Source: Pristiophorus japonicus (lineage: Eukaryota). From it: a DNA stretch of 64,000 bases. The position numbers were made by a program, and so were the translations under genes. Below the pieces are notes generated by a model. It was not told the DNA's origin. It worked only from the letters and a program-made list of their open reading frames with translations, and searched no databases. Shown in pieces: positions 1 to 64,000 of the stretch. The stretch spans positions 1,550,001 through 1,614,000 of the forward strand of contig NC_091991.1 in the NCBI RefSeq assembly GCF_044704955.1, written 5' to 3'. How positions within the stretch are numbered: position 1 is the stretch's first letter; each line of letters starts with the position of its first letter.

Positions 1-640
1 ATAGCGAAGGGATTTGAATACAGAGGCAGGGAGGTGTTGCTACAGTTGTACAGGGCCTTGGTGAGGCCACACCTGGAGTATTGTGTACAGTTTTGGTCTC
101 CTAACTTGAGGAAGGACATTCTTGCTATTGAGGGAGTGCAGCGAAGATTCACCAGACTGATTCCCGGGATGGCGGGACTGACCTATCAAGAAAGACTGGA
201 TCAACTGGGCTTGTATTCACTGGAGTTCAGAAGAATGAGAGGGGACCTCATAGAAACATTTAAAATTCTGACGGGTTTGGACACGTAAGATGCAGGAAGA
301 ATGTTCCCAATGTTGGGGAAGTCCAGAACCAGGGGTCACAGTCTGAGGATAAGGGGTAAGCCATTTAGGACCGAGATGAGGAGAAACTTCTTCACCCAGA
401 GAGTGGTGAACCTGTGGAATTCTCTACCACAGAATGGAGTTGAGGCCAATTCACTAAATATATTCAAAAGGGAGTTAGATGAAGTCCTTACTACTCGGGG
501 GATCAAGGGTTATGGCGAGAAAGCAGGAAGGGGGTACTGAAGTTTCATGTTCAGCCATGAACTCATTGAATGGCGGTGCAGGCTAGAAGGGCTGAATGGC
601 CTGCTCCTGCACCTATTTTCTATGTTTATCTCTATCCTCC
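1..640 (+). mobile_element. CR1-clade LINE, 3' end (RT C-terminus and 3' UTR)
   Basis: ORFs 34-288 and 301-540 give LYRALVRPHLEYCVQFWSP and TRGHSLRIRG...RNFFTQRVVNLWNSLP; 3' UTR GGGCTGAATGGCCTGCTCCTGC ends in a TCTATG-type tail. Confidence 0.92.
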
Positions 641-960
641 CTATCTCTGTAATCTCCAGCCCCACAACCCCCGAGATCTCTGCGCTCCTCTAATTCTGGC
701 CTCGAGCATCCCTGATTTATAATCGCTCCACCATTGGTGGCCGTGCCTTCTGTTGCCTGGGCCCCAAGCTCTGGAACTCCTTCTCTTTCCTCCTTCAAGA
801 CGCTCCTTAAAATATACCTCTTTGACCAAGCTTTTGGTCACCTGCGCTAATTTCTACTTATGTGGCTCGGTGTCAATTATTTTAATCTCATAATACTCCT
901 GTGAAGCGCTTGGGACATTTCACTACGTTAAAGGCGCTATATAAATACAAGTTATTGTCT
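641..960 (+). mobile_element. L2-clade LINE 3' fragment
   Basis: CTCTGCGCTCCTCTAATTCTGGCCTC...CTCTGGAACTCC and tail AAAGGCGCTATATAAATACAAG; same family recurs at ~5130-5290, 20330-22160 and 58525-59175. Confidence 0.7.
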
Positions 961-1031
961 TGTCTTTTCCCTTTTAAGTGTACATTCATGGAATAACCTC
1001 ATGCTTAAATCATTTCTGTACTCTTCAATAG

Positions 1032-1204
1032 GCTGGAGCCCTGATGCCAGATATTCAGAACATTTCCTTTCCGAAGCAAAGTTGCTGCATTGGAACGGAA
1101 GATTTAAACCCTGGGATTATCCCACTGCACACATGGATTTATGGGAAAGATGGTACCTTCCCGATCCAACAGGACGGTTTAGACTGGTGCGACCCAACAA
1201 TTAG
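1032..1204 (+). CDS. GLT8D2: Glycosyltransferase 8 domain-containing protein 2, last coding exon
   Basis: Acceptor AG at 1030-1031; (G)WSPDARYSEHFLSEAKLLHWNGRFKPWDYP...PDPTGRFRLVRPNN-TAG matches the GLT8D2 C-terminus; tail-to-tail with TDG as in human. Confidence 0.92.
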
Positions 1205-1906
1205 GTCCTGTATCATGAGCAGAATTTTAATTTCTCCTTCAAATTAAGTGTGCGTTTTATTGGCATGCTGCAGTTTAAGTAGTCCACTATCTACGTTTAC
1301 GTCTTGTTCCTGCAAATTAAATGTTAGCAGAACTTCCTGCGACAGAAAGGCCAATTAGGATTTAGGTGATTAAAAAGATAATGAAATATTATTCAGCAAA
1401 AACATTTTTACATTAGAGATGAAAATTTAGCCTTGCACAATAACGTCTTTCAGCAGAGCGAGATTTTTGGTTAAAATTTGGCATAGTACAGACCAGTTTG
1501 CCAAATTGAATTCCTAGTACACAGTATTTGTGTGTAAGTACTTAAACTTTTTTTAAATGAATGCAAAGTCTTCATAATTGCTTTTCTACACTTTGAGGTA
1601 AACTTGAAAAATAATCAGTTTTAACCAGTTCTTGCCTAAATTTCAGTAACAGTGTAACACTATAACCTAGATACTAAACCCAATTGTAATCTGACTGAAT
1701 TTGCTGACAGAACATAGAAAGAGAAAATAGCATACGAGCATGCAACAACAGATTCACAAAAGGCTTTAGATCTGTCGGTATAGATATATGGCAAACTGAT
1801 AAATGTAAAATATTAGAGGTCGACGAGTGCACAATACAGAAAAAATATAAGGCATCCCTCGAATTCCACTACAACCCATTTCCCCTTTTTAAATTATGGT
1901 CAGTAC

Positions 1907-2196
1907 CAACGTTCCCTCTAAGCTGCGTGGCCCCGCAAGAATGGAACGGTCCCATGCAGGCCGCTCCCCGGCTTTCTCCATTATAAATACTGCATATGCA
2001 CGGAAATTTAAAGGGATTGCGCACTAAAGCTTAAGGGAAATTAAGGGAATCAAGGGATATGGGAACAGTGCAGGAAAGTGGAGTTGAGGTCGTGATCTTA
2101 TTGACTCCAGGGGCCGAATGGCCTACTCCTGCTCTTAATTCTTATGTTCTTAAAAGAAACAGGCCGCACAGAAAACACAGCTTACAGGGAACGTTA
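1907..2196. mobile_element. Non-autonomous hAT-type MITE with nested CR1 3' tail
   Basis: TIRs CAACGTTCCCTCTAAG / CTTACAGGGAACGTTA; perfect 8-bp TSD GTCAGTAC (1899-1906, 2197-2204); CR1 tail at ~2041-2151. Confidence 0.85.
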
Positions 2197-2302
2197 GTCA
2201 GTACGTCTGGGCAGTAGCAAATAAATCACGTGAGTTTGATGTGGAAAATGAGAATTGTTATCCCAGTGCCTTTACCTTCTGCCATCTGGTGTATGAAGCA
2301 TA

Positions 2303-2308
2303 AATAAA
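2303..2308 (+). terminator. Candidate GLT8D2 polyadenylation signal
   Basis: AATAAA with GT-rich sequence downstream; another AATAAA near 2220. Confidence 0.4.
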
Positions 2309-2755
2309 GAAATACAGAAAATGATCTCATTTGCGTGTGGCACAGTCCCAGAAATATGTGGTTGCTTTATTCAGCTGGTTTTGGAAAAACCAATCATACG
2401 GGGCAAGCATGAATCACCCCGCGTAGCTTGAAGTTGTGCAGAAACATCAGTGCCACCTTTGTAAGACCGCACTTAGCCAAAAGGTATTCAAAGATTTACA
2501 CAGGTAAAGGAACGTGTACATTTCTAACATAAAATGCAAACGAAAGACACCAAGTAAAAAGAATTTATTGTAATCTTTATTGAGTGTTTTTTTGCCAGAT
2601 TTCATAAACATCCCTCTCTTGCGAGAGGACTGAGCACCAAATTTACTAGTAAACAATATTAACATTTTTTAAAAGTTTCCAGTAGTTGCCCCTCGAGTAC
2701 ATTTATTTGTATATATTCCCACAGGAACAGTTTACATACAAGATCATGTGACATA

Positions 2756-3399
2756 CAATGTTCCCTCTAATGTTTATTTTAGGTGCGCGGTCCCTTTAAA
2801 TTTGCTGTGCAGCTTAGGGGGAATGTTGGTGATGTGCGGCCGTGTATCTTCTCCGGTGTTACAGCTGGTGACTGGCCTGCACGGGATCTCCCAATCACTG
2901 CGCTGTCGGCCACGCGGGATCTCCCAATCACTGCGCTGTCGGCCACGCGGGATCTCCCAATCACTGCGCTGTCGGCCACGCGGGATCTCCCAATCACTGC
3001 GCTGTCGGCCACGCGGGATCTCCCAATCACTGCGCTGTCGGCCACGCGGGATCTCCCAATCACTGCGTGGGATCTCCCAACTGCTGCGTGGCCTGCAAAG
3101 GATCTCCCAATTGCTGTGACCGGCCGCGCGGGATCTCCCAATCGCTGTGACCCCAGCCTGCGTGGGATCTCCCAATCGCTGCGTGGCCTGCGAAGGATCT
3201 CCCAATCGCTGTGACCCCAGCCTGCGTGGGATCTCCCAATCACTGTGACCAGCCGCGTGGGATCTCCCAATCGCTGCGTGGCCTGCGAAGGATCTCCCAA
3301 TCGCTGCGTGGCCTGCGAAGGATCTCCCAATCGCTGTGACCCCAGCCTGCGTGGGATCTCCCAATCGCTGCACGGCTGTGCAACTTAGGGGGAACGTTG
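2756..3399. mobile_element. hAT-type MITE with duplicated right TIR, enclosing a minisatellite
   Basis: Left TIR CAATGTTCCCTCTAA; right TIR TTAGGGGGAAYGTTG ends at 2828 and again at 3399, each followed by GTGATGTG (left flank GTGACATA, compatible with a CpG-decayed TSD). Confidence 0.7.
2875..3372. repeat. GC-rich minisatellite, 33-bp unit degenerating to 30-34-bp variants
   Basis: About 16 copies of the core GGATCTCCCAA; about 5 perfect units CACGCGGGATCTCCCAATCACTGCGCTGTCGGC. Confidence 0.95.
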
Positions 3400-3568
3400 G
3401 TGATGTGTGTAACCTGAAAACGTGCAACAGCTTTAAGTCACTAACGACAGTCTTACAAAATCTTTGCTGAAAACACTCACACTGGTTAGTTATAATAGTT
3501 TAATGAACCCTTAAGGCATTTTACAAAGTGTGATGTCACAGTTGAGCAATGTTTTACATAAAAACATA

Positions 3569-4068
3569 GCCCTGGTTTTAACAGGGAGGGGAGGAGGAGA
3601 AAGAGTGGGGCTGGCGGGGTGAGCGGACACGAGGCCCGAGCCATTGCGACTCCCAACCTCGGCCAGAATCCGGCATCAGTGACTTCAGGCCAGCGGGCAG
3701 GTGTCGGGCAAGTACGGCAGGAGCCATGGCTGAAGACTCGCAAGAATGATTATAGTCAGTCAGGTAAGTAGTGCCTGGGGGAGGGCTCGCTGGACAATCG
3801 GAGGCTTCCCTGCGAGGCCCACAAGGAAACTCGCAAAAATAACCGTCTCTTTGGCCTTGTGCTCCTGGGTGAGGCTGGTACTGGGCACCAAATGCAGTTG
3901 TCTTAGAGCTAAAATATAGTTAGGGACGGAGTGATAGTTTCACTGAAGCCCTCTATCTGGCCAGAACACACTTGTTAGAATGGCATGAGGATTGGCCAAA
4001 GATGTTGCAAGGGATTTACATTCCTTGCACTCCCCGTTCTCAGCATGTGTGGGTGTTAAAATCAGGGC
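3569..4068. mobile_element. Non-autonomous DNA transposon (MITE)
   Basis: Inverted termini TAGCCCTGGTTTTAACA (3567-3583) and TGTTAAAATCAGGGCTA (4054-4070), 16/17 match, TA at both flanks. Confidence 0.65.
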
Positions 4069-5648
4069 TAGTGAGCTTCATTTCCTTAGGCCTACGCACT
4101 TAAGTACAAGTCCACAGAAGGAACTGTTTTTGTTTCTACTCACTCAAATGTGAATCAGAAAAGACCAGAAATCAATTGTTGCGCATGTTTAGTTCAAAGG
4201 GTAACCGCTGTGAAATGCATGAGCAAGCCAGAATTGTGAATGTTCAGTTTAATTTCCATACAATTTTCAGTGGAAAACCATCTTTTATAGTTCATACAAA
4301 AATATTAAAACCCCAAAACACTGGAGGCAACTGTACTGTTGCTCAATCACAGATTTTTTTTTTTTAAACAGAATTAAAAGATTTGCCTGAAAACTTCTTA
4401 TTCTCTGGCTCCTTTTCCGTGCACCATCAACTTTCGAAACTACAATCTAATCAGGATAATTCAAAGTTGTCTTTTTGCAAGAAAAAAAATTCATTATTTG
4501 AATTCAGCAACGCAGGTAAAATAACAGCATAAAGTGGGAATTTATTGCTAAAATGTGAATCGTTGAATAATTTAAATTAAGCAACTTTGAATCAAGAGTA
4601 GACTGTATTCAAATAGTGTTAAGAACATCTATTCAATTGTAAAACATGATTATTTCTGCTACTTATTTTACAACTCTAACACCTTCTTATCCTTTATTAA
4701 TATATAACAAAAAGGTAGAGGCTGTGAATCAAGGTGTATCTTGTGTAACAGAATTTAATTTTCTCTGGAGAAGTAACACCCCCTCACATTGCAAAGTGAA
4801 CTTAAAATGAAGAATTGAAACTCTTCCGATTTTACGTTAAATTTGCATAAACAAGAAATGGACACTTGGACCCGTATTCATTGTGTATTTCTAATATGGA
4901 CCCTTTGGTCTAATATTAAACTTAAAATTCAAGTGGTTTGCTGAATAGATCTGAAATTGAAACTGCTATTGATAGAACTTCAACATGTGCTCATATCCTG
5001 AAAAATACAAATGTTGCAAAAGCTCCAAATAAGCAAGGCCCTAAACACCGTTCTGATTCAGTTTAAAAGGTTACAGTGTGATTTTTTTTTTGTACTCTCA
5101 CCATTAACTCTGACCAAGGTTCTACCCTCTGTAAATTGATGTCTTCCAGAACCCAGAGATCTCAGCGCTTACCTAATTCTGGCCTCTTGTTTATCCCCGA
5201 TTTTAAATCACTCCACCATCGGTGGCCGAGCCTTCAGCTGCCGAGGCCCCAAGCTCTGGAATTCCCTCCCTAAACCTCTCCATCTCTGAATTCTAACAGC
5301 CCTACAATTTAAATACTTGAGCAAGAGAATGTGTGCCAGTAAGAAACTCCAAATTGTATTAAAGGAATAAAATGAGCATCTGACCTTATTAAATAGAAAA
5401 CAATTTTTCCGTTAAACTATCTCTCCTCCCATCTATAAATATCTTGGGAAAGGTTTTATGCTAAAAGTTTACGAGTTCAGTTTTCTGACCTTCACTACAT
5501 CATTACGTTTACACAGAATTCTAAAGTTAAAACATTAGGGAAATAAAATGTTATCCCCAAACCTCCTCAGTTCAAAGACTGAGGTACAGTACTTTAAGAC
5601 TGCATTAAAACTGCAGTAACATTAAGTTCTGCAAACCTGTCAAATTCA

Positions 5649-5791
5649 TTATGTGCTATTCCCTTCTTGAGGTTGTGTGCAGTAATTGTTGATTGAAGGA
5701 ATCTGATCGGCAAACGACTGGGTCATCCACTGACCGTCAGGAACTTGGCAAAACGTCGAGTCTGCGTTGAACTCGGAGTTGCTGGTTGCTG
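5649..5791 (-). CDS. TDG: G/T mismatch-specific thymine DNA glycosylase, exon 10 (last)
   Basis: AATSNSEFNADSTFCQVPDGQWMTQSFADQIPSINNYCTQPQEGNST-TAA; conserved GQWMTQSF-DQIP; phase-1 acceptor TAG. Confidence 0.9.
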
Positions 5792-7461
5792 CTACAAAAC
5801 AAATTTAGTCGAAGTAACTTGGTGTTATTTTCTAAATTAAATCTGGAAAATAGTTCATAAATATAACTGCAGAGTAAAGCACCCTGCTGAGATAAAGAGA
5901 CTACAATCAAAAATATGAAAGCATTTAACATTTTAAAGTTACTAACTTTTGCCAACTTCAATGTACAAAAGTTTTGAATGCCAGATATCATGTTTCAAGA
6001 GAAACATCAGGAAACCATCTGGTGTCATCTTAGAATTCACTAAGTTTTACATAATATCTTCAACCACAAATCACCATAAGACCCACGATTCCTCTCGTTA
6101 GCCTCCTACCATCCTGCATGGCACAGTAACTGAGACGAATCATAGCAATTAATCTCCATCAATCAATCCAAAACAGACACAGGAATGACAAGGTGGTGGA
6201 GAGCTTTGGTTACCACAGATCTAGTCAGTTTTCCTCCCACGCATACTACATTTACCACGTCATGCCTCAAATCACCCATATACTGGTATTGCTGAAAGAA
6301 ATCTATCTAATTTGGATTTGAATTAATCAATACTAACTGCTTCCACTGTCTCCCGAGGGAGCCTGTTCCATAGTTTGACCACTCGCTCACTGAAGTATCG
6401 CTTCTGCAGATTAGCTTTGAATTTACCCCCCTTCAAGTATAGACCGTGATCTCTGGTTCTACTGTTCTGGACAAGGTGAAACGGCTCGTCATGATGAGCA
6501 CTATCTAGTCACCCTACTCCCTTAAAATGAAAATGTTCATGTACTTTTTAAAAACAATGCAGACCGTAGCGTAAAATATATATGGTATCATACATCATTT
6601 CCATCAGGTTTTCATATTATAAAATAGTACAGCACAGCTACTACTGAACCTGTATCCACCACCCTATCAGGCAGTGCATTCCAAATCCCAACCAGTGCAT
6701 CCCAGGGTAAAAACGTTTTTCTTAGTCACCTCTGGCTCCTTTGCCGATCTGTGCCCTCTTGTTATCGATATTTTATTAGATAAATATTGGATGATCTTAG
6801 TTGACCATTACCTGGATTTAATGGCGCAATCCTTTGTAGATTGCTTATACTGATGTCACTTAATTCTTTCCCGGACCCCCTCTCCCCGAATAATACCAGC
6901 TGTATACCAACTCACTTATTTTTAAAATGGGTAGACTGCAACACTTTCAAAGTATGACTAGTGCAACACTAGCAGCATTCCTAATCGCTAAGTTTTTAAT
7001 TAGTCTTTTTGCAGTTTGTTTCTAATTAACTGGTACATCACAGGATTGCCCCGTTCATTCCTCAGCGATTTATACAGAAACAAATGGACCCTGGGGAGGG
7101 AACTGTCAGGGCATTAATACAAAGATCTCCCAGGATCATCGGCTGACACAAAGTGTGCTTTAGGAGTGACGGTGACAGTAGACTCTGTCTCCAAGAACAG
7201 TTATTTGATACAACATACACAATACACAACCTTTTATTAATAAGTACAAAATGTTTGTGATGCTGCGAAGAGCTTCCTTCATTGATTCTTGAATTATATT
7301 AGTAACAAATGAATGCAGTATTGATTTAATATCCTAAGATTTACAAGATTGCCAAAAATCCACATACAGTAGTTTAATGCAGAAAATTCGCCATACACCA
7401 ATATAAAACTCTGAAAACCTGAGTGGATTAGCTCGCCTTGGAAATCATTTTATAACTTTAC

Positions 7462-7590
7462 CTGGTTCAGTCGTAGCAAAATTGCACTGCCCATTGCTTT
7501 CAGCAGATTTTTCAATATATGTTCCTCCATAAGCGGCTTCGTAACCTGGGTCATATTTTTCCTCTTTCACCGCCATTTTCTTGGCTTCCG
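7462..7590 (-). CDS. TDG: TDG exon 9
   Basis: EAKKMAVKEEKYDPGYEAAYGG..., includes the VKEE SUMO acceptor motif; AG/GT boundaries in phase. Confidence 0.95.
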
Positions 7591-7986
7591 CTGGGAGGAG
7601 AATTAGAGTTTTAAAAAATATTTACAGATTGCTTTTTATTACAGTTTTAATAAAAACAGAGTACCAATTTGGAGATGGTTCAATGAACTACTCCAGCTTG
7701 TGGCCAAACCAAGAACTCAACCATTCAGGACAATTACAATTGAAGACTGGGAATCAGCTCATGCCCAATGACTGGGAATCCAACATTCCAACACTACAGT
7801 GAACATTTAGATATTAATTAGATATTAACATTCATTTCTGCATAACCTGGGTATAAAGTAGAAATGCCTACCGTTACGATAACTTAATTCTAACCATCAG
7901 CGTGTTGCCAGTTTGTTTATTTGGGTGCGCTCTGCCTTTGTGAGCTATGGATGAGCAGCTTTGTTTGACAGCAGTCCTTCCTATAC

Positions 7987-8557
7987 TCATCATCATAGGT
8001 GGTCCCTCGAACGAGGATGACTTGCTTCCACGAGTACACAGGTGTTTCAATGAAGGACCCGATGTTCCAGTCCAGAGCTCCAATTGAGGGATGGAAGATG
8101 CCTGTGCGTGGATTTATTTAACGTGGGGTGACCGTTGCACACCAGCCACCACATGGGCTCGACAGAGCTAGGTCTTGGTCCAGCGGCAAGGGTTAATCAG
8201 GACGACTGGAGACCTGCTCTGCTGCACGGACCCAGCGCTCAGACGTATTGCAGTGTGGGCTGACCCGTGCTGCCCCTGGGCCCTTGCCTCTTCTGGGCCC
8301 CGTACCCTCATCTGTCACACCTCCGCCACAAACACTCGCTGCTCACCCACCCCGACCTTCCCACTCCTCTGTACCTGGGCCCTGCCGATGTGCCTGCCCA
8401 CGCTCCAAAACGGCGACCAGGGTTTTGATGACGTCACCCAGTCGCCCATCTCAAAATCCTTGGAGCAGCTCGCGCTGGAGGTTGAAGTGGTACGCCACTC
8501 CAGCTCTTTTATAGCCCGACCTGCGGAGCTGTTCTCTCACAGGTCGGGGGTGCCATG
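7987..8557 (-). mobile_element. RTE-clade LINE-related short element
   Basis: Reverse-strand tail TGGAAGCAAGTCATCCTCG...CCTATGATGATG shared with the RTE ORF fragment at 29840-30290; body shared with 13260-13600 and 49268-49800. Confidence 0.7.
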
Positions 8558-9810
8558 ATGCACTCCCTTATCATGCACTCCCCTGCTGTCTATGTATTTA
8601 ATGTATGCCTCTATCCTTACCCTCAATTGTTCCCTTATGGCTTTATTCATCCATGGAGTGTTTAGTTTGTTCTTTCCTTTTACCGAATAATTATACTATA
8701 CTATACTATGCATCAATGAAATGACCACTTCAGTCTGTGCCCTTCGGTTAAGAAAAACATTGACGTCAGCTTTACCTAATTAAGATCCTTTTGTTACTGA
8801 AAGGAAAAAAGGTGAGCAGGATTGGAATGTTTGGTCATAGTATATGCCTTAAACCGTCACCAATTTCATATTTAATTAAAGAGCAGACAGGGTCCTTAAT
8901 CATCTTAGTTCAGCTCACGGATTGAAACTGCTGATGGATGCATCTTTGTGAACAGGTTTCCTGTAATCTGATTGCTCATCGCCAATTACTTGTTACATTT
9001 GCCAAAACTAGTCTGTCCAGATAGTGAGTGGATCTTAAGGATGGGGTGGGGATTAATACTGTATTTGGTATGCATCCTGCATTACATAATGTATTTATGC
9101 ATAAATCAGTGGGTAGCTTTGTGAATATGAATGTAATATTCTTTAAATTTGCCTGAAAAGCAGAATGCAAGGGAATTTAGATATAAAAAGCTAAAGTTTA
9201 AAATAGTTTAAAACTTTTTTTATAACGCTCCTGTGCAGTGCCTTGGAATGTTTTACTTCATTAAAGGCACAATATAACTTTGAGGGCAGCTTTGTTTGAC
9301 AGCAGTCCTTCCTATACTCATCATCATAGGCGGTCCCTCGAACGAGGATGACTTGCTTCTACGAGTTCACAGGTCAAACAGGCTATTTAAGGGATGTGGT
9401 ATTATACATGATAAGCTGCTACACAATGGCAAAACTGATTGAATTCCTGGTGTTCGTAACCAGGTATCTTTCAAAATTAGATTTTTAAGTCCTTACAAAT
9501 GACAATGGACCCATTACAGGAGTTTATTGTATGCATGGTTACGTAATGTAATTCTTATAAGTGCCATGTTTTGTACTTCATATTTCTATTTAGCTGTAAA
9601 TAAGTATTAGTTACTTCAGATTGAATGTTTGGCAATCTAGTGGGAGAGTATGATTGGTTCAAGCATGTTCGTCCCAGTAACAAAACGTTACAGGATAGTT
9701 GGTAGATACAGAAGGTTTTAAGACTAAATCTTAAAAAAATAAATTTGTAGACATTGGGCTGCTCCTCCACCTGCAGGAGATTGTTTCAATTACAACTGCA
9801 GGCGACTTAC

Positions 9811-9982
9811 CCTGAGCTTTCTGCAGGTCAAATGAGTATTCGACTTCCGTGATCTCTCCAGCACCTGTAGTGCCTTTCAAGTGGTTTCGTAGTTCCTTTA
9901 GCTTGATATAATAATGTACCTTGTCCTGAGCCCGAGGAAACTGTGCACACCTTGCACTGGAAGAAGGCATGACATAAACCAC
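9811..9982 (-). CDS. TDG: TDG exon 8
   Basis: [32 protein letters not shown]...YSFDLQKAQ; contains the base-flipping Arg loop; 172 nt. Confidence 0.97.
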
Positions 9983-10847
9983 CTTAAAAATAAAGTCACA
10001 ATGATTTATTTTAACGTTACAGAAAACCTCACTGTGGGAAAGGAAGTGGTGAAACTGCACGAGGAACACTAGTATATTTCGGATGAAGGAACACTTTCAG
10101 CAAATGGGAAGTAATGATGAGATTAAGATACAGAAATATAAGATGGAGAACTTAAGGCAAATAAAAGAGCAGAGTACAGAATTTAAGGCAATTGAAAGGG
10201 TTGGGAAAATTTAGTTCAGATATAGATAGGGCACTTTGTCGGGAGGAAGTGGTAAGCCAAACTTCTTCTGTGCTTCAAAATGACTGAAATGTAGGCTAGA
10301 ACAGAACAGGCAGATGTTGAAAGGTGCTGTTTGAGTGGGAAGGAGGCAAAAGGAATTGGAGAAGAATGTGATAGCGAGGCCAAAGAAACAATCTAGAACT
10401 CGAGGACACTTGAAGCAGGATTTAACCGTACCGACCTATTACTAGCTAGGATAAACTTCTGGGTCGCTACACTGGAAACAACGCTGTGAAAAGGAAGAAA
10501 TGATCACTGGGTTGAGAGACACTCAAGCTTAGTTCCTTCAGCAAATTGAAGATAGACTACAGGAAAATTCAAGTTCCAATGAAGGAAATAGATTCTCAAT
10601 TCTCAATCAGGAAGATGGGCTATGCTTTTAAATTGAAATCCAAATCTGAAATCAAATGCTTACTTCTAGAAACACGCCACCTGACGAAGTAAATACGAAA
10701 GGGAAAATGGGCAAATTTTCACTGCAAGATAAGAGTTCAGAATCAACAGACGGGGGTGGGGAGGGAAGAGAGAGAAGGAGGGTTTTCCAACAGAAGAACT
10801 GAGCATTATGTGCTTCAGAATTTTATATGCATGAAATAAGTGCTTAC

Positions 10848-10942
10848 TGTTTCTCCTTCAGGGATCCTGTGTGGCTGCTGACCAAATTCCAATTTCTTGA
10901 CCTTAACTCCAAATACTTCTTTGCTAAAAATTTCATAAATGC
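10848..10942 (-). CDS. TDG: TDG exon 7
   Basis: (C)[31 protein letters not shown]; 95 nt. Confidence 0.96.
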
Positions 10943-11484
10943 CTGTAACAAATGGTAAGCAAGGTCAGATTGTTCCAAACTCACCAAGTTAATAAAGCCA
11001 GGCTCCGCTCATCAGTTTCTCAAGCATCAATGGAACACCTTTCCTATTGGCCATTGTCAAGTTTGCCGATAATTACTTTGGTATAAGTTGTCTTCCATAC
11101 ACATCACTTACTCGTTTATACCACTTAGTATGTACAGAATCATCACAATGAGTAGACTTTAGAGCCTGTCTAGGTATTTTGTGAAATAACTTACATTTAA
11201 GCAATGAGTTCATACTTTGTGGGGAACTGGGTAATGCAGTAGCCTTTCACCTCTGAGGCTTGGCCTGAAATGATGCAGTGTCTTCTGGAGGTTGGGACTG
11301 AGCGTGCTTTAATCTATCTTGTTGTGCTTTACATGACCTAGGAGAGTTTGATGTTGACACTGGGTACTATTCCCCAGCACTAATACCCCTCAACTTGTAG
11401 CAAATAAAAATATCATTTTATACATCAAGTTATAGTCAAGGAGCCAAAATTAATTTGATTTTAGCATTTCATACATATACTTAC

Positions 11485-11567
11485 ATTTTCCATTAAAAAC
11501 GGCAATCCGTGGCTTAAATTTCTGCAGTTTTTGCAGAAGTATTAATCCTCCTTCCCGAATCTCTTTA
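11485..11567 (-). CDS. TDG: TDG exon 6
   Basis: [27 protein letters not shown]; 83 nt. Confidence 0.96.
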
Positions 11568-11652
11568 CTGGAATGCAAAGACTATTTTAATTAAAATGTT
11601 CTTTCCAAACAAAACAATTCATTTTGAATTTTAATTCACATTCATTAATCAC

Positions 11653-11788
11653 CTTTTGAGGTCCTTGCTTCCTGGAGTAGTTCTCTCCACCATGTTGGTG
11701 AAACCGATTCCATATTTCTCTGGTAAAGTAGTATCATCCACATGATTTAAAGGCTTATCGATAAGACCGGACAAAAACAAGCACTTCC
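11653..11788 (-). CDS. TDG: TDG exon 5
   Basis: (W)[44 protein letters not shown]; 136 nt. Confidence 0.97.
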
Positions 11789-11904
11789 CTATGGAAGAAA
11801 GATGCACATGTGAAAATTTAAATGTAAGCACGAGTCCTGACAAAATAAACTAGTTTTGGGTAATAAAAACCTAGAAATTCCACTTCTGAAACCCCACACA
11901 CAAT

Positions 11905-12075
11905 AAAAACAAAAGCAAAATACTGCAGATGCTGGAGATCTGAAATAAAAACAGAGAATGCTGGAAATAGTCAGCGGGTCAGGCAGCGCTGTGGAGAGAG
12001 AAACAGAGTTAATGTCTCAGGTCAGTGATCCTTGGTCAGAACTGGATAAAATTAGACATGTAACAGGTTTTACAA
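11905..12075 (-). mobile_element. Penelope-like element terminal (pLTR) fragment
   Basis: AAATACTGCAGATGCTGGA..TCTGAAATAAAAACAGA..ATGCTGGAAAT..TCAGC.GGTCAGGCAGC repeat, also at 14026-14125, 24810-24985, 25480-25610 and 58290-58352; carries a hammerhead-like core on the minus strand. Confidence 0.6.
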
Positions 12076-12143
12076 ATCAAACATCGAAACTTCCAAAAGG
12101 TTTAAGAACACCCTACAGGAATTCTGTACATACAAGAACTTAC

Positions 12144-12213
12144 AAAAATGATTTCCTGGTCCCGGGTAATGATGTCCTTTGTATGCTGCCATCAGCCCTG
12201 GGTTAATTCCAAT
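12144..12213 (-). CDS. TDG: TDG exon 4
   Basis: [23 protein letters not shown](W); catalytic GINPG Asn; 70 nt. Confidence 0.97.
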
Positions 12214-13259
12214 CTATAACAAACAGTAGACTCAGTTTAGATTGGATAGGAAATTACAACCAGCGGACCAAGAAAAATAAAATACATGAAGCCAAAACAT
12301 TGGGTTTTCTCAATTTTAGCAGAATTTGTTGATGACAGTAAGTATATACACCTTTCCCTTACCCCCCCAGAGATATTGCAGTCACACTGGCGCTAGGCAT
12401 CCTCTAGTGCCTTGCAGAAGTGGCCAATACTCATGGGTCAGCCTTGAGATTGAGGGTAAGCAACATATTCCCCATGGAGGACATCATTGCTGAACCCAAT
12501 CCTGTCCTCACTGAGTACTTGCAGCAGTGGGAAGCAGGTAGCCAAGCATAAGTTTCCATTTTGCAATGCATTCTTCACAGGGGACATATCACATTGGACA
12601 CGGCAGCAATTTTTCCTCAAAGGCTTTCTGTGGAATTTTGGTCCAAAATATTTAAAGTTCCAGACGTGATATATTATACAAGGCACTAACAACAAATTCA
12701 ATTATGCTGCTTTTTGATAACAGAATAGAAGCTACTGAGATTTGGCTGAAATCTCCCACTCAAAACAGCTAGATTCTACCTACCAGTGGAGAGGAATAGT
12801 CGGGTCAAACCATCAAAATACAAGCGCAACGAACAGCTACTGTTTCAAACACATTTTATAACTTATTTTCCCTGTCACATCATTCTCCATCGGGAGGAGC
12901 AGCCTACTCAATTTCTCGGTGTACTCTTGAACCAGCTACTTGGAGGTGCACAAAAATGATGTGGGTCAGTTTGCCCTCCAAACTTTCCTTTCTTGGGAAC
13001 TAAGTCAACTCCAGATTTCCTGGCTAATCATAACCATTTTGATTTTGTTTTAAGTTTACGAGCCAACATTCAGCAGAGAATTATAGCCTAAAAATGCAGT
13101 TGACACTATTTCAATATTTAGCAGAAGCCATGGCAAACATACCCGCAGTACTCTTCCTGCACCAGCATTCTTGTTTTAAAACTCAATTTTCTCCTACTTA
13201 CAGAATTGCCTTTGCTTCAGGGGAGAGCACGGTAGCTGCTGCAACATCTCTATCAAGCC

Positions 13260-13600
13260 TCAGGCCACCTACCAATGGCGCTACTTGGCGCCGAGCCTAC
13301 GGCCAACACCTCGCCCATGGCATTTAGGCTTATACAGCAGTGCCTGGTCTCCAGTCATCTTGGACCCCCTTGCCACTGGACCAAGACCTTGCTCAGCTAA
13401 GCCAGTGTGGTAGTCGGTCTGCAACGATCACCCCAGGTTAAAAAGTCACACACAGGCATCTTCCACTCCTCTAACATGAAGTTCGGGATCTGGAATGACA
13501 GGGACTGTGGTTCTTGTATTGGACTGTTCAACCACCTAAGGATTCATATTAAGAGTGGAAGCAAGTCTTCCTCGATTCCTAGGGACTGCCTATGATAATG
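13260..13600 (+). mobile_element. RTE-clade related element fragment
   Basis: Ends AAGAGTGGAAGCAAGTCTTCCTCGATT...GGGACTGCCTATGATAATG. Confidence 0.65.
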
Positions 13601-14844
13601 ACCACTGCTACTGTAGATACAACTGCACAAATGATGGTCCACTGTGATTTATGCTCTAACTTTCCATTTGAGCGAGGAAGCACATGGCCTTCCTCTGGTA
13701 TGTACGAGATCAGGAACTCGCCATATGAGAAACTGCAGCTGCCATTCCATCATTGACAGGGTTTAGAACGGTTAATTATACAAGGCAAGCACAAGAAAGG
13801 CTTCCCGCTGCCTTCTGTGGATCTTTGCCATCATGCTGCCACATCTTGAATCTTTCCAGCAAGATTTCAGTCTAATTTTTAAGTGCTTATTGTGCAGTTG
13901 TTAAGGGGTATGGCCACAAAACTGGCTGGGCAGGGTTAAATCATTTCAGCTCATTTTAACTACCTCAGCATGGAAATAGAAAAGGATATTGAAGGACTGG
14001 TCCAAACTACACGGTATGGGAACTAACATAAAAACAGAAAATGCTGGAAATCTCAGCAGGTCATGCAGCATCTATGGAGAGAAGCAGAGTTAGCATTTCA
14101 GGTCGATGACCCTTCGTCACAACTCATGGTATAGGAGCTATTCTCTTGCTGCTAGTATTTTTTTTTTAAAAAGACTACTTTTAAAGGCCTACCTTTAACT
14201 GATAAAGCATTAAAGTTTCCCTTTTCACCTGGGAACTTTAGTTCCAAAAACAGACGAACCCCATTCTCTAGTCAGGTGTTAAACTGTGTCTGTTATGTAA
14301 ATGCGATGGGCCTGGCTGATCTTGCTATTATAGAGCGCCATAAGTAAAGAGGAATGAATGCTAGCTGGTGGCCTCAACAGAAAAACAACTCAGTTTAGAC
14401 AGCGCGACTTCTTAAATCTTTTTAAATATTTTAGTTAGCAGCAGAGACAGAGCATTAGAAATGTCAGTAGACTTTGGATTCAGAAACGAATACTGAACAT
14501 TGATTGACAAAAGATCCCCAGCACCCCCTAGTGGCAATCGAGGAATCTGCAGCAATGCAAGTCTAAAAAGTTCAGGCAAATGTACCGAATGAAATACACT
14601 GGTTATATTCCCCACGTTGCAACAGCTATTCACCCTGTAGCAGCCAGTTCCACCTTTCAACTATACCAAACAATGTAAGGTTCCACATTAACAAACTGAC
14701 TGCATAGTGAATTAGCATGATAACAGGTTACTTTTTAACCTGGTAATCAGTTTACGATTGTAATTCAGATTGCAAATGAAAACAAAAGTTACTTTTTCTG
14801 TGATTACACCAGTCTGTCTATGTCCATCTGAAGTCTGTCACTAT

Positions 14845-16960
14845 CATAAGAACATAAGAAATAGCAGGAGGAGGCCATACGGCCCCTCGAGCCTGCTCCG
14901 CCATTCAATAACATCATGGCTGATCTGATCATGGACTCAGCTCCACTTCCCTGCCCGCTCCCCATAACCCCTTATTGCTCAAGAAACTATTTCTGTCTTA
15001 AATTTATTCAATGTCCCAGCTGCCACAGCTCTCTGTGGCAGCGAATTCCAGATTTACAACATGTGTTTTAAATGAGCGGCCCCTTATTCTAAGATCATGC
15101 CCTCTAGTTCTAGTCTCCCCCATTAGTGGAAACATCCTCTCTGCATCCACCTTGTCAAGCCCCCTCATAATCTTATTCGTTTCGATAAGATCAACTCTCA
15201 TTCTTCTGAATTCCAATGAGTAGAAGCCCAACACACTCAACCTTTCCTCATAAGTCAACCCCCTCATCCCTGGAATCAATCGAGTGAACCTTCTCTGAAC
15301 TACCTCCAAAGCAAGTATATCCTTTCGTAAATATGGAAACCAAAACTGCACGCAGTATTCCAGGTGTGGCCTCACCAATACCTTATATAGCTGTAGCAAG
15401 ACTTCCCTGCTTTTAAACTCCATTCCCTTTGCAATAAAGGCCAAGATACCATTGGCCTTTCTGATCACTTGCTGTACCTGCATACTATCCTTTTGTGTTT
15501 CATGCACAAGTACCCCCCAGGTCCCGCTGTACTGCAGCACTTTGCAATCTTTCTCCATCTAAATAATAACTTGCTCTTTGATTTTTTCTGCCAAAATGCA
15601 TGACCTCACACTTTCCAACATTATACTCCATCTGCCAAATTTTTGCCCACTCACTTAGCCTGTCTGTCTTTTTGCAGATTTTTTGTTGTCCTCACATATT
15701 GCTGACGATACAAAGATGGGAGGAAAAGCAAACTTGGCTACGTTACACTCCATCCCTTCTTCCAAGTCGTTATAGATTGTAAATAGTTGGGGTCCCAGCA
15801 CTGATCCCTGCGGCACCCCATTAGTTACTGGTTGCCAACCAGAGAATGAACCATTTATCCTGACTCTCTGTTCTCTGTTAGTTAGCCAATCCTCTATCCA
15901 TGCTAATATATTACCCCCAACCTTTTATCTTGTGCAGTAACCTTTTATGTGGCACCTTGTCAATTGCCCTCTGAAAGTCCAAATACACATCCACTGGTTC
16001 CCCTTTATCCACCCTGCTCATTACATCCTCAAAGCAAATTTGTCAAACATGGCTTCACCTTCATAAATCCATGCTGACTCTGCCTGACCGAATTTTGCTT
16101 TTCCAAATATCTTGCTACTGCTTCTTTAATAATGGACTCCAGCATTTTTCCAACCATAGATGTTAGGCTAACTGGTCTGTAGTTTCCTGCTTTTTGTCTG
16201 CCTCCTTTTTTAAATAGGGGCATTACATTTGCAATTTTCCAGGGAAATTTGGTAAATTACAACCAATGCATCCACAATCCCTGCCGCTACTTCTCTTAAG
16301 ACCCTAGGATGCAAGCCATCACATCCAGGGGATTTATCTGCCTTTAGTCCCATTATCTTACTGAGTACCACCTCATTAGTGATTGTGATTGTGTTACGTT
16401 CCTCCCCCCCCATAGCCCCTTGACTATCCACTGTCGAAATATTGTTAGTGTCCTCTACGTAAAGACTGATACAAAATATTTGTTCAGAGTTTCTGCCATC
16501 CCCATGATCCCCATTACTAATTTCTTGTCCTAAGGGACCAATATTTACGTTAGTCACCCTTTTCCTTTTTATATACCTATAGAAACTCTTGCTAGCTGTT
16601 TTTATATTTTGCGCTAGTTTACTTTCATAGTCTATCGTCCCTTTCTTAATCATTTTTTGTCATTCTTTGTCGGTTTTTAAAATCTTCCCAGTCTTCTATC
16701 CTCCCACTAGTTTTGGCCACTTTGTATGCCCTTGTTTTTAAATTGGATACCATCCTTTATTTCTTTAGTTAGCCACGGATGGCTATCTTTTCTCTTACAC
16801 CCTTTCCTCCTCACTGGAATATATTTTTCTTGAGAGTCGCGAAATATCTCCTTAAATGTACGCCACTGTTCATCAACCGTCCTACACTTTAATCTATTTT
16901 CCCAGTCCACATTACCCAACTCTGCCCTCATACCTTCATAGTCTCCTTTATTTACGCTGG
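14845..16960 (-). mobile_element. CR1 LINE, 5'-truncated, frameshifted ORF2
   Basis: ORF pieces PLFKKGGRQKAGNYRPVSLTS, KSPGCDGLHPRVL, LYKVLVRPHLEYCVQFW; 3' tail at the left end. Confidence 0.92.
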
Positions 16961-16974
16961 TTAGAGACTGTTTA

Positions 16975-17850
16975 CTACATTTCTGAGGTTCGTGTCATCT
17001 GCAAGCTTTGAAATTATGCCCTACATACCCAAGTCCAGGTCAGTAATATATATCAAAAAAAGCAGTGATCCCAACGATCCCTGGGGAACACCACGACAAC
17101 CATTCACCACGACTCTGTGTCCCTTAGCCAATTACAGATCTAGGCAGCCACTGCTCCTTTAATTCCATGGGCTTCAACTTTGCTCACAAGTGTATTATGT
17201 GGCACTTTATCAAACTCCTTTTGAAAGTCAATGTGCACAACATCAACCACACTTCCCTCATTCACCCTCTCCATTACTTCATAAAAGAACTCACGATTTG
17301 CCATTAACAAATCCGTGCTTTCATTTATTAACCCATTTTTAAATTTTTTTTTAAGTGCCAATTAATTTTCTTCTGGATTAATGTCTCAGTTCCGTCACCA
17401 TCGACGTTAGGCTGATTGGCTGGTAGGGGCCGCATTTATCCCGCTCCCCTTTTTGAGCAAGGGGGTAACATTTGCAACCCTCCAGTTCCCTGGCACCACT
17501 CCCATATCTAAGCAGGATTGGAAGATTGTGGCCAGAGCCTCTGCTATTGTTCACCCTTACTTCCCCGTAACCTAGGATCCATCCCATCGGACCAGGTGAC
17601 TTTTCTACCTTGAGCGCTGCCAACCTTTTAAGTAACATTATTTTTTATCCTATCCAACATCTGTACAACCTCCTCCTTTACTGTGACATTGGCAGCATCC
17701 TCCTCTTTACTGAAGACAGATGCAAAGTATTCATTTCGTACCTCAGCCACTCTGTCTCCATACAAAGATCTCCTTTTTGGTCCTTAATCAGCCTCACCCT
17801 TCCTTTGACTAGCCTTATACTAATTATATGTTAATGAAGGACATGTGGGT
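16975..17850 (-). mobile_element. Older CR1 RT fragment
   Basis: DVVHIDFQKEFDKVPH and KSPGP motifs, heavily disrupted. Confidence 0.8.
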
Positions 17851-18460
17851 ACCCTTTTCTGTCACTCCTGTGAATCGTATACCAATTATTTAGCAATGTT
17901 TTTAAAAAGAAACCTTGAAAAGGAAAGGGAGCATTACCTCACCGATAAAGCAGTACTGGACAATGAAATCCTGCTAATTTGAACACATGAACAAGTAGCC
18001 ATTTCCAGCTCAAAATGACAGAATAATTAGAGATCCAGCAGTAGCAGTAGTTCCAAGGCCTCCTCACAATTTTGTCTCACACAGGTTGCTGAGTCACAAA
18101 AATGGAACATTCTATTTGTCACCTGACTAGTAGTATGGCAATTGCATGACAGCACTGGCTCAGTGCAATCTTTCCCTTCCCCCATGAAAGGGAGACAGCA
18201 AAAGCCACCCTGAAGCAGCTCCCTTGGTAAGATACACAAATCTTCCTGCACTGTTCCCATTCAAACACCCGACGGACTCGTTTCTAGGCGTGTCACTTTC
18301 ACACTCACATTTCCGCAGCTCAAGAAGTGAGCTGTTACTCTTTTCCTTTGGAAACTTCACTTGTTCAAAATAAAGACATTAGTAATTACCTTGAATAACT
18401 TACTGTTCATTGCAATTAGGTTAAACCAAATGTGTAAAAATAAGGAGAACCATAACTTAC

Positions 18461-18693
18461 GATCACAATGTCTAAACCGTAGGTCAATATATCTGGTAAG
18501 GTTTTTGTCATAAGCTCGGCTTCACTTGTCCCATTGAATCGATCGATTTTTCTTTTCACAGTTTTAAAAGCATTTGTGATTTTTTCCTGTTTCCCCCCTG
18601 ATTTGCCGTCTGTTTTGCCTCGTTTGGCACCTGCTCCTTCAGCTTTCTTTTTCTGCTGTCCTGGAGGTCTTCCCCTTTTACGTTTTGGAGCTG
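18461..18693 (-). CDS. TDG: TDG exon 3
   Basis: AAPKRKRGRPPGQQKKK...KQEKITNAFKTVKRKIDRFNGTSEAELMTKTLPDILTYGLDIVI; CAGCAG acceptor, GTAAGT donor; 233 nt. Confidence 0.96.
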
Positions 18694-20489
18694 CTGAAGA
18701 AACACAGCAATACCGAGTCCCGAGTTGCTCTTACTTGTTTTGCTTGCAACTGCCGCTGCATCAGTAAAGCTGATTCCTTCCATAGCTCAAGCCAACAACT
18801 TTGACGTCTTGGGAAGGTCAGCACAGACACAAACCTAGACTTAAAGCTCAAGCAAAGTTATGAAGTACTTTCAAAGTACTCTAACGTCACTAGAGTAATG
18901 CCTACTTAAGATAAATTTTGATAAGATTATTTACAAAATGAAAAATTAATTATAAGTTTCCGACCATAAATCTATCTGGGAGAAAATCTGTTACATGTCA
19001 GTGACAGAAAAATTAGATTGATGGCTTTTAAGGCTGGCAGAGAGCCCTCTGGCCAATCACAGCAGGAACAAAATGGTGGCATACTATGTAGCAACCAGCA
19101 CATCACCTACTTATGATTACCTCTGGTAGAAAAGGGAATCTTGAGGCGAGTCTCCGTATTGTTGGGAGGTGCCTCGTTTATATTAGTGCCAGAGTCAGAA
19201 CTGCCACTAGTAGCAGCACTCACAAATGCAATGTTGCAAGTCAGTATCTATAATCTGTGAAACACTTAAAAAAGAAAGTCTGTGCAACAATACTCTAGAC
19301 CTCAAACCAGGGGTGAAACAGAAGTGAATTAATTGTCAAGCTTCTGTCAGTTTAGAGATGAATTATTCTGCTAAATGGCACAGGATTGACATTTGTGTTC
19401 CTCAAATGATGGTCTAAAACTAAAGAGACCACAAATTGGGGGGGGGGGGGGGGGGGCGGGGGAAGGAGAGAGAAACTAACTTGCATCTAATTCAACAGTT
19501 TCTGATGCTTACACACAGCCAAACTACAACAGCAACATTACTGTAAAAGGGTATCACACGATAGAAATAACAGGAAATTATTACAGTACTAATACTGAAA
19601 AGTTAGAGCCTGACATATTTGCAATACACTTTTTTCCCATCCTTTACAGAACATTATTCTCTCCCAAGAACTCTTATTTAGTTATTTGTATTATTACTTT
19701 TCCTCCACCTCCCAAGGTGGATTTAGTATTTGCTTAGGTTCTGGATTTGTAGTCGCACGAACTGCATTTTTCTCTTGTAATACTTGTCAAAAGATGCTGA
19801 AGCAACATAAGTAATTATGTTAACGATGTAGCAAATTGCAAAGAATGAAGGAATCTGATGATGTTGTGGATTTCATTGGGTCTGGGGAGCTCAGGCTGAA
19901 ATCTTATGGTCAGCTCGCATCAAGCAGTTCTAAACACATGCTGAAAGCTGATATTTTGAGTTGATACGAGGAAGTTATTAATAAAATGAATGAGCTGTAG
20001 AGAGCTGGATCAAGTGACATCTCACACTAAATTCACACTCAGGGTGTGGGCAACACATTTATTGCCCATTGCTACATCCTTCAAGGTGGCCATCCTTGGA
20101 AATACAACTGTTGTATAACTGGGTGAATTGCTGAGCAACTTCAGAGAGTCAACAATATAGTGGTGGGACGGAAGTCACAGGTAGCCCAGGCTGGGTAGGA
20201 ATAGCAGGCTCCATCAACAAGTTGGATAGTTCTTTGACAATTTGGCAAACTTCATGCTTCCTTTTCTTCTGGAACCAGCCCACAAATTGAATCCACAGAG
20301 GGATTGCTGTTGCCCATATTCGAACTCGCACCAAACCCCACAATCCCATCACCCTGTGCTCGCTGACCTACATTGGCTCTCGGTCCGGCAACATCTTAAT
20401 TTTAAAATTCTCATCCTTCTGTTCAAATCCCTCCATGGCTTCGCCCCTCCTGATCTCTGTAACCTCTCCCAGCCCTTAGAGATCTCCTT

Positions 20490-21740
20490 CAATGGAGTCC
20501 ATTATTAAAGGAGCAATAGCAGGACATTTGGAAAAGCAAAATTTGGTCAGGCAGAGTCAGCATGGATTTATGAAGGGTAAGTCACGTTTGGCAAATTTGC
20601 TGGAATTCTTTGAGGATGTAACGAACAGGGTGGATAAAGGGGAACCAGTGGATATGGTGTATTGGGACTTCCAGAAGGTATCTGACAAAATGCCACATAA
20701 AAGGTTACTGCACAAGATAAATGTTCACAGGGTTGGGGATAATATATTAGCATGGATAGAGGATTGGCTAACTAACAGAGAACAGAGAGTCGGGATAAAT
20801 GGTTAATTCTCTGGTTTGCAACCAGTAACGAGTGGGTGCCGCAGGGATCAGTGCTGGAACCCCAACTATTTACAATCTATAATAACGACTTGGAAGAAGG
20901 GACTGAGTGTAACGTAGCCAAGTTTGCTGATGATACAAAGATGGGAGGAAAAGCAATGTGTGAGGACACAAAAAATCTGCAAAACAGGCTAAGTGAGTGG
21001 GCAAAAATTTGGCAGATGGAGTATAATATTGGAAAGTGTGAGGTCATGCACTTTGGCAGAAAAAATTAAAGAGCAAGTTATTATTTAAATGGAGAAAGAT
21101 TGCAAAGTGCTGCAGTACAGCAAGTGATCAGGAAGGCCAATGGTTTCTTGGCCTTTATTGCAAAGGGGATGGGGTATAAAAGCAGGGAAGTCTTGCTACA
21201 GCTATATAAGGTATTGGTGAGGCCAGTTTTGGTTTCCATATTTACGAAAGGATATACTTGCTTTGGAGGCAGTTCAGAGAAGGTTCACTCGGTTGATTCC
21301 GGGATGAGGGGGTTGACGTGAGGAAAGGTTGAGTAGGTTGGGCCTCTACTCATTGGAATTCAGAAGAATGAGAGGTGATCTTATCGAAACGTATAAGATT
21401 ATGAGGGGACTTGACAAGATGGATGCAGAGAGGATGTTTCCACTGATTGGGGAGACTAGAACTAGAGGGCATGATCTTAGAATAAGGGACCACCAATTTA
21501 AAACAGAGATGAGGAGAAATTTCTTCTCTCAAACGGTTGTAAATCTGTGGAATTCGCTGCCTCAGAGAGCTGTGGAAGCTGGGACACTGAATAAATTTAA
21601 GACAGAAATAGACAATTTCTTAAACGATAAGGGGTTATGGGAGTGGGTAGGGAAGTGGAGCTAAGTCCATGATCTTATTGAATGGCAGAGCAGACTCGAG
21701 GGGCCTTATGGCCTACTCCTGTTCCTATTTCTTAATGTTC
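20490..21740 (+). mobile_element. CR1 LINE (RT to 3' end) inserted into an L2 fragment
   Basis: QHGFMKGKS, PQGSVL, KFADDTK motifs; L2 sequence at ~20330-20480 resumes at ~21745. Confidence 0.9.
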
Positions 21741-22745
21741 TAATGCACTCCTCCAACTCTGACCTCTTGAGCACCCCCGATTTTAATCGCTCCACCATTG
21801 GCGGCTGTGCCTTCAGCTGCCATGCCCTTAAGCTCTGGAATTCCCTCCCCAAACCTCTCCACCTCTCTCTACTCCTTTAAGAGGCTCTTTAAAATATAGG
21901 ACGCGATTTCTGCGCAGGGTGTGTTTTTTGGGTTGTTCGTTTCGTGACTCGGGAAAAAATGCCAGGAGGGAGCTGGTTCTTTTAAAAAATGCCAGGGAGG
22001 GAGAGGCTAGTTTAAAAAAAAATGGAAACATCGTACTTCCATTCGTTGGAGCTTCCAGATTATTGCGCAGCACGCTTCTATGCAGTTTCCCGCTGCTGGC
22101 AAGTCACTGCGTATCTCCTTATGTGGCTTGGTGTCAAATTTTGTTTGGTAACGCTCCTAGAATCATAGAATACAGCACAGAAGGAGGCCATTTGGCCTAT
22201 TGTACCTCTGCCGGCTCTTTGAAAGAGCTGCCCAAATATTCCAATTCTCCTGCCCTATCCCCATAGCCCAGCAAATGTTTCCCTTCACGTATTTACCCAA
22301 ACAAATATACATATATACACGTAGAAAATTAATAGGGCTTGAGTGATAGTAGAAAGGAAGGATTTTGTGTCACTCTGAGTAGTGGGTATTTTGAATAGAG
22401 GCAGATAATGCTATGTGGATCGATCCCTTTTTAAAAGTGGTTAAGAACTTTGGTCATACACAGAGGACTGGGGTTTTAATTCTAGTTACTGCTCTTATTT
22501 TGGCTTTAGATGAATGCTCACTATAGACTTAAATGGCAACCAATAGAAATATTAGTGTACTGGGTGTTTCAATTATATACAGTGTAGCCTTGGGACATTT
22601 TGAACATTTAAAGATGCTATATAAATGCAAGCTGTTGATCTGAACTGAATAACTCTAGTTTGCTAGTCTGGAACCATAACCAGGTCACTGCCCTATCCAG
22701 CACGGACAGAAACTTAGTCAACAGAAAAAAGTTGCAATCTATTTT

Positions 22746-23152
22746 GTGGGCGCGTGACTCAGTGGTTAGCATGCTCGCCTCTGAATCAGAGTTCAAGCCC
22801 ACGCTAAAGATATGAACTCAAAAATCTAGGCCGACACTCCAGCGCAGTGTTGAGGGAGCACTGCACTGTCGGCGGTGCCGTCTTTCGGATAAGATGTTAG
22901 AGGCACTGTTTCTACAAGAGGAGGGGAGTTATCCCCAGTGTTCTCACCAATATTTATCCCTTAATTAACAAAACAAACAGATTATCAGGTCATTATCACA
23001 TTGCTGCTTGTGGGAGCTTGCTGTGCACAAATTGGCTGCTGCGTTTCCCACATTACAACAGTGACTGCACTCCAAGTACTTCATTGGCTGTAAAGCGCTT
23101 TGGGACGTCCTGAGGCTGTGAAGGGCGCTATATAAATGCAAGTCTTTCTTTC
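22746..23152 (+). mobile_element. tRNA-headed Deu-domain SINE (SacSINE1/AmnSINE-like)
   Basis: A-box TGACTCAGTGG and B-box-like GTTCAAGCCC; core GTCATTATCACATTGCTG..TGTGGGAGCTTGCTGTG..CAAATTGGCTGC; L2-type tail GCGCTATATAAATGCAAGTC. Confidence 0.8.
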
Positions 23153-23220
23153 ATTTTTAAGGTTATTCGAGGCTGTTTTTTTTGTGTACTTGCTCTAATT
23201 ATAAAGCTGAAGTCTCTTAC

Positions 23221-23354
23221 CCTGCGCGGCCTCTGGGGCCGGGAGCGGGGCTGCGGCCTCCTCCATGCTGAGGGTATGGGGCCGGGGCCCGGCCGCGGGG
23301 CGGCGGGGAGCCGGTTGGAGAGCGGGGGGCTGCTGGGCCGAGCCGCTGCTGCAC
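23221..23354 (-). CDS. TDG: TDG exon 2
   Basis: Acceptor CTGCCTCCAG, donor GTAAGA; 134 nt, phase 2 to 1, in frame with exons 1 and 3; low-complexity Pro/Ala-rich. Confidence 0.8.
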
Positions 23355-23473
23355 CTGGAGGCAGAAGAGGAAGAAGGGGGGTCGGTCAGTGGGGCGGGCG
23401 GAGACACAGGGAAAGGCCGAGGCCGAGGCCTCCTCCTCCCCCCCCCGGAGCGGCCGGGCTCTGCCTCACTCAC

Positions 23474-23535
23474 CAATCCTGGAAATACTCGGGCGGCGGC
23501 ATCGGGGCCGGGGCCGGGGCCGGCGGCGTCTCCAT
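23474..23535 (-). CDS. TDG: TDG exon 1 (start codon)
   Basis: GAGATGG Kozak context; METPPAPAPAPMPPPEYFQD(W); donor GTGAGT; the PEY..W motif resembles fish TDG N-termini. Confidence 0.75.
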
Positions 23536-24300
23536 CTCAGCGGCGGGAGAGGACAGAGAGGGGGATCGGGGCCTGCAGCGGGACCCGCCGCTCGGGGGCT
23601 GAGAGCGGGTGCCGGGCCGGGCCGGGCCGGGTTGCGCGGGGCGATGCCGGGCTCTCTCCCTCTCTCTGTCTCCGGCCTCAGCGCCACGGAACAAAGGGGC
23701 CGCCCACCCTCAGTGGCAGGGGCGGCGCGCGGCCCGACTGCACCAACTCCCCGCACCACAGAACGCGGGGGGGGGGGGAGAGAGAGAGAGAAGGGATAAC
23801 TAGAGGCTAGATTCCAAAGATCCAACACCAACCTGCGCTAAAATGAATATAATTGTATTACTAATTCCCAATGTGTGAACACACCTGTACTAACTGTTGT
23901 AAAGGTGAGATTATTAATGTTTAGTGTCCCTCTCCCCCCCCCCCAGTGTTGGTATGTTCTCAGGGGATTTGAACCGGCGGAACGTTCCATTGCCCAAGGT
24001 TTCCCGCCGGCTGGGTGGCGGGCGGTGTGCGGGAGCGGGCTCGGGCTCGGGCTCTGGGGGATGCGCCGCCCGGCCGCCCGCCTGCCCCACAAGGTACGCG
24101 GTTGTTGTGTATAATTTGCCCAGGGGCGGGCGGGAGCCGTCAGACGGCGGAACGAATGTGGCGCTGTTATGCCGGGTGCCGGGGGACGGGTGTGACTGAT
24201 GCACGCTCCGGGTGGCTGAAGGTTGAAGTGAGGCCCAGGGAGGCGGTGAGTGTGGGCCCCGGGCTGCGGGGGGCGGGGGGCCTGTGTCACCTCCCTCCCC

Positions 24301-24324
24301 ACACACACACACACACACACACAC
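24301..24324. repeat. (CA)n microsatellite
   Basis: About 12 AC units. Confidence 0.95.
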
Positions 24325-25619
24325 TTGTGGGGAAGACTAGAGGTCGTCAATACAAGGTCACCAATAAATCCAATATGAGAATTCAGGCTTGCATTTATAT
24401 AGCGCCGTTCATAACCACCGGACATCCCAAAGCGCTTTACAGCCAATGAAGTACTTGGAGTGTAGTCACTGTTGTAATGTATGAAGGAGTTCAGAAGAAA
24501 TTTCTTTACCCAGAAAGTGGGGAGAATGTGGAACTCACTCCCACAGGGAGTGGTTGAGGCGAACAGTATCAGTGCATTTAAGGGGAGGCTAGATAAACAT
24601 ATGGGGGAAAAGGAATAGAGGGTGATGTTCATAGTTACGTGGGAGGAGGCTGGAGTGGAGCATAAACACCAGCAAGGACTGGTTGGGCCAAATGGCCTGT
24701 TTCTGGGCCGTATATCCCATGTAACCAGGTGTCCTGGGCCTCCCCATTGAAATTACAACACTGGGAGAGATGACTCGGCCTAACCAGTCTGTGTGGCTAA
24801 TTTTTTAAAGCAAAATCATGGAAATGTTGCAAACACTCAGAAGGTCAGGTAGCCCTTCTGCAGAGAACAGACAAGTTAATATGATTTTAAAAGCAGAAAA
24901 TGTTGTAAACATTCAGGTCACAGATAGCATCGGTAGAGGGGAAACAGCTAACGTTTTAGGTCAATGATCTTTCATCAGAACTCAGCAAGTTTAAAATTGT
25001 CACTAGAGGACCTTTCAATCAGAACTGGAAGCTTAGCGACCAACTGCATTTAAAAAGGAATGGAACAAGCCAGGTCAGCCATGATCTTATTGAATGGCGG
25101 AGCAGGCTCGAGGGCCCAAATGGCCGACTGCTGCTCCTATTTCTTATGTCCTTTAAGCAGGAGGGAGTAAAACACACACACTGGAAAATAAATAGAATTA
25201 CTTGTAAAGAGTTTCGAGTGGCGAACAGGAGATGGTGGAAGTGACTAAGTTGATGAGCTGCAGGCACAAGTGTTCACATGGAACTGATACAGTGGCAGTA
25301 ACAGATCTGGCTCAAAGGGGAAGATTGGTAACATAATTCCTGGCCACAAGGCATTCAGGAAAGAAAGCTAAGGAAAATATGGGTGGGAGGGGATGTGGGG
25401 TGGTGGTGGCAGTATTGATCAAACAAACTATTATAGCATTGGAAAGGCATGATGTAGTTGAGTCACATGGAATATATTTGCAGAAGCAAAATACTGCAGA
25501 TGCTGGAAATCTGAAATAAAAAAATGCTGGAAATACTCAGCAGGTCAGGCAGCATCCGTGGAAAGAGAAACAGTTAATGTTTCAGGTCGGTGACCTTTTG
25601 TCAGAACGGAGTACATAGA

Positions 25620-27995
25620 CAGACTGGTGGACTCGTGACAGATTACACTTAATGCAGAGAGGTGTAAAGTGATTAATTTTAGTAGGAAAATTGGGAGAGG
25701 CAATATAAACTATAATGTAGAGGGGGTGCAACAAAGGTTCACTAGATTGATTCCTGGGATAAGAGGGCTGTCCTATGAAGAAATTTTAAGTAGAATGGGC
25801 CTATATTCTATGGAGTTTAGAAGAGCGAGGTCTGATCTAATTGAAATGTATAACATTCTTGGTGGGCTTGACAGGGTAGATGCTGAGAGATTGTTTCCTG
25901 ACTGGAGAGTCTAGAACCAGGGGTCATAGACTCAGAATAGGGGTCAGCCATTTAAGAACATAAGAAATAGTAACAGGAGTAGGCCATTCAGCCCCTCGAG
26001 CCTGCTCCGCCATTCAGTAAGATGATCGCTAATCTTTCACCTCAACTCCACTTTCCTGTACTATCCCCATATCCCTCGATTCCCTTAATATCCAAAAATC
26101 TATCGATCTCTGTCTTGAATATACTCAACGACTGAGCCTCCACAGTCCTCTGGGGTAGAGAATTAAAAGCTACACCACCCTCTGAGTAAAGAAATGTATC
26201 TTCGTCTCAGTCTTAAATGGCTGACCCCTTATTCTGAGACTGACCCTTGGTTCTAGACTCCACAGCCAAGGGACATCCTCGCTGCATCTACCCTATCAAG
26301 CCCTGTAAAATATGTTGTATGTTTCAATGAGATCACCTCTCATTCTTCTAAACTCTAGAGAATATAGGCCTTGTCTACAAAAACTCTCCTCACAGGACAG
26401 TCCTCCCATCCCAGGAATCAGTCTGGTGAACCTTTGTTGCACTCCCTCTATGGCAAGTATATCCTTCCTTGGGTAAGACGACCAAAACTGTCTATAGAAC
26501 TGAGATGAGAAATTTCTTTCCTCAGAGGGTTGTGAATCTTTGGCCTTCTCAATTGCAGAGTGTTGCGGATGCTCAGTTGTTGAGTATATTCAAGACTGAG
26601 ATTGGTAGATTTTTGGGTAATCAAGGGATTTGGGTATAGGGTAAGAAAGTGGAGTTGAGGTAGATCTGGCATGATATTAAATGGCAGAGCAGGCTAATCC
26701 TGCTCATATTTCTTGTTCTATAAACTAAATGGTACAATTGTAAAGAGGGTGCAAGAACAGGGAGACTTGGGGGTGTATGAGATGTTGAGATGGCTGTTTA
26801 AAGAGACACATGGAACCTTGGCCTTAACAATAGAGGCATAGCTGTCAGAAAACACAGGCACCTATTCCCAGCTTGTCCGTTTATTAATGGTTCTTGTCTG
26901 AATAAACAAGTACCAAACTCCAGACGCGATATGAGAAAATATAGAGGCACAGAGTACAAATACTAAACTTTTATAAAACACTCGTTTGGCTCCAGCTGGA
27001 GTATTGTTGCCAATTATGAGCACCACATTTTAGGAAGGATGTCAAGGCCTCGGAGAAGGTGCAGAAGGTGTTGAGTAGAATGGTTCCAGGGATGAAAGAT
27101 TTCAGTAACATGGAGAGACTAGAGACCCAGGTTGTTCTCCTTGGAGCAGAGAAGGGAAATTTTATAGGTGTTCAAAATCTTGAAGGCTTTGATAGTGTAA
27201 ATAAGGAAAAACTTTCCAGTGCCAGAGGGGTCGGTAACCAGAAGAGACAGATTTAAGGCGATTGGCAAAAGAATCAGGCGACATGAGGAAACAAACTTTT
27301 TACGCAGCGAGTTTTGATCTGGAATGAACTGCCTGAAAGGGTGGTGGAAGCAGATTCAATAATTAAAAAGGAAATGGATAAATACTTGAAAAGGAGGTTC
27401 ACTAGATTGATTCTGGAGATGAGGGGGTTGACTTATGAAGATAGGTTGAGTAGGTTGGGACTATACTCATTGGAGTTCAGAAGAATGAGAGGTGATCTTA
27501 TTGAAACCTATGATAATGAGGGGGCTCGACAAGGTTAATGCAGAGAGGATATTTCCACTCAGGGGAAACTAAAACTAGGGGACATAGTCTCAGAATAAGG
27601 GGCCGCCCATTTAAAACTGAGATGAGGAGGAATTTCTTCTGAGGGTTGTAAATCTGTGGAATTCTCTGCCCCAGAGAGCTGTGGAGGCTGGGTCATTGAA
27701 TATATTTAAGGTGGTGATGGTCAGATATTTGAGCGATAAGGGAGTAAAGGGTTATGGGGAGCAGGCAGGGAAGTGGAACTGGGTCCATGATCAGATCAGC
27801 TATGATCTTATTGAATGGCGGAGCAGGCTCAATGGGCCTAATGGCCTAATCCTGCTCCTATTTCTTACGTTCTGAAACATTTGCAGGGCTATGGGGAAAG
27901 AGCAGGGGAGTGGGACTAACTGGATCGCTCTTTCAAAGAGCTGGCACAGGCATGATGGGCTGAATGGACTCCTGTGCTGTATCATATCTATGATG
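25620..27995. mobile_element. Nest of CR1 3' fragments in both orientations
   Basis: Plus-strand pieces at 25700-25955/26500-26720 and 27390-27870, and a minus-strand piece at 25955-26495, each interrupting another copy. Confidence 0.8.
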
Positions 27996-28651
27996 ATTGT
28001 ATGATGGTCCTGTCCTTTATAAAAGAATGCATCCTCTTGCAAACTGAAGAACACCATGGGAGATTTGCTAGTATATGTAATTTAAAATAATATGCACATT
28101 GCACTTGTTTGTCCATCTTTGGATGGCACCATCTTAAATATACAAAATCACCTGCAGCTGATTTGGCTCAAGTTTCATATTAAAGCAGTGACATTCAAAA
28201 ACTGAAGAGTTGGGAATTGTACAAGTCAAACTCAGGAAGAGCTGGTAGATAATTATGAATGGAAAAACTCCCAAATATGGTCATGAAAATGTCCAGTCTA
28301 GAATAAGCTTCAGCAAAATCCACCAATAAAGGCAAACTAGTGAAATTAATTAACGTTTTGATTGCCATATTTGTGCAGCATAGTACTTGAGGGAATGTTG
28401 CATTTATCGGAGGTGCTGTCTTTTTGGAGGACCAACTGAGGCCCCCTACTGCCTGTTCAAGTAAATGTAAAATATTCCATGGCATTTTAAGAGCAGGGAA
28501 ATTCTATGTCTTGGGCCAAAATGACACTACTGAACCGTATTAACCAATCAATGATCTCATTACTGTTTGTGAGGCCTTACTTTGCACAATTTGGCTGCCA
28601 CGTTTGCCTTCATAAGTGACTACACTTCTGAAAATAATGAATTGGCTGTGA

Positions 28652-29086
28652 AAGACTTGCATTTATATAGCGCCTTTCACGACCACCGGACATCCCAAAA
28701 CGCTTTACAGCCAGTGAAGTACTTTTGGAGTGTAGTCACTGTTGTAATGTGGCGAACACGGCAGCCAATTTGCGCACAGCAATGTGATAATGACTAATGT
28801 TTTTCTAGTGATGTTGATTGAGGGATAAATATTGGCCAGAACACCGGGATAACTCCCCTGTTCTTTGAAATAGCGTCATGGGATCTTTTACATCCACCTG
28901 AGAGCAGACAGGGCCTTGGATTAATGTCTCATGGAAAGACGGCACCTCCGACAGTGCAGCACTCCTTCAGTACTACACTGGGAGTGTCAGCCTAGATTTA
29001 TGTGCTCAAGTCCCTGGAGTGGGACTTAAACCCACAACCTTCTGACTCACAAGGTGTGAGTGCTGCCCACTGATCAATAGCTGACA
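28652..29086 (-). mobile_element. Deu-domain SINE nested in an older plus-strand copy
   Basis: Reverse complement of the 22746-23152 family; older copy at ~28375-28650 resumes at ~29088-29145. Confidence 0.78.
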
Positions 29087-29839
29087 CAGTGAAGTACTTT
29101 GGGATGTCCTGTAGATGTGCAAGGTGCTATGTAAATTCAAGTCAGTTTGTTCTTCAGACCTGCCTGAAAAATATTTTTTTCTGTGTTCAGACTGTTTCCA
29201 GCAAATTTTTAATGCAAAAAAAGTCTCGAATCGGTTTTTAAGTACAAAAATTAAACACCTAATTCCTGTTTTTCTGACTGCAAGATAGCTTGGCCTCTAT
29301 CCAAAGGAGGAGTCGGGCAGCTGCAAATCGAGAAACTTCCTGCTGTAAGATCAGTTACCCTCATCATTTGCCTATGTGGACCAGTTCCCCACATGGAGCA
29401 TGTGATCAATGTTCGTTAAAGAACAAACAGACTGGGGATTGAGCTAAGTGTAATCGTGCTTCCGATCCCAGACTACCAGATCATCAACAGTATAGGTTTT
29501 TATTTTGCATATTATCTGAAAGATTCTGTTACCTGTTCCTGCCAGTATGCTTGGGTCCAATCCTGTAGTTACACGTTTTATTATAAGATAGAATCTCAGT
29601 TGAAACTACAAGACGTTTGTTTCATGCATTTTTATAGCTTTAAATATAGAATTTTTCATAATCCACATTTCTACAAACCTAGTCAAGTCATACTTCGATA
29701 AATTAACAGTTTAGTTATTGCCTCTTACTGTCCAAAGGTTTGAGCAATCAAAAATGTATGTTAATGCAAGTTCTTGTGTAGACAGCAATGGGGTTGTTGG
29801 CCCAATCGAGGACGCTAATGTTGGTGTGTCTGTCCTCCC

Positions 29840-30290
29840 AGCATCGAATCACTGACCACACTCGACCAGCTCCGTTGGGCGGGCCACATTGTTCGAATGC
29901 CCGACACGAGACACCCAAAGGAAGTGCTCTACTTAGAACTCCTACACGGCAAGCGAGCCCCAGGTGGGCAGAGGAAACGTTACAAGGACATTCTCAAAGC
30001 CTCCTTGATAAAATGCAACATCCCCACCGACACTTGGGAGTCCCTGGCCAAAGACTGCCTTAAGTGGAGAAAGTGCATCCGGGAGGGCGCTGAGCACCTT
30101 GAGTCTTGTCGCCAAGAGCGTGCAGAAAGCGTGTGGCAAACCAGTCCCACCCACCCTTTCCTTCAACCACTGTCTGTCCCACCTGTGACAGAGACTGTGA
30201 TTCCCCCATTGGACTGTTCAGACACCTAAGAACTCACTTTTAGAGTGGAAGCAAGTCTTCCTCGATCCCGAAGGACTGCCTATGATGATG
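29840..30290 (+). mobile_element. RTE-clade LINE 3' end
   Basis: MPDTRHPKEVLYLELLHGKRAPGGQRKRYKDILKASL...WRKCIREG; (ATG)n tail. Confidence 0.88.
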
Positions 30291-31007
30291 TGTTGTACAT
30301 ACATTCGACCATTGAAATCCTTCTCAAGAGGAAGCAGCTGCCACTGTTGTCATAACAAAATTATTACTGAATATATTTTGTTACCTACCACCAAATCATA
30401 TATACACACAACTATTGCAGTTGATAGCTTCCTCATTAAAAAGGTATCTATTAAACACATGAGGGGAAAAAGGAATAGAAGGATATACAGACAGGGTTAG
30501 ATCGTGTGGACGGCAGCATAGACCAGTTGGGCCGAATGGCCTGTTTCTGTGCTGTACTTTCTATGTAACTCAAAAGTGCAATGTGAATCAGCTTAGCTGT
30601 TTGTTTCAATACAGCATTATTGTGGTACAGTGGATATATTTGCACTGTTGTGATTTTACTATATCCAATTGATTTTCTATAATCAGTAGAGGTGGTCGGC
30701 TACAGAAATCTGAGAGAACAGAAGAATTAGGAACGGGAGTAGGCCATCTAGCCCCTCGAGCCTGCTCCGCCATTCAACAAGATCATGGCTGATCTGGCCG
30801 TGGACTCAGCTCCACTTACCCGCCCGCTCCCCATAACCCTTAATTCCCTTATTGGTTAAATTGGAGATTACTTTACAGTGCAAATTGCACAATGTTAACC
30901 ACTATGGTGATTCATCATTGGAGTATTCACCTAATACGTAGTGTTATTCAACATTTGTTTCACAGCTAGCAGTACTACTAATTCGGAGACCATTTTTGCA
31001 ACTAAAG

Positions 31008-31115
31008 ATGCCAGCAGGGGTGTCCTGGCCTCGTTACCTAAAGATGCTGGGGACAAGCATTCTGGCAATGTTTGCAGGAGCAGAAGTAGTACACAGGTAC
31101 TATAGACCAGATTTG
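31008..31115 (+). CDS. UQCC6: Complex III assembly factor 6 (BRAWNIN, C12orf73), first coding exon
   Basis: MPAGVSWPRYLKMLGTSILAMFAGAEVVHRYYRPDL; acceptor CACAG ending 30965, donor GTGAGT at 31116; syntenic between TDG and HSP90B1. Confidence 0.95.
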
Positions 31116-31678
31116 GTGAGTGAAAAGTCTTATATATTTTGTTTGCCTCTCAATTCTTGCCCTTAATATTCTTTGGCTGGGGAGGGGTATGTAGGCAACT
31201 TGACTTCAGGTCTCTGGCCCTACTGCTCTTAGCTTACCACTAGGACATGAAGGTTGAGAGCTGACCGTTGTACTCCAACTATTAGCATTTTATTCCTGTT
31301 CCCTTCATTTCTGTAAAGAAATGCTGCAGTGAACTCAGCACATTTTATACCCTTTACATAAACCCATGTTCTCTCCATGGCATAGAAGAAACATCCATGT
31401 GCCACACCTATCAATTCTATTTAAAACGTTCTCCACCCATTAATTTCCATGTTTAAAAACAATGACACCACATACTCATGGGGATAACATTTTCTTTCCC
31501 ATATTGAAGATAAATTTGATGCATTTCTACACCTCAGCCATACAACCATTAATGTGTTTTGTTTCTTTCTTCTCTGTCTTTAGACCTTTTACAAATATGA
31601 ATTAAATAATGTGCATTTAATCCATCCTATACTTTGGTTGTGTCACATTTTTCAATCTGCAAATTGTGGTTCACACTT

Positions 31679-32033
31679 GCATATTTAGGTAACAAGGCCA
31701 GGACGCGCCTGCTGGCATCTTTAATTGCGAAAGTGGTCTCCTAATTAGTAGTACTGCTAGCTGCAAAACAAACATTTGATGACATCAAGTATTAAGTGAA
31801 AACAACTCCAATGATGAATCACCATAGTGGTTAACTTCGTACAATTTGCACTGTAAAGTAATCTCAGATTTTTGTAACCGACCCTTCTACTGATTATAAA
31901 AAATCAATTTAGATCTATTAAAATCACAACAGTGCAAATATATCCACTGTACCATAATAATGCTGTATTGAAGCAAACAGCTAAGTTGGTTCACATTTCA
32001 CTTTTGAATTACATAGAATGTACGTCACAAAAA
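31679..32033 (-). pseudogene. Inverted partial duplicate of the UQCC6 first coding exon and upstream intron
   Basis: Reverse complement aligns to ~30545-31047, except for a later insertion in that arm; reads MPAGASWPCYLNMQV-stop. Confidence 0.88.
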
Positions 32034-32384
32034 AGCGAGTAATTTTATGCTGGGTTTGTCTACCCTGGGGCTAATTTTTTAAAATACCTTTTACATTATA
32101 GTTGTTCTCGGTAATTTACAAGTAGCTACCGATATCTAGAAAGCCAAAGGAGATCTGCTAGTGTAATATTTGAAAGATGTAAATGCAGATTGTGCCTACT
32201 CGTAAGTTAGTTCCACGGGAGCAATCTTTCATGTGTGAGTACACTGTGTTTCAGCAGCCTTCTCGTGAGCATCAAATCAAGCCCACTTACATCCTTAATC
32301 GATAATCACACTTACACTTTTCAGCAAGAGGCATTAGATACTGAGTCGGAACCCTAGTTGATTTTGGTCCTAGCCTAAAAGGGG

Positions 32385-35000
32385 TCATAGAAAATAGGTG
32401 CAGGAGTAGGCCATTTGGCCCTTCGAGCCTGCACCACCATTCAATGAGATCATGCCTGATCATTCCTTCAGTACCCCTTTCCTGCTTTCTCTCCATACCC
32501 CTTGATCCCCTTAACCGTAAGGGCCATATCTAACTCCCTCTTGAATATATCCAATGAACTGGCATCAACAACTGTCTGCGGCAGGGAATACCACAGGTTA
32601 ACAACTCTGAGTGAAGAAGTTTCTCCTCATCTTAGTCCTAAATGGCCTGTCCCTTATCCTAAGACTGTGTCCCCTGGTTCTGGACTTCCCCAACATCGGA
32701 AACATTCTTCCCGCATCTAGCCTGTCTAATCCAGTCAGAATCTTATATGTTTCTATGAGATCCCCTCTCATCCATCTAAACTCCAGTGAATAAAGGCCCA
32801 GTTGATCCAGTCTCTTCTCATATGTCATTCCAGCCATCCCTGGAATCAGTCTGGTGAACCTTCACTGCACTTCCTCAATAGCAAGAACGTCCTTCCTCAG
32901 ATTAGGAGACCAAAACTGAACACAATATTCCAGGTGGGGCTTCACCAAGGCCCTGTACAACTGCAGCAAGACTTCCCTGCTCCTATACTCAAATCCCCTT
33001 GCTATAAAGGCCAACATACCATTTGCCGCCTTCACTGCCTGCTGTACCTGCATGCCAACTTTCAATGACTGATGAACCATGACACCTAGATCACACTGCA
33101 CCTCCCCTTTTCCTAATCTTCCGCCATTCAGATAATATTCTGCCTTCGTGTTTTTGCCCCCAAAGTGGATAACCTCACATTTATCCACATTATACTGCAT
33201 CTGCCATCTATTTGCTCACTCGCCTAGCCTGTCCAAGTCACCCTGCAGCCTCTTAGTGTCCTCCTCACAGATCACACCGCCACCAAGTTTAGTGTCATCT
33301 GCAAACTTGGAGATATTACACTCAATTCCATCATCTAAATCATTAATATATATTGTAAAGAGCTGGGGTCCCAGCACTGAGCTCTGCGGCACTCCACTAG
33401 TCACTGCCTGCCATTCTGAAAAGGACCCGTTAATCCCGTCTGCTTCCTGTCTGCCAACCAGTTCTCTATCCACGTCAGTACATTACCCCCAATAACATGT
33501 GCTTTGATTTTGCACACCAATCTCTTGTGTGGGATCTTGTCAAAAGCCTTTTGAAAGTCCAAATACACCACATCCACTGGTTCTCCCTTGTCCACCCTAC
33601 TAGTTACATCCTCAAAAAATTCCAGAAGATTTGTCAAGCATGATTTCCCTTTCATAAATCCATGCTGACTTGGACAGATCCTGTCACTGCTCTCCAAATG
33701 CGCTATTTCATCCTTAATGATTGATTCCAACATTTTCCCCACCACCGATGTCAGGCTAACTGGTCTATAATTACCCGTTTTCTCTCTCCCTCCTTTTTTA
33801 AAAAGTGGTGTTACATTAGCAACCCTCTAGTCCATAGGAACTGATCCAGAGTCGATAGACTGTTGGAAAATTATCACCAAAGCATCCACTATTTCTAGTG
33901 CCACTTCCTTAAGTACTCTGGGATGTAGACTATCAGGCCCTGGGGATTTATCGGCCTTCAACCCCATCAATTTCCCTAACACAATTTCTCGCCTAATAAG
34001 GATATCCTTCAGTTCCTCCTGCTCACTAGTCCTTCGGACCCCTAGTACATCGGGAAGGTTATTTGTGTCTTCCTTTGTGAAGACAGAACCAAAGTACTTG
34101 TTCAATTGGTCTGCCATTTCTTTGTTCCCCATTATAAATTCACCCGAATCCGACTGCAAGGGACCAACGCTTGTCTTCACTAATCTTTTTCTCTTCACAT
34201 ACCTATGGAAGCTTTTGCAGTAATTTTTTATGTTTCCGGCAAGCTTCCTCTCGTACTCTATTTTGGTTTGTACTGGTCCCACCTCCCCCAGAACCGGTTC
34301 CAATGTCCCAGGAATTTGAATCCCTCCCCTCTGCACCACTGCTCAAGCCACGTATTCATCTGAGCTATCCTGCGATTCCTACTCTGACTAGCACGTGGCA
34401 CTGGTAGCAATGCTGAGATTACTACTTTTGAGTTCCTACTTTTTAATTTAACTCCTAGCTCCCTAAATTCGTCTTGTAGGACCTCATCCCATTTTTTACC
34501 TATATCATTGGTGCCAATGTGCACCACGACAACTGGCTGTTCACCCTTTTCAGAATGTCCTGCACCCGCTCCGAGACATCCTTGACCCTTGCACCAGGGA
34601 GGCAACGTACCATCCTGGAGTCTCGGTTGCGGCCACAGAAACGCCTATCTTATTCCCCTTACAATCGAATCCCCTATCACTATTGCTCTTTTTCCTGCCC
34701 TCCTGTGCAGCAGAGCCAGCCACGGTGCCATGAACCTGGCTGCTGCTGCTCTCCCCTGATGAGTCATCCCCCTGAACATTACCCAAAGCGGTGTATCTGT
34801 TTTGCAGGGGGATGAGCGCAGGGGACCCCTGCACTACCTTCCTTGCACTGCTCTTTCTGCTGGTCTTCCATTCCCTATCTGGCTGTGTACCCTTTACCTG
34901 CGGTAAGACCAACTCGCTAAACATGCTATTCACGTCATTCTCAGCATCGTGGATGCTCCAGAGTGAATCCACCCACAGCTCCTGTTCCACAACGCGGTCA
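32385..35000 (-). mobile_element. CR1 LINE with ORF1 esterase and internally deleted ORF2
   Basis: ORF1 VVVHIGTNDIG...WGRWDQYKP joined at ~34263 to ORF2 KIEYERKLAGNIK; RT motifs and 3' tail at the left. Confidence 0.9.
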
Positions 35001-36064
35001 TGGTCAATTATAGCACCATCAATCCAGTGGAGTTTATCCAACTCCAAACAGACCAGAGATTGTACTTGGTACATTTTAGGTATGCAAAGCTGGCCAGCCA
35101 CCCTGCTGCATTGTGTAAGTAACTAGTGTTAGCAGGGGAGCTTTGCATTAATCTTAACAGCTGGAAGCAAAAGGTAATGAAAATATCAGCAAATAATGCT
35201 TTATTGTATTTTAAAGCAAGGATGGTCAAGCTGTGAATGTATTTAACATTCAAATAAGTAGATATTAAAAGTAGCAGGAAATTGTCGAAGCTCAGACAAG
35301 CATTCACAAAAATGTTTTGGGGGACCATTGCTGTCTGCAAAAGCATTGGTGTGGGAGTAGGAGATAATGAGTGCAATATTAACAAAGCGAGAATTATAAG
35401 TTGGCACACATGAATTATTGAATTTGAGGATCTGGATCAGACATTTTACTGTACAATGCTGTTACATTCAAAGTTGCCGCATGAACATACAAAATTGTCA
35501 GCCATGAAAAGACCAGATGGTCCATCAAGGCTGCCCCAAATAATGATGACCGGACCATCATGGCTAAATGTTTTCGTCCCGTTCATTCCCCGCAGCTATG
35601 TAATCTGGGAGAGGCAAAAGTCCAGGGCCAATAAGAGAAAAACTCTGGAAAATTCCGTTGACCCTCAGGCGATCAAAAGCAGTCCAGGAGATCACACGGA
35701 CCAAGTGTTATCGATAAAGACACTTACCTTCTACATGATGTGATCTCTTCCCCAGTCAGGAACTGGTCCAGCTCCCTCTTGAAGGCAGAGAGTCAGCACC
35801 CGCCACACTAGCCCACACAACGAATTCCAGAGGCTCAATTCTCTCGAAAAAGAACTGCCTAATATCCAGTTTATTGACACCTGCATAGTTTAAACTTGTG
35901 CCCCCAGGTCCCCTCCCAATATACGAGATAGGGATGCTTCCAGCCCATTAATTATTGATCACCCAAGTCTATGCTGCTCTGAAGTCAATAAACAGAGGTC
36001 CTCGAGCCGTTTGGAGTACTGGAGGTTCTTTACAACACACATCATTTTTCAGCTGCACAGGGGG

Positions 36065-37470
36065 AGGGATGAAGAATAAAAGAGCTCTGGTGATAGGTGA
36101 TTCTATAGGTAGGAGAACAGACAGGCGTTTCTTTGGCCGTAGACGTGACTTCCGAATGGTATGGTGCCTCCCTGGTGCCAGGGTCAAGGATGTCACAGAG
36201 CGGACGCAGGGCATTCTGGGGTGGGGGGAGAAAGAGGGTAAACAGCTCGAGGTCCTGGTCCATATCGGGACCAACGACATAGGTAGAAAGAGGGATGAGG
36301 TCCTACAGGAAGAATTGAGGGAGCTAGGAAGAAAATTAAAGGTAGTAATCTCCGGGTTACTACCGGTGCCACGTGCTAATGAGTATAAGAATAGAAGGAT
36401 AGAGAAGATGAACACATGGCTGGAAAGTTGGTGTAGGAGGGAGGGCTTTAAGTTCTTGAGGCATTGGGACCACTTCTGGGGGAGATGGGACCTGTACAAA
36501 CCAGACGGGTTGCACCTCAACAGGGCCGGGACCAATATCCTCACGGGGAGTTTTGCTAGTGCTGTTGGGGAGAGGTTAAACTAGCTTGGCAGGGGGATGG
36601 GAACCTGAGAACAAATTCAATAGGGAAGGAAGTAAAGCAGAAATTGGATAGCAAGAATCTAGAAAGCGAATTTGTAAGACAGAGGAAACAGGGCTGAGTA
36701 AGTAGTAAGCGAGGAGGTCTTCCTGTGCTGAATGGTATATACTTTAATGCAAGGAGTACAGTGAATAAGGCAGATGAGCTAAGAGCACAGGTAGATATTG
36801 GGAGTATGACATTATCGCCATTTCAGAAACATGACTGAAAGAGGAGCAGGTTTGGCAGATCAATATTCCTGGTTACAGGATTTTTAGACAAGACAGAGAG
36901 AGGGGTAAAAAAGGGGGGGGGGGGGCGGTGTCAAGGTACTAATTTAAAAAAAACCAGCGGTGAGGGGGGATGATATGTGAGAGGGATCATCAAATGAGGC
37001 CATATGGGTCGAATTGAAAAATAAAAAAGGGGCGATCACACTGCTGGGCATGTATTATAGACCCCCAAACAGTGGGAGGGAGATAGAGGAACAAATATGT
37101 CGGCAAATTGCTGTGAAGTCCAAAAACCATAGGGTCGTAATAGTGGGGGATTTTAACTACCCAAATATTGACTGGGTACAGAGGGTGCGGAATTCTTGAA
37201 ATGCATTCAAGAGAACTTTTTTAGTCAGTATGTAACAGCCCAACACGACAGGGGGCGGTCTTGGATTTAGTTTTGGGGAATGAAGCTGGGCAGGTTGAAG
37301 GGTATTAGTGGGAGAGCACTTGGGTGCTAGTGACCATAATTCAGTCAGATTCAAGTTGGTTATGGATAAGGACAAGGATAAGCCTGGAATAAAAGTCCTG
37401 AATTGGGGAAAAACTAATTTTGCTAAGTTAAGGAATGATTTGGCCATAGTGGACTGGAAACAGCTACTTG
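36065..37470 (+). mobile_element. CR1 LINE 5' part: ORF1 SGNH esterase and ORF2 APE endonuclease
   Basis: VIGDSI, HIGTNDIG, DGLHLN; then YYRPPNS, VGDFNYP, SDHN. Confidence 0.9.
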
Positions 37471-37474
37471 TGAG

Positions 37475-39834
37475 TAAACTTAAAAATCGCAAATTTCCCC
37501 ATTTAACTTGCTCCAGTGTAAGTCAGTTTGTTAGGTTTTTTTCTAGTTTAGTTTGTTCTCTCCAAAAGGGGGTGTGACCAGCCACTTACATCTCTTCTGG
37601 CCATAGAAGCAAATTTGGCCAGCTGAAAGTTACTTTAAACTAACATTGGCCAGTGTATGTGGCCACTTTTGTAGGCACAGAAAAACCTTGCCTACATTTA
37701 AGAAATCAGTGCAGGTAGCCAGAGATTGGGGGGCGGCGCGTGGCGGGTGGTGAGTTAGAGGATTCTAAAACACCGTTACAACATTATAACATCTTCAGCA
37801 CAACATCATCAAAATAAATGAAAGATAAATCAGCTACTGAAAATAAAGCAGTCCTACCTTGCCGACTGCAGAATGCACCGGCTAGACCTCCCGCCAGGGC
37901 TAGGGGCGGCAGGCTCGCATGACTGTAGGGGTGAGGGATTTTTACTTTTTACAGTTGTCCCTAAATGTTGCGTGGTCCTAATGGAGGATGATTTAGTTTT
38001 AATGCAAAATATCTTTTATTGGATATTTTACAATGCACTTCAACGACAACAGCAAAGAAAGGCTGCACCCATCCCTCACCCACGTCTCGAGGAAAGTGCA
38101 CTTCCTCATAGGGTCGGTGATGGTGGGGGGGTTGGGGGCCCGGCTTGGGTTTGAACAGTGGCTGGTACGTGGATTGAAGTGTGGGTGGCACTTGAGTATC
38201 CGGCTTTTGTGCCCTTATTGCAGAAGCTAGCTCCCTCATGGCATCTACCATCATTTGGACACCCTCTGAAATGCCCACTTCCTGTCTCAGTGCTGAGATT
38301 TCACCCGACAGTGTCGCTACCTCATCACGCACCCCACTGACGGCCGCCACGAGTGATCTTGTGACACAACCTGATTTACCTCTGCTGAGGGCTGCCTCTC
38401 AGGAGAGACTGGTCAGCTTCTCCTTCCCCTTGCCGTGGGTCTGCCTAGTGGCTCCCCTCCAGTGCGAGGCGCAGGCTGGGACAGTGGGGGACTGGGTGTC
38501 CCAAGATGCATTTCACGACCTCCACTGGGACCCGCGACCTCGGAAGGTGTGAACCCATGGAATGTTGCCGAGGAGCTCATGGAGGTTTCTGGCAGTGTGA
38601 TGCCCTGTACTACGGACTGATCCATATCGCGGTCAGTATTCTCCCTAGCACACATTTCTATGGACCCCTCCTCCCCCCCACCCGCCTTGGTCTGGAGCGC
38701 ACGCATCTGGATCTTCTGGTGGATCTTCAGGATGTTGGGGAGTATCTTCTGCAAAATACAATAGAACAGTCAAATGGTTAACAGCACAGGAGGGGGCAGG
38801 ATGGGTGGTATGAGTAGTCTGACATGTAGCAGGCCAGTCAGCAGGTTGATTTGAAGGGCGACTATGCATTTTAATGACTCGCCCTCACCCTTGCGTATGG
38901 GTCCAGCTTGTGCAGAGCTAATTCTTTTTCTGCCGGTGCGACTCAGCAAGGCAGCAACCCTCTGTTCCAGGAGTGACAGTTGGTGCAGATTTGACGGACC
39001 TCCTCCTGTTCTAGTTCTCTCCCTCTTGTTATGGGCCAATTTCTTCTGCAAAGATGAAAATATTAATTTTTAGACATGGTGCGCTTCAGTTCTGTGGGAC
39101 ACATACAGATGGTCACATTTTCTATTGCAATTCAATTTAAAGATGAAGATATTACTTGCACTCACTGCTTGACCAACGTCCTGCCATTTCTTCTTGCACT
39201 GGCTTCCAGATCTTGCGGTGTTGACCTAAGCGGAGTATTCTTCTGCAACTAGGTTCCATCTTTTTCCCATTTCCTTGGGGGAGACCTTTGACGGACCACT
39301 CTTACTGATATCCAGCTCCAGCCATTTCTCCTCAGTGACAGTCACTAGTTTCTCCACTTCCTCATGGAGGAAATTCTTGGTTCGTCTTGCACGCTCTTGC
39401 GCCATTCGTCTATTGGACTCACACTCAGGTAATGTTCAAAAATCACACTTCTCACCTTTCTTCCACCTATCCAGCACTCCTTTCCACTCCCTCAGCCACA
39501 CAAAAATCAATATTCAAACCCTACCTTTATATATGCTCCATAACCAATTATTCTGAGGACGCTCTCTCTTTAATTGGCCGATTGCCAAGCTTCCTGTTGC
39601 ACTGCGCATGCGCGCACACTCAAATGGTCATGCGTGCCCCTGCTGTACTACACAAGACGCTGGGCCCAAGCCCTGCCCCTCTCCACCCCCCCACCCCCCC
39701 AGGCTCTGCAGCGCCACACCGATGGATCCGGACGACAATGGAGTGGTCAAAGTTTTTGACGCTTTTCTTGCCCCAAGAAATCGGCGTGCCACTCCTAACT
39801 GCACCACTCTAGGCGGCTGGGGAAATTTGGGCCC
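37475..39834 (-). mobile_element. PIF/Harbinger-type non-autonomous transposon with a Myb/SANT gene
   Basis: Terminus GGAAATTTGGGCCC followed by TTA at 39835; spliced Myb/SANT-like ORF; interrupts a CR1; left end appears truncated. Confidence 0.75.
38100..39405 (-). pseudogene. Harbinger Myb/SANT-like DNA-binding protein gene, disabled
   Basis: Exon 39405-39160 MAQERARRTKNFLHEEVEKLV...RWNLVAEEYSA*VNTARSGSQCKKKWQDV with in-frame TAG at 39228-39226; exon from 39045 KKLAHNKRERTRTGGGP; exon from 38748 acidic then coiled-coil. Confidence 0.78.
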
Positions 39835-39835
39835 T

Positions 39836-42800
39836 TACAGAGGAGGATAAAGAAAAAAAGGGACACTTATGTCCTATACCAATGGCTAAATACTATAGAA
39901 TCTTTAGAGGAATATAGAAAGTTAAGAGACAAAATTAAAAAGGATATTGGGAATGCCAAGAGAGAACACGAAAAATTCTTGGCTAGTAAAATAAAGGAAA
40001 ACCCTAAGATGTTCTATAAATATATTAAGAGTAAGCGGGTAACTAAAGAGGGTAGGGCCTATTAGAGACCATGAGGGCAATCTTTGTGTGGAGGCGGAAG
40101 ATGTTGGTAAGGTTAACAAATATTTTGCATCTGTTTTCACAAAGGAAAGGGGCAATGCAGATACTGCTATCGAGGAGGAGTGTGATATTCTGGATGAAAT
40201 AAATATAGTGAAAGAGAGGAAGTATTAAGGGGTTTAGCAGCTTTCAAAGTAGATAAGTCCGCAGGTCCGGATGAAATGCATCCCAGGCTGTTGAGCGAAG
40301 TAAAAGAGGAAATAGCAGAAGCCTTGACCATCATTTTCCAGTCCTCTTTGGATTAGGGCACGGTGCCGGAGGATTGGAGGACTGCTAATGTAGTACCCTT
40401 GTTTAAGAAGGGAGAAAGGGATAGGCCAAGTAATTACAGGCCTGTCAACCTAAACTCAGTGGTGGGAAATTACTGGAAAAAATCCTGAATGACAGGATAC
40501 ATCTACATTTGGAAAGGCAAGGATTAAATAGGGACTGTCAGCACGGATTTGTTAAGGGAAGATCGTGTTTGACTAACCTGATTGAATTTTTTGAGGAGGT
40601 AACCAAGAGGGTTGATGAGAGTAGTGCGTATGATGTAGTGTACATGGACTTTAGCAAAGCTTTTGATAAGGTCCCACATGGTAAGACTGGTCATGAAGGT
40701 TATAGCCCATGGGATCCAGGGCAAAGTGGCAAGTTGGATCCAAAATTGGCTTGGAGGTAGGAAGCAAAGGATAATGGTTGATGGATGTTTTTGTGACTAG
40801 AAGGATGTTTACAGTGGGGTTCTGCAGGGTTCAGTACTGGGTCCCTTGCTTTTTGTGGTATATATCAACGATTTAGATTTGAATATAGGGAGTATGATTA
40901 AGAAGTCTGCAGACGACATTAACATTGGCTGTGTGATTGATACTGAAGAGGAAAGTCATGGACTGCAGGAGGACATCAATCTACTGGTCAGTTGGGCAGA
41001 ACAGTGGCAAATGGAATTTACTTCAGAGAAGTGTGAGGTAATGCACTTTGAGAGGGCTAATAAGGGGTATACACATTAAGCAGTAGGCCAATAAATAGTG
41101 TAGATACATAAGAAATAAGATCAGGAGTAGGCCTCTCGAGCCTGCTCCGCCATTCAATAAGATCATGGCTGATCTGATCATGGACTCAGCTCCACTTCCC
41201 TGCACGCTCGTTCCCCATAACCCCTTATCGTTTAAGATTTCTGTCTTAAATTTATTCAATGTCCCAGCTTCAACAGCTCTCTGAGGCAACGAATTCAACA
41301 GATTTACAAACCATTGAGAGAAGAAATTTCTCATCTCTGTTTTAAATGGGTGGCCCCTTATTCTAAGATCATGCCCTCTAGTTCTAGTCTCCCCATCAGT
41401 GGAAACATCCTCTCTACATCCACCTTGTTGAGCCCCCTCATAATCTGATACGTTTCGATAAGATCACCTCTCATTCTTCTGAATTCCAATGAGTAGAGGC
41501 CCAACCTATTCAACCTTTCCTCATAAGTCAACTCCCTAATCAACCGAAGCAAGTATGTCCTTTCGTAAATATGGAAACCAAAACTGCATGCAGTATTCCA
41601 GGTGTGGCCTCACCAATTCCTTATATTAGTTGTAGCAAGACTTCCCTGATTTTATACTCCATATCCTTTGCAATAAAGGCCAAGATACCATTGGTCTTCC
41701 TGATCACTTGCTGTACCTGCATACTATTCTTTTGCAGTTCATGCACAAGTACCCCCAGGTCCTGCTGTACTGCGGCACTTTGCAATCTTTCTCCATTTAA
41801 ATAATAACTTGCTCTTTGATTTTTTTTGTGCCAAAGTGCATGACCTCACACTTTCTAACATTTATACTCCATCTGCCAAATTTTTGCCCACTCACTTAAC
41901 CTGTCTATGTCCTTTTGAAGATTGTTTGTGTCCTCCTCACACATTGTTCATCTGTGCGTGAGGCAAAAGGACCTGAAATTTGCAGGTCAGGTGGATAAGA
42001 AGGCATACAGAATGCTTGCCTTTATTGGCTGAGGCGTAAAATCTAAAGGCAGGGAGGTTATGCTTAAATTGTATAATACTTTGGTTAGGCCAAAGTGGAG
42101 TACTGTGTGCAGTTCTGGTCACCGTATTATAGGAAGGACGTGATTGCACTAGGGAGGGTGCCGAGGAGATTTACTAGGATGCTGCCTGGAATGGAGAATC
42201 TTAGTTATGTGAACAGATTGGATAGGCTGGGTTTGTTCTCATAGGAACAGAGGTTGAGAAGAGACCTCATTGAGAGGTACAAAATACTGAGGGGCCTGGA
42301 CATAGTGGGCCTATTTTCATTGGTGAAGGGGTCTATTACAAGGGGGCATAGTTTTAAGGTGGTTAGTGGAAGGTTTAGAGGAGGGGGGGGGCTTCTTTAC
42401 GCAGAAGGTTGTGGGGATCTGGAACTCACTGCCTGGAAGAGTGGTGGATGTAAAAACCCTCATAACTTTTAAGAGATGGTTGGATGGACACTTAGTGCCG
42501 TAACCTGCAGGGCTACAGATCTAGAGCTGGTAATTGGGATTAGACTTGGGACTAGATAACCTCTTGTTCGCCAGTGCAGATATAACGGACTAGTTTCGAT
42601 CGCCTGGATATGTCGGAGAGGGATTTTCCCAGATTTGTTTCTCCCTAAATTGGCCTGGGTTTTTGCCTCTCCCAGGAGATCACATGGCTCTGGTTGGGTT
42701 GTCGTGTCGAATGAGGCGAACTAGTTGCTCTTTGCCTTTCTGCCATTGTTCGTAGATTTATATGTAACTTTCAGGACTGATGACAAGAGGCCGGTGCGGA

Positions 42801-42850
42801 CACGATGGGCCGAAATGGCATCCTTCTGCGCTGTAAATTTCTATGTAGCT
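39836..42850 (+). mobile_element. CR1 LINE ORF2/RT and 3' UTR, interrupted by an antisense CR1
   Basis: QHGFVKGRSCLTNLIEFFEEV, YMDFSKAFDKVPH; resumes at ~41955 after the nested copy. Confidence 0.88.
41105..41950 (-). mobile_element. Young CR1 3' fragment nested in an older CR1
   Basis: Same subfamily as 14845-16960 (GGLYSLEFRRMRGDLIETY-type segment and matching 3' UTR). Confidence 0.88.
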
Positions 42851-43473
42851 CTCATGTAGTGCCCTTGGAAAAAGTCCATCACCCACCATGTAAGGGGACC
42901 AAAACTGGGCACAGTACTCTACAGGTCACTGGTCAGACTACATCTAATGTCAAAATGGTGTCCTTTTAATAAATCATACAACCACTATAATTTCTCTACA
43001 TTGGTCATCAACCTTTAGTGACCTGTGGACAATAACACCAAGTATTGGTTATTTGATCCTTTCAAAACTGCAATTGAGCGAACTTTAAGTTCAAGATAAT
43101 TAATTATTCAGCATTCTTAATGTGTTACATTGTAGAGGCAATGGGCATTAACATGCAACTTCACTTTAGTAGGGCAAGTTCCTAATCCTGCTCACAATGT
43201 TAATGAGGGAATAGCAGAGTTGCTGTTACTAAAATCTCCAACCAGGGCAAAGCATCAGCTGGCTGGTGTTTTACCTGACAGTTCATTACACAGGGAACCT
43301 AATGGTAGTAAACAACAGGGATAAAACCATATTAATGAAGCCTGTAATCATAAATTATAGTGTAGTTACATGACTTTATGGGTCAAAATGAGCTTTATTC
43401 TGAACTTGTCTATCTGCTTTAATATTCTAATGTCTGTTAATTTGAGTTTTGATTCCAATGTGTTTTATTTTAG

Positions 43474-43569
43474 AGTATACCAGAAATTCCACCTAAACCA
43501 GGCGAGCTTAAAACAGAACTGCTGGGCCTGACAGACCCACTGCAAACTCATAATTCTAAACAACACTGA
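43474..43569 (+). CDS. UQCC6: UQCC6 second (last) coding exon
   Basis: Acceptor TTTTATTTTAG; SIPEIPPKPGELKTELLGLTDPLQTHNSKQH-TGA; phase 0 with the previous exon, total 67 aa; AATAAA at 43783-43788. Confidence 0.95.
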   Translation, partial: SIPEIPPKPGELKTELLGLTDPLQTHNSKQH

Positions 43570-45515
43570 CGGAATGTGGACAGAAGATTCAAATGCTCCA
43601 TAAAGCCCATTGGACAGCTACTTGTTTAATATAATTAAAATTGTAACATTATTTTGGCACTTATTTAAAAATATAAATTGCAACTTTTTTTTCTGTATTT
43701 GCTTCCAACATTCTTTGCTTTACTAAGCAGCTCTAAAGCTGGCACATCAAAGCCATTTCTATATAAAGGTAAAAACAGGATAAATAAACTGGAATTCTTG
43801 CACACCTAGTGGCTAAATTTAGAATAGCAGAACCATAGCATCCATCTTGACTTGTATTAAGAAAAAAAATGAAGAAATGAGTACTTTTGGAAGTCAAAAT
43901 TTTTTTTTAACCTTCATATGAAGGTGTTTGTACTGGACATCCAGAAATTGAAGCCTAGTGGTGCAGCTATTGAGACAAGAGAAATAGTAGTGGTATACAC
44001 ACATGTCCAAGATGATCTTTGAAACTAAAAGTAACCCATGAGTGCAGGCACCATGTAATTCGAGTGACACTTTATGTAGGCACCATCATTGCTGCTTGGA
44101 ATGAGAAACATGGTTTTGGGAAAGATTGTAGCTTTGCAAGAAGAAAATGGTCACTAAATTGCATTAGGCTCGAATGGGTATTTCTGCTCGAGAACTCTTG
44201 CCAATTTCATTAGGGTAACCTAAATATGGCGAGCTAACCAGTATTTAGAATAGACCTAGGGAAGAGGAGCTCCACAACACATCTCTACGTCAGGTAATTT
44301 ATTTTTGTATAGTAATTACTGCAAATAAATTGAACTGAACTCAAGCATGTTTTCATTTGTTGTTCAAAGTCACTAATTACAACACACCAGATTACCTAAT
44401 GGGCATCACTTGTCATGAATCAGTTTGGCTTTTGGCAACATCTGACTCAGCAAGGTAGGCAGACTAGTAGTTGGCCAACCTCTACCCTGGAACACCTAGA
44501 CCTAACTGGTGGCCAAGCTAATTTTGCTGGTTTACAAGTTTCATTAGCATCTAGTTAAAGCTATACCAGCTTGGAGCATAGTGCAAATAAAGCTTACCTC
44601 ATGCAACCAATGACTCGTCAAGTGGGCTGGACACTATTTTACCATGTACCCCCATTTATGGCTCCAAGGGTTGTCTTACAAGTGCCAGAATCTAAGTGGA
44701 GCCTTGAATGGAGCTAAGGGAATATATGTTTACAAGTCAAAAGCAAGAATTAAAATTGCAATCATGAATTCATCTACAGAATTGGTCAAATTCTGAAACC
44801 CTGGACTAGCAACTGTTGCAGAAATCCAGGTGAAAACCAAACAGCTACTTCTGTAGAGCTAGAGGAAAGGTAGCAGCACACATTTTACTCTAGTATGTGA
44901 AGTAAGAGGCAGCTGAGGATAGGAAAGACTCGAGTTTGTGAGACCTTTCAACCCACAAGGTACCACTGAAAACATCCAGAGCTAGTTAATTATGCTAGAT
45001 GGCTTGTGCTGTCAAGGCAGCAAACATTTAGCCTAATTTGTAACCAGAGGATTTAAGGTAATTCACAAAAGGAACTTAAACCCAGCAAGTTGTCATGAAA
45101 GCAGATTCAATAGTAACATTCAAAAAAAGAATTGGATAAAGGGTATAAAAGCCAGCAAAGGCATGATGGATCGAATGGCTTCCATGATAATTAAAGCAAC
45201 GGGTTAGGAACATTCAGCACTGAACCTTGAAGTTAGGATTTTAAAATTGAGCATCAAGACAGACTAGAAATTAGAACAAAATCCCCAAAAATTAATGTAG
45301 AGAAGATTACAGGTTGATGGCGTCAATTGGCTTCTACAAAAAAGAGACAGAGTTGCAAGGCTACTATCCTATTCTTTGGAGAATTTAATTCAACATATTA
45401 AGGCAAAGTTGATCTTTGGAAGAGTTAATTTTTGTACTTCTCCAGCAATTCAGTTTCAACCTATTGCAGCTATCACAATGTAAATGCCAAAAACATGAAC
45501 CAGTTTGTGGAAAAG

Positions 45516-45521
45516 TTTATT
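45516..45521 (-). terminator. HSP90B1 polyadenylation signal
   Basis: AATAAA on the minus strand ~230 nt after the stop, followed by T/GT-rich sequence. Confidence 0.65.
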
Positions 45522-45749
45522 ATGGTTTACATGACCAGTTTCACAAGAAATTGTCATTTTAAATATTACAAATTTACAGTCATTTCACTTCCACAAGGAA
45601 TGTAAATATAACATACAAAACTCCTTTGCCCACCAAGACCTGTTAATAGGGATAAATCTGAATTGTTTTCTTTTCACATCCTGTTCAATGGCTTCATGTC
45701 CCAGTACTTCACTATCCCCATTCTATGTAGATTGTAGTCTATTCATTCC

Positions 45750-45779
45750 TTATAATTCATCCTTTACATCTGTGGATTC
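45750..45779 (-). CDS. HSP90B1: Endoplasmin/GRP94 exon 18 (last)
   Basis: ESTDVKDEL-TAA; KDEL ER-retention signal. Confidence 0.95.
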   Translation of the reverse strand, partial: ESTDVKDEL

Positions 45780-45887
45780 CTGGAATAAGTAGGGGCAAAA
45801 AAAACTTATGCAGCTCCATCCCAGTAATGTACTGAAAGTTAGTGAATTTGTTGCATTGGAGTTATAATGTACACATGCAAGACTCAC

Positions 45888-46004
45888 CTCAGTGTGTTTT
45901 TCTTCGGTTTCATCATCATCTTCTGCATCATTGTCATCAGCATCTGCTTTCACCTCATCTTGTTCTTCAACCTCTTCATCTACAACTTCTTCATATTCTT
46001 CAAC
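45888..46004 (-). CDS. HSP90B1: HSP90B1 exon 17
   Basis: Acidic tail VEEYEEVVDEEVEEQDEVKADADDNDAEDDDETEEKHTE; donor GTGAGT. Confidence 0.92.
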
Positions 46005-46226
46005 CTAAACACAGTACAGCAATTCAGTTTCATTCAAAGTATTAGAATTCAAGATTCCCACAATTTGACTTGCACAATCCTTAATCAACAGGTCTTCTTT
46101 AAAAGGCAATCCAACTCAATTTCTAGAGGAAATTGTAGGTAATCTTGTAACATACTTCCTCTCCACACACCCAGAATATACAGTTTAACATTGTAGAAAA
46201 ATGTATACACAAATTCAATAACGTAC

Positions 46227-46382
46227 CTGTGCATTGAGGTCGATGTTCATGCTTAGACGAAGCATTCTTTCAATTCTATCACCAAATGCTTTAGTGTCTG
46301 GTAATTGGTAACCTGAACGCAGCGTGGCAGTCTCGAGCAACACTACAGCAAGGTCTATAGCAGTCTGATCATCTGCATTTTC
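46227..46382 (-). CDS. HSP90B1: HSP90B1 exon 16
   Basis: [52 protein letters not shown]. Confidence 0.96.
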
Positions 46383-46788
46383 CTAAAGAAACAAATGGAA
46401 AGAGACAAGTGTTAGCCTGCAGCTCAGTTCAGCTCTTGATTTTGAAAAACACTGCCAAGAAAGGAGGCATCAGATGTCCTTCCTTGAAGGGTAGCTTTCA
46501 TGGTTCTCTTCTCCCACCTCACACTCTCCATGGTGTTAGCCCAAAAATGGCCAGATTTACTGAAATCAAATTGACAATGTGCCATGTTGGGATTTGCACT
46601 CTGCTTCTGCTACACAACTGTACCCTAGTAAAGCTGTTTGAACATTTGCATTTTATATCTGTTATTCTTGCTGATAGGCAATTTTGTGTTGTGGCGATTG
46701 AAGTGAACCAAACCTGGTGTCCCACTCATACTTGTGGTAACTGGAAAATCTCCAATATACTGGTAACATGAGTGCCAAATAAACCTAC

Positions 46789-46867
46789 CGTAACTCGCTT
46801 CAGCATCTCCTTGATCAAAGGATGTCTTGGATTAACTTCAAACGTCTTCTTTTGACCAGAATAGTAA
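46789..46867 (-). CDS. HSP90B1: HSP90B1 exon 15
   Basis: [26 protein letters not shown]. Confidence 0.96.
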
Positions 46868-47191
46868 CTGTGGAAGAGTTTATAAACTGATTAATTAGTA
46901 AGAGAACATATTGATCAAATCAGAGCCATTTCTTTTCCTCCAGCACCAACACTAAAGCTCTTGTACCAGCATCCAAATTAAGGTGAAAGGTGGAACTTTT
47001 AGAGTAGCACCATAGATTTTGCAATGCAACACACAATCAATGATTAAGAATTTCACAAGCTAGCACTCAATCTTTGGTCAGCAAGTTACAACATAACTTT
47101 TGATTGTTAAGCAACAAGAATAGAATATGGAGGACACAAGGTGCCCAAAGCCAAGCTTAACTGCATCAAGTAATAATAAAAGCCCAACTTA

Positions 47192-47350
<159 letters not shown>

Positions 47351-47790
47351 TTAAGGTTTCATCCTCCCCTCACATTCTAATCTTTCTAAATATTGAAACT
47401 GATTAAAATATCAAAATTTGTGTAACTCATCTTTTGTTTCACTTTGTTCTGGGCAATAGCCATCTTTTGTAGTTTTGGGAAAGGTTTCTCTTCCTACTGT
47501 TTCTACACACCATCGAGCATGAAGTTACTCCTAGGTGGTACCCACTTACTACAATTAGCACTTGCACATGGCAGGGTTTACTGTGGTAACAATAGCAAGT
47601 TGGCTGTCACAACATTAGGAAATCACTCTTCTGACCTTTCTCCAGTTGTACAGCAGATATATTCAGGCTATTGCAACAAAAATGAACTTCAATACAATAC
47701 TGTACTACATCAGCTATGGAATAATTGGATTCGCCACCCTGTAAAATGTTGAAAATTTGCTACCAAGTTGTGTATTATTCCATCATATAC

Positions 47791-48036
47791 CTTATCTTTC
47801 AGTGCTTTGTCGTTTAGCCAGGTCAAGAGTGGTTCATATTCCTTCTCCAGTGCTTCATGGTTTTCTTTAGCCTTTTCACTTTCATCAAATTTCAGCCCTT
47901 CTTTGGCAACATTCTGGAACCTCTTTCCATCAAACTCCGGCAAAGCTTGGATACAGTATTCATCTACAGGTTCTGTCAGATACAGTACCTCGTAACCCTT
48001 CTTCAAAAGTCGTTCAACAAAGGGAGAAGATTCAAC
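47791..48036 (-). CDS. HSP90B1: HSP90B1 exon 13
   Basis: [47 protein letters not shown]...ALKDK. Confidence 0.97.
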
Positions 48037-48266
48037 CTGGAAAAAGAAAATCCAGTAACTTACTTCATATTGCAAAGCAAAATCTCCATCAGCTTTTATA
48101 CTTCAAACTCAATATATTTATAACACAGCAATGGAGCTCGGTAGTAGTGTTATGTACTTTGCAAAGGAAGAATAAATTACTCTGGAGTGCACCCTATTGA
48201 ATTACAAACTTGGCCTCCTACAGTGCAACACTTAATTATCCCCATCAATGGTATCTGCCATCACAC

Positions 48267-48536
48267 CTCTTGTCTGCTCGCTCCTGCCATGAAGTAGATC
48301 TTATCTTGTTTCTCCTTCATTCTTTCCAAGTACTGCTCCAAACTAGTTGATTTGGAATCATGGTGCGAGGTCTGGAATCGCAGCAACTTAGCCAATCGTG
48401 TTCTATTGGAATGATCCTCAATTACACCCAGCTTGATGTTGGTCCCAAATTCCTTCCAGAAATCGTCTTCATATTTCTCCTCTGCAATCTTCTTGATCAT
48501 GTCCAGAGTTTTGCGTACTAGCTTCTTTCTAATGAC
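48267..48536 (-). CDS. HSP90B1: HSP90B1 exon 12
   Basis: [18 protein letters not shown]...[29 protein letters not shown]...ASRQE. Confidence 0.97.
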
Positions 48537-48868
48537 CTATGAGATAAGTAGGCAAATCAGGAATCCAGTGTAGCAAATGATAGATTAAGCTACTTAAACC
48601 AATACAACCAGCATACAGTATTTTCAATGTCTTGCAGTCATGCAAGTTAGGTTTTCTCCAGCTAGGCAGTAGAGGTGTGACATTGTAACAACCTGTGCAA
48701 GAATAAATCAAACTAAATTCAGTACAGTACTGAATCACACAAGCTACCTCCTTCAAGTCAAGTAAATTGAGTAAGCATCAATTAAAGGCATTAAAAAGAC
48801 TGTACCTCAAGAGTTTTACATCTCACTCAAATGTAATATGTTGCATTATGATAGTCAGCAATACTTCA

Positions 48869-48982
<114 letters not shown>

Positions 48983-49267
48983 TTAAGTGTAAGTTTAATA
49001 TCAAACCGCCACACAAAAAGCAAAAGGTGCAGGTTATTTCCTAGCTCAAAAAGGAAAGCAGTTAAAAAGTACAATCATACAAATTAGACTAGTTTAAAAA
49101 AAAATGTCTACTTGACCAAGACACAAAAACTCTTTAGTCGTCAACAATTTCAACATGCTTTTCAGAAGCTTTCAGTGTAGGGTTTGCACTGCCAGAGCTG
49201 CATGTTATCAGGCAAACAATGTGGATCAAACTATTTTACAACTGACTAATGCATCATCTTGGTATAT

Positions 49268-49800
49268 CATCATCATAGGCAGTCCCTCGAAGTGAGGATA
49301 ACTTGCTTCCACGCCCAAAAGGGATGAGTTCACAGACGTTTGAATGAAGGACCTAATATTTCAGGTCACGAACTACATCCTGAAGGGTGGAAGCTGCCAG
49401 TGTGTGGACTTTAAAAAAAAAACTTGTGGTATCCATTGCACCTCAGCTTGACGGAGCTAGGTCTTGGTCCAATGGCAAGGATTACCCAAGACTAACTCGA
49501 GACCAGCTCTGCCGCACAGACCGAGCGCGCACACATATCGCAGTGTGGGCTGGCCCGTGCTGCCCCTGGGCCCCACTTCTCTCTACGGACTCTTGCCGCT
49601 CCTTCGCCCCTCCTGCTGTGCCTGCCTGCATGGCAATCAGCAACCTGGCTTCGTAGCCATCATCTTCCTGCAGCAGCACACGCTCCCTCCAATGGCTCCC
49701 TGGCCTGCTGATGGTCTTGCAGGCAGGGACTGTGCTGATTTCCGGGCCGCCGCGGTCCTGGCCTGCAAGACCATCAGCAGGCCGGGGCCATTGGAGGGAG
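49268..49800 (-). mobile_element. RTE-related short element with 5' fold-back
   Basis: (ATG)n tail at the left end; TSD CTTGGTATAT at 49258-49267 and 49801-49810. Confidence 0.8.
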
Positions 49801-50017
49801 CTTGGTATATGGGGGGGAAAACAGTGACAGCAATAACATTCTCAGTAACTTAACAGCTGTTTATGATTTATTTGGGTTCAGCTGGCAATGGTTCAGATTG
49901 CTTTGCCTAGAAAAGACAGGGCTTGCAATATAAATGTTGCAAGTTTGAGAAAGCTACAGTTCTGGCCAGTGACCTTATGCACATGCATTAGAGAGTCACA
50001 TTTATGTGAATACTTAC

Positions 50018-50095
50018 TACACCCTTGACGAAATTCAAATATTTTGGCATCATATCATGGAAGTCATCTGTGATGAACACTCTACGCACAAACAA
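50018..50095 (-). CDS. HSP90B1: HSP90B1 exon 10
   Basis: [26 protein letters not shown]. Confidence 0.97.
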
Positions 50096-50590
50096 CTGCA
50101 ACAAGAGGAAATTAGATTAAATGTTACCCAAAGCACACTACTGCTGTTAATACATATACAACCAGAGATGTGCTTAAAGCTGGTAATCATCAAGGAGCCA
50201 TCTTTGCATTCTTGGAAGTAATGATTCATTGCTACACTATCAAAATTTGAATCAATCCAGAAGCACAAAAGCTGAATAGAAACCCAGAAACGAGAGGAGT
50301 AAGTGCAATTTTCCTTTGCTTTAGTCAATCAGGACAGGATGCTAATATCAATACACTAATCTAATCGAATTAGATTAATTTTTATAGGGGGCATGCAGGA
50401 AACCCCTTAGACACAGAGGTTCCTATCCCGCTGATGGAACGGATGCAAACTTGTGCAACATATTTTTCAATTTAGTGACTCTGGTAACTGAACAGTTGAG
50501 GAGCATGTAGCACCTGAACCAAGTATTTCTTTATAAGATAGCAATGCGTGTTGCAGCAATGCAAGTGTGTTTAAAAAAAAAATCAGGTAC

Positions 50591-50728
50591 CTTAATGTAG
50601 TCAGATTTTTTTGAACCATATTCATCAAATAAACCACGGGGTGCAGATTTAGGCACAAACAAGATGGACTTGAATGTGACTTCTCCTTCAGCAGTGAAGT
50701 GGATATGAGCTATTGGGTCATCAGAATC
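50591..50728 (-). CDS. HSP90B1: HSP90B1 exon 9
   Basis: [46 protein letters not shown]. Confidence 0.97.
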
Positions 50729-51060
50729 CTGAAGAAAAAAAAGCTTTTATAAATACCAAGGTAAATGCATTTCAGTATATTATGTCAAAACATTTCGAAG
50801 AGACCCACTACTTCATACTTGCTCTCTGTAGACAGACTGAATGCCATCTTCGGAGCAGCAGCAGCATAAATGTTAGCATAACATTCAGAATGACCCTTCA
50901 GGGTGAAGTAATCTAGGCATTGTGTGTATTTGTCTCATACTAGATTTGGCGAACTGGGAGTCCTCCCAATTGAATACCAGAACAGTCATCAGGAAACCAC
51001 TTGGCAAGCAGCAAATGTTTGGAACGGAGATGATCTCAGATCTTTAAAACAAAATGTTAC

Positions 51061-51177
51061 CTTTGAAAAGGTCTTGTAGAAAGCTGTGTATTCATCCTCT
51101 TCTATTTCTTTAGTTGGTCTTTGCCAGATTGGTTTAATGTCATTCATCAGTTCCCAATCCCACACGGTCTTCTCAAC
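51061..51177 (-). CDS. HSP90B1: HSP90B1 exon 8
   Basis: [39 protein letters not shown]. Confidence 0.97.
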
Positions 51178-51189
51178 CTGCAAGAATTG

Positions 51190-51920
51190 GAAATTATAGC
51201 AGCACAGAAATAGGAATAGGTCATTCAGCCCCTCAAGGCTGTTCCACCTTTTAATTAGATCATGGCTGATCTGTTTAACTGCCACCTTGGTTCCATAACC
51301 CTTCAAAACCTTGCCCAACAAAAATATACCAATCTCAGCTTTCAAATGGTCAACTGACCAAGCCTCAACAACTTTGTGAGGAGTTCCAGGTTTCCACCAC
51401 CTTTTACATGACGTGCTTCCCGACATCACCCCTGAACAGTCTAGCTCTAATTTTAAAGATTGTGCCCCCTTTTCTGGATTCCCCAGCCAGAGAAAATAGT
51501 TTATCTATCTACCCTATTGAATCCTTTAATCATCTTAAAACAGTCCCCCCCCAACCCCCCTCAGGTCAATACAGCCTCCGAAGTGTGGTGCCCAGAACTC
51601 CAATATTTTTTGCATCTTGTCCACTAGAGTTTAGTGATTTCTGTACTGGGACCACCAAATCTCTGCTTGTGCAGTTTCTAGCTTCTCACCATCTTCAAGG
51701 GCCTTGAGTGGATGACCTCACTTTTCCACATCGAACTCCATCCGCTAGAGTTTTGCCCACTCAATCTATAAATGTCCCCATGCAACTTTCTATTCCCGTC
51801 TACGCTTGTTAATCTGCTACCTAACTTAGTGTCATAGCAGACTTCGAGATTATAGCTCTCTATTCTGCGATCCAAGTTATTCAGTGAATAGCCCCAGCTG
51901 AGGGATACCACTAGTCACAT
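51190..51920 (-). mobile_element. Decayed CR1 3' fragment
   Basis: 3' UTR-type AGGAATAGGTCATTCAGCCCCTCAAG and degenerate RT C-terminal sequence. Confidence 0.7.
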
Positions 51921-52380
51921 TCTGTCCCCTACCCCTGAGCAATTCCTTATCCCTAGTCTGTCCCCTACCCCCTGAGCAATTCCTTATCCCTAGTCTGTCT
52001 CCTACCCCCCGAGCAATTCCTTATCCCTTGTCTGTCCCCTACCCCCTGAGCAATTCCTTATCCCTAGTCTGTCCCCTACCTCCTGAGCAATTCCTTATCC
52101 CTAGTCTGTCCCCTACCCCCTGAGCAATTCCTTATCCCTAGTCTGTCTCCTACCCCCTGAGCAATTCCTTATCCCTTGTCTGTCCCCTACCCCCTGAGCA
52201 ATTCCTTATCCCTAGTCTGTCTCCTACCCCCTGAACAATTCCTTATCCCTAGTTTGTCTCCTACCCCCTGAGCAATTCCTTATCCCTAGTCTGTCCCCTA
52301 CCCCCTGAGCAATTCCTTATCCCTAGTCTGTCTCCTACCTCCTGAGCAATTCCTTATCCCTAGTCTGTCTCCTACCCTGT
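51920..52380. repeat. 37-bp minisatellite, about 12 copies
   Basis: Unit CTAGTCTGTC(C/T)CCTACCCCCTGAGCAATTCCTTATCC; period 37 (51953 to 51990). Confidence 0.96.
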
Positions 52381-52453
52381 CTACCTCCCGAGCTATTCCC
52401 GAGCCAAGCCAATTCTTTGAACATAACATTTTATGGCTTGAAAAGGTTCATAC

Positions 52454-52567
52454 CTTTTTAGTTTTTGCCTTCTTTTCTTCCTCTTCCTCTTCAACTGCCG
52501 CCTCATCATCAGTCTCTTCCTTTTCCTTAGTTTCCTCCTCATCCATTGGTTCCTCTACAGTTTCGGT
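52454..52567 (-). CDS. HSP90B1: HSP90B1 exon 7
   Basis: TETVEEPMDEEETKEKEETDDEAAVEEEEEEKKAKTKK (charged linker). Confidence 0.96.
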
Positions 52568-52590
52568 CTATTAAACAGAAGTTTTTGTTA

Positions 52591-52815
<225 letters not shown>

Positions 52816-52999
52816 TTAAAGCACCAAATTATCTGGTCAGGTTAATATCCTAGCAAATCTATAATATTGGCTTCATTAGCCAGTAATAGCAACTACACCC
52901 CCCAATACTTCCAGCCAGCCATTCCCTTCTCTTGCCTTAGTCCATCAAGGAAAGCTCTATGTTCCAAGCCCAAGCACACAACTTGAGTCACTAACTTAC

Positions 53000-53331
53000 G
53001 TGATAGTAGTTCCGCGTCCTAGTGTATTTCCTCGTGGATCCTCTATTATAGAGAACTCATTGGAGTCAGATTCCCAGATGTGCTGTGTACCATTGTTGTG
53101 CTTAGAGGTGACAATAACCTTATCTGCGACTAAGAAAGCAGAATAGAATCCAACACCAAACTGACCAATCAGCTCAGAGGTAGACTGGTCCTCACTTTGC
53201 ATCTCAGTCAGCTTATTTAAGAATTCACTTGTTCCAGACTTTGCAATTGTGCCAAGGTTTTTAATCAGCTCATCCTTAGTCATGCCAATGCCTGTATCTG
53301 TGACATGTAGCATGTTCTTCTCTTTGTCAGC
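53000..53331 (-). CDS. HSP90B1: HSP90B1 exon 5
   Basis: [18 protein letters not shown]...GTIAKSGT...[15 protein letters not shown]...GRGTTIT (GHKL ATPase motifs). Confidence 0.98.
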
Positions 53332-54216
53332 CTAGGGAGAAAGCAAAGTCCTTAACTATAAATAGTGCATCACCAAACCATTACTATATTTTTATCTGCA
53401 CCAGTTCAAGATGATAATTCACTGATCAGGAAACTAAGTTTGATCTTCTGTCTTTCTCGCTATCCTAAGCAATGTTTAGAAACTAAAAAGGGGTCCCCAA
53501 TCACCTTCATGCTACTGGTAGGGTGCATTAAAAACTCAAAACTGTACTGTTCACAGAACATGTTACATGCCACCAAACCTCATCTCCCAGCAAATTATCC
53601 TCCAAGTACCACTAAAACAAATTTAGGCTTTGTAGGCATAATGTGTCAACTAGAAGTATTATGGATGGGAAGAAAAGACAACTCTCGCTATGCAGGTCAA
53701 AAGAGTAGCTCCAGCACACTTAATGCACAAACAGTAATACTGCAATTTTCTTTATGGAGGGTGACTAAGTATAACACCCATATGAAAGTGGCAGAACTCA
53801 GGAGCCAAGCCCTAATCTTACAAGCACACCAAATGTAAATGGCGAGGAACAGAAGAAATAGGAGCAGGAGTTGGCCATCTGGCCCCTCAAGCCTGCTCTG
53901 CCATTCAATAAGATCATGGTTGATCCAATCTTGGCTTCAACTCCACTTCCCTGCCCACTCCTCATAACCCTCGACTCCCAGGAGGCCATATGACACCACT
54001 GAGTGATGGTACACGCTATAATCCCATGCCAGTCTAGATTGTGTGTGCCCAATGTGTCTCTACTGCTTGAGAAAACAGTTGCACTCCAAAGTTAAGACAG
54101 CTAGGGAGTCTTTAGTTTACTAAAGGTCTGATCAAAATCCTGACTAGAGTAAATCATCAGTTAATTCAGCAGAATTTTATTACAATCCAAATCAAATTTA
54201 ATGAATGAAAGCACAC

Positions 54217-54333
54217 CTTTATCTTTATAGTCATCTCTTCTGTGGCTTCGAGTGCACCATCATTTGTTAGAGATATCAACCGAATCTTGTCCAGAGCATC
54301 AGAAGCATTGGAAATCAATTCACGTAGAAATAT
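54217..54333 (-). CDS. HSP90B1: HSP90B1 exon 4
   Basis: [39 protein letters not shown]. Confidence 0.97.
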
Positions 54334-54620
54334 CTGGTAACAACCATAAACATTAAGTTAACATTCTGTATCCAAATATATATTTAGCTTAAAATGCATA
54401 TGCACTGACTGGTATTTATGAACTTGACACTAGTATCCAGCTGTTGCAAACTTCAAATGTTACTAATCTGCTGTATTATAATGCACTACTTGCCTTGTTT
54501 ATCAGGACACCACAGCTATTATCAGGGAATAATGGACACAAGTCTAAGCCAAGTACCTTGAAGTCAACTTCAGAAACTGCAAAACAGCAGGGTGAAGTTC
54601 ATTTAAAAATAAAAACTCAC

Positions 54621-54762
54621 CTCTTTGTTTTTGTAAAGAGAATTAATGATTAACTTCATCATTCTGTTAACCTCTGCTTGGAACAGAAACTTTTCAGCCT
54701 TTTCCCTAATTTCCTTAACTTGAGCAGGATTCAATCCATCTAACTGGATAGCTTCTTCCTCC
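54621..54762 (-). CDS. HSP90B1: HSP90B1 exon 3
   Basis: [47 protein letters not shown]. Confidence 0.97.
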
Positions 54763-55678
54763 CTACAAAAAACACAAGAGGGAGGCAGTTAGATTCAGTT
54801 ATTTGCAACATTTTAGTTTTCAATAGATCAAAATACTTAATATTGCATATTTAAGAGGACAGTATTTCCCATTTCCTGTTCAAAATGACAAAACCACAAA
54901 GACTTCCTTGAAATTTAAGCTTCCGTGGAGTTCACCAGCTCAACTCTCCTTCCCTTCCAATTCCAGCATCCAGGATTGGGTCCATTTGTTTGGAGTTTGA
55001 CTGGCCTAGGTGCTGATCTGGAGCTATGTGATTATGAAACTAAGATACTGATCAAGTGTAGTGCATACTATAAAGATGTTTTTGCCAAGGTTACATGGCT
55101 GGAGATCAGCTCCAAGGTCAGTCTGAATTCTAGCCATTAAAATGAAAAAATTCTCACTAAACTCTGAAATATGGAAAGTGCACACTAGTGGAATTAAGCC
55201 AAATGGCACAATGTCAAACAAACAGCAGACAACGTTCCCGACTAATGGATTTGTAGCTAGATACTATAGTAGTAGTATACTGCCCAAAAACTTTCCTTCT
55301 CCTTTGATGCTATTGAGGTCATGCAAGAACATGTGAATAGTATTCTCATTACAAAAGTCCAAGAGGTATACGGATACCAAGTGATCTTTGTTTCCATCAG
55401 TGTATTGCTCAAGTGTTAAGTGCATTGCACAAACCACCAAAATTATAGTATCATCCATCTTGTTCTCAAGATGTGGACAACATTGCCCATCCTTGAATCA
55501 ATTAAGTGTGGCACTGGAGTCACATTATCCCCTTTCCTTTACAGACCTTACTTGGTACAATCCTGCAGCTTTCATGGTCATTTTCTAGTAGCAGACAAAT
55601 TCACAGATAAATTGAACTTGATAACCCCAGATTGCTAGTTTCGCACCACAACCACTAGAATATAGCCACCACCAATAC

Positions 55679-55766
55679 CTTTTAACAACTTCATCGTCTG
55701 TTCGGGATCCATCCCTGCTTTTGCCCAGATCTTCCTCTATCGTCTCATCTTCTGCTCTAACGAAAG
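55679..55766 (-). CDS. HSP90B1: HSP90B1 exon 2
   Basis: [28 protein letters not shown]; phase 1 to 2. Confidence 0.95.
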
Positions 55767-56089
55767 CTGGAAAAGAGAAGGGCAGTTGTTAAAAGCATCT
55801 GGCAGTAAGTCACCCATCAGGAACACCCTTAAGAATGAACCCACACAGTAACAGATTTCTAAAAACATGGAACAACCTTCCTCCCAAGTTCAAGTGACAT
55901 TGTTGGGGGGGGGGGCAGATCCCTGAAAAGAGGGAGGTGTAACTGGAATCCGAGATTTAACGCTCAGGAGCCACCAGAGCAGGGAGGAGCGACTCACTTC
56001 CCGACTCCCCTCCCCCTCGATGGTAACCAACTGGCCCATGGGTCAGCCTGGGGACAGGATTGGTGGGGAATATGGAAGGGGGAGAATAA

Positions 56090-57262
56090 CGTGGGAGACG
56101 GGATCTGGGGGGGGGGGGGGGGGCAACAGATAGGATGGGGGAGGGGGAAAAAACAGTGAGGGGGCAGTGATTGGAGGGACATCGGGGGAACGGCGAGGGG
56201 GGGCAGGGATCGGGGGGAAATGGCCAGGGGGCGGAGATCGGGTGGGGGCAGCGAGGGGAGGGGGAACGGCGAGGGGGAGGAATGGCGAGGGGAATGGCAG
56301 GGGGGGGGGGGGGGAGGCGAGGATCGGGGGGACGTGGACAAGGGAGAGGGGGGGAATGGCGAGGATCAGGGAGAGAAATGGCGAGATGGCAGGGATGGGG
56401 GGGGGGAGAAGAGAGAGAATGGTGAGGGGGCAGGGGAGAGAAAGGCGAAGGGGGGAGTGAAAGGCGAAGGGGGGAGGGATGGCGAGGGAGCAGGGATCGG
56501 GGGGGGGGGGGGGGTGGGAGATGGCGAGGGGGGAATGGCGGGGATCGGATCGGGCGGGGGAATGTCGGGGGTGAGATTGGGATCCGGGGGGGGGGGGGGG
56601 GGGGGTAATGGCAGGGATCGAATGGCGAGCGATCGGGGGAGGAAATGGCAAGGGGGGGCGATCGGGGGGGGGAGGGAAATGGCAGGGGGGGGGCAGGGAT
56701 CGGAGGGAATGGCGGGGGGGCAAGGATCGGGGAGGGAGAATGTCGGGGGGGCGAAGATCGGGGGTGGGGAATGTCGGGGGGGGGCGGGATTGGGATGGGG
56801 GGTAATGGTGGGGATCGAATGGCGAGTGTGGGGGGGGGAAATAGCGAGGGGGGCCGGGGGGGGGAGGGAAATGGCGAGGGGGGCCCGGGGGGGGGGGGAA
56901 ATGGCGAGGGGGGCCGGGGGGGGAAATGGCGAGGGGGGGCCGGGGGGGGAAATGGCGAGGGGGGGCCGGGAATGGCAAGGGGGGGCCGGGAATGGCAAGG
57001 GGGGGCCGGGGGGAATGGCGAGGTGGGCCGGGGGGTTTACCTGAGGTGCGGGGAGATGGCGAGGGGGGGGGAATGGCGAGGGGGGCCGGGGGGGGAAATG
57101 GCGAGGGGGGGCCGGGAATGGCGAGGTGGGCCGGGGGTTTACCTGAGGTGCGGGGAGATGGCGAGGGGCGGGGGGTCAGTGGTGGTAGTAGTTTTGCCTG
57201 GGGCTGGAGGTGGGGGGGGGGGGGGAAAGAGGTTTGCCTTGGGCGGGGGGAGGGAAGGGGAA
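56090..57262. repeat. G-rich degenerate tandem repeat in HSP90B1 intron 1
   Basis: Dozens of AATGGCGAG(G)n and GGATCG(G)n units, with extreme G skew on the plus strand. Confidence 0.92.
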
Positions 57263-57484
57263 CCTATCACCCACCCCACCCCACACATTTCACGGCCTGC
57301 TTGTCCCAGTCAGCAGCGCGGGAGGGGAGGCTGAGGCGGCCGAGACTATGGAACGAAGGAGGAGCGAAGCAAAAGGTCAGGGTGAAGAACGGGCGCAGCG
57401 CGGGCCGGGCCGGGCCGGGCCCCTCACCGGCCGTCGAGCGGCGGGAAGATTCCAGAAAGGCTACGCGGTGCCCCCGGCACTTAC

Positions 57485-57533
57485 CGAACGCCAAGAGCGC
57501 GCACAGCAGCGCCGCAGCCCAGGCCTGCTTCAT
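57485..57533 (-). CDS. HSP90B1: HSP90B1 exon 1 (signal peptide)
   Basis: ATCATGA start; MKQAWAAALLCALLAF; donor GTAAGT; 49 coding nt. Confidence 0.93.
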
Positions 57534-57799
57534 GATCGGGCGGGCGGGCCGGCCACTTGTGTTTTCTCCCTCACACGACTTCGTCCCCCTTGGTACCGTC
57601 GAACGCGAGGTTTGCGAGGCTGCTTTTCCCCGGGGCTGCCCGCTCTCTCTCACACACCGCCCGCCGTGTGCCGTGTGCCGTGTACCGTGTGCCGTGCGCC
57701 TCTCACTCGCCGCCCGCCCGCCGCCGCCTGACGGACTCTTCAATAAAAGCGACTGAAGGCGGGCAGGGGGGGGCGGGGCCAGCACCAGCGCTCGGCCGG

Positions 57800-57922
57800 C
57801 CAACCGCAGCCGACCACGGCAAAAAGCACCCGCCAATCGGAAAGCGCTGCGAAAACTCCTCCGCCAATCGTCGCCTTCCATGTACCATATCCTACGTCGG
57901 GAGCGTGGCTCGCCCCGATTGG
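57800..57922. promoter_or_regulatory. ER stress response element (ERSE) cluster of the HSP90B1 promoter
   Basis: Perfect CCAAT-N9-CCACG on the minus strand at 57904-57922; variants CCAAC-N9-CCACG (57800-57818), CCAAT-N9-CTGCG (57833-57851) and CCAAT-N9-CCATG (57864-57882); GC box near 57770. Confidence 0.9.
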
Positions 57923-58140
57923 TGGAGGAGCAGGCCGCGCCGCGCCGCGCCGCCATCAAAGCGTGGACCGTTTTTTTATTGTCGCTTTACGGGTTTATTT
58001 TTTGTTGCGGTGAGGCTGTAATTAATCCTCGGTGAGAATCATTCTTTTTCGAAAAGAAGAAAAAGTGCATCTTTTGATTTTTATGAAGAGCCTCTCTTTT
58101 GATTTACGTCCGGGGTTGTCCGAGCCGGCGCTCCGGACCG

Positions 58141-58169
58141 CTTACCTTGGAGACGGTTGCGATGGTAAC
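58141..58169. promoter_or_regulatory. Tandem RFX X-box-like motifs, putative TTC41 promoter
   Basis: GTTGCGATGGTAAC (58156-58169) and CTTACCTTGGAGAC (58141-58154) versus consensus GTTGCCATGGCAAC. Confidence 0.65.
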
Positions 58170-58609
58170 GGGCGGTGTGCGAGGCGAGGGCCGCAGGCAG
58201 CAGCAGAGCTCCCCGGCGCTGGAAGATGTTGTTTCTGCTCTTTGAACAAATGTCAGATTCAAAGTAATCTGAAATTATACAGAAGCAAACAGACGCTGTA
58301 AATCTGAAATATAAGCAACAAAAGCAGGAAATACGCTCCGCAGGTCAGGCATGGAAACATGGAAAATAGGTGCAGGAGTAGGCCATTCGGCCCTTCGAGC
58401 CTGCACCGCCATTCAGTGGGATCATGGCTGATCATCCCCTTTCCTGCTTTCTCTCCATACCCCTTGGTCCCTTTAGTCGTAAGGGCCACGCCACATCTGT
58501 ACAGAGAGAAACAGAGTGAGCGATTCTGTAATCTCCTGCAGCCCCACAGCCCTGAGATCCCTGTTCTCCTCCAATTCTGGCCTTGAGCACCTCTGATTAT
58601 AATCGCCTC

Positions 58610-58978
58610 ACCTAAGTTCCTACAGGGCTTGACAGAGTAGATGCAGGGAGGGTGTTTCCCCCCGGGCTGGGGAGTCTGGAACCAGGGGCCACAGTCTCAG
58701 GATAAGGGGTCGGCCATTTGAGACAGGGATGAGGAGAAACTTCTTCACTCAGAGGGTGGTGAATCTTTGGAATTCTCTGCCCCAGAGGGCTGTGGATGCT
58801 CAGTCTTTGAATATATTCAAGACAGAGATCGATAGATTTTTGGCTATTAAGGAAATCAAAGGATATGGGGACAGTGCAGGAAAATGGAATTGAGGTCGAA
58901 GATCAGTTATGATCTCATGGAATGGCGGAGCAGGCTCGAGGGGCCGAATGGCCTACTTGTGTTCCTAATTCTTATGTT
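58610..58978 (+). mobile_element. CR1 3' fragment inserted in an L2 fragment
   Basis: RT C-terminal sequence and 3' UTR; L2 at 58525-58610 resumes at 58978-59175. Confidence 0.82.
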
Positions 58979-59447
58979 CTGGAATTCTCTCCATAAATCT
59001 CTCCTCTTTCCTCCTTTAAGACGCTCCTTAAAACCTATTTCTTGGACCAAGCTTATGGTCACCTGTCCTAATATCTCCTTAAATGGTTCAGTGTCAAATT
59101 TTGTTTGATAATCGCTCCTGTGAAGCGCCTTGGGACGTTTTACTACGTTAAAGGCACTATATAAATGAATGTTGTTTTCTGTTTAAATTGAAATTATATA
59201 GTACATGTTTTTAATCTTACAAATGTAAGAAGAAAGGACTGGGGTGGGGGAGAAAAAAATCTTAGCCAGATCAGATTACATAGGAACTTTTATAAGGCAA
59301 TTAGACATGTACATGAAGAGGACTAATTTTCAGGGTTATGGGGAAAAGCTGAGGGTCTAATTGGATCGCTCTTTCAAAAAGCTGTCACAGAGACACGATA
59401 GGCTGAATGGCCTCCTCCTGTGCTGTAAGATTCTATGGCTAAGATAT

Positions 59448-60074
59448 AGGTGACCTTACCGCCTACTGCCGCCGACTGCCGCCGAGTTTTGCTGCCGGTT
59501 TCCCCTCTTTGCCATTTTCCACTTGGGCTGGAGTGGGCGGGAGGGGAGTACCGCCGGGAACTGCCCGCTGACGTCCTCTGGCGGCCAAGTAGCGTAAATG
59601 GCCTCCCGCCCGTCGAGCTGCCTGATTGGTACGGGCGGGAGTTGGCACCAGCAGAGGGAATGAACGCTGTGTGGAGGCTGGTCTGACCCCGACGGTAAGT
59701 ACGAAGAACGGACAAAAAGGTTAGTGAACATATTTTAAAAATATTTTTTACAGTGACTTAACTGGAGTCCCCTGAAGACATTACAGTATTTTTATTTTGT
59801 TTGCTATAATTTTTATTTACAGGTCTTCACCCTCCCTGGGCCTGACTCCATCCTCAGCGGCACTTGGGCGGCAAGAGCCTTTGCCGCCGAGATTGAGAGC
59901 TCCCGCCCGCTGCCACCCAGATTGACGACGTAAGCCACTGTTTGGCCGCTGGCCGGTACTGCCATCTCTTTTAGAGGAATCTTCCAGGTAAAGTACCGCC
60001 CGGTCTCTCGGCGGCCATCGGCGGTCCTTTGGGCGGCACTTGGGCGGACCTTGGCTTCGACCGAGTTCGGGCCC
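59448..60074. mobile_element. GC-rich non-autonomous DNA transposon, probably Harbinger-like
   Basis: CpG-rich block ending CCGAGTTCGGGCCC|TAT, similar to the GGGCCC|TTA terminus at 39834; repeated GCCGCC/GGCGGC subterminal motifs. Confidence 0.5.
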
Positions 60075-61179
60075 TATGATTCTATGGCAATGCATTGTCG
60101 CAGAGATGTCAGGATACGCATACATGGAGGTTTGAAGAAGTATAACCAGATCCGGTTTGCAACTGATTAGTGTTTGTAAAGTTGCATCTATGTGAATTGT
60201 ATGGTCATTTAGCACCAGTGAAACAGTTGTGCCATCTTTATCCTAATGAGAAGGCTGAGGAGTGACCTGAGGAGAGTCTTTAAAATTATGAAATGTTTTG
60301 ATAGAGTAGACGCAGAGGGGGTAATTTCCTGGGGATTCAGCTGGTGCGATAGGTGGCAGGTTGGGTGGGGCATATTTGTTTTTGATAGTGTCAACCTGCT
60401 GCCACACTCCTTTACCAAATCTCGAGTCTGTCGGCACTGAGCAGACCTGACACGCAACGGCGAGGAAGGCAATTGAAATCATTAGTAGCTTGTTTACAAC
60501 CACTTAACAACACCTTTTTTCTAGCTTTTTGAATTTGATAGGTGGCCCACCAGTTTCCCGCTGTGCCTAGACCTCATCAGTGAAGCTGAGGCAGGAGATC
60601 ACTTGCCATTGTTTCAGCTGATGAGTTGACTGCTTCAAATGTCAAGTCAAAACTCCCAGCTGATTGAGAAATGTTCCCTTGACCAATAGCTTCTCTAAAC
60701 TGCATTTCCATCACCGATTCATAATGCTGCAAGTCTTTACACAAGTTTCCATCCAGTCTGACCTCATTACCTCTCCCACCATTGATAGATCACTTCTGTC
60801 ATCTCCACTTTGCCTGCCACCTATTCCTTATGTTCTTGTGAAATAAATGGCTTCCAACTGCCCTTTTATAACGTACTTTATTTATGTTATTCTATTTTGG
60901 TAGCTGTGAAGAAGCTGATGTCACCAGCAACATGGAATCCAAATTAGCATGCAAGGAATGCTGAGCCAATTCAAAGAACCAAATTTGTTTCACATCTCTG
61001 ATGGAAGTGCTGCAGAAAGTTGGTGAAAATGTATATAAACAAGATGGCTGTATATAATTCCATTGTACAACTTTAAGGGAAAAGTCGCTAGAATTCTAAG
61101 ATAGAAAGGAACATATTGAAAGTAGTGCTCAATCTTTATATTAAAAGCAACTTGAGGAATTATTTCAAAATTTTCAACA

Positions 61180-61969
61180 ATGCGTACAGTGAGTAAATGT
61201 TTAAAAGCATCGAGCAACTATCTTGCGCGCCAGCCCGATTCTATCCATCGACCACCCATTGAGGTACTTCTCTGTTCAACATTAGAGGATTTTCAAGAGG
61301 AAAGAAATTATTTGGCAAATGAAGTTTTTCCTCTTCTAAGAGAACTCTGTAGTACTAGAAGAAGCTGCTTTAAAGTATTAGATATGCAGTGGACCCCACA
61401 TGAAGGACATTGTCAGCAGAACACAGATTCCCACCAGCTAAAGATTACACTAGACTTCATTACCAAATGCTCACCATTCTTCCTCTGCATGTTAGGTCAG
61501 AAATATGGTGAGTACTGCCCACCGGATGCAGAGTGCCTTCTGACGAGGGAGTCGGACTTTCAAGGTTTATCCCAGGTTGAAAGGAATATATATATCGCAG
61601 CAAAAAATGGCTATTCTTGGATATTGCACGGAGATTATCAAACTTGCAGTCTGTTGGAGCTGGAGATCATAGAAGCAGCTCTTCTAAATTACTCTGAGTT
61701 CAGCTTCTTTTATTTCCGAGATTCCCGCTATGCTGATGATATACTTCTCAATGTCCCGCAGAATGAAACGGGGCTGGTAGAGCGTAAGTATAAAAGTAGA
61801 GATCATTACGAAGAACAGAGGATAAGGAGGCTGAAAGAAAAGATAGTCAATAAAGGATTACGTGTCACATTTTTTAGAACAATAGAAGAACTAGGAGAAG
61901 CAGTCTTAAAAGACTGGAGCGATGTCATTAACAAGTTGTATCCCATGGATTTAGTTCCTTTGTATACAG
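61180..61969 (+). CDS. TTC41: Tetratricopeptide repeat protein 41 (GRP94-neighbouring gene), first coding exon, DUF4062-like domain
   Basis: Open 263-codon frame with CSTLEDFQEERNYL, PFFLCMLGQKYG and SLLELEIIEA motifs; donor CAG|GTACGT at 61969/61970; head-to-head with HSP90B1 as in mammals. Confidence 0.85.
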
Positions 61970-62115
61970 GTACGTGCACCACGTAAGAGGACCAAGTACA
62001 GGTCTATTCTTGGCTTAGCTGTTAACACAATTGGGCACTGCTGTTACTGAAACAACCGCTTATTGAAGGTCAGGGATTGGAATGCACTGAAAGAATATCG
62101 AAAATGGGGTACAGC

Positions 62116-63079
62116 CAAGGACGGATTAACCGTGGGGCGGATTAACCACGGGGGGGATTAACCGTGGGGCGAATTAACCACGGGGGGATTAACCGTGGGG
62201 CAGATTAACCACGGGGCGGATTAACCATGGGGGGATTAACCGGGGGGCGGATTAACTATGGGGCGGATTAAGCCACGGAGGGATTAACAGCGGGGGGATT
62301 AACCGCCGGGGGGGTTAACCACGGGGCGGATTAAACCGCGGGGGGATTAACCGTGGGGGGGGATTAACTGCGGAGCGGATTAACCGCGGGGGGATTAACC
62401 ACGGGGGAGATTAACCACGGGGCGGATTAAACCACGGGGTGGATTAACCGCGGGGGGATTAACCGCAGGGGCTTAACCGCGGGGGGATTAACTGCAGGGG
62501 ATTAACCGTGGGGAGGATTAACCATGGGGGAATTAACCACAGGGGGAATTAACTGCGGGGGGGATTGACCGCGGATCTGATTAACCGCAGGGGGATTAAC
62601 CGTGGGGGTGGATTAACCGCGGGCGGATTAACCATGGGACGGATTAAACGTGGGTCCGATATCATGGGGCAGATTAACCGGGGGGAGGGGGGGGGCGGAT
62701 GGGGCTGCAGCCCCTGGCCCACAAAATAAATGTAGGAAAAAAAATATAAGGCCTCCCGAATAGGCTGAATAGAATCGACAATAAGAGAGGAAAAACAAGA
62801 CCGAGGAAAATATTATTTATTGGCCTAACGTATACATACCTATTTTTGCAGAGAAAAGATCGTTACTATAATATACTTAATATATAAACTATATGTTTCC
62901 AGAACCAGAATATACCTACTTGATACAGAATATATGCTTTCATTGTTGAATATATTAACCTATGTTTTCATACTCAGAATCAGAATCATGTACAGAATGT
63001 AATGAAAATGAACAAACATAACTATCGGCCCATTTGGATCAGTTTGCCCCTGGCCCATTAGGCCCTTAATCCGGCCCTG
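62116..63079. mobile_element. hAT-type non-autonomous element with tandemly amplified left end
   Basis: TIRs CAAGGACGGATTAA / TTAATCCGGCCCTG; imperfect TSD GGTACAGC / GGTACGGT. Confidence 0.65.
62122..62700. repeat. 16-17-bp minisatellite GGATTAACCRYGGGGS, roughly 30-35 copies
   Basis: Directly visible tandem array. Confidence 0.95.
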
Positions 63080-63470
63080 GTACGGTAGCATAGTGGTTAT
63101 GTTACTGGCCTAGTAATCCAGAGGCCTAGACTAATGATTGGGTGACGCAAGTTGAAATACCACCAAGGCAGCTGGGGAATTTAGATTCAGTTAATGAAAT
63201 AAATCTGGAATTAAAAAAGCTACTATCATTACTGGTGACCACAAAAACTACTGGATTGTCGAAAAAATCCATCTGGTTCACTAATGTCCGTTCGGGAAGG
63301 AAATCTGCCCTTACCCGGTCTGGCCGATACGTGACTCCAGACCCACAGCAATGTGGTTGACTCTTAACTGCCCTCTGAAATGCCAGCTCACCACCACCTT
63401 CTCGAAGGCAATTAGAGATGGGCAATAAATGGTGGCCTTGCCAGTGACGTCCACATCCTGTGAATTAACA
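63080..63470 (+). mobile_element. tRNA-derived SINE with L2-like tail
   Basis: Head GGTAGCATAGTGG...GTTGAAATACC; tail GGGCAATAAAT..TGGCCTTGCCAG.GACG.CCACATCC, repeated at ~63890-63950. Confidence 0.7.
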
Positions 63471-64000
63471 TTTTAAAACTGCAGCCGTCTCCAAAATTTA
63501 TTCCTCTTTTTGCTTTCCATCCCTGTGTAATCAACGTGTTACCTTGTATGTTATGGTGGCTGTTTTTTTTAATACTCCCACGAAGAAAGGATCGGGAGAG
63601 CATTCAATTCCTTACCGGCTGAGCATTTGTAACTTTCCAGCTATTGTGAGTTTCTGCTTGCAAGTAATTGCAATCGATTTCTCCCTTCACTTCTTTCTTC
63701 CTGCTTCTGATACTTTATACAATTCTCTAACCATCTAATTAGCTCATTGACTACCTCAAAGGTCAGTTATATGAATTTTACAGATAATGCTCATTTTGGT
63801 TTAAAACTGCCGATTAGAGACACATTGAAATAGCCAATTTCTGCAGAACTGGCGTTGGTGTGTGGTATGACACCTAGGGCAATAGGGGTGGGCAATAAAT
63901 GCCGGCCTTGCCAGCGACGCCCACATCCCGTGAATGAATTAAAAAAAATATTCATCCTGCCTAGGGACACACATTCCATTGTCCCTGCTCACAGAACTAC

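Follow-up and report, generated by a model that had tools for sequence, protein, structure and literature searches.

At recoding sites of the GRIA2 type, bases of an exon pair with an editing-complementary sequence in the downstream intron. Longer inverted copies of nearby DNA are described from human genomes as template-switch or MMBIR inverted duplications ("local 2-jumps" [PMC7025897]; fold-back events [PMC3907307]), in which, as far as the available excerpts of these reports go, a neighboring segment is reversed across a single-copy spacer of 766 to 70,466 bp. One human intragenic inverted duplication, in MANBA, caused exon skipping, and the excerpted account describes a new, fully complementary, exon-containing copy of 13.1 kb within the same gene, a proposed template-switch origin, and a pre-mRNA hairpin (PMC6549551). 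In TBXT, a pair of Alu elements flanks an exon and forms an intramolecular pre-mRNA duplex across it, according to the portions of two reports that were available (PMC10901737; bioRxiv 2025.03.07.642063). Inverted repeats are also hyper-edited by ADAR, giving dense clusters of a single type of change whose partner, in reverse orientation, lies no more than 2 kb away, and 200,171 unique hyper-editing sites are given for elephant shark brain in the accessible part of one survey (PMC5625713).

Here we describe an inverted duplication in the UQCC6 gene of Pristiophorus japonicus, found in a window of 64,000 nucleotides (the whole stretch of DNA analysed), which resembles each of these systems in part. 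We read it, with a probability of roughly 0.7, as a neutral relic of duplication whose antisense transcript is an incidental substrate for ADAR, with exon 2 of the gene spliced into the main mRNA contigs; no function would be needed for the copy. Like the GRIA2-type sequences, it joins exon bases with a downstream intronic inverted copy, but there is no recoding in the mRNA contigs and no sign of conserved pairing, and the edits are intronic and on the other strand. Compared with the human template-switch duplications as excerpted, the UQCC6 copy is small (350 nt), fixed in the germ line, old, and without a terminal deletion. Whereas skipping was shown for the fully complementary MANBA copy, the UQCC6 arms match at 88.6% and inclusion of the exon is dominant; and whereas loop-outs of the TBXT type depend on transposon pairs on either side of an exon, the arm here is not a transposon, overlaps the acceptor, and is accompanied by no skipped isoform that we found. 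The edited cluster (9% of its contig) is as dense and as uniform as those of the hyper-editing survey, so far as its excerpts allow the comparison, but the arm is nonrepetitive, the edited strand is antisense to the host gene, and the depletion of a 5' G was not seen in our small sample. A limited literature check found nothing on this locus or this combination of features, and no title among the matches listed for UQCC6 concerned this structure.

The gene was assigned from its second exon (30966 to 31115, plus strand, ATG at 31008), which matches Pfam PF14990 (DUF4516; E=1e-20), a family that we take to be C12orf73/UQCC6; our literature search found no paper linking DUF4516 to C12orf73, and a PDB search with the exon returned no match. 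The locus is flanked by a TDG-like exon, found by its motifs and lying head-to-head with UQCC6 at about 23.5 kb, and by an HSP90B1-like gene on the minus strand (approximately 45750 to 57400, with its stop at 45750, reading frames ending in KDEL, and a Pfam HSP90 match) that converges on it, and both neighbors fit the identification. Seven sequencing runs from one organism were available, none of them recorded as RNA, and X5, X6, and X7 were treated as RNA on the strength of their spliced contigs alone. In X5 and X6, exon 1 ends with 24061 to 24093 (plus strand, exon start undefined) at a donor at 24093|24094, and not at 24245 as had been supposed; the latter donor resembles the junctions of the retrocopies described below and is absent among the listed contigs. 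X7 joins an alternative upstream exon, with its 3' end at 29942 to 29963 (plus strand), to the same acceptor, and the contigs place the coding part of exon 3 at 43474 to 43569 on the plus strand; loose contig ends at exon 2 match exons 1 and 3. An ATG in exon 1 (24061 to 24093) is in frame with the UQCC6 reading frame and exon 3 in the assembly, but an indel in this GC-rich stretch sets the RNA contigs apart from the assembly, and the frame of that ATG is uncertain.

The right arm of the duplication (31679 to 32033, minus strand) is the reverse complement of 30544 to 30711 together with 30864 to 31047, as the original prediction had proposed, and the by-eye identity of about 85 to 90% becomes 311 of 351 aligned columns (88.6%) by alignment. 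On the left, the distal segment (30544 to 30715, plus strand) lies in intron 1, is identical to the right arm at 150 of 167 positions, and has at its start about 24 nt that belong to the end of an older repeat fragment. The proximal segment (30864 to 31047, plus strand) has the content first ascribed to it, namely, the intron end, the acceptor at 30965|30966, the 42-nt 5' untranslated region, and 40 nt (13 codons) from the ATG, and the right arm carries the copy of the acceptor and, on the minus strand, a 15-codon open reading frame that is dead. Between the arms lie 631 nt (31048 to 31678), close to the 630 nt expected, with the rest of exon 2, its donor, and the start of intron 2; the part from 31116 to 31680 is single copy. 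With a word size of 7, no homology between the arms was found past 30544 or 32033, nor do the sequences next to the junctions prolong it. As a separate observation, a strong plus-strand pyrimidine tract within 31558 to 31689 is followed by an AG at 31583 and by 34 open codons in the frame of exon 2 that end inside the right arm; this AG is used by no contig of the runs examined.

An assembly error had been named as one way in which the structure could prove unreal. Contigs of the DNA runs X3 and X4, which may come from the assembly's own source sample, span 30895 to 31834 and 31806 to beyond 32380 and so bridge both junctions, and the 11% divergence between the arms, together with an insertion specific to one of them, excludes a fold-back artifact. 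That the inversion is an assembly error, or that the edited cluster discussed below is something other than editing, is next to negligible as an explanation.

The view that most of the arm is not transposon derived held up. A search of the 5.9-Gb genome, in which very common words are skipped, gave five matches to the right arm: itself, the two segments of the left arm, and two processed retrocopies. Distant repeats cover 0 to 17% of the arms, which are neither the terminal repeats of a transposon nor two copies of a dispersed repeat. The UQCC6 copy is an inverted copy of nearby single-copy DNA across an unduplicated spacer, the pattern that defines a local templated duplication, and a one-off DNA template switch, or fold-back repair, 631 nt from the source most likely produced it.

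Similar copies occur nearby. Counting inverted pairs of at least 50 nt and 75% identity within 3 kb of each other, we found 186 in 1.864 Mb from three contigs, among which ten alignments at 9 loci were nonrepetitive as judged against this sample only. All 9 fall within the 1.464 Mb that surround the window (G000:C15:1050001-2514000), with none in the 400 kb sampled elsewhere. The inner gap was 502 to 1048 nt at 7 of the 9, versus 45 of 176 repeat pairs (Fisher p=0.002, post hoc), and a scan for clustering of the gaps gave p=0.017, or 0.042 without the UQCC6 locus. One of the other eight loci, about 100 kb away (G000:C15:1679811-1681103; L013:5811-7103), has the same anatomy: an intron end, the acceptor, and the first 35 nt of a TPR-coding exon are copied backwards 1048 nt into the next intron, with 115 of 119 positions identical, and a short forward copy follows the inverted arm. 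By eye, one of the remaining loci looks like a small element's terminal repeats, another is weak, and several border on the end of a repeat. A general enrichment of such copies at acceptors did not emerge, with 1 of the 8 other loci involving a confirmed coding acceptor; two further exon-like candidates among the inverted copies had no Pfam match and no meaningful PDB match.

The left arm is interrupted at 30716 to 30863 (approximate boundaries, minus strand) by a high-copy repeat fragment, presumably the reversed 3' end of a CR1/L2-type LINE, that is not in the right arm. This fragment of about 145 nt has 104 matches in 664 kb, the nearest of them in that sample 96.5% identical, and is surrounded by a short, imperfect target duplication. 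The right arm has kept the empty site and the relatives of the fragment are this close, and the fragment therefore arrived after the duplication; with the fragment present in the left arm only, the duplex consists of two stems and a large bulge. The repeat at 30715 to 30861 also has an inverted partner of its own at 27727 to 27873, 2.8 kb upstream and 82% identical, which could form a competing duplex, and of the 12 inverted alignments at least 80 nt long within the UQCC6 transcription unit, ten involve sequences other than the arms. At the other end of the time scale, the two processed UQCC6 retrocopies with exon junctions (L004, G000:C7:38857880; L005, G000:C8:36702860), both of which contain exon 2, show 12 to 16 differences in 75 to 82 nt from either arm, versus 8 in 82 between the arms, and are therefore older than the duplication and carry no information on how it affects splicing. 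In relative terms only, the order is thus the two retrocopies, the inverted duplication, and the insertion into the left arm. Absolute dating was abandoned, since the divergence between the arms (Kimura two-parameter distance [K2P], 0.125) at the epaulette-shark mutation rate of 7e-10 per generation, the figure in the excerpt available (PMC10587355), translates into about 9e7 generations, which is not credible.

Judged from the pattern of substitutions, the copy looks to be decaying neutrally. Identity between the arms is flat, at 90% in the distal intron, 85% in the proximal intron, 90% in the 5' untranslated region, and 90% in the coding part. Transitions between the arms have led to a G-U wobble in the sense RNA 13 times and to an A-C mismatch 14 times (p=1), and hence neither strand shows a preference for changes that preserve the helix. 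When the retrocopies are taken as outgroups, four of the eight exonic differences fall on the copy, one falls on the gene, and three are ambiguous.

The original prediction had also suggested that the arms could pair in the pre-mRNA and hide the acceptor, and folding agrees with this. The 1.5-kb region has a predicted minimum free energy of -660 kcal/mol with both arms paired, and the cost of opening a 41-nt stretch at the branch point and acceptor is 8 kcal/mol when the RNA ends before about 31720, 20 kcal/mol when it ends at 31765, and 33 kcal/mol when it ends at 31810. At equilibrium, the sense duplex is thus predicted to bury the acceptor of exon 2. Its least complementary part is the branch point and polypyrimidine region (30926 to 30965, plus strand): 11 of the 40 nt before the AG are mismatched, versus 29 of 311 elsewhere (Fisher p=0.002), an excess for which scan tests over four window sizes give p=0.011 to 0.056, the window having been chosen after the alignment had been seen. 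Such an excess is not expected under pure drift, and if anything it points to selection against masking. The copy may accordingly have been mildly harmful by masking an essential acceptor until selection opened the duplex over the branch point and pyrimidine tract, leaving a tolerated hairpin. This is an account we consider rather unlikely. In its favor, the branch-point window is the cheapest of eight 41-nt windows to open (30 versus 51 to 73 kcal/mol), the intragenic inverted duplication of MANBA, in the excerpted report, shows that such a copy can cause skipping (PMC6549551), and BRAWNIN (UQCC6) is described in the accessible part of one study as essential for complex III assembly, its loss being lethal in zebrafish (PMC7066179). 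However, the AG and about 18 nt that follow it sit in a perfect run of 21 nt, the cheapest window would still take about 30 kcal/mol to open, and the changes are not assignable to either arm without an outgroup, so that a single clustered mutation event could explain them.

From masking to a functional switch is a further step, and the contigs argue against it. Exon 2 is included, with 0 differences, in spliced contigs of all three RNA-type runs. A single 622-nt contig of X6 runs through exons 1, 2, and 3, with 87 nt before exon 2 and 383 nt after it, and a 2348-nt contig of X7 passes unbroken from exon 2 into exon 3. A common skip is expected to break inclusion contigs, from the way in which contigs are built, and the unbroken contigs of X6 and X7 thus argue against one; low-level skipping is possible but unsupported, and since contigs drop rare forms, rare or tissue-specific skipping would escape them. 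A skipping switch was not borne out by these contigs. Such a switch, in which the sense pre-mRNA would fold in some tissues or at fast elongation, skip exon 2, and lower UQCC6, is unsupported and appears quite improbable. The very stable predicted duplex over the acceptor and the MANBA and TBXT precedents, as excerpted (PMC6549551; PMC10901737), would allow for it, and the inclusion contig of X5 does start at an unexplained break at the end of exon 1, the other branch of which was not seen. Set against this, besides the unbroken contigs, are the lack of a wobble bias, the later insertion that broke the left arm, and the fact that the only editing found is on the other strand.

On the reading that we prefer, that of a neutral relic, inclusion would follow from the order of synthesis. 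Transcription passes the acceptor about 800 nt before the bases that pair with it and the donor some 560 nt before the start of the right arm; with this lead of 560 to 800 nt over the partner strand, exon definition would probably win the race against folding. Splicing factors can reportedly win such a race against pre-mRNA folding, as Solnick in 1985 and Eperon in 1988 are said to have observed. Given that UQCC6 is essential in zebrafish, a long hairpin able to bury its first coding acceptor is a natural test of splicing versus folding, in which splicing is apparently the faster.

It is of note that the contigs of X5 and X6 extend 383 nt past exon 2, and that the X7 contig continues for 2226 nt, which, if colinear, would bridge the gap between UQCC6 and HSP90B1 (43474 to 45750, to about 45.7 kb). 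Another X5 contig, at 31086 to 31547, continues past the donor of exon 2 into intron 2 and stops 33 nt beyond a GATAAA, with a GU/U-rich tract immediately ahead. Polyadenylation within the intron, upstream of the right arm, would be compatible with this, although contigs cannot show ends.

The arms do appear to form a duplex in RNA, albeit on the opposite strand. One 152-nt contig of X5 (30836 to 30987; depth, 6.8; unspliced across the acceptor) shows 18 differences from the assembly, and all 14 that were classified, the remaining four being unlisted, are T>C on the plus strand, or A>G on the minus strand, within 30885 to 30955. They affect 14 of the 33 T positions in the interior of the contig. 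At 9% of its length, this one contig exceeds the 5% of read length used for hyper-editing in the available part of the survey (PMC5625713), and a reverse-oriented partner of the tract lies within 2 kb. Because a plus-strand T>C is a minus-strand A>G, the edited RNA runs antisense to UQCC6. We consider it likely that this contig records ADAR editing of an antisense RNA folded on the inverted repeat. The evidence is one contig, roughly as long as a single read and possibly derived from one amplified molecule, in one of three runs; the records do not describe the X5 library, and the DNA runs come from another individual.

An allele, a paralogue, or an artifact would be the mundane explanations of the cluster, and the low depth of the single contig and the origin of X5 from a different individual (sample S2) than the DNA runs (sample S1) speak for them. 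Nevertheless, 14 changes of one type fall within 71 nt and none of them occurs in X3 or X4, the genome search found no third copy of 30862 to 30987, and the contig lacks the alleles of the right arm as well as its 3-nt gap. For want of those alleles, the right arm of a sense RNA was also rejected as the source.

Two features bear on the partner strand. The sites that face a C in the duplex between the arms were changed at 2 of 2 positions, versus 11 of 30 at A-U pairs, and a 462-nt X5 contig from the spacer (31086 to 31547) carries a single difference, common to the DNA runs, and is unedited. Together, these features lead us to lean towards intramolecular folding. Pairing in trans with the UQCC6 sense pre-mRNA, which would make the inverted copy irrelevant to the editing, would likewise give T>C on the plus strand, and both strands must be transcribed at the locus; but with the edits confined to the arm, both C-facing sites edited, and the spacer contig, of whichever strand, clean, we regard it as very improbable. 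As to sequence context, edited fractions were 2 of 4, 2 of 8, 5 of 12, and 5 of 9 after a 5' G, C, A, and U, respectively, and a 5' G precedes 2 of the 14 edited sites versus 4 of the 33 available, so that the depletion given as a hallmark of ADAR in the excerpted survey (PMC5625713) was not seen, with n small. No further edited contig was found on 30862 to 32384 at a threshold of 80%, and none from the right arm; no RNA contig covers the right arm or 30580 to 30649, a hole that carries no weight. One additional X5 contig of 364 nt fits 30300 to 30567 and continues with 69 letters that do not fit, which could be a heavily edited left arm or another copy of the repeat.

The neutral reading accounts for these observations if a minus-strand RNA, probably HSP90B1 read-through from 13.7 kb away as the simplest candidate source, extends through both arms, folds on itself, and is then hyper-edited, by what would be ADAR. 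The suggestion of an ADAR substrate that includes coding bases was therefore right about a hyper-edited tract in the left arm, but the strand is antisense, the edited bases are intronic, and the main exon 2 contigs show 0 differences over the coding bases; the other suggestion, a source of endo-siRNAs, is a conjecture. No A>G recoding was seen in the exon 2 mRNA contigs of X5, X6, or X7, contigs from which rare variants are dropped. As the edited strand is the antisense one, the host mRNA would be left untouched, and the locus is a caution that a predicted exon-masking duplex can be real, and even edited, without touching the mRNA of its host.

Three points are nonetheless of note: the antisense strand of the edits, the branch-point window over which the duplex is opened, and the offset of 0.5 to 1 kb common to most nonrepetitive inverted copies in the region. 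They would come together in a two-strand device, in which stress-inducible HSP90B1 read-through folds and is edited while the sense repeat, with its selected opening, tunes inclusion of exon 2 according to polymerase speed. We give this combination very little credence. If true, it would couple endoplasmic reticulum stress to complex III assembly and would exemplify a recurrent type of mutation in this genome, whereby inverted copies placed 0.5 to 1 kb from their source keep seeding hairpins at splice sites. Beyond the converging HSP90 gene, and head-to-head with it, an open frame of 276 codons with a DUF4062 match occupies 61156 to 61986.
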